This document shows positions 1-64,000 of a DNA stretch of 64,000 nucleotides, piece by piece. The DNA lies in the IMG/VR virus record IMGVR_UViG_3300048904_000202, positions 4,007-68,006 of that record. One strand, 5' to 3'. The position numbers and the translations under genes were made by a program. The notes below the pieces were generated by a model. That model was not told where the DNA came from and searched no databases. It was given only the letters and a program-made list of their open reading frames with translations. Numbering within the stretch: the first letter of the stretch is position 1; every line of letters begins with the position of its first letter. This DNA is from a virus. Lineage: Duplodnaviria; Heunggongvirae; Uroviricota; Caudoviricetes.

Positions 1-1
1 C

Positions 2-358
2 AAGGCGATCATCGCGAATTACAAGATCGCTCACATCGCAGGCCACGAACAGATCGATACACGCGGCTGGAAAACCGATCCGGGAATTGCGTTCCCGATG
101 GGCGACTTCAAGGCGGCGCTGCACGGTACTTCGGTGCCCGATCGCTCGGCCGGTCTGGAACGCATGGCGAGCAAGTTCCTCGTGAACATGCCCAAGCTCA
201 ATGTCCGCGCCCAGCCGAACGCCAGTGCGTCGGTGATCACCGTACTGTCCGGAGGAAGCGAGGTCGTCTTGGTCAAGGACCTCGGCGCGTGGAGCCTCGT
301 CGAATACGCCCCCGGCAAGCAAGGCTACGTCGCCGACCAGTATCTTCGGAAGGAATAA
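2..358 (+). CDS. Endolysin, N-acetylmuramoyl-L-alanine amidase plus C-terminal SH3b domain (5' truncated by window edge)
   Basis: Frame is open from base 2 and reads ...GHEQIDTRGWKTDPGIAFPM (Amidase_2-type GH...K.DPG..FP motif), then LNVRAQP...W......GYV..YL (SH3b); followed by a spanin pair. Confidence 0.8.
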   Translation, partial: KAIIANYKIAHIAGHEQIDTRGWKTDPGIAFPMGDFKAALHGTSVPDRSAGLERMASKFLVNMPKLNVRAQPNASASVITVLSGGSEVVLVKDLGAWSLVEYAPGKQGYVADQYLRKE

Positions 359-360
359 TC

Positions 361-789
361 ATGGAACCCATCGAATGGGCACTCATCGGTAAAAAGATCG
401 GTGGGTTCTTCAAGTCCAAGTGGCTGTACATCGCGTTGGCCGTCATCGCGGTAGGTGGGGGCACCTACTTGTACCTCCAGCATGACAAGAAGGAAGCGGT
501 GACCACGGCCGTCAAAGCGGCCGACACCACCGCGACCATCAAGTCTCAGGCGGCCGACATCGTCGTCACTACCCGAAACCAAGCCGTCGACCAGAAGATG
601 GATCGACTCAAAGTCCAGACCGTGAAGGATTTCACCAATGCACGAGCAACTCTCCAAGCCGCGCCCGCGTCGGATCGCGATGCTCAAGCCCCTCGTGTCA
701 TCATTGATACTATCAATGACCTTGACCGCCTGCGGGCTGGGCGCGACGACGCGGGTACAGTTTCTAACACCGAAGTTCCGGCCGGATGA
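361..789 (+). CDS. Inner-membrane spanin (Rz-like)
   Basis: N-terminal TM segment (WLYIALAVIAVGGGTYLYL) then Ala/Thr-rich helical region; directly after the endolysin and overlapped by a lipoprotein gene. Confidence 0.7.
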   Translation: MEPIEWALIGKKIGGFFKSKWLYIALAVIAVGGGTYLYLQHDKKEAVTTAVKAADTTATIKSQAADIVVTTRNQAVDQKMDRLKVQTVKDFTNARATLQAAPASDRDAQAPRVIIDTINDLDRLRAGRDDAGTVSNTEVPAG

Positions 790-1009
790 ACTGGTCTGCA
801 TGGACGCGCCGCGCGGTCAGTTGCCGCCGACCGCGTCCAATGGGGATGTCTCCTCACGGATCATCGGCAATGATGAAGCCGGCGAGGACTGCCGTCAGAA
901 GCTCGCCCGCGTCCGGATGAAGACGGAAGTCTTCGACGATGTCGTTGCCCAACTCAACGCCGGAAAAGACCCGTCCAAGCCGGCGAAGACCAAGAGGGAC
1001 AAGAAGTGA
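680..1009 (+). CDS. Outer-membrane spanin lipoprotein (Rz1-like)
   Basis: Signal peptide with lipobox LTAC, further Cys residues and Pro-rich segment; starts inside the Rz-like gene in another frame (overlapped spanin architecture). Confidence 0.7.
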   Translation: MLKPLVSSLILSMTLTACGLGATTRVQFLTPKFRPDELVCMDAPRGQLPPTASNGDVSSRIIGNDEAGEDCRQKLARVRMKTEVFDDVVAQLNAGKDPSKPAKTKRDKK

Positions 1010-1914
1010 ACGCTCCGATCGTAATCCCGTCTGCACCCAAGCCGATCGAGTTCGTCCCCCTGTCGCCGTTGATCTCGGCCGTCGTTCTGGCGGACTCGAT
1101 CACGGCCGAAGGCGTGCGGCTGACAACCCTCGAACTCGTCTATCCGCGCTTCATCCACTCGGAGTTCATGACGCACCGGGTGTTCTCGAAGAACGCGGCA
1201 TCGAGTCGCGCCATCCCGTGGAAGCGGATGAAGCAGATGCTCCGGGATAACCCGGCCGTGCCGGCGTCTTGGCGCATGAACGAAGGTGGCATGCAGGGCT
1301 TCACCGTCGCCAACGAAGCCGTCACTCAGCAGGCTGAGCAGATTTGGCTTGGGCTGATGGAGCAGGCGATTGATCACGCCGACAAGATGGACGCGCTGGG
1401 CATCCATAAGCAGACCGTCAATCGCATGGTCGAGCCGTGGGTCCATATGAAGACCGTCATGACTGGCGTCTACTTCGACAATTTCGAAGTCCTTCGCGAT
1501 CACGAAATGGCCGATCCCACGATCGAGGCGCTGGCCAAGGCGATCAAGGCGGCCCGTGCCGCATCGACGCCCAAGCAGCTTGCGGTAGGAGAGTGGCATC
1601 TGCCGTATATTTCCGATGATGATCTGGCGACGCTCGGGATCGAGAACGCCAAGCAGGTGTCGGCCGCTCGGTGCGCTCGCGTCAGCTACAACAACATGTC
1701 TGGTAAGGTCTCGACGCTGGATGAGGATCAGGCGCTGTTCAATCGCCTACTGGTCGATCAGCCGATCCACGCGAGCCCAGCCGAGCATCAGGCGACGCCG
1801 GACTGGAAGGAAGCGGGCGACTACCAGAACCGCCATCGGTGGGGAAATCTCGCCGGCTGGCAGCAGCACCGCAAGTTCCTCAAGTTCGAGAACATGGACA
1901 CTCCGATCATTTGA
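1006..1914 (+). CDS. thyX: FAD-dependent thymidylate synthase
   Basis: ThyX motif variant THRVFSKNAASSR; SAARCARVSY and HASPAEH conserved segments. Confidence 0.9.
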   Translation: MNAPIVIPSAPKPIEFVPLSPLISAVVLADSITAEGVRLTTLELVYPRFIHSEFMTHRVFSKNAASSRAIPWKRMKQMLRDNPAVPASWRMNEGGMQGFTVANEAVTQQAEQIWLGLMEQAIDHADKMDALGIHKQTVNRMVEPWVHMKTVMTGVYFDNFEVLRDHEMADPTIEALAKAIKAARAASTPKQLAVGEWHLPYISDDDLATLGIENAKQVSAARCARVSYNNMSGKVSTLDEDQALFNRLLVDQPIHASPAEHQATPDWKEAGDYQNRHRWGNLAGWQQHRKFLKFENMDTPII

Positions 1915-1932
1915 TCGGTGGTGTTAGGCTAA

Positions 1933-4142
<2,210 letters not shown>

Positions 4143-4143
<1 letters not shown>

Positions 4144-4340
4144 TGCTCGATTTCATCATCAACATCGGCTGGGCGCTTGGCGCGATAGTCGCAATCATCG
4201 CCGTATTGGTAGCCGCCTTCTGGCTCTGGGATCAGGGCATCGTGAAGGTCATCCTGTTCTTCGCTGCCTGCCTTGCAGCCGTTGGCCTCGTTCTCTGGGA
4301 AATCGCCATGTTCGGCGGTTGGGTGAGGGGTCTTTTCTGA
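4143..4340 (+). CDS. Small membrane protein
   Basis: Two hydrophobic helices; TGATG coupling to ligA. Confidence 0.6.
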
Positions 4341-4470
4341 TGTGCCCCAACCATGGAATCCTCAACGTGGATACCGGACTCTGCAACCAGACGCTCGCGT
4401 TCATGGCCGCGATCGTGACGACGATTGTCGTTTGCACGATCATCTACCTCCTCCCCGAGGAGCGCTTCTG

Positions 4471-4665
4471 ATGTACCGCGTCCACATCATGGCACGCTGG
4501 CCGCAGGTGTTCGACACTCTGGCCGGCGCCATCGGCTACATCCGCAACACTGCCGGTCTGTGGTACGCGCTTGAAGAGAAGAACGCGGACGGACCGTGGC
4601 GTTGGCTCGTGGGCGCGTGGGAATCGCGCGACCGAGGCCAAGACGGTGTCGAGGACCGTTCCTGA
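4471..4665 (+). CDS. Hypothetical protein
   Basis: Part of a TGATG-coupled chain of small ORFs. Confidence 0.5.
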   Translation: MYRVHIMARWPQVFDTLAGAIGYIRNTAGLWYALEEKNADGPWRWLVGAWESRDRGQDGVEDRS

Positions 4666-4844
4666 TGGCACGTCTGCAAGGCCGCGCCCGCGTTGATCAA
4701 CTCCGCGCCGAGGGAAAAGGTACGTGGGAGATCAGCCGCACCCTGAAACGAGAGAAGCTGGAGGATGCGATCCTCGACATCCGCGACATCGCCGACGTGA
4801 AGAGCGTCCTCGAACAAATGCTCAAAGAGATGGTGATCCACTGA
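4665..4844 (+). CDS. Hypothetical protein
   Basis: TGATG-coupled; helical composition. Confidence 0.55.
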   Translation: MARLQGRARVDQLRAEGKGTWEISRTLKREKLEDAILDIRDIADVKSVLEQMLKEMVIH

Positions 4845-5266
4845 TGACCGACGAACAGCACATGGCCGGTGCGGCGACACTGCTGGAGGTTGCAGGTACG
4901 CTGTACCGGGCCGCCAACGTCGCCGACCAGCTTGTGATCCTCCACCCGGACATCCCGTCGATCGCGCATTACGCCGCGCTTCGCCGCAAGCAGGCGGATG
5001 CCCATCTCGCCGCCGCCGAGGCGCTGGAGGACATGCCGCCGGCCGATGTCTTCTATCTGGAGGACGGCAAGCTCGGGTCGCAATACTCGATCCCGATGAT
5101 TCTGACCTGCCCGTCCTGCGGCGAGCGTCACATCGACGAGGCGGCGTTCGAGAAGGTCGCCCATCACACCCACGCATGTCAGGGCTGCGGCATGGTCTGG
5201 CGGCCGGCGAAGGTCAACACCCACGGCGTCCGGTTCCTGCCGGGCTACACGAACGAGACGAACTGA
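4844..5266 (+). CDS. Hypothetical protein with C-terminal Zn-binding motif
   Basis: CPSCGERHID...HHTHACQGCG..WRP motif; coupled to neighbours. Confidence 0.6.
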   Translation: MTDEQHMAGAATLLEVAGTLYRAANVADQLVILHPDIPSIAHYAALRRKQADAHLAAAEALEDMPPADVFYLEDGKLGSQYSIPMILTCPSCGERHIDEAAFEKVAHHTHACQGCGMVWRPAKVNTHGVRFLPGYTNETN

Positions 5267-5643
5267 TGCAGATCGAGATCATCAAGGTCCCCAAACAGAA
5301 GTCGTGGGGCATCTCTCCAAACCGCGACAAGTACGGTCACATCCATACCGGCTACGTTGGCTACATGTCGACCTGTGCGGAGGAAGTGGGAACCAACGCG
5401 ATCATCACGGGAGACTTCCACATCGACGGGATGTCGCGCGGTCGATCGGCAGCTAACTTCAACGGCCACTTTCGGGGCCACGAGGAGGCGGGGTACCAGC
5501 TTGGTATGTCGGGAACCGTTGATCTTCTTCTGTTGCTACAGGCGGATGATCACTTCCACATCGTCGACGGTTACATCCGGGGAACATGGACGTTCGCCAA
5601 GCAGGGCGAGTCGATCTTCCTCAAGCCGCATGTTGGCGCGTGA
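5266..5643 (+). CDS. Hypothetical protein
   Basis: TGATG-coupled ORF with phage-like codon usage. Confidence 0.55.
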   Translation: MQIEIIKVPKQKSWGISPNRDKYGHIHTGYVGYMSTCAEEVGTNAIITGDFHIDGMSRGRSAANFNGHFRGHEEAGYQLGMSGTVDLLLLLQADDHFHIVDGYIRGTWTFAKQGESIFLKPHVGA

Positions 5644-6041
5644 TGGGTGACCTTCCTGACGACTTCTGCCGCGACTGCGGCGTCCACCATCCGGAACTCG
5701 AAGACTGCGACGCATATGCGCTGATGCCGGTCGATCCGAGGTGGAAGCCGAAACCCAAGCCGGCGCCGCCGGTGGCAGCGTTGGTGGAACCATGGGCTGG
5801 CGAGCGCGGTGGACCGATCCCTCGCGGATACGCCGTCGTGAAGAAGCGCCGGACGGATGGTATGGTCATGATGATCTTCGGCTTCTTCCGGGATCGCGAC
5901 GCAGCCTACGCCTACTGCGCCAACGCTAACGAGTGGTACGGCGAGGGACATCCGCTGACACCGCTGGAGGTTATTGGCGACATCCTGATCGAGCCGCGTC
6001 TGTTTCCCGTCGAGTCGCTTCGTCGCGCCTCGCGGCGTTAG
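5643..6041 (+). CDS. Hypothetical protein with N-terminal CxxC
   Basis: TGATG-coupled; FCRDCGVHH. Confidence 0.5.
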   Translation: MGDLPDDFCRDCGVHHPELEDCDAYALMPVDPRWKPKPKPAPPVAALVEPWAGERGGPIPRGYAVVKKRRTDGMVMMIFGFFRDRDAAYAYCANANEWYGEGHPLTPLEVIGDILIEPRLFPVESLRRASRR

Positions 6042-6065
6042 TCTAAATCAACACGAGTACGATAA

Positions 6066-6590
6066 GTGTCACTCATCATCCCCAAGTTCTGCGAAAATTG
6101 CGGCAAGCAATATATCCTGACGCAGATCGCCGATCCTTACCGCGAGGAGGACGGCTCCCACGAGTGCCGCTTCTGTGGTCACAAGCGGTGGGACAACCCA
6201 CTGCCGGTCGTGGTCTGTGTCCAGTCGGTCGCCCACTGGTCCGGAGGGCTTGCCATCGCCCGCCGCGCGATCGAGCCCCGGATCGGAACGTGGAACCTGA
6301 TCGGCGGCCACATCAGCAACGGCGAGACGGCCGAGGAAGCAGCTATCCGAGAGTGGCGCGAGGAGACCAGCATCGAACCCGGCCGCGTCACCGGGCTCAG
6401 CAGCAGCTACGCCAACGGCAAGGGCCACATACTAATCGCCGTCCATTTCACACCGATCCCTTACGATCGCTGGCAGGAAGCGCGGCTGTGTAAGGAGAAC
6501 GACGCCTTCTCCCTGTGGTTCGGGGCGCCCTGCGATCCCGTCCTCGGATTTCCCATCCATCAAGAAATAGCCAAGCGCTGGAAGGCTTGA
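6066..6590 (+). CDS. NUDIX hydrolase with N-terminal Zn ribbon
   Basis: Nudix box GGHISNGETAEEAAIREWREET; FCENCG/CRFCG; WDNPLPVV. Confidence 0.85.
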   Translation: MSLIIPKFCENCGKQYILTQIADPYREEDGSHECRFCGHKRWDNPLPVVVCVQSVAHWSGGLAIARRAIEPRIGTWNLIGGHISNGETAEEAAIREWREETSIEPGRVTGLSSSYANGKGHILIAVHFTPIPYDRWQEARLCKENDAFSLWFGAPCDPVLGFPIHQEIAKRWKA

Positions 6591-6592
6591 AC

Positions 6593-6964
6593 ATGTACAA
6601 TGTCATCGGCGGCGTCTGGACCGACACCACCTTCACCGAGATCGTCCCCGGCACCGAGGAAGAGTACGGCCCATTCGAGAGCTACGACGAGGCCGTCAAG
6701 GTCTGGCGCGGCCGTATGGGCTGGATGGTCGATACCTGTGAACATCGGCTGTTCATTGTCCAGATCGGCATCGATTTCGCAGATGCCGAGCGCATACTCG
6801 CCCGCACAGGCGTATTTGACGAACAACCAAATTTCGGCACGCGGACGCCTGAGCCGTCCCTGCGAACGCTGGTCTATGCCTACTACAGCACCTATTTCCG
6901 GGCGGACGACAGCGAACGACTGACGGACGAATATTTCGCCGCTCTGACCCCGCTGCTCGCATGA
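6593..6964 (+). CDS. DUF4170-like protein
   Basis: VIGGVWTDTTF...EEYGPFESYDEA..VW pattern typical of this alphaproteobacterial family. Confidence 0.55.
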   Translation: MYNVIGGVWTDTTFTEIVPGTEEEYGPFESYDEAVKVWRGRMGWMVDTCEHRLFIVQIGIDFADAERILARTGVFDEQPNFGTRTPEPSLRTLVYAYYSTYFRADDSERLTDEYFAALTPLLA

Positions 6965-7155
6965 CCTACGACCCTGATCCCAACGTCATGCGGATGATGA
7001 CTTCCGAAGAAATGGCCGTTGTCGAGGCAGGCGCGCGCGCCGGCCGAGCTGGTGAGCCGATCGAGGCCAATCCGCACCCTGAGAAGAGTGACCCATGGTT
7101 CTCGTGGCGCTCGGGATGGCGTCGGCCGTCCATGTACATCGGAGACGAAGCATGA
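6961..7155 (+). CDS. Small Rmf/CrpP-fold-like protein
   Basis: AG.RAG.AG.....NP......W..W..GWR pattern. Confidence 0.4.
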   Translation: MTYDPDPNVMRMMTSEEMAVVEAGARAGRAGEPIEANPHPEKSDPWFSWRSGWRRPSMYIGDEA

Positions 7156-7604
7156 GTCGCTACGTCACCAAGAAACACGGGCTGGTTATTGGCTCGGACA
7201 ACATCTTCTTCGTGGTCGACCGCAATCACCCCGAGGGCGTCGAAGAGTTTCGCGACGGCTACAACTCGATCGTGGCCTTCTACGGCTATAGATTCGAGCG
7301 TAGTAGCACGGCGAACTGCTGGCTCCTGACCCCGGCACAACAACTGTGCTGGAGCAAGCAATCACGGCCGGAGGTACAAACTTTCGGAAGCAAGCCGTGG
7401 ACCATCGACAAGCAGTTCTGGACTTTGCGTTCGTCGATCGAGCGATGGCTTAACGAACACATCGGCGCGCGCTACGACCGATGGGACACCTATACCGAGT
7501 GCGAAAACTCCAACAGGACGCTGTTCTTCAAGCGCCGCAAGGACGCGCTCGCGTTCTGCGCCATGATCGATAGCCTGCTCGCCGGCATCAAGTTCAGCGT
7601 CTGA
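7152..7604 (+). CDS. Hypothetical protein
   Basis: ATGA overlap with upstream gene. Confidence 0.55.
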   Translation: MSRYVTKKHGLVIGSDNIFFVVDRNHPEGVEEFRDGYNSIVAFYGYRFERSSTANCWLLTPAQQLCWSKQSRPEVQTFGSKPWTIDKQFWTLRSSIERWLNEHIGARYDRWDTYTECENSNRTLFFKRRKDALAFCAMIDSLLAGIKFSV

Positions 7605-7981
7605 TGGTTCGCCACGGCGTCGCCCCGTTCCTTGAGTGCAGCACTGCCGGCGATCGTCGGTTCAGTGCTTATTGCGCCCGGATCAAGGCGCGCGGAGGCG
7701 CGTCGATCGAGGAATTGTATCAGGCCGCCAAGGTCTTCCGGAACGGAGACACCGGTCTCTCGATCGAAGAGGCGAGGGGCTTTCGACCGGTCAACTTGAA
7801 GGAGTGCCGCGAACTCTACGCGACCCTTTGGGACGAATATATCTCTGAGAACCTCCCCCTCATCCCCGTCTTGTTGGCCCAGAGCGGCTTGCAGGATCGC
7901 TTCGGCCGCAAGGGCGGGCAATGCCAAGCCACGGAGCTTTGGCGCATCCGCGCGGCGCATCTACCCAAGGACGCCTCATGA
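7604..7981 (+). CDS. NADAR-like phage protein
   Basis: ECS..GD.RFSA...SIEELYQAAKVF resembles the NADAR S.E..YQA.KF motif. Confidence 0.4.
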   Translation: MVRHGVAPFLECSTAGDRRFSAYCARIKARGGASIEELYQAAKVFRNGDTGLSIEEARGFRPVNLKECRELYATLWDEYISENLPLIPVLLAQSGLQDRFGRKGGQCQATELWRIRAAHLPKDAS

Positions 7982-8616
7982 CTCTCTATGGTAAGCTCCC
8001 CGACGATCTCGGAGAGATCGACATCTCGCCGACCGAGATGTGCTTCTGGATGTATACCCCGATCTCATTGCCGGGGCAGGCGCGCTACGTTCTGCCCGAT
8101 AATCTCAAGCAGTTCGCGCCGATCGTCTCCCACGCCAAGTGGGCTAGGGTGGGTCAGTTCGAGGACGCCTACGTCTACCTGACCGCCAAGACCTTGTGGG
8201 TCGAGGGCTCGTATATCGGTAATCGGCCGGGCTGGCACTCGGATGGCTTCGGTACCGACGACATCAATTATATCTGGTGCGACCGCGCCCCGACCGAGTT
8301 CGTCAAGACCGAGACGCCACTGTCTGACGATTGTGATCTCTCGATGCGGCAGATGGCTGCGATCGGCAAGGCCCATGAGATCGCGGGCCGCATCTTCACC
8401 TATCCGGACAAGCACCTGCTCCGGCTCGACCAGCGCGTTATCCATCGTTCTCCGGCCGCGTTCCCAGCAGGGATGAGAACCTTCGTGAAGGTGTCCTTGT
8501 CGGCCGATCGCTACGACCTGATTGGCAACTCGCGGAACCACTCACTGCCGGGTAGCGACTGGCCGCTCGTGCCGCGCCGGCTGGAACGCAACCACCCGCA
8601 GTCGAGGCTCGCATGA
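7978..8616 (+). CDS. Putative 2OG-Fe(II) oxygenase-fold protein
   Basis: RPGWHSDG (HxD), distal H (VIHRSP) and R (RTFVKVS). Confidence 0.5.
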   Translation: MTLYGKLPDDLGEIDISPTEMCFWMYTPISLPGQARYVLPDNLKQFAPIVSHAKWARVGQFEDAYVYLTAKTLWVEGSYIGNRPGWHSDGFGTDDINYIWCDRAPTEFVKTETPLSDDCDLSMRQMAAIGKAHEIAGRIFTYPDKHLLRLDQRVIHRSPAAFPAGMRTFVKVSLSADRYDLIGNSRNHSLPGSDWPLVPRRLERNHPQSRLA

Positions 8617-8795
8617 ACAAGGATCGTCTCAAGGTTTCGCTCAAGCTCGCACGCAAGATTGCGAAGGAAGACCCAGCGACCGAGCCCGTCCGCGATCTAG
8701 ATGGGCGCACCAAGTGGGTACCCGCCGTCGTGGTGCCACTCGACACGCTAAACCGCCTGATCAAGGCTGCCGCCAAGGAACTGTCACGCTCATGA
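8613..8795 (+). CDS. Hypothetical protein
   Basis: ATGA overlaps on both sides. Confidence 0.5.
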   Translation: MNKDRLKVSLKLARKIAKEDPATEPVRDLDGRTKWVPAVVVPLDTLNRLIKAAAKELSRS

Positions 8796-9310
8796 CACCC
8801 GAACTCACCGAACTCCTCAAGCAGGCTAAGGCGCACGTGGATGCCATGACGCCGGAAGAGCGCGACGAGATGTTCATCCAGCAGCGACTTAGCTGGATGC
8901 GATCGGCACGACAGTATGTCGAAGGTGATCGTGAGACGGTTGTCGTCGTGGTACCGGCCGAAACCGCGCCGCTCTACGCGCACGGTCGTCCTAACTACGA
9001 CCAGATCGCCGCTGTAGCGGGCGTGGACCGCGATACGGCCAAGAAGGTCACACTGGCCGCTGCGTACGCCGGATCGCCTCCTGCGGCTCCGGAGCCCGAT
9101 TATAAGGCGATCCTGATCGGCCTGTGTGCCCACCTCTATCTATGCGAGGGTAGGGGCGATGTTGGAGAGGACGTTTCGCGGGCGCTAAAGCTCGCAGGGA
9201 TCACGCCGCCGGATCACATCGACAACGACAGTGATCTATCTGATTGGCTCGCGATCGAGCATGACGCGGAAAGCATCTGGGTGCTGAAAGCGCCCGGCGA
9301 AGTACGGTGA
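8792..9310 (+). CDS. Hypothetical protein
   Basis: ATGA overlap; phage-like codon usage. Confidence 0.55.
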   Translation: MTPELTELLKQAKAHVDAMTPEERDEMFIQQRLSWMRSARQYVEGDRETVVVVVPAETAPLYAHGRPNYDQIAAVAGVDRDTAKKVTLAAAYAGSPPAAPEPDYKAILIGLCAHLYLCEGRGDVGEDVSRALKLAGITPPDHIDNDSDLSDWLAIEHDAESIWVLKAPGEVR

Positions 9311-9534
9311 CCACGTCGTCGCTCCCTGATCCTCAGTCGAATTATGCCTATTCAGGCGTTGAGGAGGATTGGGATGACGACGAACTTAGAAGGTCATCGG
9401 CTCAGTGGCTTTTTGACGAAGCACTGCTACCGGCGACAATCTTGTTCGCGACTTCATTACTGCTGTTCGGAACGATCTCGGCGATCTGGGCTATGTTAAG
9501 GTTGACAGCCTCGATAGTCGCTTTGATCAAGTGA
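9307..9534 (+). CDS. Small membrane protein
   Basis: GTGA overlap; acidic N-terminus and C-terminal TM helix. Confidence 0.45.
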   Translation: MTTSSLPDPQSNYAYSGVEEDWDDDELRRSSAQWLFDEALLPATILFATSLLLFGTISAIWAMLRLTASIVALIK

Positions 9535-9594
9535 CAGCATTACACAGCCCCGCGAGAAATCGTGGGGCTTCGTGATATACACACTGGGGAGGAA

Positions 9595-10329
9595 TTATTC
9601 GCCCGAGCGCATCTCGTCGCTGCGCCGGATTGTCGACACGACCCCGCCGAGAAAGTGGAGATCGCTGACCTTAGCCGTGAGCGCGCGACCATTCGGGTCC
9701 GAGAAGGAGATGGTCTTACCGCGTGGAGCCGCACCATAGTGTGGATTGACGCGGATCAATTCCATGCCGGCTTGCGTCTTGATGACATAGAGGCCGCCCT
9801 TGTCGGTGGGTGTCGTGATCGAGGTGTCCGAGATGAGCAGGTCGCCGGCTTCGATGCCGAAGGCCTTAGCTGCGTGAGGCATGACGTAGGCGACGATATT
9901 GTCGCGCGAGATGCCTAGTTCGGTCACCCGTTCCTTGGAATAGGCCATAGTGGACGACACATATTGTCCGTCCTTGCCAAAGCTGATCTCAGGGAAAGAA
10001 ATCATTTCCACGTCCTTGAGAGCGGAAATACCCTCCACGACATGCTCGCCGAACGCGATGTAGCTCGGGCTTACGCCCAACTGCTTCGCGATAAGTTCGA
10101 CGACATCAAGGGGAGGCATGATATTGTTTGCCTCATACTGGACGATCGTCGCGCGCGATTTGGAAGACCCATCGCGGTTCTTGACGCGTTCGGCAAGGTC
10201 CTTCTGGGTCATTTCCTTTCGCATCCGCGCCCATGCGATACGACCGCCAAGGGTGGACGTGTCGACGTGGTCGGCTGCCCCCTTGATGTCTACGCGGCGA
10301 GGCGGAGCGGTTTCTGTCGCTGCCTGCAC
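9595..10329 (-). CDS. XRE-family HTH transcriptional regulator, CI/LexA-like two-domain architecture
   Basis: LGGRIAWARMRKEMTQKDLAERV...TIVQYEAN...IAKQLGVSPSYIAFG HTH; beta-rich C-terminal domain (GDLLISD) resembling the S24 fold. Confidence 0.8.
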   Translation of the reverse strand: MQAATETAPPRRVDIKGAADHVDTSTLGGRIAWARMRKEMTQKDLAERVKNRDGSSKSRATIVQYEANNIMPPLDVVELIAKQLGVSPSYIAFGEHVVEGISALKDVEMISFPEISFGKDGQYVSSTMAYSKERVTELGISRDNIVAYVMPHAAKAFGIEAGDLLISDTSITTPTDKGGLYVIKTQAGMELIRVNPHYGAAPRGKTISFSDPNGRALTAKVSDLHFLGGVVSTIRRSDEMRSGE

Positions 10330-10417
10330 TGTTGCCTCCTTTCTGGTTTACCATTTCGGAAAACGAATCACTGATTCGCGAGTTGCGGTCTGGTCTAAAG
10401 CGAAATGAGTGTCAACT

Positions 10418-10454
10418 AAAAATAACGGCCGGCCCGCCTGATGGCGAGCCGGCC
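10418..10454 (-). terminator. Rho-independent terminator of the nrd operon
   Basis: 12-bp GC-rich hairpin (10427-10454) followed on the minus strand by GTTATTTTT. Confidence 0.6.
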
Positions 10455-10571
10455 TCAACATTTGTCCTCCGTTAGGGTAGCTTAACTACCCTATATGCGA
10501 TCCGAGGCAACCATAGAAAAAGGCCGCTCAAACAATCTAGTGACCGATGTCAAGAGGGTGACCAATGTGGA

Positions 10572-10844
10572 TCAATCAATAGAATCGATAACAGACCAAT
10601 CCGTCGAAACATCATCCCACCCGCCCAATCGCCGACCGGAAGGGGCAGCCAAACTGAACACTTCCTCGGTCGCGAAGAGTTGGGGCACAGAGTTAACCCC
10701 TTCGCCCACGATGGCGTAGAACGCCTTGCGATCGACATCGTCAGATGCGTCGACCTCGGTGAAGGTAGCGCCTCGCTTGCGGAGTTCCAGCTTGAGGAGC
10801 GAGCAGAAGGGACAACCTGCCTTGGAAACGAGATAGAGAGCCAT
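10572..10844 (-). CDS. Glutaredoxin (NrdH-like)
   Basis: CPFC active site, SVPQLF; directly downstream of nrdB. Confidence 0.85.
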   Translation of the reverse strand: MALYLVSKAGCPFCSLLKLELRKRGATFTEVDASDDVDRKAFYAIVGEGVNSVPQLFATEEVFSLAAPSGRRLGGWDDVSTDWSVIDSID

Positions 10845-11893
10845 TAGAGAACGGCTCCCTCTTTCGCGCCAGCGGCGGAATTACGCAACAGCAGTTTGAT
10901 GCGATCGACGAACCCGAACGGGTTTCTATCCCAACCCGTGACACCGCCCTTCGAGTATTCGGTCGAGCGACCCTCGAAGAAGTTGGTGTGGGTATGGGCC
11001 GTCGTCATCTCGTCGATCCACTCCAGCGGGTTGTCCTTCTGCCGGTAGATCGGCTTGAGGCCCAACTGGATCATGCGGCGATCGGCGATGTAGCGGATGT
11101 AGGTCTTGACCTCTTCCTTGGTGATGCCGGCGATCGTTCCCATGGCAAACATGAGGTCGATGAACTTGTCCTCCAGCTTCACCATCGTTTTCGCGATGTC
11201 GCGGATGGCGTCCTTGAGGTCGTCGTCCCAGAGGTCAGGGTTTTCGCGGATCAATGCGTGGAACAGCTTGATCATCATCTCGACGTGGTGCGACTCATCG
11301 CGCAGCGACCACTCGACGATCGTTGACATACCCTTCATCAGCCCACGGCGCTTGAACGACAGCAGGACCGCGAAGGAGGAGAACAACTGCATTCCTTCGC
11401 CGAACGCCGAGAAGACGGCGACGTTGAGCGCGAGCTTGGCCTTTTTCGACCACTTGGTGCCGTCGCTCTTCAAACCACGATCGGCGAACATGTAGGCGTG
11501 CTTGGCCTGCATCTCCTCGAACTCGGCAAAGGCGGCGTAGTCGCTCTCCGGCATACCGACCGTGTCGATAAGCTGGGAATAGGCGTCGATGTGGTTGGCC
11601 TCGGCCGTCGAGAACGACGACAGCATCATCCGAATCTCGGTCGGCTTGAACGCCGGCATGTACTCGTCGATATAGCCGTTGTTGATGTCCTCATCGCCCT
11701 TGGTGAAGAAGCGGAAAAGCTGCGTGAGCAGGTTGCGCTCCGCATCGCTCAGCTTCTCCCACCAGTCGTGCACGTCCTCTTGGAGCGGAACTTCCTCGGG
11801 CAGCCAGTGGAGTTGCTGCATCTTTTTGTAGGCATCGTAGGCCCACGGATATTCGAAGGGCTTGTACGCTTTCGACGGCTTGAGAAGGGGCAT
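10844..11893 (-). CDS. nrdB: Ribonucleotide reductase class Ia beta subunit
   Basis: KPFEYPWAY, WLPEEV, EANHIDAY, EGMQLFSSF, DESHH di-iron motifs, NFFE..STEY tail. Confidence 0.95.
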   Translation of the reverse strand: MPLLKPSKAYKPFEYPWAYDAYKKMQQLHWLPEEVPLQEDVHDWWEKLSDAERNLLTQLFRFFTKGDEDINNGYIDEYMPAFKPTEIRMMLSSFSTAEANHIDAYSQLIDTVGMPESDYAAFAEFEEMQAKHAYMFADRGLKSDGTKWSKKAKLALNVAVFSAFGEGMQLFSSFAVLLSFKRRGLMKGMSTIVEWSLRDESHHVEMMIKLFHALIRENPDLWDDDLKDAIRDIAKTMVKLEDKFIDLMFAMGTIAGITKEEVKTYIRYIADRRMIQLGLKPIYRQKDNPLEWIDEMTTAHTHTNFFEGRSTEYSKGGVTGWDRNPFGFVDRIKLLLRNSAAGAKEGAVL

Positions 11894-12135
11894 TAGCGGT
11901 AGCTCTCGGGCATGACGGTGTGGATGCTGGTGCGGTTGAAGTGGACTTCCGCGCCGGTGTGGACGCTGGTGCCGACATAGGTGTCCGGCATATCGGCGAA
12001 CTCGGTTTGAATACCGATCACCCGTGCCCATTTCGTCGTTTCGGCAACGGCCGAACCATCCGGTTCAATATGTGAAGGATGGAGAAAATAGGGGTAGCTG
12101 TAGCCGACTGTGCGGCCGGCGAGATTATCCTTCAC
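11893..12135 (-). CDS. Hypothetical protein between nrdA and nrdB
   Basis: Fills the gap with overlaps on both sides. Confidence 0.5.
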   Translation of the reverse strand: MKDNLAGRTVGYSYPYFLHPSHIEPDGSAVAETTKWARVIGIQTEFADMPDTYVGTSVHTGAEVHFNRTSIHTVMPESYR

Positions 12136-13888
12136 AGGCTAGGCATCCTTCTTCTTGAGCAGGAGCGATGAGTTCCATCTGCTCCACCTTGGTGTTCACG
12201 TTCTCGCCCTTCTGGAGGGTTTTGGTCCGCATGTAGTACATGGACTTGCTACCGCCGGCCCACGCCATGGCATGCACTTCCATGAGGTATTCCGCGTCCA
12301 CGGTAGCGGGAACAGAAATATTGAGCGAAATTCCTTGGTCGACGAACGGGGTGCGATCGTTGTTCATCTGAACAGTATCGCGCTGGTCTGTCTCAAAGGC
12401 CGTCAAGAAGACCAGCTTCTCGGCCGGCGTCAGGAAGCTCAGATGCTGGACCGAGCCGTCATTGGCGAGAATGTCCTTCCACACCGCATCGGTGTTCTTG
12501 CCCTTGGCTTCCAGCAACGCTTCAAGTGCTGGGTTCTTGATCGTGTGCGAACCACTGAGCGTCTTGTGGATGTAGATGTTCTCCGGCCACTGCTCGATTG
12601 AAGGCGAGCAACCGAGGAAGATCGACGAAGACGCGTTTGGAGCAATGGCCATCTTGTGACCGAAGCGATGACCGGTACCGGCCATGTCGGGGGCTTCACC
12701 GCGCTCAGCGCCGAGCTTGAGCGACGCCGCGTCCGTCATCTTTTGCAGATGCTCGAACATCATGATGTTGTAACCGCGCGCGAGGTCCGAACCCCACGGG
12801 ATCATCTTACGCTGGAGGAAGGAGTGCAGACCCATCGCGCCGAGACCGACCGACCGCTCGTTCTTGGCTGAGTTGATGGCACGCCACATCGTCTCGGGAT
12901 CGGCGTTTTCGATGAAGTCCGTCAGCGTGTTGTCGAGCATCCGCATCAGGTCTTCGATGAACAGTGGATCGTCCTTCCACTCCTCCCACTTGTCGAGGTT
13001 GGTGGACGACAGGCAGCACACGGCCGTGCGATCGGCCGAGGTCGGCAGCATGATCTCGGTGCAGAGATTCGAATGATTGATGATCAGACCGAGCAGGCGA
13101 AGCGGCTCCGGAAGAGCCCGGTTCGCGGTGTCGGTGAACAGGATGAATGGCTCGCCGGTCTGGTGACGCGTCTCGACAAGCTTACGGAACAGCGAGCGGG
13201 CGTTGACCTGCTTCTTGACCTTGCCAGTTTTTGGCGACACGAGATTCCACATCTCGTTACGCAACACGGCCCACATAAATGCGTCCGGGATGTTGACTGC
13301 GTGGTGGAGATTGAGCGCCTTGCGATTGGCGTCGCCGCCCGAAGGCTTACGGATGCCGAGCCACTCTTCGATCTCGGGGTGCGAGATGTCGAGATATCCG
13401 CAATAGGAACCGCGACGCGTCTTGCCCTGCGAGAAGGCGAGCATCAAACGATCGATGACGGTTACGAACGGGATGCCACCCGACGACGCTGAGCCCTTCG
13501 AGGTTTCCTCCGGCCCACGCACGGCGATGTAACCACCGACGCCGCCTCCCATGCTGGACAGCATGGAGGTCTCCTCGTAGTGGTCGAGAATGCCCTGACG
13601 ACTGTCCGGCATGTAGTTCAGATAACAGGAAATCGGAAGTCCACGCTTCGTCCCACCGTTGGACAGCAACGGGGTTGCGAACATGAACCAACCCTTGGTC
13701 ACATACTCGTAGAGACGCTGGGCATGAGCGGCATCATCAGCGAAGGCGGCGCAGGCGCGCGCGAAGGCATGTTGCGGACTGGTTTCCCCGGCGACGAGAT
13801 AGCGATCGGCGAGAGTTTCGAGGGCGTGTTGCGACAGGCGTGCATCACGCCCGAGGTCGATTACGACCTCGTTCGGGGAGACTGGCAT
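12125..13888 (-). CDS. nrdA: Ribonucleotide reductase class Ia alpha subunit (no ATP cone)
   Basis: ATPLLSNGG, ISCY, SNLCTEI, AIAPNASSS, KSMYYMR, C-terminal CLACEG. Confidence 0.95.
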   Translation of the reverse strand: MPVSPNEVVIDLGRDARLSQHALETLADRYLVAGETSPQHAFARACAAFADDAAHAQRLYEYVTKGWFMFATPLLSNGGTKRGLPISCYLNYMPDSRQGILDHYEETSMLSSMGGGVGGYIAVRGPEETSKGSASSGGIPFVTVIDRLMLAFSQGKTRRGSYCGYLDISHPEIEEWLGIRKPSGGDANRKALNLHHAVNIPDAFMWAVLRNEMWNLVSPKTGKVKKQVNARSLFRKLVETRHQTGEPFILFTDTANRALPEPLRLLGLIINHSNLCTEIMLPTSADRTAVCCLSSTNLDKWEEWKDDPLFIEDLMRMLDNTLTDFIENADPETMWRAINSAKNERSVGLGAMGLHSFLQRKMIPWGSDLARGYNIMMFEHLQKMTDAASLKLGAERGEAPDMAGTGHRFGHKMAIAPNASSSIFLGCSPSIEQWPENIYIHKTLSGSHTIKNPALEALLEAKGKNTDAVWKDILANDGSVQHLSFLTPAEKLVFLTAFETDQRDTVQMNNDRTPFVDQGISLNISVPATVDAEYLMEVHAMAWAGGSKSMYYMRTKTLQKGENVNTKVEQMELIAPAQEEGCLACEG

Positions 13889-13932
13889 ATTGATGTGGGG
13901 TCCGCTTTACGGGAGTGACAAAGGGCCGAGCA

Positions 13933-13961
13933 GTATATGCAAACTAACCTAAAAAGGCAAG
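13933..13961 (-). promoter_or_regulatory. Sigma70-type promoter of nrdA containing a GTTAGTTT motif
   Basis: Minus strand TTGCCT-N17-TATACT. Confidence 0.6.
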
Positions 13962-14027
13962 AAGTCTATTTTTGCTAACCCATCTTGACACGAATTTTCT
14001 GGGATCGGGACGGCTGTGCAATGGGTA

Positions 14028-14432
14028 TCAGAACGGCACTCCGGCCTGCCAACGACCCGATGAAGCGAAGTCCATCCGCTGGTAGTATCGAGGGGTGTGA
14101 CGGAAGCGGCTCGACGGGTAAGCTGCGCCGAAGGTGTCACCGACGATCCAGAAGATGCCGGCGTGGTCACGGATAGCACCTACCATGTGGTTGACTTGAC
14201 CGTAGACCGTGCCCTCGGCAGTGACCATAACGCGCCAACGCGAGGATCGTGCTGCGCCGTTCCGACCGAGAGCATCGAGTGTCGTGGTCGTGAGATCGTC
14301 ACAATCACCTGCCCACCGGCGGCCCGCCAACACGTCCTGATAGAAGGACTGCCAGCGGTCCACCACGTCGGCCCGGTAATCGAAGCCGCGCCGGCAGATC
14401 GCGTCGACCCGCTTGATCTCATCACTTCGCAT
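14028..14432 (-). CDS. Transglutaminase-like cysteine peptidase (BTLCP/C93-like) catalytic domain
   Basis: D.W...GDCDD nucleophile motif, NHMV, GD; Cys-His-Asp triad order. Confidence 0.6.
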   Translation of the reverse strand: MRSDEIKRVDAICRRGFDYRADVVDRWQSFYQDVLAGRRWAGDCDDLTTTTLDALGRNGAARSSRWRVMVTAEGTVYGQVNHMVGAIRDHAGIFWIVGDTFGAAYPSSRFRHTPRYYQRMDFASSGRWQAGVPF

Positions 14433-14577
14433 GGTGACACCAATCGAGCTTCGGCTGATCATGGCACTGCGCCGACACAGCTTCGTCCCAATAGTGAATT
14501 TCCTCGCCGGGCGCGACGCGGTGATGAGCGCAGCCGCCGAGCAAGATCGCCAGAAGAAGAAGCGACGCTCGGATCAT
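14422..14577 (-). CDS. Small lipoprotein, 51 aa (not in ORF track)
   Basis: MIRASLLLLAILLGGC lipobox; ATGA overlap with the upstream gene; overlaps the start of the peptidase ORF. Confidence 0.55.
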   Translation of the reverse strand: MIRASLLLLAILLGGCAHHRVAPGEEIHYWDEAVSAQCHDQPKLDWCHHAK

Positions 14578-15179
14578 AGGACCTTCGATAACGCGTTGGC
14601 GATATCGAAGCGGGGCAGGGCGAGGCCGGTACCATATGCCCAGCGGCCGAACTCATGATGCTCGCGGATTCCGTAGGAACCAATCTCGATCCCGCCAAGG
14701 TCGATATCGCTTGATCCCTCGAAGGTCTTTACCGACAGATGATTAGCCCTTGCGTGGACCATGAAAAAATCCATCGCGGAAGCGCGGATCGCTTCTTCTG
14801 TCGCCTCTGGCCGGTTGTCGAAAAGCTCTACCTTCATGAAAGCGGTGCGGGTGAAGATGTTCTGTTCATCCTCGCAGCGAAAGCACGGCGTCACCCCGAC
14901 ATAGCGGCCGGGCGCCAAATCAAGCGTTAGAAAACCCTGCTCTGCCGATCCGACCAAAGCCGACGCGTCGCCGCGTGTCTCCAACAGGTCTGTCCGGGGA
15001 CCATAGTCGCCACCGTGATGGCAGGCGGTGCCGATCTGCCAGAAATCGAAGCCTTCTGGGAGTGTCGCTCGGACGACATAGTCCGAAACCAGCCACGGAA
15101 CCTCGACATAGGTATAGCTGAATCTTTCGTAGAAGTGGATGGCCTCGCCAAGCAGCCAGTAATTGATTTTGGGTGTCAT
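14574..15179 (-). CDS. Stand-alone class II aminoacyl-tRNA synthetase-like catalytic domain
   Basis: Motif 1-like YVEVPWL, motif 2-like TPCFRCE....F..VEL, motif 3-like GTGLALPRF; only 201 aa. Confidence 0.65.
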   Translation of the reverse strand: MTPKINYWLLGEAIHFYERFSYTYVEVPWLVSDYVVRATLPEGFDFWQIGTACHHGGDYGPRTDLLETRGDASALVGSAEQGFLTLDLAPGRYVGVTPCFRCEDEQNIFTRTAFMKVELFDNRPEATEEAIRASAMDFFMVHARANHLSVKTFEGSSDIDLGGIEIGSYGIREHHEFGRWAYGTGLALPRFDIANALSKVL

Positions 15180-15514
15180 GCAGCCAATCCAATCTTGTAG
15201 CCGTACTCGCGCACGCTCTCGATCACGATCGGCACACCAGCCTCCGCGAACTTGCGACGGATTTTGCAGATACGAGTCCTCACCACATCCGTGCCGCAGT
15301 ATTCACCGCTGGGCAGGATCGCGAGCGCATCATAGGACGCCCGGCCGCGCCGCATCATCGTGTAAAGCTGACGTGATTCCGCCGGGGAAATGTTGAGCCG
15401 CTTACCCTTCCACAAGGTCTCGGGCGGGTTATAGCTGACGGCCAGATCGCCGAGCGTCAGCGTGTCTGGCGTCTCGGCGCCGCAATGCGGGCAGCAAGGA
15501 ACGGGCGGTATCAC
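15176..15514 (-). CDS. OmpR/PhoB-type winged-helix DNA-binding protein without receiver domain
   Basis: LTLGDLAV...WKGKRLNISPAE..L...VVRTRICKIRRKF...IESVREYGY; N-terminal CPHC. Confidence 0.75.
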   Translation of the reverse strand: MIPPVPCCPHCGAETPDTLTLGDLAVSYNPPETLWKGKRLNISPAESRQLYTMMRRGRASYDALAILPSGEYCGTDVVRTRICKIRRKFAEAGVPIVIESVREYGYKIGLAA

Positions 15515-15792
15515 GTCCGCGCCTCCCGGTGCCCGGACTCGAACACACGCTTGGTCACCTCGGCCATTTCGTCGAGATCGTTGATGGTGATCGATGGGTG
15601 GTGCTTGGCTAGCCAGCCCTTGATCGCACCAATCAGGTCCGATAGCTCGACAAGCGCCATGATCGCGACACCCTGCCGCAGGGCATCGTCGAACTCATCG
15701 ACCTCCTCGAAAATCTTCGAGACCTCACCGAACTCGCCGCGAGCGATGTTGGTAAGGTGGTAGCCCTGTGGTTTGTCCACCGCCTCAGTCAT
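15511..15792 (-). CDS. Conserved phage protein, MazG-like helical fold
   Basis: GYHL..I.RGEFGE.SKI.EEVDE...ELSDL.GAI. Confidence 0.5.
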   Translation of the reverse strand: MTEAVDKPQGYHLTNIARGEFGEVSKIFEEVDEFDDALRQGVAIMALVELSDLIGAIKGWLAKHHPSITINDLDEMAEVTKRVFESGHREART

Positions 15793-16177
15793 CGAGGCCG
15801 GTCGTTTCGAAAAAGTCCACGCTCTCGGAATAATATCCGTTGCTTTGACCATTGAAGCGAAGGGTCACGTCACCGCCATGAGTGCGTAGCTTGTAGAAGG
15901 TCCACGTCCCGCTTTCACTGGCGTTCGAATCTTCTTCTCTGATCTCTTCCGCAAGGAGGACCGGACCGTCGTTAACGAGATCGGAAAGCTCGCCAATTAC
16001 TTCGGCAAGGTAGACGTACTCGCAACAATCCTGCCGGTGATAGAGGACGAACGAACACCCGTCATCGGTATCGAAGAATACCGCATCCTCCAGTTGGAAC
16101 TTACCGACTTCGGCCCGCGTCAGGACGCGATCAAGCAACACGTCGAACGAACGCATTTCATTATACGAAACGTACAT
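15785..16177 (-). CDS. Conserved phage hypothetical protein
   Basis: H.QDCCE...WTFY...SNGYYSE pattern common in phage proteins. Confidence 0.65.
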   Translation of the reverse strand: MYVSYNEMRSFDVLLDRVLTRAEVGKFQLEDAVFFDTDDGCSFVLYHRQDCCEYVYLAEVIGELSDLVNDGPVLLAEEIREEDSNASESGTWTFYKLRTHGGDVTLRFNGQSNGYYSESVDFFETTGLDD

Positions 16178-16213
16178 TGATACTCTCGGCTCAGCCGACG
16201 TGGGGGCGATGCG

Positions 16214-16366
16214 CTAGAACCAGCGTCCGATCGCGGCACCAAGCGCCAGCAGGGAAATGTGATAGATGACAACCGTGATGCAGCCGGTGACGAAGCAGCC
16301 CTTCGTGAACACCCGCTCCAGAACACCAAACGGGGCGTCGAACATCTCCGCGATGTGGTTACTCAT
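16214..16366 (-). CDS. Small membrane protein
   Basis: GGAGG RBS; C-terminal TM helix. Confidence 0.5.
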   Translation of the reverse strand: MSNHIAEMFDAPFGVLERVFTKGCFVTGCITVVIYHISLLALGAAIGRWF

Positions 16367-16380
16367 AATCGCCTCCGTTG

Positions 16381-16416
16381 CCTTTGGAGTTAGCCAAACT
16401 AACTCCAAAGGTCAAG
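16381..16416 (-). promoter_or_regulatory. Promoter with 13-bp perfect inverted-repeat operator
   Basis: CCTTTGGAGTTAG-ccaaa-CTAACTCCAAAGG (16381-16411) abutting a minus-strand TTGACC -35. Confidence 0.6.
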
Positions 16417-16427
16417 CGAAATGGAGA

Positions 16428-16553
16428 TCAGGCGAAGACGAACTTCGCCATCGCCGCGATCGTCAACCCGGTGATAGCGACCCCGGCCGAAGCACAGAAA
16501 ACGAACCACACACGGAACGCGACAGGCATTTGCCTCCACATGTCAGCGAACAT
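16428..16553 (-). CDS. Small membrane protein
   Basis: Single TM helix; TGATG-coupled. Confidence 0.45.
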   Translation of the reverse strand: MFADMWRQMPVAFRVWFVFCASAGVAITGLTIAAMAKFVFA

Positions 16554-16705
16554 CAGAACACTCCGAGATATTTGAGGGCGACGGCCGCGATCAGACCGAA
16601 GAAGGCAAGCTTGACGATGACGACACAGCCGCAGCCGATTAGCTGCCCTGCCGCTTCTTCCCTCTGCTTGCGACGTAGAGCGTCGTGATATGACCAGTCT
16701 GCCAT
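16553..16705 (-). CDS. Small membrane protein
   Basis: Single TM helix; TGATG-coupled. Confidence 0.45.
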   Translation of the reverse strand: MADWSYHDALRRKQREEAAGQLIGCGCVVIVKLAFFGLIAAVALKYLGVF

Positions 16706-17343
16706 CAGTGCACCGTGGGCTTGTCGGCGCGCTGCTGGGCGGCAACATCGCTGTAGCCGTCCTTGTAGCGGACACCGAGTTTCGAGATGTTGGTGGCGAG
16801 AATTTCCGACAGCGTGATTCCGAAGAAGTCGCGGATCGTCTCCAGCACAGCTTGGAACTCTCCGAGCGCGGTGACAATCGCGGCGCGGTCCAGTTCCTTG
16901 TTGTAGATGACCCACTTCTTCACGGCGTCGAACACGTCCGCCGCCTTGCCGGGGAGGGCGAAGATCGCCTCTTCCATTTCGATTCCATTCACTGGGCCGG
17001 CGGCACATACCTCCGCGCGGGAGATGCCGAGCGGCGCTCGTAGACCTTCCGTGTAGAACTCAAGATCGCCGAGTTCTTCGACGACGTTCTCGATGTCGAG
17101 CGTGTAGTCGCGGAAGAGGTGATCCGCCAGCGGGGCGAAGAGTTCGCCGGCCTCACCGGGGATGCACGAGGCCATATGCCATGCATGCGCTTTGTCCCCG
17201 GTAAGGCTGTCGAGAATGGCGTCACCGCTCTTGGCAAGATTGGCGACGAGTTGGGGGTGGGTGATCTGCTGCCCGGACGGCAGCGGGAAGAATGCGTTGT
17301 TCAAGGAACTCCTATCAGGCCGCCTCCTCGGCTGCCGTGTCAT
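16705..17343 (-). CDS. MazG-like NTP pyrophosphohydrolase (tandem helical repeats)
   Basis: GEAGEL...VEELGDLEFY; D.VKK.V.Y.KELD; NI.KL..RY.DGYS; exact start uncertain. Confidence 0.7.
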   Translation of the reverse strand: MTRQPRRRPDRSSLNNAFFPLPSGQQITHPQLVANLAKSGDAILDSLTGDKAHAWHMASCIPGEAGELFAPLADHLFRDYTLDIENVVEELGDLEFYTEGLRAPLGISRAEVCAAGPVNGIEMEEAIFALPGKAADVFDAVKKWVIYNKELDRAAIVTALGEFQAVLETIRDFFGITLSEILATNISKLGVRYKDGYSDVAAQQRADKPTVH

Positions 17344-17596
17344 TGGCCGGCGCGTCGATCTTCTGGTCCGGGTTCACGATCGTACCGCCGGGGTTGCTGC
17401 GCATGATATCTTCTGCGTAATCCCAGACCTGCTTGAGGAACACGGGGTTCCCCATCTGGTCCTTGAGGAATACTGCGAAGAAGTGAGCGGCTGTGACGTG
17501 ACCATCGTCGAGCTTGGTCCCTTCAATGACAACGTCGCAGGAGACGGTGCCGTCGTCGAGGTTGATGTCTTCGATGGTGATTACTGCCTTAGCCAT
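17315..17596 (-). CDS. Hypothetical protein
   Basis: GGAACAGGAAGG upstream; acidic ORF. Confidence 0.6.
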   Translation of the reverse strand: MAKAVITIEDINLDDGTVSCDVVIEGTKLDDGHVTAAHFFAVFLKDQMGNPVFLKQVWDYAEDIMRSNPGGTIVNPDQKIDAPANDTAAEEAA

Positions 17597-17681
17597 TAGT
17601 AGCGCCTTCCTGTTCCTGTTTGGTTCCTATTGGACCATGACCCATAACTAGGCTTGTAGGAAAGCGCTTTTTCGCGCCGGC

Positions 17682-18287
17682 CTATAGCCCTTGCAAAACG
17701 GTGAGAAAACGGAACTGGAACTCTTGAATGGCTTGCTGGGTAAAGCCCGGCAGACCCTTCCGATTGGCGATCCGACGACTCGCGGGAAGCGAGGCGATCA
17801 GACTGTCGATCAGAGCTTCACTTTCGTGTTCGCCCTCCTGCGGAGTGATCCAGTCCGCTTCGATGCCAAGCGTGACACCTCCTTCGTCCTCGATCCCGCT
17901 TCCTTCATTGGGAAACCGAACATCAGTGATGACGACCTTGTTACCGGTCTCCATCAGGTCCTGTGTCCGACGCATCGTCGCGCCATGCCACAAGTCCTCT
18001 CCGATGAGCTTCCGCCCCCATTCGGTGCCGAGCGTCTGCATCGCATAGCGAGGCGTCTTCCCGGCCAGATACTCGGTGGGTACCTCTTTCAGGTCACCCT
18101 CGATCATCCGTTCGATCGTCTCCTTGTCCACCCCCTGATAGGCGAGAACAGTGGCGATCATTTCCTTCAAGGCGCCCGCGAACTTGACGTTCACAAACCC
18201 TTGATTCAGCAGCGTTTCAGCCGCCGTATCCTTGCCCGATCCCTTGCGACCGATGAGGCCGATCAGGTGGGGCAATGTCGATGTCAT
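17682..18287 (-). CDS. Deoxynucleoside monophosphate kinase
   Basis: GRKGSGKDT P-loop, KFAGALK, TPRYAMQTLGTEWGR, ITDVRFPNE. Confidence 0.9.
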   Translation of the reverse strand: MTSTLPHLIGLIGRKGSGKDTAAETLLNQGFVNVKFAGALKEMIATVLAYQGVDKETIERMIEGDLKEVPTEYLAGKTPRYAMQTLGTEWGRKLIGEDLWHGATMRRTQDLMETGNKVVITDVRFPNEGSGIEDEGGVTLGIEADWITPQEGEHESEALIDSLIASLPASRRIANRKGLPGFTQQAIQEFQFRFLTVLQGL

Positions 18288-18481
18288 GGTTGTAATCTCC
18301 GCGTTAGTTTCGATCCAGTGCAAGCGATGAACCGGTAGAAAAAAGGGGTTGAACCGATGGAACCCGTCGTTAACACGTTACCGAAACGAACAGGGCCGGC
18401 AGGCCGCAAACGGCTGAAAAGCGGGGCTTGTTTCGGAAACGTTACGTTAACACGTTGGCCGAAATGTCCATTGTGGGTATA

Positions 18482-19816
18482 TCAGTCAGCGACGATAACT
18501 AGACGTTCCGCAGCACGGGTGATTGCCGTGTAAAGCCACTGATCGGCGGCCTCTTTGAACACGTATGATTCGTCGTGGACGATCACCTCATCCCACTGCG
18601 AACCTTGCGATTTGTGGCAGGTGATGGCCCAGCCGAAGTCGATGTGATTGTCCGTTACCTTCGACTTGAAGGCGGCAGATTTCGACGCCGACGAGAAGTT
18701 CGGTTCGCGCGTGACGTGCTGTTCGAACAAGCCTTGGAAGGCGTACATCTCATGCAGGACGCCTTCGTCGTTGTGGACGCGTGCGAGGAACCGAGCCATG
18801 CCGTCCTCGGCGTCGCCGTGATCCATCGCCGAGAACACCTGCGTGCCATTGACCAGCGTGGGGTGCTGCTTCGAGTTCTTGCACATGATCAGCGGCTCGC
18901 CCTCCATCGGGAGGGTCGACTCAAAGCCACCGGCCTTCCGAAGACGGCTCGTGGTTTTCCAGCGGTGCTTGTTCGTGCCGACGATGATCTGGGCGTCGCG
19001 CTCCAGATCGAGCGTGTAGATGTCCTTCTTGCGCGGGACGATCAGCACACCGTCGCCGTAATCGCCAAAGTCGGCACGTCCGCCCTTGCGAACGATCGTC
19101 GCGATGCGGATGATCGGGTTCTCAGCAGCCTGACGATGCACCTCGGTGAGGAACACGTCGGCCGATCCATCGAAGAAGCCCGGATCATCACCGACCGGCG
19201 GAAGCTGTCCGGGATCACCCATCACCATGATGGGAATCTCGAAATACTCCATGTCTTCGGCGATCTTCTTGCCGACCATCGAGCCTTCGTCGCAGATGAT
19301 GAGACGGATGTTCTCCTGCGTCAGGCGGGAGTCGGCGTTCATCTGGAAGCGCAGATCGTTAGTGTCGTACGCGCGATCGAGGTCCTTGGTGAGGATAGCG
19401 ATCTGGGTGTCGAGCGTCTTGAGATCGGCGCGCAGGTCACCGGACGGCGGCGGGATGATCCCGGCCTTCATCTCGACGTACTGCTTCTTGTGATCCTCAA
19501 GCTCGCGCTCGATGATCTCGGCACGCTGCGGCTTGGGCAGGTAGATGAGCGAGTGGATCGTCGTCGGGTAGACGTTGATCCCTTGGGCGCGTAGCTTTTC
19601 GCCCATGATCTTCGCGGCCTTCCCGGTCGGCGCACAGAAGGCAACCTCGGAAGGTGAGAGTCCGGTGGACTCCATGATATCGGGCAGGATGGTGGACTTA
19701 CCGGTGCCGGCGAACCCCGCGAGACGAAACACCGGCTGATGTGCGGTGTCGTTGCGGAACCAGTTCGCGACTTTCTTGACGGCGGCCCCCTGCTGCGGTG
19801 ACAGGGTGAATCCCAT
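18482..19816 (-). CDS. RecD/Dda-like SF1B helicase
   Basis: GFAGTGKS, DEGSM, GDPGQLPPV, LTEVHRQ, AITCHKSQGSQW, LYTAITRA. Confidence 0.9.
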   Translation of the reverse strand: MGFTLSPQQGAAVKKVANWFRNDTAHQPVFRLAGFAGTGKSTILPDIMESTGLSPSEVAFCAPTGKAAKIMGEKLRAQGINVYPTTIHSLIYLPKPQRAEIIERELEDHKKQYVEMKAGIIPPPSGDLRADLKTLDTQIAILTKDLDRAYDTNDLRFQMNADSRLTQENIRLIICDEGSMVGKKIAEDMEYFEIPIMVMGDPGQLPPVGDDPGFFDGSADVFLTEVHRQAAENPIIRIATIVRKGGRADFGDYGDGVLIVPRKKDIYTLDLERDAQIIVGTNKHRWKTTSRLRKAGGFESTLPMEGEPLIMCKNSKQHPTLVNGTQVFSAMDHGDAEDGMARFLARVHNDEGVLHEMYAFQGLFEQHVTREPNFSSASKSAAFKSKVTDNHIDFGWAITCHKSQGSQWDEVIVHDESYVFKEAADQWLYTAITRAAERLVIVAD

Positions 19817-19822
19817 GATCCC

Positions 19823-20128
19823 TCAGGCGAGCTTGATGTTGATCTTCGCCGGCTCACCTCTGACCTTCTGGATCAGCACCCATGCGAGGCACATCGGAAG
19901 GTAGCAGCAGGCGGCGAGGAAGATGACGACCCACGAGATCACGAGCGTGATCGGCCAGCGGGCCACGAGATAGCTTACGCGGACGCCCTGAGTGATCGCC
20001 GCGAAAAGCCGCGCCGCCGCTTGCTGCACGGCCTCGGGGTCCTTCTTCCAATACTGGTACACGACGATTGCGGTCGTGAAGACGAGGAGGATGAGAGGTC
20101 CGGCAACAAGCGGCGGAACGGTCTTCAT
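19823..20128 (-). CDS. Membrane protein
   Basis: Two hydrophobic segments. Confidence 0.55.
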   Translation of the reverse strand: MKTVPPLVAGPLILLVFTTAIVVYQYWKKDPEAVQQAAARLFAAITQGVRVSYLVARWPITLVISWVVIFLAACCYLPMCLAWVLIQKVRGEPAKINIKLA

Positions 20129-20131
20129 GAC

Positions 20132-20431
20132 TTACGCCTTCTTGGGCGAAGTCGGCTCGGGCGCGTGGAAGCCCGGCGAACGGACCTCGAACAGTGCAAG
20201 CCCGGCGGAGAGGAAATCGCGAAATTCCTGTTCGCCCATCACCAGCGCGCCGCGCCCGTTGACGCTGACGGTCCAAGTGATCTGCGGCACCTTTTCGCCG
20301 TGCATCACATTGACGAGGACGTTGCTCTTCTCACAGAAGGCGCCGTTGATCTTGACGCCGGGACTCTGCTCGAAGTCACCGGTAATCTGAGCGTCGGGAA
20401 GACGCTTGAGGAAGTCGAATGGGCTGGACAC
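20132..20431 (-). CDS. Hypothetical protein
   Basis: Co-oriented ORF with GGAG upstream. Confidence 0.55.
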   Translation of the reverse strand: MSSPFDFLKRLPDAQITGDFEQSPGVKINGAFCEKSNVLVNVMHGEKVPQITWTVSVNGRGALVMGEQEFRDFLSAGLALFEVRSPGFHAPEPTSPKKA

Positions 20432-20504
20432 AGAGGTCTCCTGAGCCCGCCGGGCGCGAGGCCCGGCGGGTGCTGATTGTCAGCAGTGGGGAAGTGCTTC
20501 GAGG

Positions 20505-21674
20505 TTAGTCGAAGCGACGCAGGCGAGCGTTGCTCGGGGCGCCACGACCGGAACGCGGCGCCGGAGCCTCGTCTTCCTCGGCCGGCTCTTCGCGACGACC
20601 GCGACGGGGCGCGGGCGCCTCATCCTCTTCGGCCGGTTCTTCGCGGCGGCTGCGACGCGGCGCCGGAGCGACATCCTCGTCCTGAGCGTCTTCGTCGGCC
20701 GGAGCGGCGTCACGAGCGCGGCGAGCTTCCGAGCGACCACGCGGAGCCGGAGCGGCATCCTCGTCTTCGTCGGGCTCTTCACGCCGCGTTCCGCGACGCG
20801 GTGCCGGGGCCTCGTCCTCGTCGGCCGGCTCTTCACGACGGCTGCGGCGCGGGGCCGGAGCCTCGTCTTCCTCGGCCGGCTCTTCGCGACGACCGCGACG
20901 GGGCGCGGGCGCCTCATCCTCTTCGGCCGGTTCTTCGCGGCGGCTGCGACGCGGCGCCGGGGCCTCGTCTTCGTCGCGATCACGACGCGAGGCAGCCTTC
21001 GGCTTTTCCTCGGGCTCGTAGTCGCTCTCGTCGTCGCCATGGTCGCCGGCCATCATGGCCTCGGCCTCGGCCGCGCTGACCCAGCCGACGATCTTCATCA
21101 CGAGGCTGTACTTGCGCCCGTGCTTCTTGACCTTCGGCATGTAGCTCTCGACCGTCAGTTCGACGATCGGGAGTTCGTCCGGATGCTGCATGAAGAGACG
21201 GCCATACTGGCCGGCGAGCTTCTTGAGCGAACGGACCTGACCACCGGTCGAAGTCTTGAACAGCAGCTTGGTACCGACCGCTTCGTCCTTGGTGTCCTCG
21301 CCGTAGCTGTACAGGACAGCCGAAACCGAGGCGGCTTCGCGCCAGCCGTCGTCGTCGTCGTTGAACGGGCCGTGGTCCGTCAGTTCGTGTTCGAGCGGCG
21401 GTTTGCCATCGACCACGTTGACCAGCACTTCCTCGACGACCTGACTGTCGTCCCAGCAAATCCAGCCGAGGGCCATGGATTGCATGTCGACGATGATCAG
21501 CGACTTCTCCGGCAGATCGTCATCGTCCGAACCGAACGTGATGTCGCCCTTGTTGCCGTTGAACTTGAGATAGGCCCCATCGGCAACGCCGCGAGCCGCT
21601 TCGGCCCACGGGTTTGCGCCGCCATAAGCCGCGAGGGCGTTGCCGCCCCCGTTAGTGGTAACGAGAGAACCCAT
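20505..21674 (-). CDS. Putative ssDNA-binding/annealing protein with repetitive charged tail
   Basis: Globular N-terminal half (YLKFNG.KG...G) and low-complexity tail; lies near the Cas4-like nuclease and Pol A as in many phage replication modules. Confidence 0.5.
   Translation of the reverse strand: MGSLVTTNGGGNALAAYGGANPWAEAARGVADGAYLKFNGNKGDITFGSDDDDLPEKSLIIVDMQSMALGWICWDDSQVVEEVLVNVVDGKPPLEHELTDHGPFNDDDDGWREAASVSAVLYSYGEDTKDEAVGTKLLFKTSTGGQVRSLKKLAGQYGRLFMQHPDELPIVELTVESYMPKVKKHGRKYSLVMKIVGWVSAAEAEAMMAGDHGDDESDYEPEEKPKAASRRDRDEDEAPAPRRSRREEPAEEDEAPAPRRGRREEPAEEDEAPAPRRSRREEPADEDEAPAPRRGTRREEPDEDEDAAPAPRGRSEARRARDAAPADEDAQDEDVAPAPRRSRREEPAEEDEAPAPRRGRREEPAEEDEAPAPRSGRGAPSNARLRRFD
20545..20990 (-). 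repeat. Imperfect in-frame tandem repeat, about 51-nt unit (EEPAEEDEAPAPRRxRR), about 7-8 copies
   Basis: Units visible in both DNA and protein. Confidence 0.9.
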
Positions 21675-21742
21675 ATCATCTCCAATGGGTGGTTAGGGGA
21701 ATGACCGGTTGTGGACCCTTCACCGGTGGGAAGGTGGACCGC

Positions 21743-22054
21743 TTAGTTGGCGGCGGTCATGGCCGGGGTGTTGCCCGGCAGCGCGGCCTTGAGGGCCGCG
21801 ATGATGGCGGCGGACGCCACCTTGTCCTCGATCTTGGACTTGATGGTTTCCACCTCGTCCTCGACCATCGCTGCGATGCGAGCGATTTCCGCCTTGGCGT
21901 GGCTCTCGGCGATCTCGATGTCCTCATGCATCGCGGCGACATCGAGGTGATGTTTGGCGAGGAATGCGTCGAGCCGGGCGTCGAGCTTCTTGAAGAACGC
22001 GACGATCGCGTTCGCGTCCCGCGCGATGACGCGCAGGAAGGCACTGGTCAGCAT
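21743..22054 (-). CDS. Hypothetical helical protein
   Basis: Ala-rich coiled-coil-like ORF downstream of the promoter at 22150. Confidence 0.6.
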   Translation of the reverse strand: MLTSAFLRVIARDANAIVAFFKKLDARLDAFLAKHHLDVAAMHEDIEIAESHAKAEIARIAAMVEDEVETIKSKIEDKVASAAIIAALKAALPGNTPAMTAAN

Positions 22055-22149
22055 GTCGGGTTGCTTTCCGTTATGGGTGAATGGAGGCGGTTGTCCATGA
22101 GCGGCTCTCCACGCTCGGCCTATTCTCGCTAGACCCAATGCCCATGAAT

Positions 22150-22169
22150 GTCAAGTGAAACTAACACTC
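22150..22169 (-). promoter_or_regulatory. Conserved phage promoter element GAGTGTTAGTTTCACTTGAC
   Basis: Identical 20-mer at four sites; ends in a TTGAC -35 box. Confidence 0.7.
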
Positions 22170-22181
22170 GTGGTCATTGTT

Positions 22182-22546
22182 CTAGCGGTTGTAGAGGGTC
22201 GGGTCGGTCGAATAGTCGGGCGCACGTCCTTCATCCGCAGCACCATCGGAGTCCATGGGTTGTCCGCTGGCCGCCGGCTTTTTCTGGAGTCGAAGGGCGA
22301 GGATGAATCCTTGCTCGAACAAGTCACAGCCGTGCTTGAATGCGGTGGCATCCTTTTCGCTATCTTCTGCGCGTCGGTGTAAAGCGGAACGATCAAGGAG
22401 ATCGGAGGCCGCCCGGCCGCTGCTTCCTGCATCTTGTCGAGGATGGCCGCAGTGCAAACCAACGGCTGATCTTTCACGGGATCACGTGGTGGTAGAGCGA
22501 CGGTAGGGGAAGCAGCAAAGGCCGCTGCGAGCAACGCGATCATCAT
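22182..22546 (-). pseudogene. Secreted protein gene with an apparent single-base frameshift near 22361
   Basis: Signal peptide MIALLAAAFAASP...YTDAQK continues plausibly in another frame as SEKDATAFKHGCDLFEQGFILALRLQKK...; may be a sequencing indel. Confidence 0.4.
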
Positions 22547-22551
22547 GTCGA

Positions 22552-23607
22552 TCAGTCCTTGAGCTTGACGGTCAGGCGCTCGTAGCCGTTGCCTTCTTTC
22601 TGATAGTCCTCGATCGACTTGCCGGCCTCGGCGAGGTCGGCCGCGAGCAATGTCTGGTCGAGGGATTTCTTGCCGCCGATCCACGCAAGCGAGATCGAGA
22701 AGCGGTCGTCCGAGGCACCACGGCTGTCCGCCTTGCGGAGCAGTTCCTTGATTTCGACCTCGACGGCCTTCTTGTCTTCGTCCGCGTCCTTGGCGACTGC
22801 GGCGAGTTCCTTCTGCCGCGCGGCGAGGACCGCGAGACGTTCCAGCGTCTCGTCGTTGACCTTCTGCTTTTTCGTCGGCATCGCCTCCTCGGACGCGATG
22901 GCGCATTCGGTCTGGAACTCGCAGAAGTCGCAAGCGCCGCTCAGCTTGCCCTCGGCCATCAGGTCCTTGGGATTCTCGGTGCGGAACACCTGCTTCGAGC
23001 GATCGATCGCGACCTGATAAATTTTCGGGTTGCGCTTGATCACGAAGATGCGGATGTCGGTGAGCCACGACGCGTTCATGTAGATGATGATCGCGTACTC
23101 GGGCCGATACTCGGTCAACTCGTGGAGAAGACCCATCTGCACCTGCGTCTGTCCGGCGTGGACCGGCTTCGCTTCCTTGATGTTGGCGCGCGGGTCGAAC
23201 GACTTGAACTCGACCACGAAGCAATCGGACTCGATATCTTCGACCCCAAGCTGGGCGAGTGCATCACGCGGCGCGTCGATCACCAGACCGTCCGGCGTGG
23301 CGGACAGGCGGCCCTTCTTCAAGGTCTCTTGCTCATCACCCGCAAACAGGAACTCGCATCCCTTGGGAAGGATCGACTTGACGGCGGGGACCGCGAAATG
23401 ATTTTCGATGATATCGCCGCGCGTCGCCGCACCCCAATCGGGGTTGTGGCCATCGTCGGGCTCGTACTGGTATTTCTTGAAGTACGCCTTGCGGATGCAA
23501 TCGAAGGCCTCGGACGCACCGACCGACGCATTGCGATCGTACTTCCAAGACTTCTCGTTCGACTCCTTGAAGCCGGCGAACATGTTGGCGAAATCAAAGG
23601 CTGCCAT
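22552..23607 (-). CDS. PD-(D/E)XK Cas4-like exonuclease
   Basis: DC.RK.Y, SATPDG, VVEFKS, Q.Q.QM, C-terminal C..C.F...C. Confidence 0.8.
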   Translation of the reverse strand: MAAFDFANMFAGFKESNEKSWKYDRNASVGASEAFDCIRKAYFKKYQYEPDDGHNPDWGAATRGDIIENHFAVPAVKSILPKGCEFLFAGDEQETLKKGRLSATPDGLVIDAPRDALAQLGVEDIESDCFVVEFKSFDPRANIKEAKPVHAGQTQVQMGLLHELTEYRPEYAIIIYMNASWLTDIRIFVIKRNPKIYQVAIDRSKQVFRTENPKDLMAEGKLSGACDFCEFQTECAIASEEAMPTKKQKVNDETLERLAVLAARQKELAAVAKDADEDKKAVEVEIKELLRKADSRGASDDRFSISLAWIGGKKSLDQTLLAADLAEAGKSIEDYQKEGNGYERLTVKLKD

Positions 23608-23616
23608 GTGGTGAAC

Positions 23617-23850
23617 TCAGTAGGGGTCCACGCTCGCGGACTGGCGGCGACGCGCCTCGTCGACCGGCGTGCGGACCTTGGTGGAAATGGGATGTGAGCA
23701 GGTTGGACAGTCGACCGTGATGAAGTCGCCGTCGCGCTGGTCACCGGCGATCTTGCCGTCTGCGCCGGTGAACTCGAACCTACAGGTGCACCGCGTGCAA
23801 TCTGCCGTGTACTTGATCTCGGCGGGGACGATTCCCGGCTTGATGGCCAT
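23617..23850 (-). CDS. Small Zn-ribbon protein
   Basis: CTRC...CPTC. Confidence 0.6.
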   Translation of the reverse strand: MAIKPGIVPAEIKYTADCTRCTCRFEFTGADGKIAGDQRDGDFITVDCPTCSHPISTKVRTPVDEARRRQSASVDPY

Positions 23851-24113
23851 CACGCCTCGTCCTCGTCCACGAAGGGTTCGGGCTTGTAGGGAGCGCCCTC
23901 CCAGATCACGTCCGCGATCTTGGTGGGGAGGGAGCCGAAGTCGTTGAGCCAATTGAGGTTGACCCACCGGTCTTCCAACGACATGTCGCCGCCAAACTCC
24001 ATGGCGAGGCGCATCCCCTCCATGAGGTCTATCTGATGACCCTCGGTGCGGAGAGTGCCGTCCACGTAGATGCCGATCCAGTCGTCACCCTTAGCGACTA
24101 CGAGATGGGTCAC
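23850..24113 (-). CDS. Hypothetical protein
   Basis: Coupled overlaps. Confidence 0.55.
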   Translation of the reverse strand: MTHLVVAKGDDWIGIYVDGTLRTEGHQIDLMEGMRLAMEFGGDMSLEDRWVNLNWLNDFGSLPTKIADVIWEGAPYKPEPFVDEDEA

Positions 24114-24661
24114 TGGACCATCCGGGTTTTCAGCCCGACCTTCTCACTGGTCTTGTTGAACTTTCGGGTGGCCGCGTCGTCAGCATCGATCCCGGCGAGT
24201 GCCGCGATGATTGAGATGTTCGTCAGCGTCTCTTCGAGATGGATTTCCAAGTCACCCACGGTCGCCCGCGAGCCCGGCATCCCAAGTTCTTCACGCTCCA
24301 GCTTTTTGACGACGTTGCAGGCCTTACCGGCCGAAATGGCCAGAGAGATAAGCGTGGAGCGGAGGTAGTCGTGCCGTTCTTCGGCCGAGACAGACGGGTA
24401 GATGTGCGAATGAATCGATGGCAGTACGATGTTGAATCGCAAGGCCACGAGATCGATACAGATCACACCGTCGCCGATCTCATCGAGCAGCGCTTCGAAG
24501 CGCAAATCGCAGGGATTCCACGACCAGTCATCGGCCGCGTCGATTAATTCGGAGACCTCGCCGGCAAGCTCGTTGCTGGCATAGGTGTGGGTAGTCTTAC
24601 CGGCCGCCCACTCGACCTGACGCACGAGGTTCGCTTCGCGTAGCGTGTTGTACGTGGCCAT
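24110..24661 (-). CDS. MazG-like nucleotide pyrophosphohydrolase
   Basis: NELAGEVSEL...DEIGDGVI; second repeat CNVVKKLERE; KFNKTSEK. Confidence 0.7.
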   Translation of the reverse strand: MATYNTLREANLVRQVEWAAGKTTHTYASNELAGEVSELIDAADDWSWNPCDLRFEALLDEIGDGVICIDLVALRFNIVLPSIHSHIYPSVSAEERHDYLRSTLISLAISAGKACNVVKKLEREELGMPGSRATVGDLEIHLEETLTNISIIAALAGIDADDAATRKFNKTSEKVGLKTRMVQ

Positions 24662-25041
24662 CAGAGCGACGCCGCGCCGAAGCCGATGATCCCGGCCTGA
24701 GCCACGATCTTGAACAGCTTGTCCTTGAACTGCTGGTCGGCCGGAAGCTGGTCGAACGGCACGATACACGGGTGCGTCTTGGCTTCCGCGTCCTTGATCT
24801 CGCCATAGACCCAGCCGTCGTTGACCTTCTCGGCCATCCACGAGTCATGGGTCGCCGAGTCCGAGGCCTCGGGATTGTTGTTGACGAAGTGGACGCCTTT
24901 GATGGCGCTTTCCTGCTGCCAGAGTGGCGATTCCGCCCACGGCTTCTGGCTGTTGTCGCCGGTAAAGATGCAGAACTTGCGGTTCGCCTCGTGGCAGCAG
25001 ATCGCGATCAGCGTCGCGGCGGTGTCGCTAAGCTGTGTCAT
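24661..25041 (-). CDS. RyR-domain protein
   Basis: CHEAN...HDSWMAEK...GWVYG..KD...KTHPC.VPF..LP. Confidence 0.8.
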   Translation of the reverse strand: MTQLSDTAATLIAICCHEANRKFCIFTGDNSQKPWAESPLWQQESAIKGVHFVNNNPEASDSATHDSWMAEKVNDGWVYGEIKDAEAKTHPCIVPFDQLPADQQFKDKLFKIVAQAGIIGFGAASL

Positions 25042-25337
25042 CAGTTGAGCGCCTGACGCAGGGCGGCGCGGAGCGCTGACACGCTGATCATCGCGGTGTA
25101 GTCGGGATTGACCTGCGAGTGTTCGAGCGCTGCGGCGTAGGAGCAGATCACGAACGTCCCGTCCGCAAAGACGACCTGATGCTGGCCCTTGCTGTCGCTC
25201 GGATCACCCAGACCGTCCTCGCCTGTCGTGGCAAGGAACTCGGCCATGAGAGCGCTACGGGGCACGGTCATTTCGACCGTCTGGACATAGCTGTCCGTGG
25301 CGTCGTCGCGGACGCACGAAATCGTCTTGATGTTCAC
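25041..25337 (-). CDS. Hypothetical protein
   Basis: Co-oriented, coupled. Confidence 0.5.
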   Translation of the reverse strand: MNIKTISCVRDDATDSYVQTVEMTVPRSALMAEFLATTGEDGLGDPSDSKGQHQVVFADGTFVICSYAAALEHSQVNPDYTAMISVSALRAALRQALN

Positions 25338-25345
25338 GAGTTACC

Positions 25346-25549
25346 TCAGATTCTGTTGGCGTTTGCGATGGCGAGGCCGAGTTCGTGTGTGGCCTCGTCG
25401 ATGTTCATGAATGGTCCGGTGCAGTCACCACGCAGCGGTTCGCGGAAGTACCACTCGCCGCGCTGGTGTCCGTTGAACTGGTCCGGGATGCGGAAGGGCA
25501 CGCCCCACGGCCACTGCATGTCCGTCTTGATATGCAGGATGTTGCCCAT
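25346..25549 (-). CDS. Hypothetical protein
   Basis: Co-oriented, coupled. Confidence 0.5.
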   Translation of the reverse strand: MGNILHIKTDMQWPWGVPFRIPDQFNGHQRGEWYFREPLRGDCTGPFMNIDEATHELGLAIANANRI

Positions 25550-25830
25550 CAGCCGACCAGTGCCGTGACGATCTTTTCGAGCCGGCAGACCGCGATCTTG
25601 ATGGATCGGCGATATGTCAGGAGACGTGCGACGTACTCTTCCGGGTCTTCGCCCGGCTCTGCTAGCCGTTCGAAAACTTCCTTGCGGAGACGACGCACTT
25701 CGAACTCAGCCGCGACCGGTGTCAGGTGAATCGAGCGCGCGATCGGCTCGCCCCACGTCGTGTTGTTTCCCGCGCCCGAGGGATGGGGCAGAGACACGAC
25801 GACATAGGCGCGGTTCGGGATCGCGCTCAT
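25549..25830 (-). CDS. Hypothetical protein
   Basis: ATGA overlap with the exonuclease gene. Confidence 0.5.
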   Translation of the reverse strand: MSAIPNRAYVVVSLPHPSGAGNNTTWGEPIARSIHLTPVAAEFEVRRLRKEVFERLAEPGEDPEEYVARLLTYRRSIKIAVCRLEKIVTALVG

Positions 25831-26624
25831 ACCAGCACCTTCGACGCAATGATCTGCTCGGCCAGCGCGTTCTCGAAGGTCGTGCCGGACACGTTCAGTT
25901 CGGTATCGGCGCGGGTGATCATCTCAACGAGCGCGGCGCGCTTGTCGGCGGCCGTGGGGATGTCGAGCCAATTGACGACGTTCGGATCGAGGCCGCCCTT
26001 GATCAACTGTTCGTCGAGGTAACCAAGACCGCCTAGTTTATGGAACACGCGGCGCGTGGCGAGGATGTCGACGATGGCCGAGTGGGCGCCGTCCAGCCCT
26101 TCGTTGAAGAAGAACTGCATCGCCTCGATCAGCTTGGGCCACTTGAAGCCTGAGCCCTTGCCGTCTCCCTTGGGCAGCCGACACACCGGCGTCGCCGCGA
26201 GCATGGTGCAAATTGTCGGGCGACCGCATAGTACCGTTTTTGGCGACACGTCCGGCCGCAGCCGGTTGTATTCCATGCCGATGATCTTGGTGTCGAAGGC
26301 GACGTTGTGGCAGACGATGAAGTCGGCGTTCTCGGCCGCGACCACGAACAGTTCCACCGCGTCGGCGATCGGGATGCCGGACTCGCGGCACATCTCTTCC
26401 GTGATGCCAGTCAGTTCGCTGGCGATCTTGCCGATACCGGTCCCGGAGTCCTGCTGGATCGGCCAGTTGTCCGGCTCGATCAGCGTGTCCACGACCATCG
26501 CATCGTGGCCATTCACCTCAAGGATGAAACCAAGCTGCGTGATGTGAGGCTGTTCGGGATGGTTGTACGGCTTAGATGCCTTGGGCAGGCCGGTCGTTTC
26601 CGTGTCGAAGTAAAGGACGTTCAC
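25827..26624 (-). CDS. DEDDh 3'-5' exonuclease (DnaQ/epsilon-like)
   Basis: FDTETTG, HNVAFD, WPKL.E, AHSAIVD. Confidence 0.9.
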   Translation of the reverse strand: MNVLYFDTETTGLPKASKPYNHPEQPHITQLGFILEVNGHDAMVVDTLIEPDNWPIQQDSGTGIGKIASELTGITEEMCRESGIPIADAVELFVVAAENADFIVCHNVAFDTKIIGMEYNRLRPDVSPKTVLCGRPTICTMLAATPVCRLPKGDGKGSGFKWPKLIEAMQFFFNEGLDGAHSAIVDILATRRVFHKLGGLGYLDEQLIKGGLDPNVVNWLDIPTAADKRAALVEMITRADTELNVSGTTFENALAEQIIASKVLV

Positions 26625-26953
26625 TCGGCACCGTCCATCTGGGCACGCAGCACCATCGGCGTGAGGGTGCGGCTGGCGGCGCTGCGGCTCTGTTCCAGCA
26701 CATGTTCATCGAGTGCGGCATCGGAGGCGGCGAGACGCAACGCCTCGTGGGTCGCGTTCCGGATCGTCCGATAGGCGATCATGATCACGATCAGCAGCAC
26801 GAAGGGCGCGACCGCGACGACGGGATTGATCTTCGTGTATCCGAAGAAGTTGCTGGCGGTCATCGCAGCCGAGGCGAGCGTGAGAACGACCGCTTCTGTG
26901 ACGGTCACAGAACCGGGGTTCTCCGCATACGGGAGATCATCGAAATTGATCAT
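26621..26953 (-). CDS. Membrane protein
   Basis: Two TM segments; downstream of the promoter at 27003. Confidence 0.5.
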   Translation of the reverse strand: MINFDDLPYAENPGSVTVTEAVVLTLASAAMTASNFFGYTKINPVVAVAPFVLLIVIMIAYRTIRNATHEALRLAASDAALDEHVLEQSRSAASRTLTPMVLRAQMDGAE

Positions 26954-27002
26954 GTCGGGGAACTTTCGTTGTGCAGTTTCGATAGACACAGGATGGTTAA
27001 AT

Positions 27003-27022
27003 GTCAAGTGAAACTAACACTC
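27003..27022 (-). promoter_or_regulatory. Conserved phage promoter element (TTGACA-N17-TATCGA)
   Basis: Identical 20-mer GAGTGTTAGTTTCACTTGAC. Confidence 0.7.
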
Positions 27023-27397
27023 GTCGTTACGGTCAGTGAGCGCAGGACCGAACTCGATGGGTCCGCGCGAGATCGTTGCTTCGCGGTAACCGTCGATTTT
27101 TGCTTGCCAGTGCAAGTCCCGCTTTTCGCTGAGGACGGCCCGCAAGGCGTTGAACCCATCGAAGCCCTCTGCGGCGAGATCATCGGCGCCGATAACGAGA
27201 CCGGCATCGTAATCGGCCGCAAACTGGCCGCCGTACGAGCGCTGCCAGTATTCACGCATAGAGACCGAGGCGTTGCCGGCCGCGCCGGGATTTCCGACGT
27301 TGTACGGACCTCCGCTGGTCGAGCCACCGAAGTGGGTGCCGACCGTGTAGGGTTTACCGACGCCGGGGCGCCGCTTGTCGCTGAGACGATAGGTCAT
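27014..27397 (-). CDS. Hypothetical protein
   Basis: Gly-rich N-terminus; co-oriented. Confidence 0.45.
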   Translation of the reverse strand: MTYRLSDKRRPGVGKPYTVGTHFGGSTSGGPYNVGNPGAAGNASVSMREYWQRSYGGQFAADYDAGLVIGADDLAAEGFDGFNALRAVLSEKRDLHWQAKIDGYREATISRGPIEFGPALTDRNDEC

Positions 27398-27497
27398 ATC
27401 AGGTCCTTGACTCGGTCGCCGTTGAAGCGGAGCGACCACCACGCCATGACGCCGGCCGCCAAAGCGACCACGCCGACAATTGCTGCGAGGTCCCAGA

Positions 27498-27686
27498 TCA
27501 CAGGCGGCTCACGGCCATGAGGGCGACGCCGATCAGCGCCAGCACGAACGAGACGCGCTTGTTCTCCGTCATGTCGTGGATCATGATCTTGTAGATACCG
27601 CTGAGGCTGGCCAGCGCGAGCAGTGTCAGAAAGCCGCCGAGGAAGAGAACGATTCCGGGGCAATAGGCTTCGAGTCCGGTATTCAT
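27498..27686 (-). CDS. Small membrane protein
   Basis: Two TM helices. Confidence 0.5.
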   Translation of the reverse strand: MNTGLEAYCPGIVLFLGGFLTLLALASLSGIYKIMIHDMTENKRVSFVLALIGVALMAVSRL

Positions 27687-27925
27687 GCGATGTCCTTCGG
27701 GAGTTGGAGGCAGCCAGTGCAGGTCACGTGGCTGCGACGGTAATCGGACCAGATGCCGACATTCGGTATGCCACAGGCCACCATGCCGGCTTCGTCTCGG
27801 GCTGGCTCTTCGTGACGCCAGTGGATCGTGTTATCGTCCACGTCGATTCCTTGGAGTGATGATGGAGATAACGAGGGCGGCCACGAGGCCGCCCACGATG
27901 AGGGCTGGGAGATAATCGTCGGGGA

Positions 27926-30136
27926 TCAATGCGTTTGAGCCCAGTTGTAGCCCCAATCAGCAGATGCCTCGACGGGGAGCAGAAAGTTTAGGTACTTGCC
28001 GCACTCGATCGCTGCCCGCGTACAGATTTCCATGATCTCCTCGTGGAGACCTTCACGGCACGCGATCTGAATCTCGTCGTGCACCCAAGCGCAGAAGACG
28101 AAATCGCCATCCCAGCCATAGGTCAGGCCCGCGTCGGCGAGCATGTCTTCGACGAAGATCAACCACCAGTTAGCGATCGTCGCACCCATGCCCTGCAAGT
28201 CGGTGTTCAGCGCCGCGTGCTTCGAGCGGACGAACAGTTTGCGCCCGTCGAGCCCGGTCAGGTACTTGCGGTTCGCCTGACGCTGAATCTCGCGAATGAC
28301 CTTCGAGAGCGCCGGCAGGTTGCGGAGGAAGCGGGCCTTGAGTTCCTTACCGATCTTCGCCTGAATGTGCGGCGGCGATAGCGGGCTCACGATCTTGCCG
28401 ATCTTCTCGTCGCCCGCCCCGTAGAGGAAGGCGTAGATGAAGGTTTTGGCCGTATCGCGAGTCTCAAGCTCGGCGAGGCGCTGGTTTTCCGAGTGGATAT
28501 CGCCTTCGAGAAGCACGCGGCCGTAAGCGCCGCCGTCGTACTTCGCCATTTCGTGAGCGAGGCAGCGAAGCTCGATGCCGGCCAAGTCGGAGCCGACAAG
28601 GACCCAACCCTCCGGCACACCGAAGAGCGAGCGGCACTCGTAGCCCCAACCACCCTTGAGCCCGAGGATGACGACCATGACGGTCGTGTCTTCCCCATTG
28701 TCGTCGGTGTGGCTCAGTTCCTGCCACGGAATCTTCTCACCGCGCTTACCAACCACGAGGACGGGACCGCCCTTCCACATGGCGTTGGCGCCGACGATGC
28801 CCTGCTTACCGGTCCAGCGCTGGAGGTCCTTGACCTTCGCCTTCTTCTTACGAACGGCCGGGACCTGCGCGAGGTTCGGAAAGGCATGGGTCGCGCGCGT
28901 GGTGACCGCGCCGCAAGGATTGACGTAGGCATGAATGAACGAGTTTTCGTCCACCAGCTTGAGCCATGCTTGTTTACCGTCCGCAAGCTGGCCCATCAGC
29001 TTGTTGACCGCCATCAGGTCCGCGAGTGGTTCAGCGACCGGGAATCGCTCGACGATACGACGCAGGATCACGTCGTTCGCTTTGACGTTCCCCTTCTCCG
29101 TATAGTCTTCGTCCTCCGGCTCCCATCCCATCTCTTGGAGACGGTCCGTGATCTGCGGACGCGAACGCGGATTGAACTCCTGCCACTGGATCGGGGTGTA
29201 CCAAGCACCCTCTTCCCATTGCGGCTTGAGCGCGTCCTTGTACTTCGGCGAAGCATTCTTGCGGCGCTCGGGCTGACCGTACCAGCGTCGTTCCATGTCG
29301 GGGTCCATCCCGAACTCGGGATATTCGCCACCGGTGACACAGCGGCCGACCGGCTGCGTGTCCATGCGCTTCTTCGGAATGTATCGACCGGGGAACTCGA
29401 CATCGAGCCGCTCTTCGAGACCGGTCTTGGCCTCGGTAAGATCGTCGGCCAGAACCTGACCACGCTCGCGGTCGAACATGAAGCCGTTGTCTTGCTGACG
29501 GGCCATCAGGTCCGCGAGCCGGTGCTGGACGTAGACGGCTTGTGGCGCGCCCTCACGCTGGTCGATCATCCGGACCAGCAGCGAGGTCACCTCAACGTCG
29601 TTGACGCAGTATTCCTCAAGCTCCTCGGTCCACGTCCCCCAGACCCAGAGACGCATCTCGATCGAGTCCTTCGCGTAGCCACGCGCCAGACCGATCTCTT
29701 CCTTGATCTTCTTGTAGTCGCCCTTGTACATGCCGAGGCGCTGGCCCCAGCTATCGAGCGTGTGCTTGCCGATGTTGATGCCATCGAGCTTACCGGCCTC
29801 ATGGAGGCGGAAGTCCTTATCCTTCTGATCCGGGAAGAGCAGGCGGGCGAGGACGAGGGTGTCGCGGATGCGGGCCTTCGGCGTCCAGTCGAACAACAGT
29901 TCGAGCATGGGAATATCGTAGGCCACGATGTTGTGGCCCCAGATTTCCTCGGCGTCGTCCAGCAGCGCGAACAGCTTGGGGATCGTGTTCTCGCGCTTGT
30001 TGCGCCGGAACACCCACCGCTGACCGGTATCGTAATCGCGGACGCAGACGCAGTGACAGACCGTGACCTGATGAAGCAGGCCATCGGTCTCGGCGTCGAA
30101 CACCAAGCGGTGATATTTTGGGGGACGGAGCTTCAA
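27926..30136 (-). CDS. polA: DNA polymerase, family A (T7-like) with 3'-5' exonuclease
   Basis: FDAETDG, GHNIVAYD, DLAGIELR (motif A), RDTAKTFIYAFLYGAG (motif B, Tyr at the E. coli 762 position), VHDEIQ (motif C). Confidence 0.95.
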   Translation of the reverse strand: MKLRPPKYHRLVFDAETDGLLHQVTVCHCVCVRDYDTGQRWVFRRNKRENTIPKLFALLDDAEEIWGHNIVAYDIPMLELLFDWTPKARIRDTLVLARLLFPDQKDKDFRLHEAGKLDGINIGKHTLDSWGQRLGMYKGDYKKIKEEIGLARGYAKDSIEMRLWVWGTWTEELEEYCVNDVEVTSLLVRMIDQREGAPQAVYVQHRLADLMARQQDNGFMFDRERGQVLADDLTEAKTGLEERLDVEFPGRYIPKKRMDTQPVGRCVTGGEYPEFGMDPDMERRWYGQPERRKNASPKYKDALKPQWEEGAWYTPIQWQEFNPRSRPQITDRLQEMGWEPEDEDYTEKGNVKANDVILRRIVERFPVAEPLADLMAVNKLMGQLADGKQAWLKLVDENSFIHAYVNPCGAVTTRATHAFPNLAQVPAVRKKKAKVKDLQRWTGKQGIVGANAMWKGGPVLVVGKRGEKIPWQELSHTDDNGEDTTVMVVILGLKGGWGYECRSLFGVPEGWVLVGSDLAGIELRCLAHEMAKYDGGAYGRVLLEGDIHSENQRLAELETRDTAKTFIYAFLYGAGDEKIGKIVSPLSPPHIQAKIGKELKARFLRNLPALSKVIREIQRQANRKYLTGLDGRKLFVRSKHAALNTDLQGMGATIANWWLIFVEDMLADAGLTYGWDGDFVFCAWVHDEIQIACREGLHEEIMEICTRAAIECGKYLNFLLPVEASADWGYNWAQTH

Positions 30137-30163
30137 GGGAGCCTCAACTAGAGGAAGGATCGT

Positions 30164-30206
30164 GTTAAGGGAAACTAACCCTATAAGTCAAGTGAAACTA
30201 ACACTC
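30164..30206 (-). promoter_or_regulatory. polA promoter with tandem GTTAG-N6-TTRAC motifs
   Basis: 20-mer at 30187-30206 plus a second copy at 30164-30179 (23-bp period). Confidence 0.7.
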
Positions 30207-30312
30207 GCGATGTCCGGATAATGTCCGGCAATGGCCATGCGAAGCGGCAGAAATGGCGGATTTCGGTGGTTACACGCTCACGGCGATGTCCGGCTAATGT
30301 CCGGCAACGGCC
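30207..30312. repeat. 30-bp direct repeat x2, each containing ATGTCCGG twice
   Basis: GCGATGTCCGGATAATGTCCGGCAATGGCC (30207-30236) vs GCGATGTCCGGCTAATGTCCGGCAACGGCC (30283-30312). Confidence 0.8.
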
Positions 30313-30596
30313 GTATCGCGCCAATCGAACCCATTCGCCTTGCGGTAGATTGGTTCGCAGTGACAGGGTTCGGGGACGCAGTGGCAAAGCAGATCGCAGC
30401 CTGCGAGCGCCGACACGTCGAGATCGGGGAGGACATGTTTCTCGAACTTGGCGATCACCATCGCCCGACTGCCATGGACACCGCCGCGATAGGGGTTGCC
30501 GTATGGCGACGACCGTCCGCAATACACCGCACCCCGAGGGATCGGGATGCGGTGCTGGTGCTTGATGTTGTAGATGCCCGGCCGCTTAGTCGTCAT
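30294..30596 (-). CDS. DUF4326-like protein
   Basis: VYCGRSSPYGNPY...L.G.DL.CHC.PEPCH. Confidence 0.75.
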   Translation of the reverse strand: MTTKRPGIYNIKHQHRIPIPRGAVYCGRSSPYGNPYRGGVHGSRAMVIAKFEKHVLPDLDVSALAGCDLLCHCVPEPCHCEPIYRKANGFDWRDTAVAGH

Positions 30597-30816
30597 GAGC
30601 GCTTGCGCCACACTCACCACAGACCACGATCGATTCGCATGTGCAGACTGACGTAAACACGGGCTCGCCCGTCTCCTCGGCGATCTCAACCTCGTCCCAG
30701 CACTGGCAAGGATATTGGTAGTCCACCATGCGTCCGCGACACGACCCCCGCCAACAGGTCTCGCCTGCGTACATCCCGTACTCTTTGGGATAGTCGTAGC
30801 TAGTCACGGGAGGCAT
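30586..30816 (-). CDS. Small Cys-rich protein
   Basis: Several CxC/CxxC pairs. Confidence 0.5.
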   Translation of the reverse strand: MPPVTSYDYPKEYGMYAGETCWRGSCRGRMVDYQYPCQCWDEVEIAEETGEPVFTSVCTCESIVVCGECGASAHDD

Positions 30817-31100
30817 CGTGGACTGCCGCCACAGACATTGGTGAAGTGTCCGAACTCGAAGTCCTCGGGCTCGCCATACCACTCGGAGTCCTGACCACAT
30901 GACCGGCACTCGAACATAAGCGTTCCGTCCTTCGCCCACAGCCCGTCCGGAAGTGGGACTTCGGTCACGACGTAGGTGTCGCCGCCGAGGACGATGGTCT
31001 CGACCTCGCCCGGCTCGATGCGACCTTCCCGCAGCGCCACGATGAAGGGATCATTGTCGTCCTTGATCGCGAGGCCGTAATACCAGTTGATCGGGATCAT
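30804..31100 (-). CDS. Hypothetical protein with CxxC
   Basis: FECRSCG...CGGSPRCLP. Confidence 0.55.
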   Translation of the reverse strand: MIPINWYYGLAIKDDNDPFIVALREGRIEPGEVETIVLGGDTYVVTEVPLPDGLWAKDGTLMFECRSCGQDSEWYGEPEDFEFGHFTNVCGGSPRCLP

Positions 31101-31246
31101 ACGAACGCGTCCGGATCGTCGGGCGTGTTGTCGTCGAGCCAGTCCATCACGCGCTCGAACCCAAGCATCGCGACGAAGATGGCAGCAGCGACGTTGAGTG
31201 GCGCCATGACGGCAACCGCAATCGTGAGATTAGAAGCTGAATTCAT
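31097..31246 (-). CDS. Small membrane protein
   Basis: Single TM helix; ATGA overlap. Confidence 0.45.
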   Translation of the reverse strand: MNSASNLTIAVAVMAPLNVAAAIFVAMLGFERVMDWLDDNTPDDPDAFV

Positions 31247-31712
31247 GCTGCTCCCCGGCAGCGGCACGGATGCCGTCGCGGATGAAGTGATTGAAGCCAT
31301 AGTCGTGACAAACGACTCGACCATCGAGCATCCCGAAGTTGCCGAAATGAACGTCGTCGAAGAAAGCAGGAAGAGGACCTGCCTTGGTGTCGATCAGGGC
31401 CGCGTGGAACTCTTCCTCGCTCCGAAATGGCAGGGTCTTCTTCTGAATGAGAGCGATACCGAGACTGTCTATTTCGATACAAGGAGCGAACCACTTGGCG
31501 AGGGGTGTCAATTCGACTTCCTGCCACACTCGCATCTCGGCTACGTTGCAGAACTCCTTGCCGTAGTACTCGACCTTGACGACGCAGGTTTCATCCTGCG
31601 TCAGTGCGTAGACCCGGCGGTAGGCGCCACTACCAATCTGCTTGTCCACGAAGAGTTCGAGGACACAGTTCTTGGCAGTGACTCCTTCGTCGTAAATTCG
31701 ATCGGAAGACAT
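31230..31712 (-). CDS. Minimal protein-kinase-like domain
   Basis: IGSGAYRRVY Gly-loop, VVK, DVHFGNFG catalytic loop, DYG. Confidence 0.7.
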   Translation of the reverse strand: MSSDRIYDEGVTAKNCVLELFVDKQIGSGAYRRVYALTQDETCVVKVEYYGKEFCNVAEMRVWQEVELTPLAKWFAPCIEIDSLGIALIQKKTLPFRSEEEFHAALIDTKAGPLPAFFDDVHFGNFGMLDGRVVCHDYGFNHFIRDGIRAAAGEQHEFSF

Positions 31713-33343
31713 CAGGCGTACCAGCGACCACGGTTCATCGTTATGATGGTCCGCTTGCCATTCTGGTACGTGATGATGTGGCTATGCGCCCACGACGACA
31801 GGCCCTTGTTGTAGCCCATGTCGAGCTTGCCCGAGACGCCCGCCACATAGGCCCCGTCCCGGATCGCCGGGCTGTGGGTGTGACCGGTATTCGACTTCTG
31901 GCCGGCGCGGGCAAAGGTCAGCGGCGAGCCCTTGGTACCATTGGCACCGAGGTGGCCGTGCATCCCGCACTCGATCGAGCCGCAAATGACGAAGCCTTGA
32001 TCCTCGGAGATGAACACCGTGTCGTCGGGGATGCCCTTGTCGCGAAGGACCTTCTCCAGCACCGGCGGGCTGCTGTTGCCGGAAGCAAGCTGGCGATAGA
32101 CCCACGATTGGCTTTCGAGGAAGAAGATCGCGTTCGCCGGATCGGTGCGGTAATCACCCTCCTTGAGCCAGCGGAGCAGAGCTTGATCGTGATTGGATTC
32201 CACCACGATGTCCTGCGTGTCGTCGCGGTGGACGGCGCGAAGAAATGACGCCGAGCCAGCGACCTCGTCTTCGACGCGATCGTAGCCCTTGTTGTGCATC
32301 ATGAAGCGGAAGTACGGGTCCTTGATGCTGTGGTGGTTGCGGCGCTGCTGGTCGAACAGGTCGTGGTAGAATGCGAAGTTCGGCCGCAGGAAGTCGCATA
32401 GAGGCGTGTAATTCGGGTCCACGACGCGCGTCTTCGTCAGCGTATCGTAACCCCACGTCGTGTCCGCCACCACCGGGTCCAACTTGTCTTCATGGATGTC
32501 GCCGTAGGTGATAGCTTCGACATGGACACCTTCATCGACGCCGTCGCGCGTGACGTGGCAGTCCAAGTCGTAGAAGGACCCGTCGTCGAGTGATGTCGCC
32601 AACAGATGCCGGCAGAAGGTCGAACCGTCCGGGGCAAGTTCGACCAGCACCGCGCCGATGACGTGGTGGAACATGCCCTTGATGCCGGCCTTTTTGCGGA
32701 TATAGTTCGGCAACGTGACGCAGCCCGTCGTCATGATCTGCTTGGCGCGGTCGCCCTTCATCGTCGGGACCGATTCCAACTGCACCTTCGGGTGTGGGAA
32801 CACGCCCCACCGCTTACCGGTGTAGGTCGAGAATCCAGACAGCGGAGTGACTGCCGTGGGGAGGGTGTTCATCTCGCCGCAAAACTCGACTTCGTCGCCG
32901 ATGCGAATGCGATCGTGGATGATGTACTCGTCGATCAGCGGGTGGAAACCGACCTTGGGCGAGCGCGTGTCATGATCCTCGAACAGCGTCTTGCTGTACG
33001 TGAATCCGCCGATCATGATCTCGCAGTTCTCCAGCCACTCGGCGTAGACCTTGAGACAGGTGAGGAAATCTTCATGGACCTTCGAGGAGTCCTGCGCGGC
33101 CGTGAAGATGAAGTAGCGCGGCAGGCCGTCGATCGGCTCGAACACCTGCGGGCGCGGCGGCCGGTTCGCGGTGAAGACGAACGTCTCCTGTTCCGCGTCC
33201 TGATCGAGCTTCTTGAGCAGGCGTTCGGCGTCGCGCTTGAGGCGCATACGGATCGTGGACTCCGCGATGCCAAGTTCACGGGCAGCAGGACGAATCCCGC
33301 CGTGTTCGGCCACGGTCGACTGGAGTTGCAGAATGGAGAGCAT
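31712..33343 (-). CDS. HTH plus calcineurin-like metallophosphoesterase (T5 A1-like nuclease candidate)
   Basis: N-terminal HTH (GIRPAARELGIAESTIR); GDIH, HD, SNHD, HGH, GHTH metal motifs. Confidence 0.65.
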   Translation of the reverse strand: MLSILQLQSTVAEHGGIRPAARELGIAESTIRMRLKRDAERLLKKLDQDAEQETFVFTANRPPRPQVFEPIDGLPRYFIFTAAQDSSKVHEDFLTCLKVYAEWLENCEIMIGGFTYSKTLFEDHDTRSPKVGFHPLIDEYIIHDRIRIGDEVEFCGEMNTLPTAVTPLSGFSTYTGKRWGVFPHPKVQLESVPTMKGDRAKQIMTTGCVTLPNYIRKKAGIKGMFHHVIGAVLVELAPDGSTFCRHLLATSLDDGSFYDLDCHVTRDGVDEGVHVEAITYGDIHEDKLDPVVADTTWGYDTLTKTRVVDPNYTPLCDFLRPNFAFYHDLFDQQRRNHHSIKDPYFRFMMHNKGYDRVEDEVAGSASFLRAVHRDDTQDIVVESNHDQALLRWLKEGDYRTDPANAIFFLESQSWVYRQLASGNSSPPVLEKVLRDKGIPDDTVFISEDQGFVICGSIECGMHGHLGANGTKGSPLTFARAGQKSNTGHTHSPAIRDGAYVAGVSGKLDMGYNKGLSSWAHSHIITYQNGKRTIITMNRGRWYA

Positions 33344-33349
33344 GAAACC

Positions 33350-34177
33350 TCAGTGCTTGGTGGTGGCGGGGCTGGGCGCGAAGTCGGGGTGCGAGTAGGC
33401 GATGCCGCCAGAGCCGGCCTTGTGGCGCCAATCCCAGATGAACCACGCGTAGTTGTGGCGTGGAGAACCGGTGGACCCGGCGATCCAACGCGGGCGCTTC
33501 GTCACCACGATCTTCTTGTGAAACGGAGGTAGACCGAACAGGTCCATACGGTTCTTACCGCAGTCGAACTCGTTGCGGAGAAACATCGCGACCTGTCCGC
33601 GTACCGGTTGCATGAGCTTGATCGCGTGACGGGCGAACTTCTCGGCCAGTCCGTCCGCGTATGGCGGGTTGGTGATGATCGAGCGGACGTTCGGATTGGG
33701 AAGACCGGCCTGCATGAGGAAGTCCATCCCCGGCGTGCCGTAGCCTTGATCGTGGAGGTCGCTGCTCCACGTCTCGAAGCCGTAGTCCATCAGGCGGAGC
33801 GAGATGTCTCCCTTACCGCAGGCCGGCTCCCAGATCAGGTTGGGTGCGCCATGCGGCGCAAAATGCTCCAGCAAGCAGTCCACGTTCTCGGGTGGAGTCG
33901 GATAGAAGTCCGCCTCGATCCGTTCGTAGCCGCTGTCGCCTAGCATGGCGGCGTCACGGTTCGCGGCGACCTTGCGACGAAGAATGTCACGCTCAAGCTC
34001 GGTGAGCGGGAACGACTGTCCGTTAGGAATCTCGACACCAGCGTCGGCGAAGAGTTGCTGATCCGGCGTCAAGTCGTCGACATTGAGGCCCATGGCGGGC
34101 AGCGGCGATCGGTTCTCGTAGGCATACGAGCCGGGTTCGACCTCCTTCCACGGAAGGTCGGAAAGCAAATCGTTCAT
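33350..34177 (-). CDS. DNA adenine methyltransferase (NPPY type)
   Basis: DFYPTP, WEPACGKG (motif I), ITNPPY (motif IV). Confidence 0.8.
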   Translation of the reverse strand: MNDLLSDLPWKEVEPGSYAYENRSPLPAMGLNVDDLTPDQQLFADAGVEIPNGQSFPLTELERDILRRKVAANRDAAMLGDSGYERIEADFYPTPPENVDCLLEHFAPHGAPNLIWEPACGKGDISLRLMDYGFETWSSDLHDQGYGTPGMDFLMQAGLPNPNVRSIITNPPYADGLAEKFARHAIKLMQPVRGQVAMFLRNEFDCGKNRMDLFGLPPFHKKIVVTKRPRWIAGSTGSPRHNYAWFIWDWRHKAGSGGIAYSHPDFAPSPATTKH

Positions 34178-34178
34178 G

Positions 34179-34703
34179 TCAGTCCTGACGGGGAATTACG
34201 ACCATCTCGACGCCGGCTTCCGCGAAGATCGCGGCAGTCTTGGCGAGAGAAGAGGCCCAGCGGTCGGCGGCCTCGACTGGCACCGCTCGCGTCACCACGC
34301 GTTTGATGCCGGCCTGCACGACGAACACGGCGCAGCGGTCGCAAGGAGGGAAGGTGTTGTAGAGTGTGAAGCCATCCACAGGCCCGTGGGCATTGAGGAT
34401 GGCGTTCATCTCAGCGTGGACGACGCGGCTGTACTTGGTCTCCCGGTCCTCATAGAGTTCCGGCGCGTCAGACAACCCGCGAGGGAAGCCGTTGTAGCCG
34501 ACCGAGGCAACGGTGTTCGTTGGTCGGACGATGACCGAGCCCACCTTCGTGGACGGGTCCTTCGACGCGGTGGCGACGTACTCGGCCATGCCGAGGTAGA
34601 AGCAGTCCCACTTCGCGCGTCGCTGAGCGTCCGCGAAAATCCGCTGTCGACCGGGGGAGAGATCGTCCAGCCGGTCGACTACCTCATCAGCGATCGTGCC
34701 CAT
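34179..34703 (-). CDS. dCMP deaminase
   Basis: SKDPSTKVG, GYNGFP, HAEMNA, PCDRC. Confidence 0.9.
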   Translation of the reverse strand: MGTIADEVVDRLDDLSPGRQRIFADAQRRAKWDCFYLGMAEYVATASKDPSTKVGSVIVRPTNTVASVGYNGFPRGLSDAPELYEDRETKYSRVVHAEMNAILNAHGPVDGFTLYNTFPPCDRCAVFVVQAGIKRVVTRAVPVEAADRWASSLAKTAAIFAEAGVEMVVIPRQD

Positions 34704-35413
34704 CAGGCAGCCGCTCGAAGAACGTCACTGGCCGTGATCTCCTCCCACTTCGCAAGGAAGCGGGTCATGGCCGTCTTGCGATCCCAGACGTGGAAGTCGG
34801 GAACCACGTCGTCGATCGTGAAGCCGGGATGATCGTCTTCGTTGATGTAGGGGACGACCGGTGGACCGGCCATCTTGTCGCGCTCCAAGAAGATCATCCA
34901 GTTGTCGACGATCTTGGTGAGCTTGGTGATCTCCGGCGTGACGATGACGCCGAACTCGGCCACCAATCGATCCATCAACGCGGCTTCGTAGATGTAATAG
35001 TCGCCGTTACCGAGCGCTCCCTTGATGGGACGCGGGAAGTCCTTGAGATAGGCTTCCGACCAGTCATGGGCGAACGCGTAACCGATCGGCGACGGGTGGT
35101 TGTCCCAGTCAACCTCGGGCATGATCACCCGACGCTTGGCGTACGCGATGTCGGCTGTATGCACGAGATGCTGGGCGACCGAATAATCGAGCGGGAAGCC
35201 GTCCTCATCGACGAGGATACCGCCCCAGCGACGCTCACCGGCCAGCACCATGCCGATGAACTCCATGTCGAAGTCGTTGCCGGGGTGGTTTGCTTCGAGC
35301 GGCCAGAAGTAGCGGCCGTGGGTGATCTGGCAGGCGTTGCTCAGATCGGAGACAAGCGCGATCGAGCGGTTGCGGGCGACGGCTGTCGCCCACTGTGCGG
35401 GAGTTCGGAGCAT
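34703..35413 (-). CDS. HD-domain 5'-deoxynucleotidase (YfbR-like)
   Basis: YSVAQH...HD.SEAYL.D.P.PIK. Confidence 0.7.
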   Translation of the reverse strand: MLRTPAQWATAVARNRSIALVSDLSNACQITHGRYFWPLEANHPGNDFDMEFIGMVLAGERRWGGILVDEDGFPLDYSVAQHLVHTADIAYAKRRVIMPEVDWDNHPSPIGYAFAHDWSEAYLKDFPRPIKGALGNGDYYIYEAALMDRLVAEFGVIVTPEITKLTKIVDNWMIFLERDKMAGPPVVPYINEDDHPGFTIDDVVPDFHVWDRKTAMTRFLAKWEEITASDVLRAAA

Positions 35414-35440
35414 TTAGGATGTCCTTTCGGGAGGTCAGGC

Positions 35441-35482
35441 GTTAGCCAAACTAACTCTCAAAGTCAAGTGAAACTAACACTC
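35441..35482 (-). promoter_or_regulatory. Promoter with tandem GTTAG motifs
   Basis: 20-mer at 35463-35482 and palindrome GTTAGCCAAACTAAC at 35441-35455. Confidence 0.7.
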
Positions 35483-35771
35483 ACGCAGCCGCGAGCGTCC
35501 AGTCGATCTCGTCGTCATACGCCTTGGCGATGTACCAGAAGACGCAGAGCGTCCACGCGGCGTTCGAGAGCAACATCGAGCCGGCGCCGGCCACCGACCA
35601 CATGTCGAGGCGTTGCCAGAAATAGACCATCTCGACCGCGTTCGTCGTCATGAAGACGAAGGTCGGAATCAGGCTCACGCCCTTCACCGCCTTGTCCTTG
35701 ACGATCTGGTGGACGTGTAGCCAGCAGACGATCGAGCAGGCGAAGAAGCAGACCGAGAGAAGGGGGCTCAT
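35481..35771 (-). CDS. PQ-loop/SemiSWEET-like 3-TM membrane protein
   Basis: Three TM helices with QIVKDKAVKGVS loop; GGAGG-like RBS absent but AGGAACCTCC precedes ATG. Confidence 0.45.
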   Translation of the reverse strand: MSPLLSVCFFACSIVCWLHVHQIVKDKAVKGVSLIPTFVFMTTNAVEMVYFWQRLDMWSVAGAGSMLLSNAAWTLCVFWYIAKAYDDEIDWTLAAA

Positions 35772-35779
35772 GGAGGTTC

Positions 35780-36073
35780 CTATGACTGGCAACTGCCGGT
35801 GTGGCCGACGCCGCGATAGCAATAGTATGTGTGGCACTTGCCGCAGGCAGCGCAGCTTTGCAGCATTCCGACGCCGTGCGGACAGGTCCACGGAGGCAGT
35901 ACGACCCGCTGTTGGCGAGCATCACAATCGGGGCGCTTGCAGCGCTCTACGATAAGTTCGGCGCCGCTGATTGACGGGTCAGCGACCCTCGTTTCGACCT
36001 GCCATTTGTGATCGCCCAACCGGCATAACCAACGACCGATCACAGCGGTGAACTCTCGCCGCACCGCTCGCAA
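35780..36073 (-). CDS. Small C..G.H.W protein (DUF1660-like)
   Basis: LCRLGDHKW...C...C; start uncertain. Confidence 0.45.
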   Translation of the reverse strand: MRAVRREFTAVIGRWLCRLGDHKWQVETRVADPSISGAELIVERCKRPDCDARQQRVVLPPWTCPHGVGMLQSCAACGKCHTYYCYRGVGHTGSCQS

Positions 36074-36180
36074 TAGAAGCAGTCGTGAAATTGTCCGTCC
36101 TCAAGGGAATAATAGCGCATCCGTTCCGTGGACCAGCGGTGGAAACCGAGTCGGCAGAAGAGGAGTTCGAAAATGAACAT
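36040..36180 (-). CDS. Small C..G.H.W protein (DUF1660-like)
   Basis: FCRLGFHRW...CERCG. Confidence 0.55.
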   Translation of the reverse strand: MFIFELLFCRLGFHRWSTERMRYYSLEDGQFHDCFYCERCGESSPL

Positions 36181-36428
36181 CACGCGTCTTCCAAAACAGC
36201 AGCGATGACCATGTCGAGCCCGTCTTGACCCGCCGCTCGCCAAGAGGAAAAGCTGACAGGCACGATCTCGCCGGTATCACGGTTGAGCAAAGTGACATTG
36301 GTATAGTCGTCGCCGTGAAAGGCGCCGAAGCTATAGAACGTAATCAAGTAGTGCTCGTTCGCGTCCATCTCCCTACGCGCTTCGGCGAACATAGCGCCGT
36401 CCACCTTGATGCGATATTCGACATCCAT
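36180..36428 (-). CDS. Hypothetical protein
   Basis: TGATG-coupled. Confidence 0.5.
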   Translation of the reverse strand: MDVEYRIKVDGAMFAEARREMDANEHYLITFYSFGAFHGDDYTNVTLLNRDTGEIVPVSFSSWRAAGQDGLDMVIAAVLEDA

Positions 36429-36565
36429 CACGCGTCCTCCGGCATTTCGATCTCGCAGCGACCGCACGCGAGATAGAGACGGATGTTGCCCGTCCGGACG
36501 TTGTACGCCTTGCGCCAGAACGGCGATCGACGATGCCAGCCTAGCCAGCAGAGCAGCTTGCCCAT
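36428..36565 (-). CDS. Small C..G.H protein (DUF1660-like)
   Basis: LCWLGWHR...CGRC. Confidence 0.5.
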   Translation of the reverse strand: MGKLLCWLGWHRRSPFWRKAYNVRTGNIRLYLACGRCEIEMPEDA

Positions 36566-36741
36566 CAGTTGATCCTCGACGCAGCAGCTTCGACATCGAG
36601 CATGGCGTCGGTCAGGCCGCGCTTTGTCAGCATGACGGACGGACGCTCGATCGGGCCGAGCAACTGGATTGCTGCCTTGAGGAAGCCTACGCCTTTCTCG
36701 ACCTCGGCGCGGGCGAGCGCCATGCGGGTTGCGTCGTCCAT
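36565..36741 (-). CDS. Hypothetical protein
   Basis: TGATG-coupled. Confidence 0.5.
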   Translation of the reverse strand: MDDATRMALARAEVEKGVGFLKAAIQLLGPIERPSVMLTKRGLTDAMLDVEAAASRIN

Positions 36742-36989
36742 CACGCGCCGTCCGCCACTTGAAACGGCGGAACAATGACGTGCCCCAACGCGGTCACGTA
36801 GCGCCACGTCTCCCGACCCAGCTTGACTTCGTACCATGTGAAAATGAGGTTGTAAGGCGAGGCAGCAGCATGAAGCTCCGGGAACGCGTCGAGCGAAGGA
36901 CAATAACAATTCCCCGGACCCTCAGCGAGCCACTTGGCTCCGTCGATCTCGTCCCACAGGTCAATGAGTTGTCTCTTGGTGATGTCCAT
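36741..36989 (-). CDS. Hypothetical protein
   Basis: GGGAGA RBS; coupled. Confidence 0.5.
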   Translation of the reverse strand: MDITKRQLIDLWDEIDGAKWLAEGPGNCYCPSLDAFPELHAAASPYNLIFTWYEVKLGRETWRYVTALGHVIVPPFQVADGA

Positions 36990-37119
36990 CACGCGTTCTC
37001 CCGCGTCGTGCCGCACCGGTGACGACATTCCTGCTTGACGTGCCACTTACGGGTGCGGAGGTTGAAGGAGATCGACGGGACAAAGCGATGCTGACCGAGC
37101 CAGCAGAGGATGCGATGCA

Positions 37120-37743
37120 TCACGCGTGCCGATCGTCGTCGGGGTACGGGCCGCTGATCCGCACCGAGAGGATCGCCATGTCATCGCCCAAGCCGACCGA
37201 CGACAGCGCGCAAGGCGTATCGTTGCTCGTGATGTACGTGATGTGGGCGATGGCGACGCGGCCGGTGTAGCCGCCGCCGAACGGATCGAACTCGCGCAGC
37301 AGCATCCGGTCACCGACCTTATAGCTGCGGTCCTTCTTGTTCCGCATGTCGTGGAGCTTCTTGCCCGCGACCATTGGCTCGAAGAACTGCGGCCACGACT
37401 TGACCTCGTAGTCGTAGGGCGGGAGGCCGGTCGGGATCGTGTTCGGCACCGGGTCGGCCAGCGTATGGGCGGCCGGCGGGATCAGCGGCGCGTACAGATC
37501 GTCGGCCGTGGTGGCGTTGCGGATCACCTGATCTCGGTCCATCCAGCCATGTTGGAACTGCTCGCGCTCCGGGGTGCCCGGAAGATACCGATCGTCGCGA
37601 ACGTCGATGTGCTGTCCTGCATCGCGAGCCCGCTGACCTGCGATGTTGGCTTCGCTCCGGCACTTCCATTGGATGGGAGGGAGTCCGTCAATGACCTTGC
37701 GACGGTACTCGGGCGATGCCGCTGCTAACTCGAAGTTTTCCAT
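37120..37743 (-). CDS. DUF3850 (ASCH/PUA-like) domain protein
   Basis: VKSWPQFF..M..GKK....R..DR.YKVGD..LLREFD...YTGR. Confidence 0.75.
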   Translation of the reverse strand: MENFELAAASPEYRRKVIDGLPPIQWKCRSEANIAGQRARDAGQHIDVRDDRYLPGTPEREQFQHGWMDRDQVIRNATTADDLYAPLIPPAAHTLADPVPNTIPTGLPPYDYEVKSWPQFFEPMVAGKKLHDMRNKKDRSYKVGDRMLLREFDPFGGGYTGRVAIAHITYITSNDTPCALSSVGLGDDMAILSVRISGPYPDDDRHA

Positions 37744-37988
37744 TACGATGCCTTCTTGGCTGATGTTTGGAGGGTGCGGACGAAGTGCTGGACGACCGAG
37801 CCCCGGACCACGTCGACCTGAAAGTCTTCGTCCTTGGCCGCATCGATCTCGGCGACCTGCCGGCGCATGTGGTCTGCGTGGGCGCGGACCTGCGAGATCA
37901 TGTCGTCCACGGTGCAGACGCCATGGTCCATGAACCCGTGGTGGGCCTTGCTGCCGGGTAACCGGATGCGCGTCATTGTGTCTGCCAT
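37743..37988 (-). CDS. Hypothetical protein
   Basis: Coupled. Confidence 0.5.
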   Translation of the reverse strand: MADTMTRIRLPGSKAHHGFMDHGVCTVDDMISQVRAHADHMRRQVAEIDAAKDEDFQVDVVRGSVVQHFVRTLQTSAKKAS

Positions 37989-38260
37989 CAGGAAACCTTG
38001 CGATTGACGGCACCGTGTTCGGCCATGCAGCGGAAGCCGATCGTCGTAATCTTCCGCATGATGTCGAGCGCGCCCATCTCCGGTGCGGACTCGGTGGACC
38101 AAGCGGCGCGCGCCTTGGCGGCATATTCCTCGATCAGGAGAATGCGTTCGCCGATCGACAGCACACCATCTCCGTTCGGGCCGCTCTCCGGCCACACGAA
38201 ATCCTGATAGGCGAGTTCAGAGTCGATCGCGGCGATTACTTCTTCCTTGGTAGCGGTCAT
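37988..38260 (-). CDS. Hypothetical protein
   Basis: Coupled. Confidence 0.55.
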   Translation of the reverse strand: MTATKEEVIAAIDSELAYQDFVWPESGPNGDGVLSIGERILLIEEYAAKARAAWSTESAPEMGALDIMRKITTIGFRCMAEHGAVNRKVS

Positions 38261-38263
38261 GAG

Positions 38264-40084
38264 TTAGGCTGCTTTCTTGTAGCTGGAGGGATCGGTCCCA
38301 TCGACGGCGCGCTCAATGATCTCGATACGCGTGATGAGGGTTTGTACCGTGTTCGCGTCCATCGTCCCGTCCACGACGAGGTACTGAATGAGGACGTTGT
38401 GTTCGAGACCGTAGCGGTGGGCGCGGTCCTCGCACTGTTCCATGTCACCGGGCACCGACCACATCTCCACGAACACGACCACGGTCGCTTCCGTCAGTGT
38501 GTGACCGACGCCGGCCGCCTTGAGGTTGCCGATGATGACTCGGCATTCGGGGTCAGGCGCGATGTGGTTGTCGTTGTCGCCTTGGAACCGAAGCTTCTCG
38601 GCCTCGACCTTCTTGGCCGTCATGCCGCCCACGATCTTGGCCGCAGTGGGGAAGGCTTCGTACAGGCCAGCCACCACGTCCTTGTGGATGGCGAAGATGA
38701 TCACCTTCTCGCCGGCCTCCACGAGGCGCTTGATATGCTCGATCGCCATCGGCAGCTTCGAGAGCGCCAGATCATGTCGAGCCTCAGAGTAAGCCGCGAA
38801 CCCCGGCTCGATTTCACCCGGAGCCAGATCGCCGATGTCAGCGTTCTTGAAACCCTGCGGCAGAATCTTGGTCATGCAGTCCAGCACGAAGCCGGGGTCG
38901 AGGTCCTTGTGGGCGACCTTGGGCTTGTACTCGACGTTGTCGTTGGCGGCGGCCAGCATCGCGAGCGCTGAGGTGAACTTGTCGCGCTCGGTCTTGATGA
39001 GCTTCTTCAAGCCCTCGGCTGGGAAGACCACCACCTGACGGGTCTTCTCGGGCAGGTCTTTCAGGACGTTCGACTTCAAGCGGCGGATCATGAAGGTCTT
39101 CCGCAGCTTTTCGTTCAGTTCGTCTTCGTTCGAACCACCATCGGCGACAAACCCGAAGTCGCCCTGATAGCCAGCACAATAGCGGGTACCGAAGTCGATC
39201 CAGTTCTTGCCGAGACCACGCGGATCGAAGTCGCGGATCATCGGCCACATGTCTGCCGGCCGCTTCATCATCGGCGTCCCGGTGAGCATCACGCGGTACT
39301 CGGCGCGAAGACACGGAACCTTGAGTATCGTGGTCCGGCCATTCTTGTCCGGTCGGCTCTTGATAGCGAACTTCTTCCGCTTCGTTTCGCTGTTCCATTC
39401 GCCATAGTCGCCGAAGATCGCTTGAGTGCGCTTCGACTTCCCGTTCGACAGGTATTGGGCCTCGTCGCAGATCAGGATGTCCCAATGGTCACGCCACAAG
39501 GTGTCCCGATTGCGGGCGAGAATGTCGTAGTTGACGATGACGAAATCGGTCTCCGGGATTTCTCCCCCGAATGCGACACCGATGGTCAGGCCCTTGTCCA
39601 AGAGCCACTTCGTCATCTCCTTGAGCCAGTTGAGCTTCAAGGTCGCCGGACACACGATCAGACCTGACCGCAGTCCGAGGTTGTTGATCACGCCGATCGC
39701 TTGGATCGTCTTGCCGAGACCCGGCGAGTCGGCGATCAGCGTGTCGTACCGTTCGCAGGCGTAGAGGATGCCCGCCTTCTGGTAAGGGAGGTAGTCGAGG
39801 ACCTCTCCCTTATGGTTCTTGATGTAGGGGACAGGGATGTCCGCCTCGGCGTGCATCGCATAGGATGCCGCCAGTTCCGCCTCATGCTGGTCGACGATCC
39901 CCTTGAGCCGCGAGTAGGCTTCGCCCACACACGAGTCCAAGAAGATGGCGGCCTTACGCCAGTCTCGGGTGTACCATTTGCGCATGCCCAGCGCGTCGAA
40001 GATGAAGCCCGCTTCCTTGAGGGCGTCCTTCTCCGACAATCGGCATGTCGCTACCCAACAATCGTCGATCAGCGTGATTTGCAC
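38264..40084 (-). CDS. SNF2-family (SF2) helicase/translocase
   Basis: DSPGLGKT, DEAQ, LTGTP, IRRLK, G.G.TL, QCEDRAHRYG. Confidence 0.9.
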   Translation of the reverse strand: MQITLIDDCWVATCRLSEKDALKEAGFIFDALGMRKWYTRDWRKAAIFLDSCVGEAYSRLKGIVDQHEAELAASYAMHAEADIPVPYIKNHKGEVLDYLPYQKAGILYACERYDTLIADSPGLGKTIQAIGVINNLGLRSGLIVCPATLKLNWLKEMTKWLLDKGLTIGVAFGGEIPETDFVIVNYDILARNRDTLWRDHWDILICDEAQYLSNGKSKRTQAIFGDYGEWNSETKRKKFAIKSRPDKNGRTTILKVPCLRAEYRVMLTGTPMMKRPADMWPMIRDFDPRGLGKNWIDFGTRYCAGYQGDFGFVADGGSNEDELNEKLRKTFMIRRLKSNVLKDLPEKTRQVVVFPAEGLKKLIKTERDKFTSALAMLAAANDNVEYKPKVAHKDLDPGFVLDCMTKILPQGFKNADIGDLAPGEIEPGFAAYSEARHDLALSKLPMAIEHIKRLVEAGEKVIIFAIHKDVVAGLYEAFPTAAKIVGGMTAKKVEAEKLRFQGDNDNHIAPDPECRVIIGNLKAAGVGHTLTEATVVVFVEMWSVPGDMEQCEDRAHRYGLEHNVLIQYLVVDGTMDANTVQTLITRIEIIERAVDGTDPSSYKKAA

Positions 40085-40090
40085 GAAGGC

Positions 40091-40723
40091 TTAGCCGAGA
40101 TTCACCCGGAACAGCACGTCCTTGGCGTCGGCATCGATGACGACGGTCTCGAACGCCTCTTCGACCATCTGACTGAGGACTCCCTTGACGCCGATGGTCG
40201 CGATCTCGTCGCGTGTGGCGAAGCGCTCGCAAATCGCCGCGCCCGTCAGCGTGGGCAGGATATCGTCCAGCGTCGCCGGCTCGCCGAAGGGCGACTGACC
40301 GTCTTCCAACTTGGTCTGCACCTGCCTGATGGCGCTCTGGGTGATGCGAACGTCGATCGCCTCGCCGAGACCGTCCATTGTGCGGGCACGATTGAGCAGG
40401 TACCTCGGGTTGAAAACCGCGTCGTGCATGTCGGTGTCGTTGAGCAGGTCGGCGTCGGCGAGCGCCTTGAGGATCACGAGCAAGAGGGTGGTCTTGCCGG
40501 CGCCCTGACGGCCGTTGACGCTGATCGTGAACGCGGCGGGAGCGGCGACGGCTTCGTCCTTCTGCCGATTGATCTCGGCGGCGCACGCCTTGGTCTGGTC
40601 GCAGTCGTTCGTCGCGGTCGGGAGGGGCAGGGGGCCGCAAACCGCCTCGAACTCGCTGATCAGGTTGTCGGCTTCGCGCGGAGTGAGGCCGAGGACGTTG
40701 GTGAGGATTTCCTTGGGGGACAT
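40091..40723 (-). CDS. Hypothetical protein with P-loop-like motif
   Basis: GRQGAGKTT. Confidence 0.55.
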   Translation of the reverse strand: MSPKEILTNVLGLTPREADNLISEFEAVCGPLPLPTATNDCDQTKACAAEINRQKDEAVAAPAAFTISVNGRQGAGKTTLLLVILKALADADLLNDTDMHDAVFNPRYLLNRARTMDGLGEAIDVRITQSAIRQVQTKLEDGQSPFGEPATLDDILPTLTGAAICERFATRDEIATIGVKGVLSQMVEEAFETVVIDADAKDVLFRVNLG

Positions 40724-40840
40724 GTGTTAGTCTCGCTTTACACTGGTGGACGTAGCTCCGCCGTGTCGATCTTTTTGAACGGCGGTGTGGATCGGAGCGG
40801 GGAAGTCAAAGAAGATTGACAATCCCGGCGGCGATTGGGT

Positions 40841-41011
40841 TCAGGACAGGTTAGTTTGACCGTCCTGTTTGAGGTCGATCATGGTCCGCTCGATGGAGCC
40901 GGACCATGTGGTGCCTAGCATCTGGATCATCCCGGCGGCGCGGAGCGCGTCGATCATCACGTCGAGCGCTTCGGCGTCGCGAAGGCTATCCGCGTCGGTG
41001 ATGATGATCAT
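40841..41011 (-). CDS. Hypothetical protein
   Basis: ATGA overlap. Confidence 0.45.
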   Translation of the reverse strand: MIIITDADSLRDAEALDVMIDALRAAGMIQMLGTTWSGSIERTMIDLKQDGQTNLS

Positions 41012-41937
41012 CGGCGTTCCCACCGAAGCAGGCGCTTGCGCCGCCTGTGTTCCGCGACAGCGCCGTTGGCGATGTCGAGGCGTTCTTCCGGCGACAGGTC
41101 ATAGACCTCGTCCGGCGCGTCCACGGTAACCTCGGAGCCGTAGAAGCGGCTGGGCCGTTCGGTGACGGTCGTGGGAACAGCGCCCGTTGGAGAGGTGACG
41201 GCGATCTTGTTGGTGATCTCTGAGGGCTTCCCCGCGTCGCTCATCTCACCATCAAGCTTAGCGTAACCTTCCCAAGGGAACTGTGGGTCCTTGAAGCCGG
41301 CGAGGCTCGCGATTTCGTCGTGCGTGGCGGGACGCACGAGTTCGGGGGCGAAGCGCTCCTTCACGCCGGTGGGGTAGTCGCTGTAGGTAAAGGCCCAGAT
41401 ACCTCCGTCGACATCGACGTAGCTGACCTTCCCAAGCCGTTCGATGAACTGGTCGGTTCGGTCAATGAAAACGATGTCTCCCGTGGCGAATGCCGGGGCG
41501 CCGGCCATGCTCGGCGCTGGACTCAAGCCTTCTTTCACCGCCCACGCGAGGTTCGCGATGAACTGCAACTCGCGCGTCGAGAAGCCGCCAACCGAGTCAG
41601 CATCTTCCTTGTCGCGGCCGGTCATCATGTGCCGGATCACGTCGTCCATCATCTTCTGGGCGCTGGGCAGCATCCTCGGGTTGCCGAAGATGTAGGCGTA
41701 GGCGGCCGTCTTGCTCGGGTTCTTCATCTTGCGGCCATACAGCCACGCGATGAAGCTCAAGGCGCGCGACTGCATCACGCCCTTGGCGTGAAGGACGGCG
41801 AGAACGGCGGCTGCTTGAGCGTCGCTCAGTTCCTTGAGGTCTTCGGCGAGGAAGCAGAGGTCCATGATGTCGTGGCTCTCGACGATGAGAGCGTCGCCGA
41901 CGTGCGGCACCACTGGAGGTAGACTCGATTGACGCAT
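41008..41937 (-). CDS. Hypothetical protein
   Basis: AAGGAG RBS; first gene after the divergent promoter region. Confidence 0.65.
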   Translation of the reverse strand: MRQSSLPPVVPHVGDALIVESHDIMDLCFLAEDLKELSDAQAAAVLAVLHAKGVMQSRALSFIAWLYGRKMKNPSKTAAYAYIFGNPRMLPSAQKMMDDVIRHMMTGRDKEDADSVGGFSTRELQFIANLAWAVKEGLSPAPSMAGAPAFATGDIVFIDRTDQFIERLGKVSYVDVDGGIWAFTYSDYPTGVKERFAPELVRPATHDEIASLAGFKDPQFPWEGYAKLDGEMSDAGKPSEITNKIAVTSPTGAVPTTVTERPSRFYGSEVTVDAPDEVYDLSPEERLDIANGAVAEHRRRKRLLRWERR

Positions 41938-42011
41938 TCCATGCTCCTTGAGAGTTAGTCTCCCTAACCATTTCTCTTGCAAAGTCAAGTGAAACCAGCT
42001 ATAGGAAAGGC

Positions 42012-42260
42012 ATGCAGGAAGCCAAAGTAACGCGGGGCCGGACCAGTCCGTTGCCTGACCCCGAGGAATGGGCCGTCCAGATCAAGGGTGATTGGGACGA
42101 AGCTGACTGCCTTTGTCAGGGAAAAGTGCCAGCCGACAAGCAAGTCGTTTACGAACGACGCATCCTCCGAGAGCGCGACGAGAAATGGGTGTGGAAGCCC
42201 TTCATGCGCCTTCACATCGACTGCCCGATCCACGGCCCCAATCGCAACCCGGAGGACTAA
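42012..42260 (+). CDS. Hypothetical protein
   Basis: AGGAAAGG RBS; CLC...CPIHG. Confidence 0.55.
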   Translation: MQEAKVTRGRTSPLPDPEEWAVQIKGDWDEADCLCQGKVPADKQVVYERRILRERDEKWVWKPFMRLHIDCPIHGPNRNPED

Positions 42261-42262
42261 CC

Positions 42263-42454
42263 ATGCCGCGTGGGCTCAGCCCGAATAATTGCAACGATAT
42301 TGAGCGCACCGGCGTCATCCCTCCCGAGTGCCTGTTCCTCAACGATACCCTGCATTTCTGTCCGTCGTGGCAGGGTGCGCTTATTGACGATACGGACCCC
42401 GAGTTCGATCGTTGCCGCTGTGAAGGAGTACCACGTGCAGCCGACCCGCGCTGA
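42263..42454 (+). CDS. Small Cys-rich protein
   Basis: GGAGG RBS; HFCPSW.G..ID....EF..C.C. Confidence 0.55.
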   Translation: MPRGLSPNNCNDIERTGVIPPECLFLNDTLHFCPSWQGALIDDTDPEFDRCRCEGVPRAADPR

Positions 42455-42809
42455 TATCGCCACGCAGGTTGCCAGCGACCGCCGACCATCAGGTCCGGAC
42501 GGTGCCGCCAATTGCGATCGTACCGCTTTCATCTTCGAGGTGTTCGAGTGCGATGCTCTGGACCTCGATGCCCACTACGATTTCCTCAACATCACGACCT
42601 GCAAAGACCTCGATCAGGTCGAGGCGTGTAAGCACATCGCTCTCCTCAAGATGCAGTACACCAAGGAGTTGGCGGATTATGGGCTGATCCAACCGATCGA
42701 CGCGGACGTGACGCTGAATTTCCTGACGCTCACCGTACAGCGCATCAACTGGCATCTCCAGCATCTCGGTATGGGTCGCCGCACACCTCCGTTTCCCGGC
42801 CTGAATTAA
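42435..42809 (+). CDS. Hypothetical protein
   Basis: AAGGAG RBS before GTG. Confidence 0.55.
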   Translation: MQPTRADIATQVASDRRPSGPDGAANCDRTAFIFEVFECDALDLDAHYDFLNITTCKDLDQVEACKHIALLKMQYTKELADYGLIQPIDADVTLNFLTLTVQRINWHLQHLGMGRRTPPFPGLN

Positions 42810-42902
42810 CCAAACCCAACAATTTGTCCTCATGTGTTGACTCGTGGACGGTGACTCGATACTTCGAGCCACCGAAAGCGAATCACACAGGAGGCACAAC
42901 CC

Positions 42903-43520
42903 ATGGCGACAAAGCGCGCCAAGATTCTCGACGAGGGGCAGTTCAACAAGCTGCTCCTGTACATCGACCAGAACTCGAACATGCCAGAGCGTGATCGACT
43001 GATCGTCATGCTCTCCTTCAAGGCTGGTCTGCGCGTCGCGGAGATCGCGAAGATCGACTTCACCGCGATGACCGATCCGGAAGGCCGGATCGCCAAGACG
43101 ATCCATGTCTACTCGAACGTCGCGAAGAAGAATCGCGAGCGCGAGGTGCCCATGCACCCGATGGTGAAGAATGCCTTCGCCGCGTTCCGGAAGAAATATC
43201 CGGATGCGCCCTGCGTCGCCATCTCGTCGCAGCCTTTCCAGCACGGCCGCTCCATCTGGGACTCGCCGGCTCCGCTCATCCGCATGAGCGTCAACGCCCT
43301 CACACTATATTATCGCCGGCTGCTCATCGCGGCCGGGTTCGACGGCTGCTCGACGCACTCGGGCAGGCGGACGTTTGCGACTGACGTGTCCCGCATCCTG
43401 TCGCGGCACCACCAGTCGATCAAGGACCTCCAGAGACTGATGGGCCATGCCCGTCTGGACACAACGGAACGGTATCTGGAACCTTCCAATGACACATTCA
43501 ATCTCGTGGCCGCGATCTGA
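42903..43520 (+). CDS. Tyrosine recombinase (Xer/integrase family, catalytic domain only)
   Basis: AGLRVAEI (R), K, HSGRRTF (HxxR), LMGH, TTERY (Y); own TTGACT-N17-TACTTC promoter. Confidence 0.9.
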   Translation: MATKRAKILDEGQFNKLLLYIDQNSNMPERDRLIVMLSFKAGLRVAEIAKIDFTAMTDPEGRIAKTIHVYSNVAKKNREREVPMHPMVKNAFAAFRKKYPDAPCVAISSQPFQHGRSIWDSPAPLIRMSVNALTLYYRRLLIAAGFDGCSTHSGRRTFATDVSRILSRHHQSIKDLQRLMGHARLDTTERYLEPSNDTFNLVAAI

Positions 43521-43607
43521 TACGTGGACATGAACGTGAACTGAGACTTGACAGTGAAGCAAGACTCAAACTAGACGCAAATCATCAATAGGAAAAGGAG
43601 ACACAAT

Positions 43608-44240
43608 ATGGCTACCCCGACCACCAAAACTGCACCCAAAGCTACCACCAAGCGCGTTACCGGTAAAGCAGGCTCGACCGCGCCGAAGCGGGCGCCCAAG
43701 TCCGAGCAGCAGCAGGCCGGCGGCACGACCGCGCTGGAGAAGTCGCGCGCTCACATCACTGGGCAACCGGCGGCCGGGGGCAAGCCAGCCGGCGCAGCGC
43801 CGGAAGTAAAAGCTCCAGCGGATTCGCTGAATGCCGGTGGCGCCGCGATCGAGAACAAGGTGGCCGGCGAGGGCGCGATTGCGACCGACCAGATCATCAC
43901 CGAAGCCGATGGCACCATGCGCGGCGGCACCAAGCGGGTGAAGATCGAGGTGATGGAGGTCCTGTCGCGCGGTGGTCTCAACACGCGCCGCGAGGAGGAA
44001 TATCCCTTCACCGCTCTTCCGATGTCCGAAGTGATCGACGGTAAGCCCAAGGGTCCGTCGTTCTTCATTCCGAAGAGCGATGCTCCGGACCAGAAGGTCG
44101 CCACCGCCCGCAAGCGTTATCGCGGCAAGGACGTGCAGTTCGTGACGCGCAAGCACGAGGAAGTCGTCGAGGGCGAAGAGAAGAAGGGCAAGCAGCCCGG
44201 TCTCCGCGTCTGGAAGGTTCCGGGCGGCACTCTCCGATAA
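43608..44240 (+). CDS. Putative DNA-binding protein with Lys/Ala/Thr-rich N-terminal tail
   Basis: Basic low-complexity N-terminus; C-terminal YPF...SFF.P...A.KRY...F.TR...GLRVW pattern; AAGGAG RBS. Confidence 0.55.
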   Translation: MATPTTKTAPKATTKRVTGKAGSTAPKRAPKSEQQQAGGTTALEKSRAHITGQPAAGGKPAGAAPEVKAPADSLNAGGAAIENKVAGEGAIATDQIITEADGTMRGGTKRVKIEVMEVLSRGGLNTRREEEYPFTALPMSEVIDGKPKGPSFFIPKSDAPDQKVATARKRYRGKDVQFVTRKHEEVVEGEEKKGKQPGLRVWKVPGGTLR

Positions 44241-44261
44241 GCTTCCGGCTTCGGCTGGATC

Positions 44262-44297
44262 GGCCGTCGCCCGTTAGCGGGCGGCGGCCTTTTTATT
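44262..44297 (+). terminator. Rho-independent terminator
   Basis: GGCCGTCGCCCG-TTAG-CGGGCGGCGGCC then TTTTTATT. Confidence 0.8.
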
Positions 44298-44410
44298 GAA
44301 CTACTCCGGACGAACGGGGTTGACGGCGCAGCGAGAATAAGCCATCTCGCGGTAGAGAGTTGAGTCGGACTCACATTCTCGCTTGACTTGTCGAGTGAAA
44401 GTGTGCATAT

Positions 44411-44686
44411 GGCCACTCTCCCTGAACGGGGCCGCCGGTATATCCCCCAACAGCCGGCGGCCCTAAGGGATGCTCCATGGTTTACCGAGGGGCTGGATCA
44501 GCCCGCCAAACCTACCCGGACGCCGCCTAGCTTGGGCAGACGAAGGATAACATAGGCAGGTCCGGCAGTGATGAGAGTGAAAGCGGTCGTTCTTGATGGC
44601 CCTTCGTGAAGTGGGAGATAAGCGCCTCACGGATCGCTGGTCTTGATGGAGCGGAGTTAGTAACCCGCTGTCAGGGTAAGTGGTCC
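44411..44686 (+). ncRNA. Unidentified multi-stem structured RNA, about 275 nt
   Basis: Nested closing stems GGCCACT/AGTGGTC and CCCTGA/TCAGGG; several internal hairpins; no ORF in the track; TTGACT box at 44383. Confidence 0.5.
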
Positions 44687-44730
44687 AGTCTCGTGGTAAG
44701 CCGTGGACAAAATAATTTCACAAAGGGGGG

Positions 44731-44760
44731 TTGACTTTAGTCCATGAGTTGGACTATAAG
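44731..44760 (+). promoter_or_regulatory. Sigma70-type promoter of tRNA operon 1
   Basis: TTGACT-N18-TATAAG. Confidence 0.75.
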
Positions 44761-44810
44761 CTGCACTCCAACGCGGTTCGCCGCATTTGAAAGAGTTTCG
44801 AGTTCCAGTC

Positions 44811-44903
44811 ATGGCACGCAATATCAACAACCCAGCACCAATGATCGCCGCCGTCGCGGCGATTGTGGTTGTGCGTGTCGAAGACGGAGGAACGCAGGTC
44901 TAG
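44811..44903 (+). CDS. Leader peptide 1 (MARNINNPAPMIAAVAAIVVVRVEDGGTQV)
   Basis: 21 of the first 23 codons encode M/A/N/I/P/V, the amino acids of the downstream tRNAs; followed by a terminator. Confidence 0.75.
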   Translation: MARNINNPAPMIAAVAAIVVVRVEDGGTQV

Positions 44904-44936
44904 CCCGACCTACATTCCTGACACCACCGAATTTGA

Positions 44937-44974
44937 AGGGCCTCAGATCATCCGATCCGGGGCCTTTTTCTTTT
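44937..44974 (+). terminator. Attenuator terminator before tRNA operon 1
   Basis: Stem 44937-44949/44954-44966 plus TTTTTCTTTT, 11 nt upstream of the first tRNA. Confidence 0.8.
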
Positions 44975-44985
44975 CACGGTTTTGT

Positions 44986-45062
44986 CAGGGTGTGGCTCAG
45001 TCCGGTAGAGCGTGCCCCTCGGAAGGGTGAGGTCGCGGGTTCGAATCCCGCCGCCCTGACCA
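44986..45062 (+). tRNA. tRNA-Pro(CGG)
   Basis: Cloverleaf, anticodon CGG, encoded CCA. Confidence 0.9.
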
Positions 45063-45152
45063 AACCGTGATCCACTGAGGTGGTTCGCAAGATTTGAAGT
45101 TGACCGACTGGTCGCTTCCGACTAGCAGCACCGCCTCACTCGATGTGGTTGG

Positions 45153-45229
45153 CGGGAAGTGGCGCAGTCTGGTAGCGCACCGGTCTCGGGGTCCGGGGGT
45201 CGCAGGTTCGAATCCTGTCTTCCCGACCA
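45153..45229 (+). tRNA. tRNA-Pro (anticodon read as CGG; U-U mismatch in stem)
   Basis: Pro-type body, loop CTCGGGG, encoded CCA. Confidence 0.8.
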
Positions 45230-45232
45230 CAT

Positions 45233-45309
45233 TGCAGTGTAGCTCAGCCCGGTAGAGCGGCGGATTCATGCTCCGCGCAGCGTTGGTTCAAATCCAGCCA
45301 CTGCAACCA
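45233..45309 (+). tRNA. tRNA-Met(CAT) (Ile2 not excluded)
   Basis: Cloverleaf, anticodon CAT, encoded CCA. Confidence 0.8.
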
Positions 45310-45323
45310 GTTTCGTAGGTAAT

Positions 45324-45399
45324 GCGGGATTAGCTCAGGGGTAGAGCGTCGGTATGACATGCCGAGACAGCGGTGGTTCAAATCCATCATTCCGCACCA
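45324..45399 (+). tRNA. tRNA-Val(GAC)
   Basis: Cloverleaf, A73, encoded CCA. Confidence 0.9.
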
Positions 45400-45404
45400 C
45401 CTAC

Positions 45405-45480
45405 GCCTCGTTAGCTCAGGGGTAGAGCGTCGGTATCACACACCGAGCCAGCGGTGGTTCAAATCCATCACGAGGCACCA
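45405..45480 (+). tRNA. tRNA-Val(CAC)
   Basis: Cloverleaf, paralogous to Val(GAC), encoded CCA. Confidence 0.9.
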
Positions 45481-45829
45481 GATAGAGGCTGAAATGCCGA
45501 AACATCGGAATTAACCAGTCCGAGAAGGTTGCAGTTACGAAGAACATGCACCGGCAGGCAGGGTGGTCCCCTGACGATACCGGACTTGGTATGTAGGCTT
45601 CGTCAGCGAGCAGCGTCCGGTGCGAGAGCATCAGACCAGTGATGGTCAGGCGGCCGTGGGTCCGAGGCAGATACCCACCGAAATTTCCCGGTCCCAGCCG
45701 GCCGTCAGTCCCATGGGACGATCGCCACACAAAGGGAGGGTAAACGGTGTGACAGTACCGGCGGCGCGCAATCCCGCGATCAGCCGCTGCGGAAAGCACA
45801 CGGGCCGGAGACAAGACATACCGGGCTAC
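45481..45829 (+). ncRNA. Unidentified structured RNA, about 350 nt, inside tRNA operon 1
   Basis: Nested stems GCACCGG/CCGGTGC, CTGACGA/TCGTCAG, CGGCCG/CGGCCG, GTCCC/GGGAC, CACAC/GTGTG; no credible ORF. Confidence 0.5.
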
Positions 45830-45906
45830 GGGGATGTAGCTCAGTTGGGTAGAGCGCCTGCCTTGCAAGCAGGATGTCGCGAGTTCGAACCTCGCCTTCT
45901 CCACCA
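45830..45906 (+). tRNA. tRNA-Ala(TGC)
   Basis: G3:U70, anticodon TGC, encoded CCA. Confidence 0.95.
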
Positions 45907-45916
45907 GCCCGGTTGT

Positions 45917-45993
45917 TTGCCGTAGCCGAACAAGGTGGACGGGGCTGACTGTTAATCAGCTTATGGTAGGTTCGATGCCTACACGGCAAGCCA
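45917..45993 (+). tRNA. tRNA-Asn(GTT), atypical D arm
   Basis: GCTGA-CTGTTAA-TCAGC anticodon arm, G73, encoded CCA. Confidence 0.8.
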
Positions 45994-46008
45994 GTTTCAA
46001 AGACCCGT

Positions 46009-46086
46009 CCTCGGGTAGCTCAGTTGGTAGAGCGGTGGACCGATAATCCATGTCTTGCGGTGGTTCAAACCCACCCCTGAGGACCA
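46009..46086 (+). tRNA. tRNA-Ile(GAT)
   Basis: Cloverleaf, anticodon GAT, encoded CCA. Confidence 0.9.
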
Positions 46087-46223
46087 TCTATTACCGTCCG
46101 TTTATCTGTCCCGGTAGGGCGCGGAGATACGGCTTGGTGAAGATGTACCGTCTATAGGCTGCGGCTGCTTCGGCCCCGTCAGCTTGGCCGGTGCACTCTA
46201 AGCGCGGTAATCACCAGCCCCGG

Positions 46224-46254
46224 AGCCCGTCACCCTAGTGGTGGCGGGCTTTGT
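46224..46254 (+). terminator. Terminator of tRNA operon 1
   Basis: AGCCCGTCACC/GGTGGCGGGCT stem plus TTTG. Confidence 0.6.
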
Positions 46255-46359
46255 GATTCATGCTCAGCAACATTCCGACACATTTAAGCAAAGAATGACT
46301 TGACATATGCGAGTCTAGAGTTAGTGATACTCATCACCCATCCAAGGGAGATTCGCAAA

Positions 46360-46887
46360 ATGGTCAAGAAGGTTATTCTCGCTGCCACCGTGGCCGGCCT
46401 CGCGCTGACTGCTTCGGCCTGTAACCGGGCTCCCGCCTATGGTTACTACAACGACGGCTACTATGCCGGCGCAAACACGCAGGTCTGCACCGATCGCGCC
46501 GGCCGCCGCGTCCCCGATATCAACTGCCAGCAGGCCTATTACGGCGGCGGCTACAATCCCTACCTCTGGTATTATGTCGGCGGCGGTTACCCCGTTCCCT
46601 ATTACGGGACCGTGGTCCACGGCGGTACTTGGTCGCGTCCGTCGAACTTCCGCAGTTATGTCCGCGCACCGGCTCAAGCCAACGTGACCCGCTCGGTCGC
46701 CGTTTCGCGCGGCGGCCTCGGCTCGACCAGCCGCAGCTTCGCGCAGACCTATTCATCGCCGTCGCGCTCGTATTCGTCGAGCAGCTATTCGTCGCCGTCC
46801 CGATCCTACTCGTCGAGCAGCTATAGCTCGTCGCGTTCGTCGTTCAGCGGGGGCGGGCGCTCGTTCGGCGGGAGCGTCAGTTCGTGA
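46360..46887 (+). CDS. YgiB/DUF1190-like lipoprotein
   Basis: Lipobox TASAC, C.D..G.RV.D..C, Tyr/Gly-rich middle, SRGG.G, Ser-rich tail; adjacent to a Gsp-like ligase. Confidence 0.7.
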   Translation: MVKKVILAATVAGLALTASACNRAPAYGYYNDGYYAGANTQVCTDRAGRRVPDINCQQAYYGGGYNPYLWYYVGGGYPVPYYGTVVHGGTWSRPSNFRSYVRAPAQANVTRSVAVSRGGLGSTSRSFAQTYSSPSRSYSSSSYSSPSRSYSSSSYSSSRSSFSGGGRSFGGSVSS

Positions 46888-48035
46888 AGCGCATCCAGAC
46901 CACCCCGCGTACTGACTGGCAGGCCCGTATTCGTGATGCGGGGATGGTCTGGGCAGGCGCTGACACCGGCGGCTGGAATGAGTCCGCCTATTACTCCTTC
47001 ACCAATGAGGACATCGAGCGGATCGGCGAAGCCACCGCCGACCTCTATCGGCTGTTCATCCATTGCGGCGACGCAATGCTGGACTACCGCGACTTCTACT
47101 GGCTGCGTCAGATGGGGATGCCCGAGTGGCTGTTCCCCTATCTCAAGGCGGCGTGGGACGCGGAACCACCGGCTCTCAATTTCGGTCGCTTCGATCTCGG
47201 GTTCGACGGTCGCAATGACCCGAAGCTGTTCGAGTTCAACTGCGACACGCCCGGCAGCCTGATCGAGGCATCGTTGGCGCAAGCGATCTGGCGCGAGGAC
47301 CTGTTCCCGCGCGGTGACCAGTTCAACGGTATCAACCGGGCGCTCGTGTCGCGCTGGGCCGACCTTCGCACCTCGTTCTACGGTCGCACCTTCCACATGA
47401 CGCACGTCTTCGACGAGGACGGCGAGGACACAGCCATCACCAACTATCTGGCCGAGACCGCTCGCATGGCTGGTCTCGATCCCATGATGGTGGTGATCGA
47501 CGACATCGGTCAGGACGAGGAAGGTCGCTTCGTTGACGCCGACGACATCCTCATGGACGTGGTGTACAAGCACTACCCGTGGGAGTGGATCGTCCGTGAA
47601 GAATACGGCCGCGCCATCGTCGAGCAGTCCTCGGACCCGATGCTATGGATCGAGCCGATCTGGAAGATGCTCTGGTCGAACAAGGGAATCCTCGTCGTCG
47701 CCAAGGCGCTGGAGCCCGAGAACCCTTACCTGCTTAACGCCAGCTTCGGGGATACCGGCGCGAAGGACTTCGTGAAGAAGCCCATCTTCTCGCGACGTGG
47801 TGAGAACATCGAGATCGTAGATCAGCGCCAGACCAGCGCGCGGTCCACCGGCGGCTACGGTGCCGAGGGCTTCGTCTATCAGGAGAAGTTCGATCTCCCC
47901 GAGATGGCTCCCGGCATCTTCCCGGTGATCGACTCGTGGATCGTCGGCGGCGTCGCAGTCGGCATGGGTGTCCGCGAAGGCGGCCTCATCACAGACAGTT
48001 CGGCGGCTTTCGTCCCTCACATTATCGAGGGGTGA
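46884..48035 (+). CDS. Glutathionylspermidine synthase family ATP-grasp ligase (YgiC-like)
   Basis: W.ESAYY, GRFDLG.DG...KLFEFNCDTP, YPWEW, IEP.WK...SNKG, KKPIFSR.GENI. Confidence 0.9.
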   Translation: MKRIQTTPRTDWQARIRDAGMVWAGADTGGWNESAYYSFTNEDIERIGEATADLYRLFIHCGDAMLDYRDFYWLRQMGMPEWLFPYLKAAWDAEPPALNFGRFDLGFDGRNDPKLFEFNCDTPGSLIEASLAQAIWREDLFPRGDQFNGINRALVSRWADLRTSFYGRTFHMTHVFDEDGEDTAITNYLAETARMAGLDPMMVVIDDIGQDEEGRFVDADDILMDVVYKHYPWEWIVREEYGRAIVEQSSDPMLWIEPIWKMLWSNKGILVVAKALEPENPYLLNASFGDTGAKDFVKKPIFSRRGENIEIVDQRQTSARSTGGYGAEGFVYQEKFDLPEMAPGIFPVIDSWIVGGVAVGMGVREGGLITDSSAAFVPHIIEG

Positions 48036-48036
48036 G

Positions 48037-48318
48037 ATGAGCTACGACGGCAGTGTGAAGTGGCAGCATGTCGAGGCTGCTCTGGCCCGTGATGGCTTCG
48101 CGCTGACGTTCGCCTGCACCTACGGCGAGTCTCTCCCCGCCGACCTTGAGTACACCGGCCGGGAAACCGGCTGGGAACTTCGCCGGAAGCTGAAATCCTA
48201 CTGTGCCTCACATGGGATCACCAACTTCCAGATCATTCGCAACACGAGCTACCACCGCGATCTGCACGGCAACGCCGTCTACGAGTTGTGGACTCGCCCT
48301 AACCAGATTGAGGGCTGA
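48037..48318 (+). CDS. Hypothetical protein
   Basis: Co-oriented. Confidence 0.55.
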   Translation: MSYDGSVKWQHVEAALARDGFALTFACTYGESLPADLEYTGRETGWELRRKLKSYCASHGITNFQIIRNTSYHRDLHGNAVYELWTRPNQIEG

Positions 48319-48319
48319 C

Positions 48320-48541
48320 ATGGACGCGACACAATTCTGCTACTGGCTACAGGGCCTTTTCGAACTCGGCGAGCCGACGACGCTCGACGAAGTTCAGGTC
48401 GATCTCATCAAGCGACATCTCGCGATGGCTTTCGAGCATGACATCGACCGTCGCCCGCCAGTCGAAGAGCAGAAGGTCCTCAACAACATCCATGCTGGAA
48501 CAACGCCCGCGTTTCAGCGGCCAAAAGGGATGAGGTGCTGA
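48320..48541 (+). CDS. Conserved phage hypothetical protein
   Basis: QFCYWLQG.FEL...IK.HL...F pattern. Confidence 0.65.
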   Translation: MDATQFCYWLQGLFELGEPTTLDEVQVDLIKRHLAMAFEHDIDRRPPVEEQKVLNNIHAGTTPAFQRPKGMRC

Positions 48542-48542
48542 C

Positions 48543-48773
48543 ATGGATACCGATCCCGCCACAATCGCGTCGAAGCTCAACCGTGGACAGAAGTCCACCA
48601 TCCGCTGCCTCGACGATACCCCGTCCGTTCTCGGCTGCGCCGAACCAACGGCTTTACGGCTTTCGCGCGCCACAACTCGCCGGCCGGCGCTGACCTATTA
48701 CACGCAAGGCGCTTCGTGGAAGATGTTCGCCCTCACGCCGATCGGACTCGAAGTTCAGGAGCATTGTTCGTGA
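48543..48773 (+). CDS. Hypothetical protein
   Basis: Co-oriented. Confidence 0.5.
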   Translation: MDTDPATIASKLNRGQKSTIRCLDDTPSVLGCAEPTALRLSRATTRRPALTYYTQGASWKMFALTPIGLEVQEHCS

Positions 48774-49294
48774 CCAGTCCCGCCATGCACTACGCCATCA
48801 CGGCCCACGCCATCACGGCCCACGCCATCACGGCCCACGCCGGCCAAACCTATGGCGACAATGCGGTTCCCTACACGGAACATCTCTTCGCGGTCCGACA
48901 GGTGCTGCGGGACTTCGGGTATTTCGGCGACTATGAAGATGCCGGCGTCCTCCATGACGTGATCGAGGACACCGCCGAGAGCCGCCGCACCGTGGCCGTC
49001 AAGTTCGGAGATCGGGTCGCCACCATGGCGTGGGTCTGCACCGGCGTTGGCCCGAACCGCGTCGTTCGCAACTGGTCCATCTACGCCAAGATGAGCATGT
49101 TTCCCGAGGCCGCGCCGGTGAAGGTCGCCGATCGGATCGCGAATGTCGAGCAGGCCACACCCGGATCGAAACACGCCAAGATGTATCTCGCCGAAGCGGG
49201 TGAGTTCCACGAACACGTCGCGCGGCTCGTGCCTCCACTGATGCAGGCCCGTCTCCTGCGGGCCTACGACGCCGCAGCACAGGTGCCGGCATGA
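48770..49294 (+). CDS. HD-domain (p)ppGpp hydrolase-like protein (SpoT-HD/Mesh1 type)
   Basis: AH.GQ.Y....PY..HL..V, AGVLHDVIEDT, VKVADRIAN. Confidence 0.8.
   Translation: MTSPAMHYAITAHAITAHAITAHAGQTYGDNAVPYTEHLFAVRQVLRDFGYFGDYEDAGVLHDVIEDTAESRRTVAVKFGDRVATMAWVCTGVGPNRVVRNWSIYAKMSMFPEAAPVKVADRIANVEQATPGSKHAKMYLAEAGEFHEHVARLVPPLMQARLLRAYDAAAQVPA
48792..48841 (+). repeat. 15-nt perfect tandem repeat x3.3 (AITAH)
   Basis: ACGCCATCACGGCCC x3 plus ACGCC. Confidence 0.95.
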
Positions 49295-49410
49295 CCCTCG
49301 GTGGCTTCCTCCTCATGCTGGTGATCGTGTTCGTCATCGTCCTGTTCGTCGCGATCGTATGCGGCGTGGACCTGTCGGACATCTTCTTCTTCCTGCCGGA
49401 CGGTAACTGA
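49291..49410 (+). CDS. Small membrane protein (not in ORF track)
   Basis: MTLGGFLLMLVIVFVIVLFVAIVCG...; coupled on both sides. Confidence 0.5.
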   Translation: MTLGGFLLMLVIVFVIVLFVAIVCGVDLSDIFFFLPDGN

Positions 49411-49610
49411 TGACCGCGCGCCAGTTCGTCTTCCTACTCCAGTGGGGTTGGTTGATGTTGCTCGCTGGTCTCTTCTCGCTTCTCTGCATGCCGATGTTCG
49501 CCATGCACGCGTGGATGGAGCGCAAGCCTCATCCGTGGCGCTGGGCGTGGGGTGTGGTGTCGAGCGGCGGCTTTCGGGATTTCGCGAAGGATTGGAGAAA
49601 GTACGGATGA
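49410..49610 (+). CDS. Small membrane protein
   Basis: TM helix; coupled. Confidence 0.5.
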   Translation: MTARQFVFLLQWGWLMLLAGLFSLLCMPMFAMHAWMERKPHPWRWAWGVVSSGGFRDFAKDWRKYG

Positions 49611-50119
49611 ACAAGCTCCAAGCCGCGACCGACACCGTCAAGGAACTGCTCTGCTGGTACGTCATCCTGCTGTTCGCAGCAGCCGGCGTCTACATGTTCG
49701 CGGAACACACATCACTCGACGACGCGCTCTATTGGGCAGCGACCACCGCGACCTCGACCGGGTATGGTGACCTGTCGCCGAAGACGATCGCCGGCCGGAT
49801 TGATGCCGTGCTGCTCATGCACATCTCGATCTTCGTCATCGCGCCCATGATGATCGTCCGCCTCATCGACAGGATGCGCGTCGATCCGAACGTCTTCACG
49901 GACGAGGAGCAGAAGGAGGTGCTGGAACACCTGCGAGCGATCCGGGACAAGGTCGGTGAGCCGGATTACGGCAAGTCGCCCCGTCTAGCTCAGACGCTCA
50001 GGCAGCTTCGCAACACCTATTACCACATGCTGCGAGCGCCTGATTTCTGCACGAAGGCTGCTGCGGCCTCCATCAAGATGGCGATCGACCAGCTTGAGAA
50101 AGTGGCGAAGGAACAGTGA
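49607..50119 (+). CDS. Two-TM potassium channel (KcsA-like pore)
   Basis: TM1-pore helix (DALYWAATT)-TSTGYGDLSP filter-TM2. Confidence 0.85.
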   Translation: MNKLQAATDTVKELLCWYVILLFAAAGVYMFAEHTSLDDALYWAATTATSTGYGDLSPKTIAGRIDAVLLMHISIFVIAPMMIVRLIDRMRVDPNVFTDEEQKEVLEHLRAIRDKVGEPDYGKSPRLAQTLRQLRNTYYHMLRAPDFCTKAAAASIKMAIDQLEKVAKEQ

Positions 50120-50283
50120 TGGACGACATCGACGTGGATCAGTTCGTGGCCGAAGAGATCGAGAGCCTCCGCCGCTTCGCTGCGATGTGGAAATCCGAAT
50201 CGGCGAACGACCCGGAAATCTGGCCGGCGAACATGCGGCGCGGCGAATGGGATGAGCAGTTCCGCTCGTACGAGGGCGCGTGA
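50119..50283 (+). CDS. Hypothetical protein (not in ORF track)
   Basis: MDDIDVDQFVAEE...WDEQF; coupled. Confidence 0.5.
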   Translation: MDDIDVDQFVAEEIESLRRFAAMWKSESANDPEIWPANMRRGEWDEQFRSYEGA

Positions 50284-50591
50284 TGACGGACCCTATCGGC
50301 AACTGCGAATGCGGCGCACCGCTGGCTGAGACCGGTCCGCCGATCTGGGAAACCTACTGCACGGACGAGAAGTGCAAGGTCGCTTGGAACAAACTGGTCA
50401 AGGCTATCCGCGAGGCGCCGTTGCCGCCGCTTACCGGACGATATGCCGCCGAGATCAAGCAGATCGCTGCCGAGCTTCGCCATACCTACGACCATCTGGT
50501 GAATGGCACCACCAGTGATCCCGCCGAATTGGCGAGAGGCCTGCTCGGCCCACAGATCGTGCGGCTTGAGAAGCTGACAGGAGGGAAGTGA
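50280..50591 (+). CDS. Hypothetical protein
   Basis: Coupled; CECG...C....C. Confidence 0.5.
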   Translation: MMTDPIGNCECGAPLAETGPPIWETYCTDEKCKVAWNKLVKAIREAPLPPLTGRYAAEIKQIAAELRHTYDHLVNGTTSDPAELARGLLGPQIVRLEKLTGGK

Positions 50592-51223
50592 TGAAGAACA
50601 ACGTCTATTACGAAGCCGTCGCAGGTGAGGTTCTCGCCTTCTGCTTCGACTACCGCGAGCGCCTGATCGCAAAGCGCGACGTGTTTCAGGAGTACGCCAA
50701 GTCCAAGGGCGCGAAGGGCTGGGTTGGTTCATGGGGTGATTTCTTCGGCCTGCTCTATGAGCGCGATGCCGATCGCCCTAAAGGCCTTGTTGCCGCCAAG
50801 CGCAAGACCAACGACGGCTACACTGTCTGGCGTCCCCATGGGAAGTCGCCCGAGGGTAAGGAACTTCGCCGCGAGTTCGACGACCTTGGTCGAGAGCCAC
50901 GTGGTCACGAGTTCTGCAAGCGGTTCAACATCCCGGAGTCCTTGAGCTACCGGAAGTCCGAGGAGTGCTACGGCACCATGGCGCTCAACGCCATCTTCCC
51001 CGACTCGGCCTTCATCGGCTGGACCGGAGAAGGTGACGATCTTCGCTTCTGGGTCGTGCTACCGGACGTGGATGGTGCCATCGCCGACAAGACTGCCGAG
51101 GGTTACACCTGCGATCCTGCTTCGTGGACTCTGCCGGCCGGGCTAATTCTCTCCAGCCGAGCCCGCTACGATCTCGCCGTGGCGCAGGCCAAGGTGCGGG
51201 AAGAGGAGCTTGAGGCGGCGTGA
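50588..51223 (+). CDS. Hypothetical protein
   Basis: GGAGGG RBS; 211 aa. Confidence 0.65.
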   Translation: MMKNNVYYEAVAGEVLAFCFDYRERLIAKRDVFQEYAKSKGAKGWVGSWGDFFGLLYERDADRPKGLVAAKRKTNDGYTVWRPHGKSPEGKELRREFDDLGREPRGHEFCKRFNIPESLSYRKSEECYGTMALNAIFPDSAFIGWTGEGDDLRFWVVLPDVDGAIADKTAEGYTCDPASWTLPAGLILSSRARYDLAVAQAKVREEELEAA

Positions 51224-51438
51224 TCACCGACGATCAACTGGTGGCGCTGCTCATCGACGCCCACACCACCCGGCACGATCCCGAGTTCGGATCGAGCTAT
51301 CACCAGACCGACCGCTTCGATGTCGAGATCGAGAACGGGATCATCAAGGTCGGCACCGGCGGAGGTGACTTCTACGCGGTGACGCTCGATCTCGAACAGT
51401 TCCGTGCCGGCGTCGAAGCCCTGATCCGGAGCGATTGA
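51220..51438 (+). CDS. Hypothetical protein
   Basis: GTGA overlap. Confidence 0.5.
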   Translation: MITDDQLVALLIDAHTTRHDPEFGSSYHQTDRFDVEIENGIIKVGTGGGDFYAVTLDLEQFRAGVEALIRSD

Positions 51439-51632
51439 TGCTCACCTACCTAGACCGGGCTTTCTGCACCGCCAAGTGTCTCACCCTCGATTGTCCACGC
51501 AACGTGACGCCAGAGGTCGAAGCGGCTGCGGAGAAATGGTGGGGAGGCCCGGATTTCCCGATGAGGCTCATGCCGCTCAATGAGCAGTGTGATGGCTACC
51601 AGCCAGCGCCGGAGGGCATCTGCAATGCCTAA
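51435..51632 (+). CDS. Small Cys-rich protein
   Basis: D..FC....C....C.R pattern. Confidence 0.55.
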   Translation: MMLTYLDRAFCTAKCLTLDCPRNVTPEVEAAAEKWWGGPDFPMRLMPLNEQCDGYQPAPEGICNA

Positions 51633-51996
51633 GGCCGGACGATTGCAGTGCAAGGACATCCCGGATCAGCCGATCCTCCAGTTCCTACACGACCAGCCGG
51701 TAGTTGGCACCAGCGTCAGCAAGGACGGGTTACCGTTCAGGCGTTGGACCAACTGGTTCTGGGACCCGAAAGGATCATATGAGCCAAATCCTGAATACGA
51801 ATACTTGCCTGACAACTCCGTTGCTCGTGCAATGCCGGAAGGCGTCTGTGACAAGCTGCGGATCGCCAAGATGGCGATGATGATCCGGCGCGGCATTGTG
51901 GATGGATGTCCGTGCGGGTGCCGAGGCGACTTTGTGATCACCAAGAAGGGCGAGGACCTGCTTGCCAAAATGAAAGAGGCCGAATGCCAGACGTAA
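51625..51996 (+). CDS. Hypothetical protein
   Basis: QCKDIPD.PIL.FL...L..GC.CGCRGDF.IT.KG. Confidence 0.6.
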   Translation: MPKAGRLQCKDIPDQPILQFLHDQPVVGTSVSKDGLPFRRWTNWFWDPKGSYEPNPEYEYLPDNSVARAMPEGVCDKLRIAKMAMMIRRGIVDGCPCGCRGDFVITKKGEDLLAKMKEAECQT

Positions 51997-52520
51997 CGTT
52001 CACAGATGACGTGCAGGTGGTGGGCCTCCCGTTCAAACCCGGTGATTGGGCCGTCGATCCGTGCGGCGAACGTGTAGCGAAGGTCGTTCGCGTCTACCGG
52101 TGCGGCGAAGATGTGCTGCTCGATCTCTCGATCTACAGCCATAAGGGCGAACGCCTCGGCCGGACCTCTCCGGCGATGGGTGGTCCAACGAAGACCGAGC
52201 CCGCGTGTGATGCAAAGAATTGGGAGAGGATCGCCGAGCCTGACTTTCCGATCACCATAAAGTGGGTGCCCAGCAGCGACGGTAAGGTGTCGGCGCGATA
52301 TTGGGCAGGGGATCGTCTGCCGCCAGCCAACTACGTCCCTCGGCCGAAGAAACCGAAGGCGAAGCCGGCGACGCGTCGCTCCGATTTCCCAGCGACGCTG
52401 GACAAGGAAGAGTACCAGCATCTGGTGGAGCTTTTCGCCGGTGCCAACGATCCGATCGCCATCTCGATCGTGACCAAGGCGCAGGGGATGCTCGACTGGT
52501 ACACGAAGATCGGACTCTAG
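51984..52520 (+). CDS. Hypothetical protein
   Basis: Co-oriented; GAGG RBS. Confidence 0.55.
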   Translation: MPDVTFTDDVQVVGLPFKPGDWAVDPCGERVAKVVRVYRCGEDVLLDLSIYSHKGERLGRTSPAMGGPTKTEPACDAKNWERIAEPDFPITIKWVPSSDGKVSARYWAGDRLPPANYVPRPKKPKAKPATRRSDFPATLDKEEYQHLVELFAGANDPIAISIVTKAQGMLDWYTKIGL

Positions 52521-52557
52521 CCAGACAAACTTTTTTCGTCCTTATGTCGATTTTGGG

Positions 52558-52586
52558 TTGACCTAGACCATCCGCCTGTGTATAAG
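52558..52586 (+). promoter_or_regulatory. Sigma70-type promoter of tRNA operon 2
   Basis: TTGACC-N17-TATAAG. Confidence 0.8.
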
Positions 52587-52633
52587 CCCACCTCTCGACG
52601 CACTTCCGCGTCAACAGGATTATTGAGACCACC

Positions 52634-52690
52634 ATGTTCTTCGGGACCAAACGAGATCGCCGAGAAGGCGAACGAGGTTTTAGCCTCTAA
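52634..52690 (+). CDS. Leader peptide 2 (MFFGTKRDRREGERGFSL)
   Basis: 14 of 18 residues are F/G/K/R/D/E, the amino acids of the downstream tRNAs. Confidence 0.75.
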   Translation: MFFGTKRDRREGERGFSL

Positions 52691-52726
52691 CCCGGTGGTG
52701 TGTCCTGCTGCCGGTGTCGTTTTGAC

Positions 52727-52803
52727 GGATCGGTAGCTCAATAGCGTAGAGCGGTGGGTTCTTACCCCGCAGGTTGTGGGTTCGACCCCCACCCGATCCT
52801 CCA
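52727..52803 (+). tRNA. tRNA-Lys(CTT)
   Basis: Cloverleaf, encoded CCA. Confidence 0.9.
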
Positions 52804-52825
52804 AAACGACATCGGTAAAATTGAC

Positions 52826-52854
52826 ACCCCATCGGCGACCCCGGTGGGGTTTTT
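52826..52854 (+). terminator. Attenuator terminator after the first tRNA of operon 2
   Basis: ACCCCATCGG/CCGGTGGGGT stem plus T-run. Confidence 0.7.
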
Positions 52855-52876
52855 CGCGTCCGCATTCTCGGCTCAT

Positions 52877-52951
52877 GGATCGGTAACTCAATGGGCAGAG
52901 TGGCGGACTTTTAATCCGAGGGTGTGGGTTCGAGGCCCACCCGATCTACCA
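52877..52951 (+). tRNA. tRNA-Lys(TTT)
   Basis: Cloverleaf, encoded CCA. Confidence 0.9.
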
Positions 52952-52967
52952 AATTTCACGGGCCTGA

Positions 52968-53040
52968 GCGGTTGTAGTCTCAGCGGTAGAGCGTCGGCTT
53001 GCCAAGTCGAAGGTCGCGGGTTCGATCCCCGCCTGCCGCT
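52968..53040 (+). tRNA. tRNA-Gly(GCC), CCA not encoded
   Basis: Anticodon GCC, U73. Confidence 0.85.
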
Positions 53041-53156
53041 CAAGCCCGTGATCACAAGTTTCCAGCGGGGTCCGCGCCAGTCCAAGACCTTCATGGGAAA
53101 GCCGATCGACCATAGGACCAGCGCAGTTGGTCGATCGTGAAATGAGATGTGTTGAT

Positions 53157-53231
53157 GCGGCCGTAGCCAAGCGGTCAAGGCAGGAGGCTTCCACCCTCCC
53201 AGCGCGGGTTCGATCCCCGCCGGCCGCTCCA
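53157..53231 (+). tRNA. tRNA-Gly(TCC)
   Basis: Cloverleaf, U73, encoded CCA. Confidence 0.9.
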
Positions 53232-53242
53232 TCACCTCTCAC

Positions 53243-53317
53243 GGACACGTAGCTCAGTGGTAGAGTCTCGCACTGTCGATGCGAGTGTCGCGGGTTCGAT
53301 CCCCGTCGTGTCCGCCA
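53243..53317 (+). tRNA. tRNA-Asp(GTC)
   Basis: Cloverleaf, G73, encoded CCA. Confidence 0.9.
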
Positions 53318-53323
53318 CTTCAC

Positions 53324-53399
53324 GGCCCGTTCGTCTAGCTGGACAGGACGACCGCCTCTCACGCGGTAAGCAGGGGTTCGATCCCCCTACGGGCTACCA
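53324..53399 (+). tRNA. tRNA-Glu(CTC)
   Basis: Cloverleaf, encoded CCA. Confidence 0.9.
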
Positions 53400-53420
53400 G
53401 TACCCACATGCTTTCAGCAT

Positions 53421-53494
53421 GGCCCCATAGACTAAGGGTAGGTCGCCAGTTTTTCACGCTGGAAGTCGGAGTTCAATTCTCCGTGGGGCTACCA
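53421..53494 (+). tRNA. tRNA-Glu(TTC)
   Basis: Cloverleaf, encoded CCA. Confidence 0.9.
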
Positions 53495-53536
53495 ATTTGA
53501 CGGACACCGCGCTGGTCGCGATCCGTCCACGAGTAC

Positions 53537-53612
53537 GCCGCTATAGCTCAACAGGATAGAGCGCGGGATTACGAATCCCAAGGTCGAGGTTCGAGTCCTC
53601 GTAGCGGCTCCA
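53537..53612 (+). tRNA. tRNA-Arg(ACG)
   Basis: Cloverleaf, encoded CCA. Confidence 0.9.
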
Positions 53613-53620
53613 GCCTCTTC

Positions 53621-53695
53621 GCCGAGGTAGCTCAGTGGTAGAGCGCCGGCTTGAAATCCCGGAAGTCGCAGGTTCAACTCCTGCTCTCGGCACCA
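53621..53695 (+). tRNA. tRNA-Phe(GAA)
   Basis: Cloverleaf, encoded CCA. Confidence 0.9.
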
Positions 53696-53735
53696 TCTCC
53701 AAATAGGGAAAATAACACTGCGTCAAAAATAGTTG

Positions 53736-53764
53736 TTGACACTACCACTCGACCTGTGTATAAG
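53736..53764 (+). promoter_or_regulatory. Sigma70-type promoter of tRNA operon 3
   Basis: TTGACA-N17-TATAAG. Confidence 0.8.
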
Positions 53765-53771
53765 CCGCTCC

Positions 53772-53852
53772 ATGTTCACACAGACCCTCTTGAGCCTAAC
53801 CGGCACGACGCTTTGGCATTATTGCCAACAGCATCTGAGTTCATCCCTCTAA
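53772..53852 (+). CDS. Leader peptide 3 (MFTQTLLSLTGTTLWHYCQQHLSSSL), probably leaderless mRNA
   Basis: 23 of 26 residues are S/Y/L/T/H/Q/C/W, the amino acids of the downstream tRNAs; ATG lies 7 nt after the -10 box. Confidence 0.78.
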   Translation: MFTQTLLSLTGTTLWHYCQQHLSSSL

Positions 53853-53887
53853 GGGGAGTGGTCTGACGCCCGCTCCCCTCTCCATAC

Positions 53888-53975
53888 GGAGGGTTGGCAG
53901 AGTGGGTTATTGCGGCGGTCTCGAAAACCGCTGAACCGAAAGGTTCCGTGGGTTCAAATCCCACACCCTCCTCCA
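53888..53975 (+). tRNA. tRNA-Ser(CGA)
   Basis: Long variable arm, encoded CCA. Confidence 0.9.
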
Positions 53976-53984
53976 GATTTTCAG

Positions 53985-54024
53985 AGCGTCAGCAGCCTAC
54001 GGGCCGCTGGCGCTTTTTCGTTTT
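53985..54024 (+). terminator. Attenuator terminator after the first tRNA of operon 3
   Basis: AGCGTCAGC/GCTGGCGCT stem plus TTTTTCGTTTT. Confidence 0.75.
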
Positions 54025-54114
54025 GGGTCGTCTTCCCCTCGCCGGACTGTAACCCCGGTGCCATCGAACCGAGGGGCTGTGTGGCGGGAGGTTCGAGTCC
54101 TCGACGACCCACCA
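54025..54114 (+). tRNA. Non-canonical tRNA-Tyr(GTA) lacking a D arm
   Basis: Perfect 7-bp acceptor, A73, CCA, T arm and GTA anticodon arm; only 10 nt where the D arm should be. Confidence 0.7.
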
Positions 54115-54157
54115 TTCTATTCCAGCAGGAGTACGATCAAGAGTTCACGAGTTGCAC

Positions 54158-54245
54158 GCACTGGTGGCGGAACTGGATATACGCAGCAAGCTCAGACCTT
54201 GCCGCCCTTTGAGGATTGTGGGTTCGAGTCCCACCCGGTGTACCA
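54158..54245 (+). tRNA. tRNA-Leu(CAG)
   Basis: Long V arm, A73, encoded CCA. Confidence 0.9.
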
Positions 54246-54256
54246 GCAACTCGAAC

Positions 54257-54341
54257 GCGGATGTGGTGAAATAGGTAAACGCAGCGGGTCGAGAGCCCGC
54301 CGGCTTCGGCCTTGTGGGTTCAAGTCCCACCTTCCGCACCA
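54257..54341 (+). tRNA. tRNA-Leu(GAG)
   Basis: Long V arm, A73, encoded CCA. Confidence 0.9.
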
Positions 54342-54355
54342 GTTACCTCGTGATT

Positions 54356-54429
54356 GCCGGCGTAGCTCAATGGTAGAGCTACGGCGTCGTAACCCGTAGA
54401 CCTGAGTTCGATTCTCAGCGCCGGCTCCA
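54356..54429 (+). tRNA. tRNA-Thr(CGT)
   Basis: Cloverleaf, encoded CCA. Confidence 0.85.
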
Positions 54430-54457
54430 CGAGTTGATCAGTGTCCATGGGCGTGGT

Positions 54458-54533
54458 GTGGCCTAACGCAATACAGTGCGCGGCCGGATTGTGACTCCGG
54501 TGCTAGAGGGTGCAGGTCCCTCAGGTCACCCCA
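54458..54533 (+). tRNA. tRNA-His(GTG), divergent D/T loops, C73
   Basis: GTGGCCT/AGGTCAC acceptor, CCGGA-TTGTGAC-TCCGG arm, encoded CCA. Confidence 0.75.
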
Positions 54534-54547
54534 CGCCCATGGATAGT

Positions 54548-54621
54548 TGCCCCTTCGGCTAATGGTAAGCCTTCTGACTCTGAATCAGACAATCGAGGTT
54601 CGATTCCTCGCGGGGCATCCA
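54548..54621 (+). tRNA. tRNA-Gln(CTG)
   Basis: Cloverleaf, U1-A72, encoded CCA. Confidence 0.9.
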
Positions 54622-54676
54622 GATTAGGGAGACGACGATATGGACGATACTCTCGATCGACAACCGAACGGCTTAA

Positions 54677-54750
54677 TGCCCGTTCGGCTAATGGTAAGTC
54701 GCTGCACTTTGAATGCGGAGACCTTGGTTCGATCCCAAGACGGGCATCCA
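54677..54750 (+). tRNA. tRNA-Gln(TTG)
   Basis: Cloverleaf, encoded CCA. Confidence 0.9.
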
Positions 54751-54752
54751 GA

Positions 54753-55079
54753 TCAGAGCGTCGTGTATCCGTTATCGATGCACATGCTCATGATGCCGTA
54801 ACGCAGTGTGGTGTTGTCCGCCGGGCTGGTGACATAGGCCTGATCGGCCCGAACGATGTGGCCAGCGGCGTTGCGGTAAATCGCTACCTTGAAGGTGCGG
54901 CCGTTCGCCCGTCCGCACACGACAACGGCGTCGGACTTGACCGGATCGGTTGCGATCTGCGGACGGTTGGGCAGGAAGCTGGCGATGGCGTTAGAGATCA
55001 CAACCTTCTCGGTAGGCAGCAAGGGGCGCGCCTCGGCCGAGGGTGTAGCGACAAGAGCCGCGATGAGGATTAAGGACAT
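54753..55079 (-). CDS. Secreted hypothetical protein, antisense within tRNA operon 3
   Basis: Signal peptide MSLILIAALVATPSAEA; VVCG..NG and terminal C; AGGAGAA RBS. Confidence 0.6.
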   Translation of the reverse strand: MSLILIAALVATPSAEARPLLPTEKVVISNAIASFLPNRPQIATDPVKSDAVVVCGRANGRTFKVAIYRNAAGHIVRADQAYVTSPADNTTLRYGIMSMCIDNGYTTL

Positions 55080-55158
55080 GGGGGTTCTCCTATCTGGTGG
55101 AATTTCTGCCGGACCATAGGATGGACCGATAAAGGAGACAACAAGATTCAGGGTTAAC

Positions 55159-55245
55159 GGAAGGTTGGCCGAGCGGTAAGGCACCCGCTTGCTAGGCGGG
55201 CGAGACCTCAGGGTTGCGTGGGTTCGATCCCCACACCTTCCTCCA
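55159..55245 (+). tRNA. tRNA-Ser(GCT)
   Basis: Long V arm, encoded CCA. Confidence 0.9.
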
Positions 55246-55252
55246 CCCTGTT

Positions 55253-55301
55253 TGCGTCATATATGGCGCACTAACCGGCTTTATGCGTCATATATGGCGC
55301 A
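55253..55301. repeat. Duplicated 18-bp quasi-palindrome TGCGTCATATATGGCGCA
   Basis: Exact copies at 55253-55270 and 55284-55301. Confidence 0.85.
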
Positions 55302-55304
55302 AAC

Positions 55305-55378
55305 GGCGCGATGGCCGAGTGGTAAGGCTCCGGATTGCAACCCCGGCATCGCCGGTTCAATTCCGGCTCGCGTCTCCA
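55305..55378 (+). tRNA. tRNA-Cys(GCA)
   Basis: U73, encoded CCA. Confidence 0.9.
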
Positions 55379-55385
55379 GTTTCAT

Positions 55386-55460
55386 ATCGGTGTAGCTCAG
55401 TGGTAGAGCGGCGGCTTCCAATCCCGCGCGTCCGAGGTTCGATTCCTTGCACCGGTGCCA
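55386..55460 (+). tRNA. tRNA-Trp(CCA)
   Basis: G73, encoded CCA. Confidence 0.9.
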
Positions 55461-55967
55461 TTACGCTCCCAGCGGCTTGCGGAGGATGCCCCATTGGGAA
55501 ATCCCCGCCTTGCGCAGCAGGGAGACGGGCTCGAAAGCAGTGATGCTGTTGAAATACACGAGATGGTCATGGGGACTGGTTCGACGCTGATTTAGTCCGA
55601 GCGTTTCCAGTATCCGCATCACCCAATCCATATGAGGAACCGGCGAGGTCAGTAGCAACACGCCGCCGGGTTTTAGCAGGGCCTTCGCCTCCTCCGTGAA
55701 ATCAACATGCTCGATCACCTCGAAGGCCACGATCGCGTCAAACGACGCAGGCTCCAAACCGAGCTTTCGCCAATCGCGGATATCTCCGACGACATCGGCT
55801 GGCTCGACGATGTCATTCCCCACATAGTTGATCCATCCGTGGCTGCGAAGATACTCACCCACCCACCGCGACCCACACCCGATCTCTAGGATGCGGGCGT
55901 CTTTTGGCAGCGGGTTCAAAAAATACTCGATCTTCTTGCGCTGTGCATATTCACTCAGGGCCGGCAT
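55461..55967 (-). CDS. Class I SAM-dependent methyltransferase
   Basis: ILEIGCGS, SFDAIVAFEVIEH, LLKPGG.L.L.SP. Confidence 0.85.
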   Translation of the reverse strand: MPALSEYAQRKKIEYFLNPLPKDARILEIGCGSRWVGEYLRSHGWINYVGNDIVEPADVVGDIRDWRKLGLEPASFDAIVAFEVIEHVDFTEEAKALLKPGGVLLLTSPVPHMDWVMRILETLGLNQRRTSPHDHLVYFNSITAFEPVSLLRKAGISQWGILRKPLGA

Positions 55968-56216
55968 GACACCCCTCCTCGTCGCTCTAGATCGACCCTA
56001 AAGGCCTGATGGTTAACACTTTCCTACCGGAAAGAAACCAACTTATCAAACCACTTAAAGAGCGAAACGATCAGTCGGGGTCCGTACGGTCCACGATGCG
56101 AAAAAAGATGGGCCACGTATGGTCCATCTTTATGCACGCTTCATGTTGATTTGGTATCCTCTTGGGTCCGCGTCCCTCTCTGGATGCGTCATCCCCATCA
56201 TCCACGAGGAAGTACC

Positions 56217-56645
56217 ATGTCGAAGAGCAATACCTTCGAGAACGATCTGCTCAAGCTCATTTTTCAGGGGATCGCCATTCCGGGCATCGCTGACAACACT
56301 GCGACAGCGCCGTTGGGCAATCTGTACGTCGCGCTCCACACTGCCGATCCGGGCGAGGGTGGTGACCAGACCACCAACGAAGTGAACTACACCGGTTATG
56401 CCCGTGTCGCTGTCACCCGTTCGGGCGCTGGCTGGACCGTTGCTGGCTCAGTCGTGAGCCCGACGATTAATATCGACTTCCCCACAGGCACCGGAGGCGC
56501 CTCTACCGCAGCTTTCTTCTCGGTTGGTACCGCGCTGAACGGCGCCGGCAAGATTCTGTACTCGGGCACGATCACTCCGAGCATCGCCTGCGGCAACGGC
56601 GTCACCCCGCGTATCTCGACCGCCTCCACCATCACCGAGGATTAA
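56217..56645 (+). CDS. Putative virion structural (fibre/appendage) protein
   Basis: EN.LL...LYVALHTADPGE.G....E..Y.GYARVAV pattern of phage fibre-associated proteins. Confidence 0.65.
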   Translation: MSKSNTFENDLLKLIFQGIAIPGIADNTATAPLGNLYVALHTADPGEGGDQTTNEVNYTGYARVAVTRSGAGWTVAGSVVSPTINIDFPTGTGGASTAAFFSVGTALNGAGKILYSGTITPSIACGNGVTPRISTASTITED

Positions 56646-56666
56646 TCCTCGGCCCGAGGGGGCTTC

Positions 56667-58277
56667 ATGTCGAACGTCTTCACCGACTCCTTCTCCGGTA
56701 GCGCCACGGTCGTCGATCTTTCGACGCACACAGGCGAGACCGGACATGGATGGCTAGTTCATCCGGGTTTTTCCGGTGGAGCGATGCGAGTCTCTCCGCC
56801 GGGCGAAGTCACGTGTCCGGCGTTCTCCGACACTGCCTACATCATCAATCAGGACTTGCCGGCCGGCGACCTCGATTTCAAGGTCAGCATTCTTTACAAC
56901 CCTTCGGGCGCGTTCAGGGACGGCGGTATTATCTTTCGCGCGTCGACCACCGCCAAGACCTGTTACCTGATTCACTCAAGCCTCAACACCACCTACCTCA
57001 GTCGTTACCTAAACGGTACGGAAACGGTATTGGCGGCCGGGGATTTCGCCCGCACCAGTAACACCTACTACACGATGAGTGTGCGGGTGCGCGGAACCCG
57101 GATCACCATTCTCATGAATGGTACGCAGGTCGTTGATTTCGACGACACCAGCACTGCTGGTGCCAACTTGCCGTCGCCGGGCCGGTTCGGTCTGTATGGT
57201 CCGGCCGGTAACAAGTTCGACGATCTCCAGATCGATACCGCCGCTGCTGCCGCTACCTCGGCAGATGGTCTGGTGGCAGGAACTTCATCGGCAGTAGCGA
57301 CCGGCGTCACCATCAAGAACGCGTCAATGCTGTCCACGAACGGCGCGAGCGCGGCAGGGACCGGGACTGCTGTCATCACTGCTAACGGTGCCGCCGGTAG
57401 TAGCAGCACGGTCGGCGCAGTCGGCATCACGATCATCGAATCGATGTTCGCCATCCTCGGACAGGCGACTGGCGATGCGTTGACGCAAGTGGGCTACACC
57501 GGTTTTGGCAACGCGGCGGGTTCGGCGACCGCAGTAGCTGAAAGTGTTCTCTTCGAGACCGTTGTAGCGGTCGGTTCTGCATCTGGGACCACCGATACAC
57601 GAGTCACCACGAAGAGTTTTTCGCTCGGTTCCATGAGCAGCCGGGGAGCGTCGGACGCCTTCGCAATCAGTCGTGACGTACTGCCGGGCGAGACGTTTGG
57701 GCGTTCCCTCAACAACGCCGCAACGGTGTCCGGTGTCGGATCATCGGTGGTAACATCGATTGGCTTTTCGCGAGGCCTCGCTGAGGTTACCAGCATCCAT
57801 GCCCAAGGGTTCTTGACCGGTGTCGGTCTTGCTCAGGGCTTCTCGTTTGCCACCACCGACCCTCCCGAGCCAGTTGTCCATGCTGCGGTGGGAGCGTCGG
57901 TAAGTAAAGCAACGCTGCATATCGTCGCTTTGACCAACTTGATGGCCGCGCTCGGTCGTGCGTCTGGGAACTCGTTTGCCGGCGCGCCGCGCCGCGTCAT
58001 CATCGCAGGGGCCGCCTTGTCTGGTGGCGGTTCTTCGAGCGAGATCATCACGGCCAAGATCGCGCAAGCCGACGCGGCGTCGATCTCGATCTCCACGCTT
58101 ACCGCGATCTCGGGATCGTTCATCCACAAGCCGCCTCCGGTTACCCAGACCATGGTGCTGGCGGCGGTACCTCGCTCGCTTTCACTGCCGGCCGCCGGTC
58201 CTCGGATCATCACGCTCGCGGCACGAGCTTCCCGCACCATCACTCTCGCATCCCAAGCACGGACCATCACGCTATGA
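56667..58277 (+). CDS. Putative virion appendage protein: beta-sandwich (ConA-like) N-domain plus Ala/Ser/Gly/Thr-rich repeats
   Basis: Beta-rich N-terminus ending G.FGL...FDD; long small-residue stalk. Confidence 0.5.
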   Translation: MSNVFTDSFSGSATVVDLSTHTGETGHGWLVHPGFSGGAMRVSPPGEVTCPAFSDTAYIINQDLPAGDLDFKVSILYNPSGAFRDGGIIFRASTTAKTCYLIHSSLNTTYLSRYLNGTETVLAAGDFARTSNTYYTMSVRVRGTRITILMNGTQVVDFDDTSTAGANLPSPGRFGLYGPAGNKFDDLQIDTAAAAATSADGLVAGTSSAVATGVTIKNASMLSTNGASAAGTGTAVITANGAAGSSSTVGAVGITIIESMFAILGQATGDALTQVGYTGFGNAAGSATAVAESVLFETVVAVGSASGTTDTRVTTKSFSLGSMSSRGASDAFAISRDVLPGETFGRSLNNAATVSGVGSSVVTSIGFSRGLAEVTSIHAQGFLTGVGLAQGFSFATTDPPEPVVHAAVGASVSKATLHIVALTNLMAALGRASGNSFAGAPRRVIIAGAALSGGGSSSEIITAKIAQADAASISISTLTAISGSFIHKPPPVTQTMVLAAVPRSLSLPAAGPRIITLAARASRTITLASQARTITL

Positions 58278-58558
58278 GCTTCCCCAAGTTCCCGCATCCA
58301 AAAGACCCCGACGACGTGGCGGACTATGCCATCGATTGGACAGCACGACTCGACGCCGGTGATTCCCTTGCGGACTCTCTCTTCGAGGTGGTGTCGGGTA
58401 CCATTTTGCTGGGCGCTCAATCGATCGACGGCAACAAGGCCACCGTCTGGGTCAACGGTGGCGAAGACGGTGAAACGGCCACCATCCTCAACCGCGTGAC
58501 GACCACCGGTGGGCGGCAATACGACCAGACGTTCGCGCTAAAAATTAAGACGCAGTGA
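58274..58558 (+). CDS. Fibre/tail adaptor-like protein
   Basis: KDPDD..DY.IDW..RL..GD.L...VW.NGG..G....I.NRVTT.GGR..DQT. Confidence 0.65.
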   Translation: MSFPKFPHPKDPDDVADYAIDWTARLDAGDSLADSLFEVVSGTILLGAQSIDGNKATVWVNGGEDGETATILNRVTTTGGRQYDQTFALKIKTQ

Positions 58559-58567
58559 TATTCTTAG

Positions 58568-58596
58568 TTGACAGTGATGCGAATCACGTCTAGTAA
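58568..58596 (+). promoter_or_regulatory. Promoter of the ncRNA/tmRNA operon
   Basis: TTGACA-N17-TAGTAA. Confidence 0.7.
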
Positions 58597-58705
58597 GACT
58601 CAACACCGAGGGCAATGCTTCCGCTGCGTTCTTGGTTAGCGCCGTTCAGGTGGGTCACTGGACCCTTAAAGGCATGACCATCCATCACATCTGTGATGGT
58701 CCGCC

Positions 58706-58860
58706 GCCTGAGTGGAGCGACAAGTGATTACCGATCACTGGCGATCGGGATAGATGGTAACGGGCGCCCGCTTTCTCCCCTTGGGCCGGCGCACGGTGTT
58801 TCTAGGGCTTCGAGCCGTCTATCTCGGTCGCCAGTGATGTTCACTTGCGATGCGGCAGGC
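58706..58860 (+). ncRNA. Unidentified rod-like RNA with a 24-bp G-U-containing stem
   Basis: ATCACTGGCGATCGGGATAGATGG pairs with CCGTCTATCTCGGTCGCCAGTGAT; outer stems CAAGTGA/TCACTTG and GCCTG/CAGGC. Confidence 0.6.
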
Positions 58861-58939
58861 CTTGCCGACCGTGGAGGTCGGTTGGTCAACACTAGGCCGG
58901 CGAGGCAGGGAGTAGTGTCCCGGCAACGAGCTTTGGTCT

Positions 58940-59336
58940 GCCCCATCGCCAGTGATGGCGAGATGATCGTAATTCGGACGATCGAAGTTTTGGCTCGGAC
59001 GCGGGGGCGGTTCCCGCCGGTTCCACCACGAGCCCCGATATTACTGCCACTAGGGGCGACCTACCGCTCCGAAGAGGCGCGGAGTTATCGGCCGCGCTCT
59101 GTGTTCGGGGTTGATGATGGGGCCGAAGTAGGATTCGACGGGCAAGGCGGAGGTTAGGACGCGATCTAGCATGACCGACTACGCTTCGGCGAGACAGGTC
59201 ACCGTTTGTAAATGCGAACGACAACACTCCGGTGGTTGTCGCCCGCGACGAGGTTCGCCTCGCCGCGTAAGCGATAACTCTCAGCCTCCGGACTGAGAAA
59301 AGGGGCTCGGGGCCAGCCTTGCAACAGAATGGCCCC
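58940..59336 (+). ncRNA. ssrA: Circularly permuted two-piece tmRNA (alphaproteobacterial type); 5' boundary approximate
   Basis: Acceptor piece ends GCGGG-GGCGGTT-CCCGC-CGGTTCC-ACCA at 59028; coding piece starts GGGGCCGAAGTAGGATTCGACGGG at 59119 (G3:U70); tag ANDNTPVVVARDEVRLAA* at 59214-59270; terminal GGGGCC..CAACAGAA..GGCCCC hairpin. Confidence 0.9.
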
Positions 59337-59345
59337 ACGAGATTT

Positions 59346-59494
59346 GAGGTAGCTGGAGGTCGCCGGTTCGAGTCCGGTCATCCCCTGATCCGGGATGTAG
59401 CTCAGATGGTAGAGCGCCAGCGTAGGGGAGACACCGGTTCGACTCCGGTCCGGCTGTTGATCAGCAGCCGTTAGCTTAGAGGTAAAGCGCCTCG
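59346..59494 (+). ncRNA. Two tandem circularly permuted tRNA-like modules (T arm, loop-closed acceptor stem, D arm)
   Basis: T loops TTCGAGT and TTCGACT, canonical D arms, acceptor-like stems closed by TGATC-containing loops. Confidence 0.75.
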
Positions 59495-59790
59495 ATTTTG
59501 GGACGTGGTGAAACGATACATCCACATCTCCTTGAGCCGGCGAAAGCCTGACTGCCGGGAAAGTACGGTGAAGAGCAGTGCGGATGGAGGGCACTTGATC
59601 TTCGGATCAAGTCCGGGCAACAGAAACCCTCCACTGGTTTCGGGCTTTCAGCCCAGACGAGATGGGGTGGCAAGACAGCGCCGGGTGCGTCCGGCGTGGC
59701 ACGCACGCTAAGGCTGATGCTGATGTGTCTTGGGACCATCCCACCTATTTGCCGGGAGCAGGTTTGTGTCTCCCAATACAAAGTGATCCC
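59495..59790 (+). ncRNA. Unidentified structured RNA, about 290 nt
   Basis: cUUCGg hairpin 59593-59612 inside TGGAGGG/CCCTCCA; GGGCT/AGCCC and CGCCGG/CCGGCG hairpins; T-loop-like GGTGAAA, GGTGAAG and GCAACAG motifs. Confidence 0.5.
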
Positions 59791-59798
59791 GGCGGGTT

Positions 59799-59838
59799 AG
59801 GCCCGGTCGTTTTTCGGAACGACCGGGCCTTTCCTTTT
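59799..59838 (+). terminator. Terminator of the ncRNA operon
   Basis: 14-bp stem with TTCG loop, then TTCCTTTT. Confidence 0.8.
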
Positions 59839-59844
59839 GCGAAA

Positions 59845-59885
59845 GTGTTACTTTCGCTTGACATCTGGTGTTAGTTTAGCTTAAC
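59845..59885 (+). promoter_or_regulatory. Promoter with tandem GTGTTA-N7-TTRAC motifs
   Basis: GTGTTACTTTCGCTTGAC (59845-59862) and GTGTTAGTTTAGCTTAAC (59868-59885), 23-bp period. Confidence 0.7.
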
Positions 59886-59914
59886 AGTCTGAGACAACAG
59901 ACACAGGGCCGTTC

Positions 59915-60355
59915 ATGACCACGATCGCGTACCGTAGTGGCACCCTCGCTGCTGACTCTCAGATCGCTTACAGTAACTACCTGAACGGGCAACGCCCCAA
60001 GATCACCCAGTGCGGTCGCTTCCACGTTGCTCTCGCCGGAAAGGCTTGGCTGCGCCGACCGCTTGAAGAATGGTTAGCCGCTGGCGCCGACGAAGCCAAT
60101 GTTCCCGTCGAATTGATGGAGAACCAAGCTGAGTTCTCCTGTCTCATCGTCGATGACGACGGCGTTATGCTGACTTTCGATCGCGGGTATCTCCTACCTG
60201 TCGACGCTCCTTACGCCGCGATCGGCAGCGGCATGTTCTTCGCGATGGGCGCCATGGCTCATGGCGCCTCGGCTGAGGAAGCCGTCGCTGCGGCCATGGC
60301 CCATGACAAGAACACCGGCGGCCCGATCACCGTCGTCCGTTTTCCTCTTCACTGA
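59915..60355 (+). CDS. HslV/proteasome-beta-like Ntn hydrolase (Thr protease)
   Basis: N-terminal MTTIAY...AADSQ, K, AIGSG...AMGAM, D..TGG. Confidence 0.75.
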   Translation: MTTIAYRSGTLAADSQIAYSNYLNGQRPKITQCGRFHVALAGKAWLRRPLEEWLAAGADEANVPVELMENQAEFSCLIVDDDGVMLTFDRGYLLPVDAPYAAIGSGMFFAMGAMAHGASAEEAVAAAMAHDKNTGGPITVVRFPLH

Positions 60356-60362
60356 GTTCCCG

Positions 60363-63300
60363 ATGCCCGCTTACACGCAACTCATAAACGACCTGTTCGC
60401 TCAGACGAATGGCGCGGTCACCGTTACCGACGCAAACGGCGAATCATTCACTTCGCATGACCTCATCAAGGTCGGCGCGTGGGCCTCGAAAGCGGAAGAC
60501 CCATGGATCGATCTCGCCACCGACGAAGGAGAGGCGATTGGTCTGTTCGTCGCGGGCAATCCGCAGGTCGTGAGTCCGCAGCCGTCGTTCGATGTCGATG
60601 GTGGTATGGTCTATATGCTCAAAGGCGCTCCAGTTGGTGGACAGAAGCAGGGCTTCCATATGTGCCCGCTCGATGTGTTTCTACACAAGGGCGAAGTGGA
60701 CCTCGCCGGCCTCAATACCTTCGAACCGGAAGACCTCGACATCTGCACGCCGGGTTCGGATCGCGCGATCACCCTGATGACCGGACGGCGCCGCGACGAA
60801 GGGCAGGGACGTTGGAAGCCGGTGTCTTCCACGTTCGGGCAGTTCACCGACGTGCTGCGCGCCCACAAGGAAGGCGAGAAGGACGGCTCCTGCTATCTTC
60901 AAGGTGAGTCGGCCGATGGCGCTCGCAAGTCGGCGGCGCAGATCGCCAACTACATCCTCGGCGTCGACCTCGACTCAGGTGCTCCCCTTCACGACGTGAT
61001 CGCGACGATTTCCAAACATGGTCTGGAGGCGGTGATCTACACCACCCACAGTCACTTGAAGGACACGTCGGTCATCAAGCGCGACCACTTCATGAAGGAA
61101 ATGGGCACCTCCGAGGCCGACGAGGACCTGATCCGCCAATACCTGATCGAGTGGAAGGGCGTGCTGCCCCACATCCTCGAAGAGGTCGAAATCCTCGACG
61201 ACGCCAAGCACACCAGCGAGGGCATCGTCATCCTTGTCCGCCACCGGCCGATGCCGAAGTTCCGTGCGGTGTTCCCGCTCAGCGAAGGCTTCGTGTTCGC
61301 CAAGCGCGGCGGCAGCCAGAAGGACGCGATCCTTGAATGGAAAGAGCGCTACGCCGGGTTCTGCACCGACATGGGCTTCTTCTACGACGAGAAGTGCGTT
61401 GATCCGGCGCGCCTCTTCTACATGCCTCGCCACCCCGCCGGTGATACCAAGTTCGGCTCGTGGCTGATCGTTGGCGAACCGCTCGATCTCGACAAGTTCA
61501 ACCGCGTCAAGATCAATCGCAAGCGCCGTGGGAAGCCGAGCGGGCCTGCCAACGCGTTCACTGACGCGGCGGGCGGCGCTGCTGTCGATGACGATGATGA
61601 TGAAGCCGATCGCTATGTGACCGAGGACGGTTACAATCTGCGCGGCTGGGCGTCCAAACACGCCAAGCGGTTCGAGGTCCAGCGGATGCTCGAAGACGTG
61701 ATCGGCGACGACATCATCCGTGAGGATCGCGGCTCGAAACCGGGCGTACATGTCGAGTGTCCGTTCGAGGCTGAGCATTCGAGCTTCGGTGGCGCCGGTT
61801 GCTTTGTGGTCAATGCCAGCGACAATGCCGACGAGGGTTATGACGGTGGCTACACCTTCAACTGCACTCACAACGCGTGCGCCGGCCGCGATCGGCTCGA
61901 TTTCCTCGTGGAGCTTTGCAATCAGGGACAGATCACCAAGGCCGATCTGACCAACAAGGAATATCTCTATGAGATCGAAGGCGACGAAGACGACGCTCGC
62001 GATGAGCCAGAGCCCGTTGGCGTTCGCAAGCGCGACGCCGCCGTTTCAAATGAGCGTGCCGGAAAACCCTCCTCGGGCGTTTCCCAAGCTGACGAACGAC
62101 GCGGAAATACTGCGCGCGATCGTGAAGGCGTTCAGGCGGACATCGACGAAGACCTAGCGTCTGACGAAGAGGATGTCGTTCTCAAGGCGTTCAACCGCCG
62201 CTACGCTGTAATTCGCACGTCCGGCGGGGTCCGTATCCTCGTGGAGCCTCGCACGGCTGACGACGATGTGGCGTTCGAATCACAGAACGACGTGAGTCTG
62301 TACGAAAAGAACCGCGTGATCTGGACTGGCGGTAGCCGCAAAGGCGAGAGCGCCAAGAAACTCGAAGCCTTCAAGGTCTGGCTGGAGTGGGAACACCGCC
62401 GCACTTACAGCCGCGTCGTATTCGCGCCGGGGCAGTCGGTGCCACGTGACACCTACAACCTATTCCGGGGCTGGCCGTTCGAGCCGGTGGCGACGACGTG
62501 GACCGAGACATTGGAGAACTCCGACGCTCCGGTCCCCGGTGATTGGTCGATGCTACGTGGTCACATCTTCGCCAACATCTGTGAGTCCGACGACGAACTG
62601 TTCAATTGGTTCATGACGTGGTTGGCAATGCTGTTCCAGAAGCCCAACGCCAAGCCGGGCTCGACCGTGGTAATCACCGGCGAGAAGGGCACCGGCAAGT
62701 CGACCGTGTTCGACTATGTGAATCAGCTTCTCGGCCGCTGTGGCATCACCGTCTCTCAGCGTAAGCAGATCGTCGGTCAGTTCAATGGACACTTGGCGAC
62801 CACGTTGCTCATGGTCTGCGAAGAAGCCTTCTGGGCCGCCGATCCTCAGGCCGAAGGCGTCCTCAAGGACATGATCACCAACAAATCGGTGCTGATCGAA
62901 AAGAAAGGCTACGATCCGATCCAGTCGCAGAACTACACGCGACTCGCGCTGATCTCGAACAATGAGTGGGTGGTGCCGGCGTCGCTCAAGGACGAACGTC
63001 GCTTCTTCGTCCTGCGGTGTAACTCAGCCCGGCGCGGTGATCTCCGCTTCTTCGAGGACATGCGGGAGCAAATGGAGAAGCTTGGCGGGCTCGAAGCCTT
63101 CCTGTACGATCTTCTCCACTGGGAGCCCATCAATGGGACCTTCTCCTCGTTGTTCAATCCCCCAGTGACCTCGCATCTCCAGCAGCAGCAGATCGAGTCG
63201 CTCACCGGCGTCCAGAAGTTCATGCTCGAACTGGTCAAGGCCGGAATGTACGAGACGAACGACGACAACATCACGCCGATCGAACTGAACGAGGACAAAG

Positions 63301-63584
63301 AGACTCGCATTTACGCGGTCGACATGCGGGCCGCCGTGCAGGACTATGTGAAATTCCGCTTCTCGTCCGACAAGGCGAAAACGTCCTTCGACGACATCGC
63401 CGTGGTCGTTACCGACTGGTTTGGGGCGCGAGAAGTTAGCATGGCTGTCGAAGGCTCAACGAATCGTAAACGAACCTTCGTGTTTCCTCCGCTCGATGAC
63501 GTGCGCGCTAAGCTCAAGGAATCCAAGGGGCTCGATATCGAGGCGATGACCTTGGAGACGGTCAAGGCCATGAAAACGCGGTAA
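60363..63584 (+). CDS. Primase-polymerase/helicase (N-terminal primase-like domain, C-terminal SF3/D5-like ATPase)
   Basis: GVDLDSG, YTTHSH, FRAVFPL, DPARLFYMP; C-terminal GEKGTGKS, CEEA, LISN, ERRFFV. Confidence 0.8.
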   Translation: MPAYTQLINDLFAQTNGAVTVTDANGESFTSHDLIKVGAWASKAEDPWIDLATDEGEAIGLFVAGNPQVVSPQPSFDVDGGMVYMLKGAPVGGQKQGFHMCPLDVFLHKGEVDLAGLNTFEPEDLDICTPGSDRAITLMTGRRRDEGQGRWKPVSSTFGQFTDVLRAHKEGEKDGSCYLQGESADGARKSAAQIANYILGVDLDSGAPLHDVIATISKHGLEAVIYTTHSHLKDTSVIKRDHFMKEMGTSEADEDLIRQYLIEWKGVLPHILEEVEILDDAKHTSEGIVILVRHRPMPKFRAVFPLSEGFVFAKRGGSQKDAILEWKERYAGFCTDMGFFYDEKCVDPARLFYMPRHPAGDTKFGSWLIVGEPLDLDKFNRVKINRKRRGKPSGPANAFTDAAGGAAVDDDDDEADRYVTEDGYNLRGWASKHAKRFEVQRMLEDVIGDDIIREDRGSKPGVHVECPFEAEHSSFGGAGCFVVNASDNADEGYDGGYTFNCTHNACAGRDRLDFLVELCNQGQITKADLTNKEYLYEIEGDEDDARDEPEPVGVRKRDAAVSNERAGKPSSGVSQADERRGNTARDREGVQADIDEDLASDEEDVVLKAFNRRYAVIRTSGGVRILVEPRTADDDVAFESQNDVSLYEKNRVIWTGGSRKGESAKKLEAFKVWLEWEHRRTYSRVVFAPGQSVPRDTYNLFRGWPFEPVATTWTETLENSDAPVPGDWSMLRGHIFANICESDDELFNWFMTWLAMLFQKPNAKPGSTVVITGEKGTGKSTVFDYVNQLLGRCGITVSQRKQIVGQFNGHLATTLLMVCEEAFWAADPQAEGVLKDMITNKSVLIEKKGYDPIQSQNYTRLALISNNEWVVPASLKDERRFFVLRCNSARRGDLRFFEDMREQMEKLGGLEAFLYDLLHWEPINGTFSSLFNPPVTSHLQQQQIESLTGVQKFMLELVKAGMYETNDDNITPIELNEDKETRIYAVDMRAAVQDYVKFRFSSDKAKTSFDDIAVVVTDWFGAREVSMAVEGSTNRKRTFVFPPLDDVRAKLKESKGLDIEAMTLETVKAMKTR

Positions 63585-63630
63585 ACCTCAGGATAAATAT
63601 TTAGTCCAACAATACTGACACGATCTCCGC

Positions 63631-63660
63631 TTGACGTTGATCCACGCTAACACTTATACA
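63631..63660 (+). promoter_or_regulatory. Sigma70-type promoter
   Basis: TTGACG-N18-TATACA. Confidence 0.55.
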
Positions 63661-63940
63661 CCTCCCTGTAGCCGCGAATCACGTTTCGTTTGTGCAACAG
63701 GGAGGTTTTTTATGCGCTGAACCATAGGGTTGGCTCCCGATGAAAGCCCGAGTGACCATCATCCCATGGGGCTGCTCGCGAAAAATTTAGGGGACTCGTT
63801 GGTGTTGGAAGCAACGAGTCCCCGTTCATGAAAGTTTAAGCGAAGATTTACACTTACCGACCCAGTGCTACGGATGATTCACATTCAGCCCACGTCAAGC
63901 CTCGGTCAGCTAAGTTACAGTAACCCAGAAGGAATTTGAA

Positions 63941-64000
63941 ATGCGAGTGGAACAGATCGACCGGATCGACGGTCGCAAGGGTCTGATCAAGCTGTGGGAG
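63941..64000 (+). CDS. Start of a gene truncated by the window end (MRVEQIDRIDGRKGLIKLWE...)
   Basis: AGAAGGA RBS upstream of ATG. Confidence 0.5.
   Translation, partial: MRVEQIDRIDGRKGLIKLWE

What the first reader, a model, noticed from the sequence alone, without database searches (positions are those of the whole stretch)
59346..59494. Two back-to-back circularly permuted tRNA-like modules with TGATC-closed acceptor stems
Seen: unit 1 = GCTGG(59352)-AGGTC-T arm (GCCGG TTCGAGT CCGGT)-CATCCC [CTGATCC] GGGATG-TA-D arm (GCTC AGATGGTA GAGC)-G-CCAGC(59421). Unit 2 = GGGG-AGAC-T arm (ACCGG TTCGACT CCGGT)-CGGCTG [TTGATCAG] CAGCCG-TA-D arm (GCTT AGAGGTA AAGC)-G-CCTC(59493). The 3' half precedes the 5' half, the acceptor end is sealed by a loop, there is no anticodon loop or CCA, and both sealing loops contain TGATC. 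Known: this topology resembles bacterial YrlA-type Y RNAs (tRNA mimics usually linked to Ro60/Rsr) and the permuted tRNA genes of Cyanidioschyzon; no Ro60 gene is in this window. Inference: non-chargeable tRNA-elbow mimics, possibly decoys for host tRNA-targeting defences or scaffolds for T-loop-binding partners.
Basis: partly seen in the sequence, partly recalled or inferred. Interest (0 to 1): 0.75.

Follow-up and report, generated by a model that had tools for sequence, protein, structure and literature searches.

The report
Tandem sealed tRNA mimics after phage tmRNA
A large sphingomonad phage carries, right behind its own tmRNA gene, two back-to-back RNA modules that copy the body of a tRNA but have a sealed acceptor end and no anticodon loop; they are handle-less, partner-less relatives of bacterial Y-RNA (YrlA) tRNA mimics whose job is still unknown.

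Summary
Window 59352-59421 (U1) and 59425-59493 (U2) are two complete, circularly permuted tRNA bodies. Each runs anticodon-stem 3' strand, V loop, T arm, loop-sealed acceptor stem, U8-A9, D arm, G26, anticodon-stem 5' strand. All canonical tertiary-core nucleotides are present. Neither unit has an anticodon loop or CCA.

Both units match only the tRNA-like core of Rfam YrlA (38.1 and 23.4 bits against a gathering score of 69). Ordinary tandem-tRNA junctions reach similar scores, but none of 38 such junctions checked has a sealed acceptor plus a closed anticodon stem. U1 looks derived from a tRNA-Ala gene.

The units sit 13 nt after a phage-encoded two-piece tmRNA. They lie in a slot that varies among relatives: empty, unrelated RNA, or a Y-like element with one sealed unit. 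The complete 164-kb phage has no TROVE/Ro60 or DUF2828 match, and no DUF7873 among the 96 ORFs scanned. It does encode RtcB about 4.5 kb downstream.

My best reading is accessory, Ro-independent tRNA-body mimics carried on the tmRNA transcript, probably nuclease-proof decoys or docking sites for tRNA-binding proteins. The function is inferred, and no RNA data exist. This scan has already noted many similar sealed mimics on other DNA, including a related phage's tmRNA trailer.

The parts
58946..59338 (+). Phage-encoded two-piece (permuted) alpha-type tmRNA. This is context: the mimics start 13 nt after its terminal hairpin, with no strong terminator between.
   Evidence: Rfam alpha_tmRNA 76.7 bits and tmRNA_permuted 82.1 bits. 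ARAGORN calls tmRNA* at 58936-59361.
59352..59421 (+). U1, a permuted tRNA-Ala-like body. Order: AC 3' strand GCTGG, V loop AGGTC, T arm 59362-59378, sealed acceptor CATCCC/CTGATCC/GGGATG 59379-59397, U8-A9, D arm 59400-59415, G26, AC 5' strand CCAGC.
   Evidence: YrlA model 38.1 bits, the best match in the whole phage. The 5' half matches the phage tRNA-Ala(UGC) at 27 of 29 aligned positions. Target fold -27.0 against MFE -27.5 kcal/mol.
59422..59424 (+). GTA linker joining the open anticodon-stem ends of U1 and U2. It is too short to form an anticodon loop.
59425..59493 (+). U2, a second permuted tRNA body. Order: AC 3' strand GGGG, V loop AGAC, T arm 59433-59449, C, sealed acceptor CGGCTG/TTGATCAG/CAGCCG 59451-59470, TTA, D arm 59474-59488, G26, AC 5' strand CCTC.
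   Evidence: YrlA model 23.4 bits. The U1-seeded model R1 aligns it full-length at 35.5 bits, E 1.5e-6. Sealed helix of 8 bp including G.U.
59494..59595 (+). Window-specific remainder of the variable insert. It contains GGCGAAAG (59539-59546), the only + strand copy of GNCGAAAG in the 64 kb.
   Evidence: This stretch does not align to the relatives.
59596..59838 (+). Conserved downstream small RNA with a TGTCTCC motif and a strong intrinsic terminator (59799-59830 plus a T-run). This is context: it is shared with relatives that lack the mimics.
   Evidence: Alignment A5. Terminator scan.

Best explanation
The stretch encodes two tandem RNA modules. Each folds into the L-shaped body of a tRNA, with an intact T-loop/D-loop elbow and core triples. 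In each, the acceptor end is closed by a 7-8-nt loop and the anticodon loop is deleted, so the module's 5' and 3' ends meet at the anticodon stem.

They are handle-less relatives of the tRNA-like head of YrlA Y RNAs. At least U1 arose by circular permutation of a tRNA-Ala-type gene.

They are most likely transcribed by read-through from the phage's two-piece tmRNA gene. They behave as accessory cargo of the phage's translation-maintenance island, which holds 26 tRNAs, the tmRNA and RtcB.

The mechanism I think most likely is this. The two sites where tRNA-targeting nucleases and toxins act, the anticodon loop and the 3' CCA end, are both missing. The modules could therefore offer uncleavable tRNA bodies that compete for, or dock, proteins that recognise the tRNA elbow and core. 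Candidates are host tRNA-directed defence nucleases and tRNA-processing or modifying enzymes.

Shown: the sequence anatomy, the likeness to YrlA's core, the absence of known partner genes, and the variable presence among relatives.
Inferred: transcription, folding in vivo, any binding partner, and the decoy role.
For: - Anatomy and canonical tertiary core in both units.
- Sealed acceptor plus anticodon-stem closure is unique among 40 T-to-D junctions examined.
- The proposed folds are near-MFE and far beyond any shuffle.
- The YrlA model matches the core only.
- U1 resembles the phage tRNA-Ala, but both of that tRNA's non-Watson-Crick acceptor pairs (G3.U70, U6.U67) are Watson-Crick in U1, and an anticodon-stem pair is flipped in a compensatory way (CCTGC/GCAGG to CCAGC/GCTGG). 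This points to selection for pairing and loss of the AlaRS identity pair.
- U1 and U2 share T and D loops, but their acceptor and anticodon stems differ almost completely while staying paired.
- Relatives carry a topologically equivalent sealed unit with different stem sequences and sealing hairpins from 6 bp to about 15 bp. So the elbow and core are what is conserved, not the acceptor tip.
- The slot after the tmRNA is variable: empty in Erythrobacter phage vB_EliS-L02 and filled with unrelated sequence in L025. That fits accessory cargo, not an obligatory tmRNA part.
- An unrelated phage contig (L041) also has a sealed mimic downstream of its tmRNA inside a tRNA island.
- RtcB lies about 4.5 kb downstream on the same strand.
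- Hughes et al. 2020 (PMC7790460) proposed that the YrlA tRNA-like domain may competitively inhibit an anticodon nuclease.
Against: - There is no expression, processing or binding evidence of any kind.
- Most characterised anticodon nucleases read the anticodon loop, which these modules lack, so decoy activity is not guaranteed.
- U2's model scores (23.4 and 35.5 bits) are no better than those of tandem-tRNA junctions.
- Only a handful of relatives are available, and none has the same two-unit form. Covariation therefore rests on comparing U1 with U2, with tRNA-Ala, and with divergent relatives.
- RtcB is equally present in relatives that lack mimics, so the linkage is to the island and not to the mimics.
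Confidence: 0.45

Rival explanations
1. The modules are processing or stability elements of the non-coding operon. As tRNA-shaped structures they recruit RNase P, which would cut in the sealing loops, and other tRNA 3'-end enzymes. That would define the 3' end of the tmRNA coding piece and the 5' end of the downstream small RNA. Alternatively, they cap the tmRNA 3' end against exonucleases.
For: - They begin 13 nt after the tmRNA's last hairpin, with only a weak U-run between.
- The same transcript already depends on RNase P for the tmRNA and tRNAs.
- M. smegmatis YrlA, with a 7-bp sealed acceptor, is cut by RNase P and gets CCA in vivo (PMC4201824).
- The promoter-like element that precedes the downstream sRNA in relatives aligns to a degenerate TTGATC-N17-CAACAG in the window. 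So the sRNA may need to be released from a long precursor.
Against: - Relatives mature the same type of tmRNA with no mimic (Erythrobacter phage) or with unrelated sequence (L025).
- Sealing-hairpin length varies from 6 to about 15 bp in relatives, which does not fit a measured RNase P site.
- A cut in a sealing loop leaves the two halves base-paired, so it would not release the flanking RNAs.
- S. Typhimurium YrlA, with a short sealed stem, is not cleaved. U1 has 6 bp plus a C.C mismatch.
Confidence: 0.2
2. The modules are the effector heads of a Y RNA that works with a protein partner encoded elsewhere. The partner could be a host Rsr/Ro60 or an unrecognised phage protein, giving an RNP as in Rsr-YrlA.
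For: - The core matches YrlA.
- Relatives' elements have a Y-RNA-like layout, with a terminal stem of about 17 bp formed by the 5' and 3' ends enclosing the tRNA-like core.
- GGCGAAAG, which fits YrlA's GNCGAAN0-1G, is invariant at the 3' end of that stem in four lineages. It also occurs 46 nt after U2, at the same offset from the tmRNA stop.
- In bacteria YrlA is operonic with RtcB, and an RtcB gene is nearby here.
Against: - No TROVE or DUF2828 in this phage or in five relatives' records.
- No DUF7873 among 96 ORFs of 185-330 aa.
- The window's version has no terminal stem.
- The motif is 3' of the units, not near a 5' end, and is not enriched window-wide (7 found against 12.8 expected).
- It also occurs in the Erythrobacter phage trailer, which has no tRNA-like unit.
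- Whether the host has Rsr could not be tested.
Confidence: 0.18
3. The modules are non-functional relics. Tandem duplicates of two tRNA genes lost their outer halves through deletions, which automatically leaves complementary 'acceptor' and 'anticodon' strands.
For: - Permutation by duplication and deletion is the expected origin.
- U1's 5' half is 93% identical to the phage tRNA-Ala.
- The slot is evolutionarily fluid.
Against: - This would need three deletions, each ending inside an anticodon loop.
- 25 of 26 tRNA genes encode CCA, and spacers are at least 3 nt, yet neither sealing loop keeps NCCA.
- Every tertiary-core nucleotide is intact in both units.
- The tRNA-Ala mismatches have been repaired to Watson-Crick pairs, and an anticodon-stem pair is flipped in a compensatory way.
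- Both loops share UGAUC although their stems differ (P about 0.012).
- The same topology recurs with different sequences in relatives and in unrelated phages.
Confidence: 0.07
4. The modules are true permuted tRNA genes. They would mature by end-joining, for example by the phage RtcB, into a circle and then be opened at the acceptor, as in Cyanidioschyzon merolae, to give linear tRNAs.
For: - The 3' half precedes the 5' half.
- The phage encodes RtcB.
- The host has RNase P and a CCA-adding enzyme (established knowledge).
Against: - The flanks cannot supply a plausible anticodon loop. Only GTA links U1 to U2, and any 7-nt loop built from the flanks (such as GUAGGUA) violates Y32 and R37.
- I saw no bulge-helix-bulge-like motif at the unit ends when reading the flanks; I ran no dedicated search.
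- U1 has lost G3:U70, and its 1:72 position is C.C.
- RtcB is also present in relatives without the units.
Confidence: 0.03

Closest known systems
YrlA (Y RNA-like A; Rfam RF02553), the Ro60/Rsr-bound tRNA mimic of bacteria and mycobacteriophages (Chen et al. 2014, PMC4201824)
   Same: - The same permuted order: V, T arm, loop-closed acceptor stem, D arm, on an anticodon-like stem.
- Canonical T and D loops.
- It occurs in phages that also carry tRNAs and a tmRNA.
- RtcB is in the neighbourhood.
   Different: - No Ro-binding stem and no 5' GNCGAA motif.
- No Ro60 gene in the phage.
- Scores of 38 and 23 bits against a gathering score of 69.
- Two heads in direct tandem, joined by 3 nt.
- Fused to the 3' side of a tmRNA gene.
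M. smegmatis YrlA, which is cleaved by RNase P in its sealed acceptor loop and receives CCA (PMC4201824)
   Same: A sealed acceptor stem of near-tRNA length, which could be an RNase P substrate.
   Different: Here the stems are 6 bp plus a mismatch (U1), or 6 bp with a 7:66 mismatch plus a 2-bp extension (U2). Cleavage is untested.
Sealed permuted tRNA mimics found repeatedly by this scan in other phages and bacteria. These are unpublished AI notes: 'two-headed' RNAs next to DUF7873 (e.g. e1-2703945), mimics next to DUF2828/Ro60-like proteins (e.g. e1-5399790), and a handle-less head between tRNA genes (e1-5361100).
   Same: - Tandem or single permuted tRNA bodies with loop-capped acceptor stems.
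- They often lie inside phage tRNA islands.
- They often lack Ro60.
   Different: This phage has none of the partner genes (TROVE, DUF2828, DUF7873). The units lie in a tmRNA trailer and do not follow a protein gene. RNA-level homology to those families could not be tested, because I had no reference sequence.
Circularly permuted tRNA genes of Cyanidioschyzon merolae (from my own knowledge; not re-read here)
   Same: In the gene, the 3' half precedes the 5' half, joined across the acceptor end.
   Different: Those genes encode a full tRNA, including an anticodon loop rebuilt by circularisation. Here the anticodon loop is absent and cannot be rebuilt.
Two-piece (permuted) alphaproteobacterial tmRNA (Rfam RF01849, RF04321)
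   Same: The same permutation logic (T arm, acceptor 3' strand, linker, acceptor 5' strand), in the adjacent gene on the same transcript.
   Different: The tmRNA linker is about 90 nt and is excised after an encoded CCA. The tmRNA has G3:U70 and no canonical D arm. The mimics have 7-8-nt loops, no CCA, no G3:U70 and full D arms.

Membership tests
YrlA (RF02553) | tRNA-like domain in the order V - T arm - closed acceptor stem - D arm | tested here: met
   cmscan aligns both units to model positions 23-85 and 24-84. My manual parse and the core nucleotides agree.
YrlA (RF02553) | Score at or above Rfam's gathering threshold (69 bits) | tested here: not met
   38.1 and 23.4 bits. Tandem-tRNA junctions in the same genome reach 25-28 bits.
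YrlA (RF02553) | Ro60-binding module: a basal stem formed by the 5' and 3' ends, with GNCGAAN0-1G near the 5' end (PMC4201824) | tested here: not met
   Model positions 1-22 and 86-114 are unmatched. I found no enclosing stem on reading the flanks of the fold; the 5' flank is only 13 nt. The only GNCGAAAG lies 46 nt 3' of U2 and is not enriched.
YrlA (RF02553) | Encoded within about 4 kb of a Ro60/TROVE gene on the same strand | tested here: not met
   No PF05731 match in the complete 164-kb phage, while the control genomes gave matches. No match in five relatives' records either. The flanking ORFs are a 3keto-disac_hyd domain protein, Gp77, an ORF with no Pfam match, and DUF5906.
YrlA (RF02553) | Bound by Rsr/Ro60 in vivo | not testable with these tools
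Both genome-contig scans returned nothing.
Phage Ro60-like (DUF2828) protein with handle-bearing tRNA-like RNAs (scan notes) | DUF2828/Ro60-like gene in the genome | tested here: not met
   No PF11443 match at E<=1 in the phage or at E<=0.1 in the relatives.
DUF7873-linked two-headed tRNA-mimic RNA (scan notes) | Two tandem permuted tRNA-like modules in one non-coding unit ending at a terminator | tested here: met
   U1 and U2 lie within an ORF-poor 58559-59914 region that ends at the terminator 59799-59838.
DUF7873-linked two-headed tRNA-mimic RNA (scan notes) | Adjacent DUF7873 protein gene (about 245 aa) | tested here: not met
   Pfam scan of 96 of the 100 ORFs of 190-320 aa across the whole genome found no DUF7873. 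The upstream genes are a tail-fibre-type protein and Gp77.
DUF7873-linked two-headed tRNA-mimic RNA (scan notes) | Sequence and structure homology of the whole ~370-400-nt RNA | not tested
Functional tRNA gene | Anticodon arm and a free acceptor end with (or able to receive) CCA | tested here: not met
   ARAGORN gives no call here. The Rfam tRNA hit at 59397-59450 (29.7 bits) merely bridges U1's D arm to U2's T arm, with non-complementary acceptor strands.
Tandem-tRNA junction (known YrlA false positive, PMC4201824) | T arm of one complete tRNA followed by the D arm of the next; acceptor strands unrelated | tested here: not met
   Neither unit has the missing halves. Sealing helices are 6 and 8 bp, against 0-5 bp in 38 junctions. 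Junction acceptor complementarity is 2-5 of 7.
Permuted tRNA gene (C. merolae type) | Termini that can be joined to rebuild a 7-nt anticodon loop | tested here: not met
   A 3-nt GTA linker, and flanks that are incompatible with Y32-U33-NNN-R37.

The most novel reading that the evidence does not exclude
Handle-less, protein-partner-less tandem tRNA-body mimics ride on a phage tmRNA transcript and act as uncleavable decoys. With both vulnerable sites of a tRNA removed (the anticodon loop and the CCA end), they would titrate host tRNA-targeting defence nucleases or tRNA-damage sensors. They would work together with the phage's tRNA set, tmRNA and RtcB as a four-part kit for keeping translation alive. 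The two UGAUC/GAUCA sealing loops may additionally kiss, locking the pair into a closed two-L frame.
Probability: 0.2. Interest if true: 0.75.

Novelty: new variant of a known kind. Interest (0 to 1): 0.45.

Why it matters
YrlA-type tRNA mimics are known only as partners of Ro60, and what their tRNA-like head does is still open. Here the head occurs alone and duplicated, without Ro60, DUF2828 or DUF7873. It is attached to a phage tmRNA inside an island devoted to tRNA supply and repair. That argues the head has a function of its own. It also offers a simple genetic system for finding that function: delete 142 nt of a phage, then test hosts with and without tRNA-directed defences. On the practical side, the locus is an annotation trap. 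Rfam's tRNA model passes its threshold on a chimera of U1's D arm and U2's T arm.

Tried and rejected
- **MFE folding.** Single-sequence MFE folding of each unit and of both together gave z-scores of only -0.9 to -2.2 and did not return the cloverleaf. This is uninformative, as is usual for tRNAs, so I replaced it with target-structure evaluation.
- **RNA evidence.** No RNA holder was listed for the stretch. All listed holders on record are root or rhizosphere DNA metagenomes, so expression could not be assessed.
- **Host or prophage copies.** The protein-anchored scan and the tmRNA-tag pattern scan of genome contigs both found nothing.
- **Literature.** A search for DUF7873 returned nothing, and the tmRNA/phage/tRNA-like/Y RNA search returned only Chen et al. 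2014. That paper's supplementary tables are not held.
- **Custom covariance model R1, seeded on U1.** It cannot separate mimics from tandem-tRNA junctions by score (37.0 bits for a Pro/Met junction against 35.5 for U2). It detects the relatives' units only weakly, at 15-16 bits.
- **U2 as a hidden promoter.** I considered whether U2's loop plus D arm (TTGATCA-N10-GCTTAGAG) is a promoter like the phage's TTGACA-N12/13-TAGCTTAAC. I rejected this because the spacing is 3-4 nt too short and the E. coli-type scan finds nothing.
- **attP.** Rejected.
- **A second permuted tmRNA.** The tmRNA_permuted model gives only 11.7 bits, E 8.
- **The Rctr197k BLAST hit.** This is generic likeness to a tRNA-Gly/tRNA-His junction.
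- **Phage-encoded SmpB or CCA-adding enzyme.** Neither is present.

Full report
**Context**

The window is part of a complete 164,476-bp IMG/VR phage record (G000:C1:4007-68006). Earlier notes call it a Lacusarx-like phage of sphingomonads. The window holds 26 tRNA genes and a two-piece, alpha-type tmRNA at 58946-59338, scoring 76.7 bits on Rfam alpha_tmRNA and 82.1 bits on tmRNA_permuted. The finding starts 13 nt after the tmRNA's terminal hairpin. It lies in an ORF-poor stretch (58559-59914) that ends at a strong intrinsic terminator at 59799-59838.

U1 (59352-59421) and U2 (59425-59493) each read in this order: anticodon-stem 3' strand, V loop, T arm, acceptor 3' strand, sealing loop, acceptor 5' strand, U8-A9, D arm, G26, anticodon-stem 5' strand. 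There are two small corrections in U2. One C lies between the T stem and the acceptor, and TTA, not TA, precedes the D stem.

Every nucleotide that builds the tRNA core is canonical in both units: U8, A14, G15:C48, G18G19, A21, G26, A44, G53:C61, T54-T55-C56 and A58.

As a control I examined 38 other T-arm-to-D-arm junctions, all ordinary tandem tRNAs in the window and its relatives. Their sealing helices were 0-5 bp with large loops, and none combined a sealing helix with anticodon-stem closure. U1 has 6 bp, a 7-nt loop and a 5-bp closure. U2 has 8 bp, a 4-nt loop and a 4-bp closure.

The permuted-cloverleaf folds cost -27.0 and -21.6 kcal/mol, within 0.5 and 2.5 kcal/mol of the MFE. None of 1000 shuffles comes close on the same structure. 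Twenty-five of the 26 real tRNA genes encode CCA, but neither sealing loop does. Both loops contain TGATC, with a chance expectation of about 1.2%. UGAUC in U1 is also complementary to GAUCA in U2, so a 5-bp loop-loop contact is possible.

**What it resembles**

Rfam's YrlA model aligns to both units, but only over its tRNA-like core (positions 23-85 of 114). The scores are 38.1 bits (E 1.5e-6) and 23.4 bits (E 0.028), against a gathering score of 69.

Across the whole phage, U1 is the best YrlA match. U2 is no better than tandem-tRNA junctions, which score 25-28 bits. A model seeded on U1 behaves the same way, giving U2 35.5 bits and a Pro/Met junction 37.0 bits. Chen et al. 2014 warned about exactly this false-positive class (PMC4201824). 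The argument therefore rests on the sealed stems, not on model scores.

The Rfam tRNA hit at 59397-59450 (29.7 bits) is a chimera of U1's D arm and U2's T arm, and ARAGORN calls nothing there.

**Origin**

U1's 5' half matches the phage's own tRNA-Ala(UGC) at 27 of 29 aligned positions, and its 3' half is also Ala-like. Three things differ from that tRNA:
- G3.U70, the AlaRS identity pair, has become G-C.
- The U6.U67 mismatch has become U-A.
- One anticodon-stem pair is flipped in a compensatory way.

This fits permutation of a tRNA-Ala-type gene followed by selection for a stable, non-chargeable body. U1 and U2 share their T and D loops, but their acceptor and anticodon stems differ almost completely while remaining paired.

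**Relatives**

I fetched eight related viral or metagenomic contigs through the neighbouring DUF5906 gene and the tmRNA tag sequence, plus Erythrobacter phage vB_EliS-L02. All share the same synteny: tRNA island, two-piece tmRNA, variable slot, conserved roughly 250-300-nt small RNA with terminator, proteasome-like gene, DUF5906 gene, RtcB.

The contents of the slot differ:
- **Erythrobacter phage:** nothing.
- **L025:** an unrelated insert of about 270 nt.
- **L001, L005, L008 and L011:** a 180-215-nt element with a terminal stem of about 17 bp. It encloses one sealed permuted unit plus a second T arm.
- **The window:** U1, U2 and about 100 further nt.

In the L001-type units the T, D and anticodon stems covary between lineages, for example GCCCG/CGGGC against CCGAA/TTTGG. 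The sealing hairpin ranges from 6 bp to about 15 bp. So the elbow and core are conserved, but the acceptor tip is not.

An unrelated 84-kb contig (L041) also has a sealed mimic (YrlA model 43.6 bits) downstream of its tmRNA within a tRNA island, and there it is followed by a GOLLD RNA. Other phage contigs show the 'sealed unit plus extra T arm' design as well.

**Partners**

The phage has no TROVE/Ro60 match, although the control genomes gave matches. It has no DUF2828. There is no DUF7873 among 96 of its 100 ORFs of 190-320 aa. Five relatives' records also lack TROVE and DUF2828.

The phage does encode a full-length RtcB (400 bits) at G000:68043-69224, on the same strand about 4.5 kb downstream. 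RtcB is equally present in relatives without mimics, so it marks the island and not the mimics. There is no phage SmpB or CCA-adding enzyme.

GGCGAAAG fits YrlA's proposed Rsr-contact motif. It lies 46 nt after U2 and is the only + strand copy in the window. The same octamer closes the terminal stem of every L001-type element at a similar offset from the tmRNA stop. But the motif is not enriched overall, and it also occurs in the mimic-less Erythrobacter phage trailer. I count it as a lead only.

**Interpretation**

With high confidence, these are real, selected tRNA-body mimics of the YrlA-head type. They are not tRNA genes, not tandem-tRNA junctions and not simple relics.

Their variable presence argues that they are accessory cargo and not a required part of tmRNA maturation. 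They lack both sites where tRNA-directed nucleases and toxins act, and they sit among tRNAs, a tmRNA and RtcB. Hughes et al. 2020 suggested that YrlA's tRNA-like domain may competitively inhibit an anticodon nuclease (PMC7790460). Taken together, this makes a nuclease-proof decoy or docking role the reading I favour. That role is inference only.

The rivals, in order of weight:
1. A processing or stability module, for example RNase P cutting in the loops as in M. smegmatis YrlA.
2. A Y RNA for a host Rsr or an unknown partner.
3. Decaying duplication relics.
4. Circularisation-matured permuted tRNAs.

No RNA-seq run holds this DNA, so transcription and processing remain untested.

**Novelty**

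This scan has already recorded many sealed permuted tRNA mimics in phages, usually next to Ro60-like, DUF2828 or DUF7873 genes. It has also recorded a related phage's 'tmRNA trailer' containing a closed mimic. This case is a new variant of that known kind. It is tandem and handle-less, it has no detectable partner gene, and it is fused to a two-piece tmRNA.

Noticed in passing
G000:C1:68043-69224 (+), starting 37 nt past the window's end; locus L032: A full-length RtcB RNA ligase (PF01139, 400 bits) lies about 4.5 kb downstream of the mimics on the same strand. The same synteny (tRNAs, tmRNA, sRNA, proteasome-like gene, DUF5906 gene, RtcB) holds in the relatives, including Erythrobacter phage vB_EliS-L02.
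   Followed up: partly
window 59339-59595 compared with L001:4986-5166, L025 trailer, L023:1713-1740: The gap between the phage tmRNA and the conserved downstream small RNA is a variable cargo slot. It is empty in one relative, holds an unrelated ~270-nt RNA in another, holds a Y-like element with one sealed tRNA mimic plus an extra T arm in others, and holds two sealed mimics here.
   Followed up: partly
L001:4986-5166 (also L005:3276-3475, L008:192-389, L011:4314-4528): The relatives' element has a terminal stem of about 17 bp formed by its ends (UUUCGCCAACGUCUCG / CGUCGGGGCGUUGGCGAAA), with one compensatory change. It encloses a permuted sealed tRNA-like unit and a second T arm, a layout more Y-RNA-like than the window's. 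Rfam YrlA does not detect it at E<=1.
   Followed up: partly
window 59539-59546; L001 trailer offsets 107 and 245; L023 offset 153: GGCGAAAG or GTCGAAAG octamers fit YrlA's GNCGAAN0-1G Rsr-contact motif and recur in the tmRNA trailers at similar offsets. The window's copy is the only + strand copy in 64 kb, but the motif is not enriched overall.
   Followed up: partly
L041:8816-10408 (IMGVR_UViG_2974521131_000001): An unrelated 84-kb viral contig has a one-piece tmRNA, a tRNA, a sealed permuted tRNA mimic (7-bp acceptor, YrlA model 43.6 bits) and then a GOLLD RNA (RF02032, 182.5 bits), all within a tRNA island.
   Followed up: partly
window 59397-59450: Rfam's tRNA model passes its gathering score (29.7 against 29) on a chimera of U1's D arm and U2's T arm. 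This could be mis-annotated as a tRNA or a pseudogene.
   Followed up: yes
window 59385-59391 and 59457-59464: The two sealing loops (CUGAUCC, UUGAUCAG) share UGAUC and are mutually complementary over 5 nt (UGAUC/GAUCA; duplex -6.8 kcal/mol). A kissing contact between the two acceptor ends is possible.
   Followed up: partly
L050:1583, L054:1235, L065:10933, L093, L100 and other loci: Many unrelated viral contigs carry tRNA-like genes in normal order that have an acceptor stem, D arm and T arm, but only 10-17 nt where the anticodon arm should be. These are anticodon-arm-less mini-tRNAs. L056 and L059 show the 'sealed unit plus extra T arm' design.
   Followed up: no
window 59596-59838: The downstream small RNA (TGTCTCC motif plus terminator) is conserved in all relatives. 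It gives a weak hit to Rfam Betaproteobacteria_toxic_sRNA (24.5 bits, below the gathering score of 50). The promoter-like TTGACR-N17-TATYWG that precedes it in relatives aligns to a degenerate TTGATC-N17-CAACAG hairpin in the window.
   Followed up: partly
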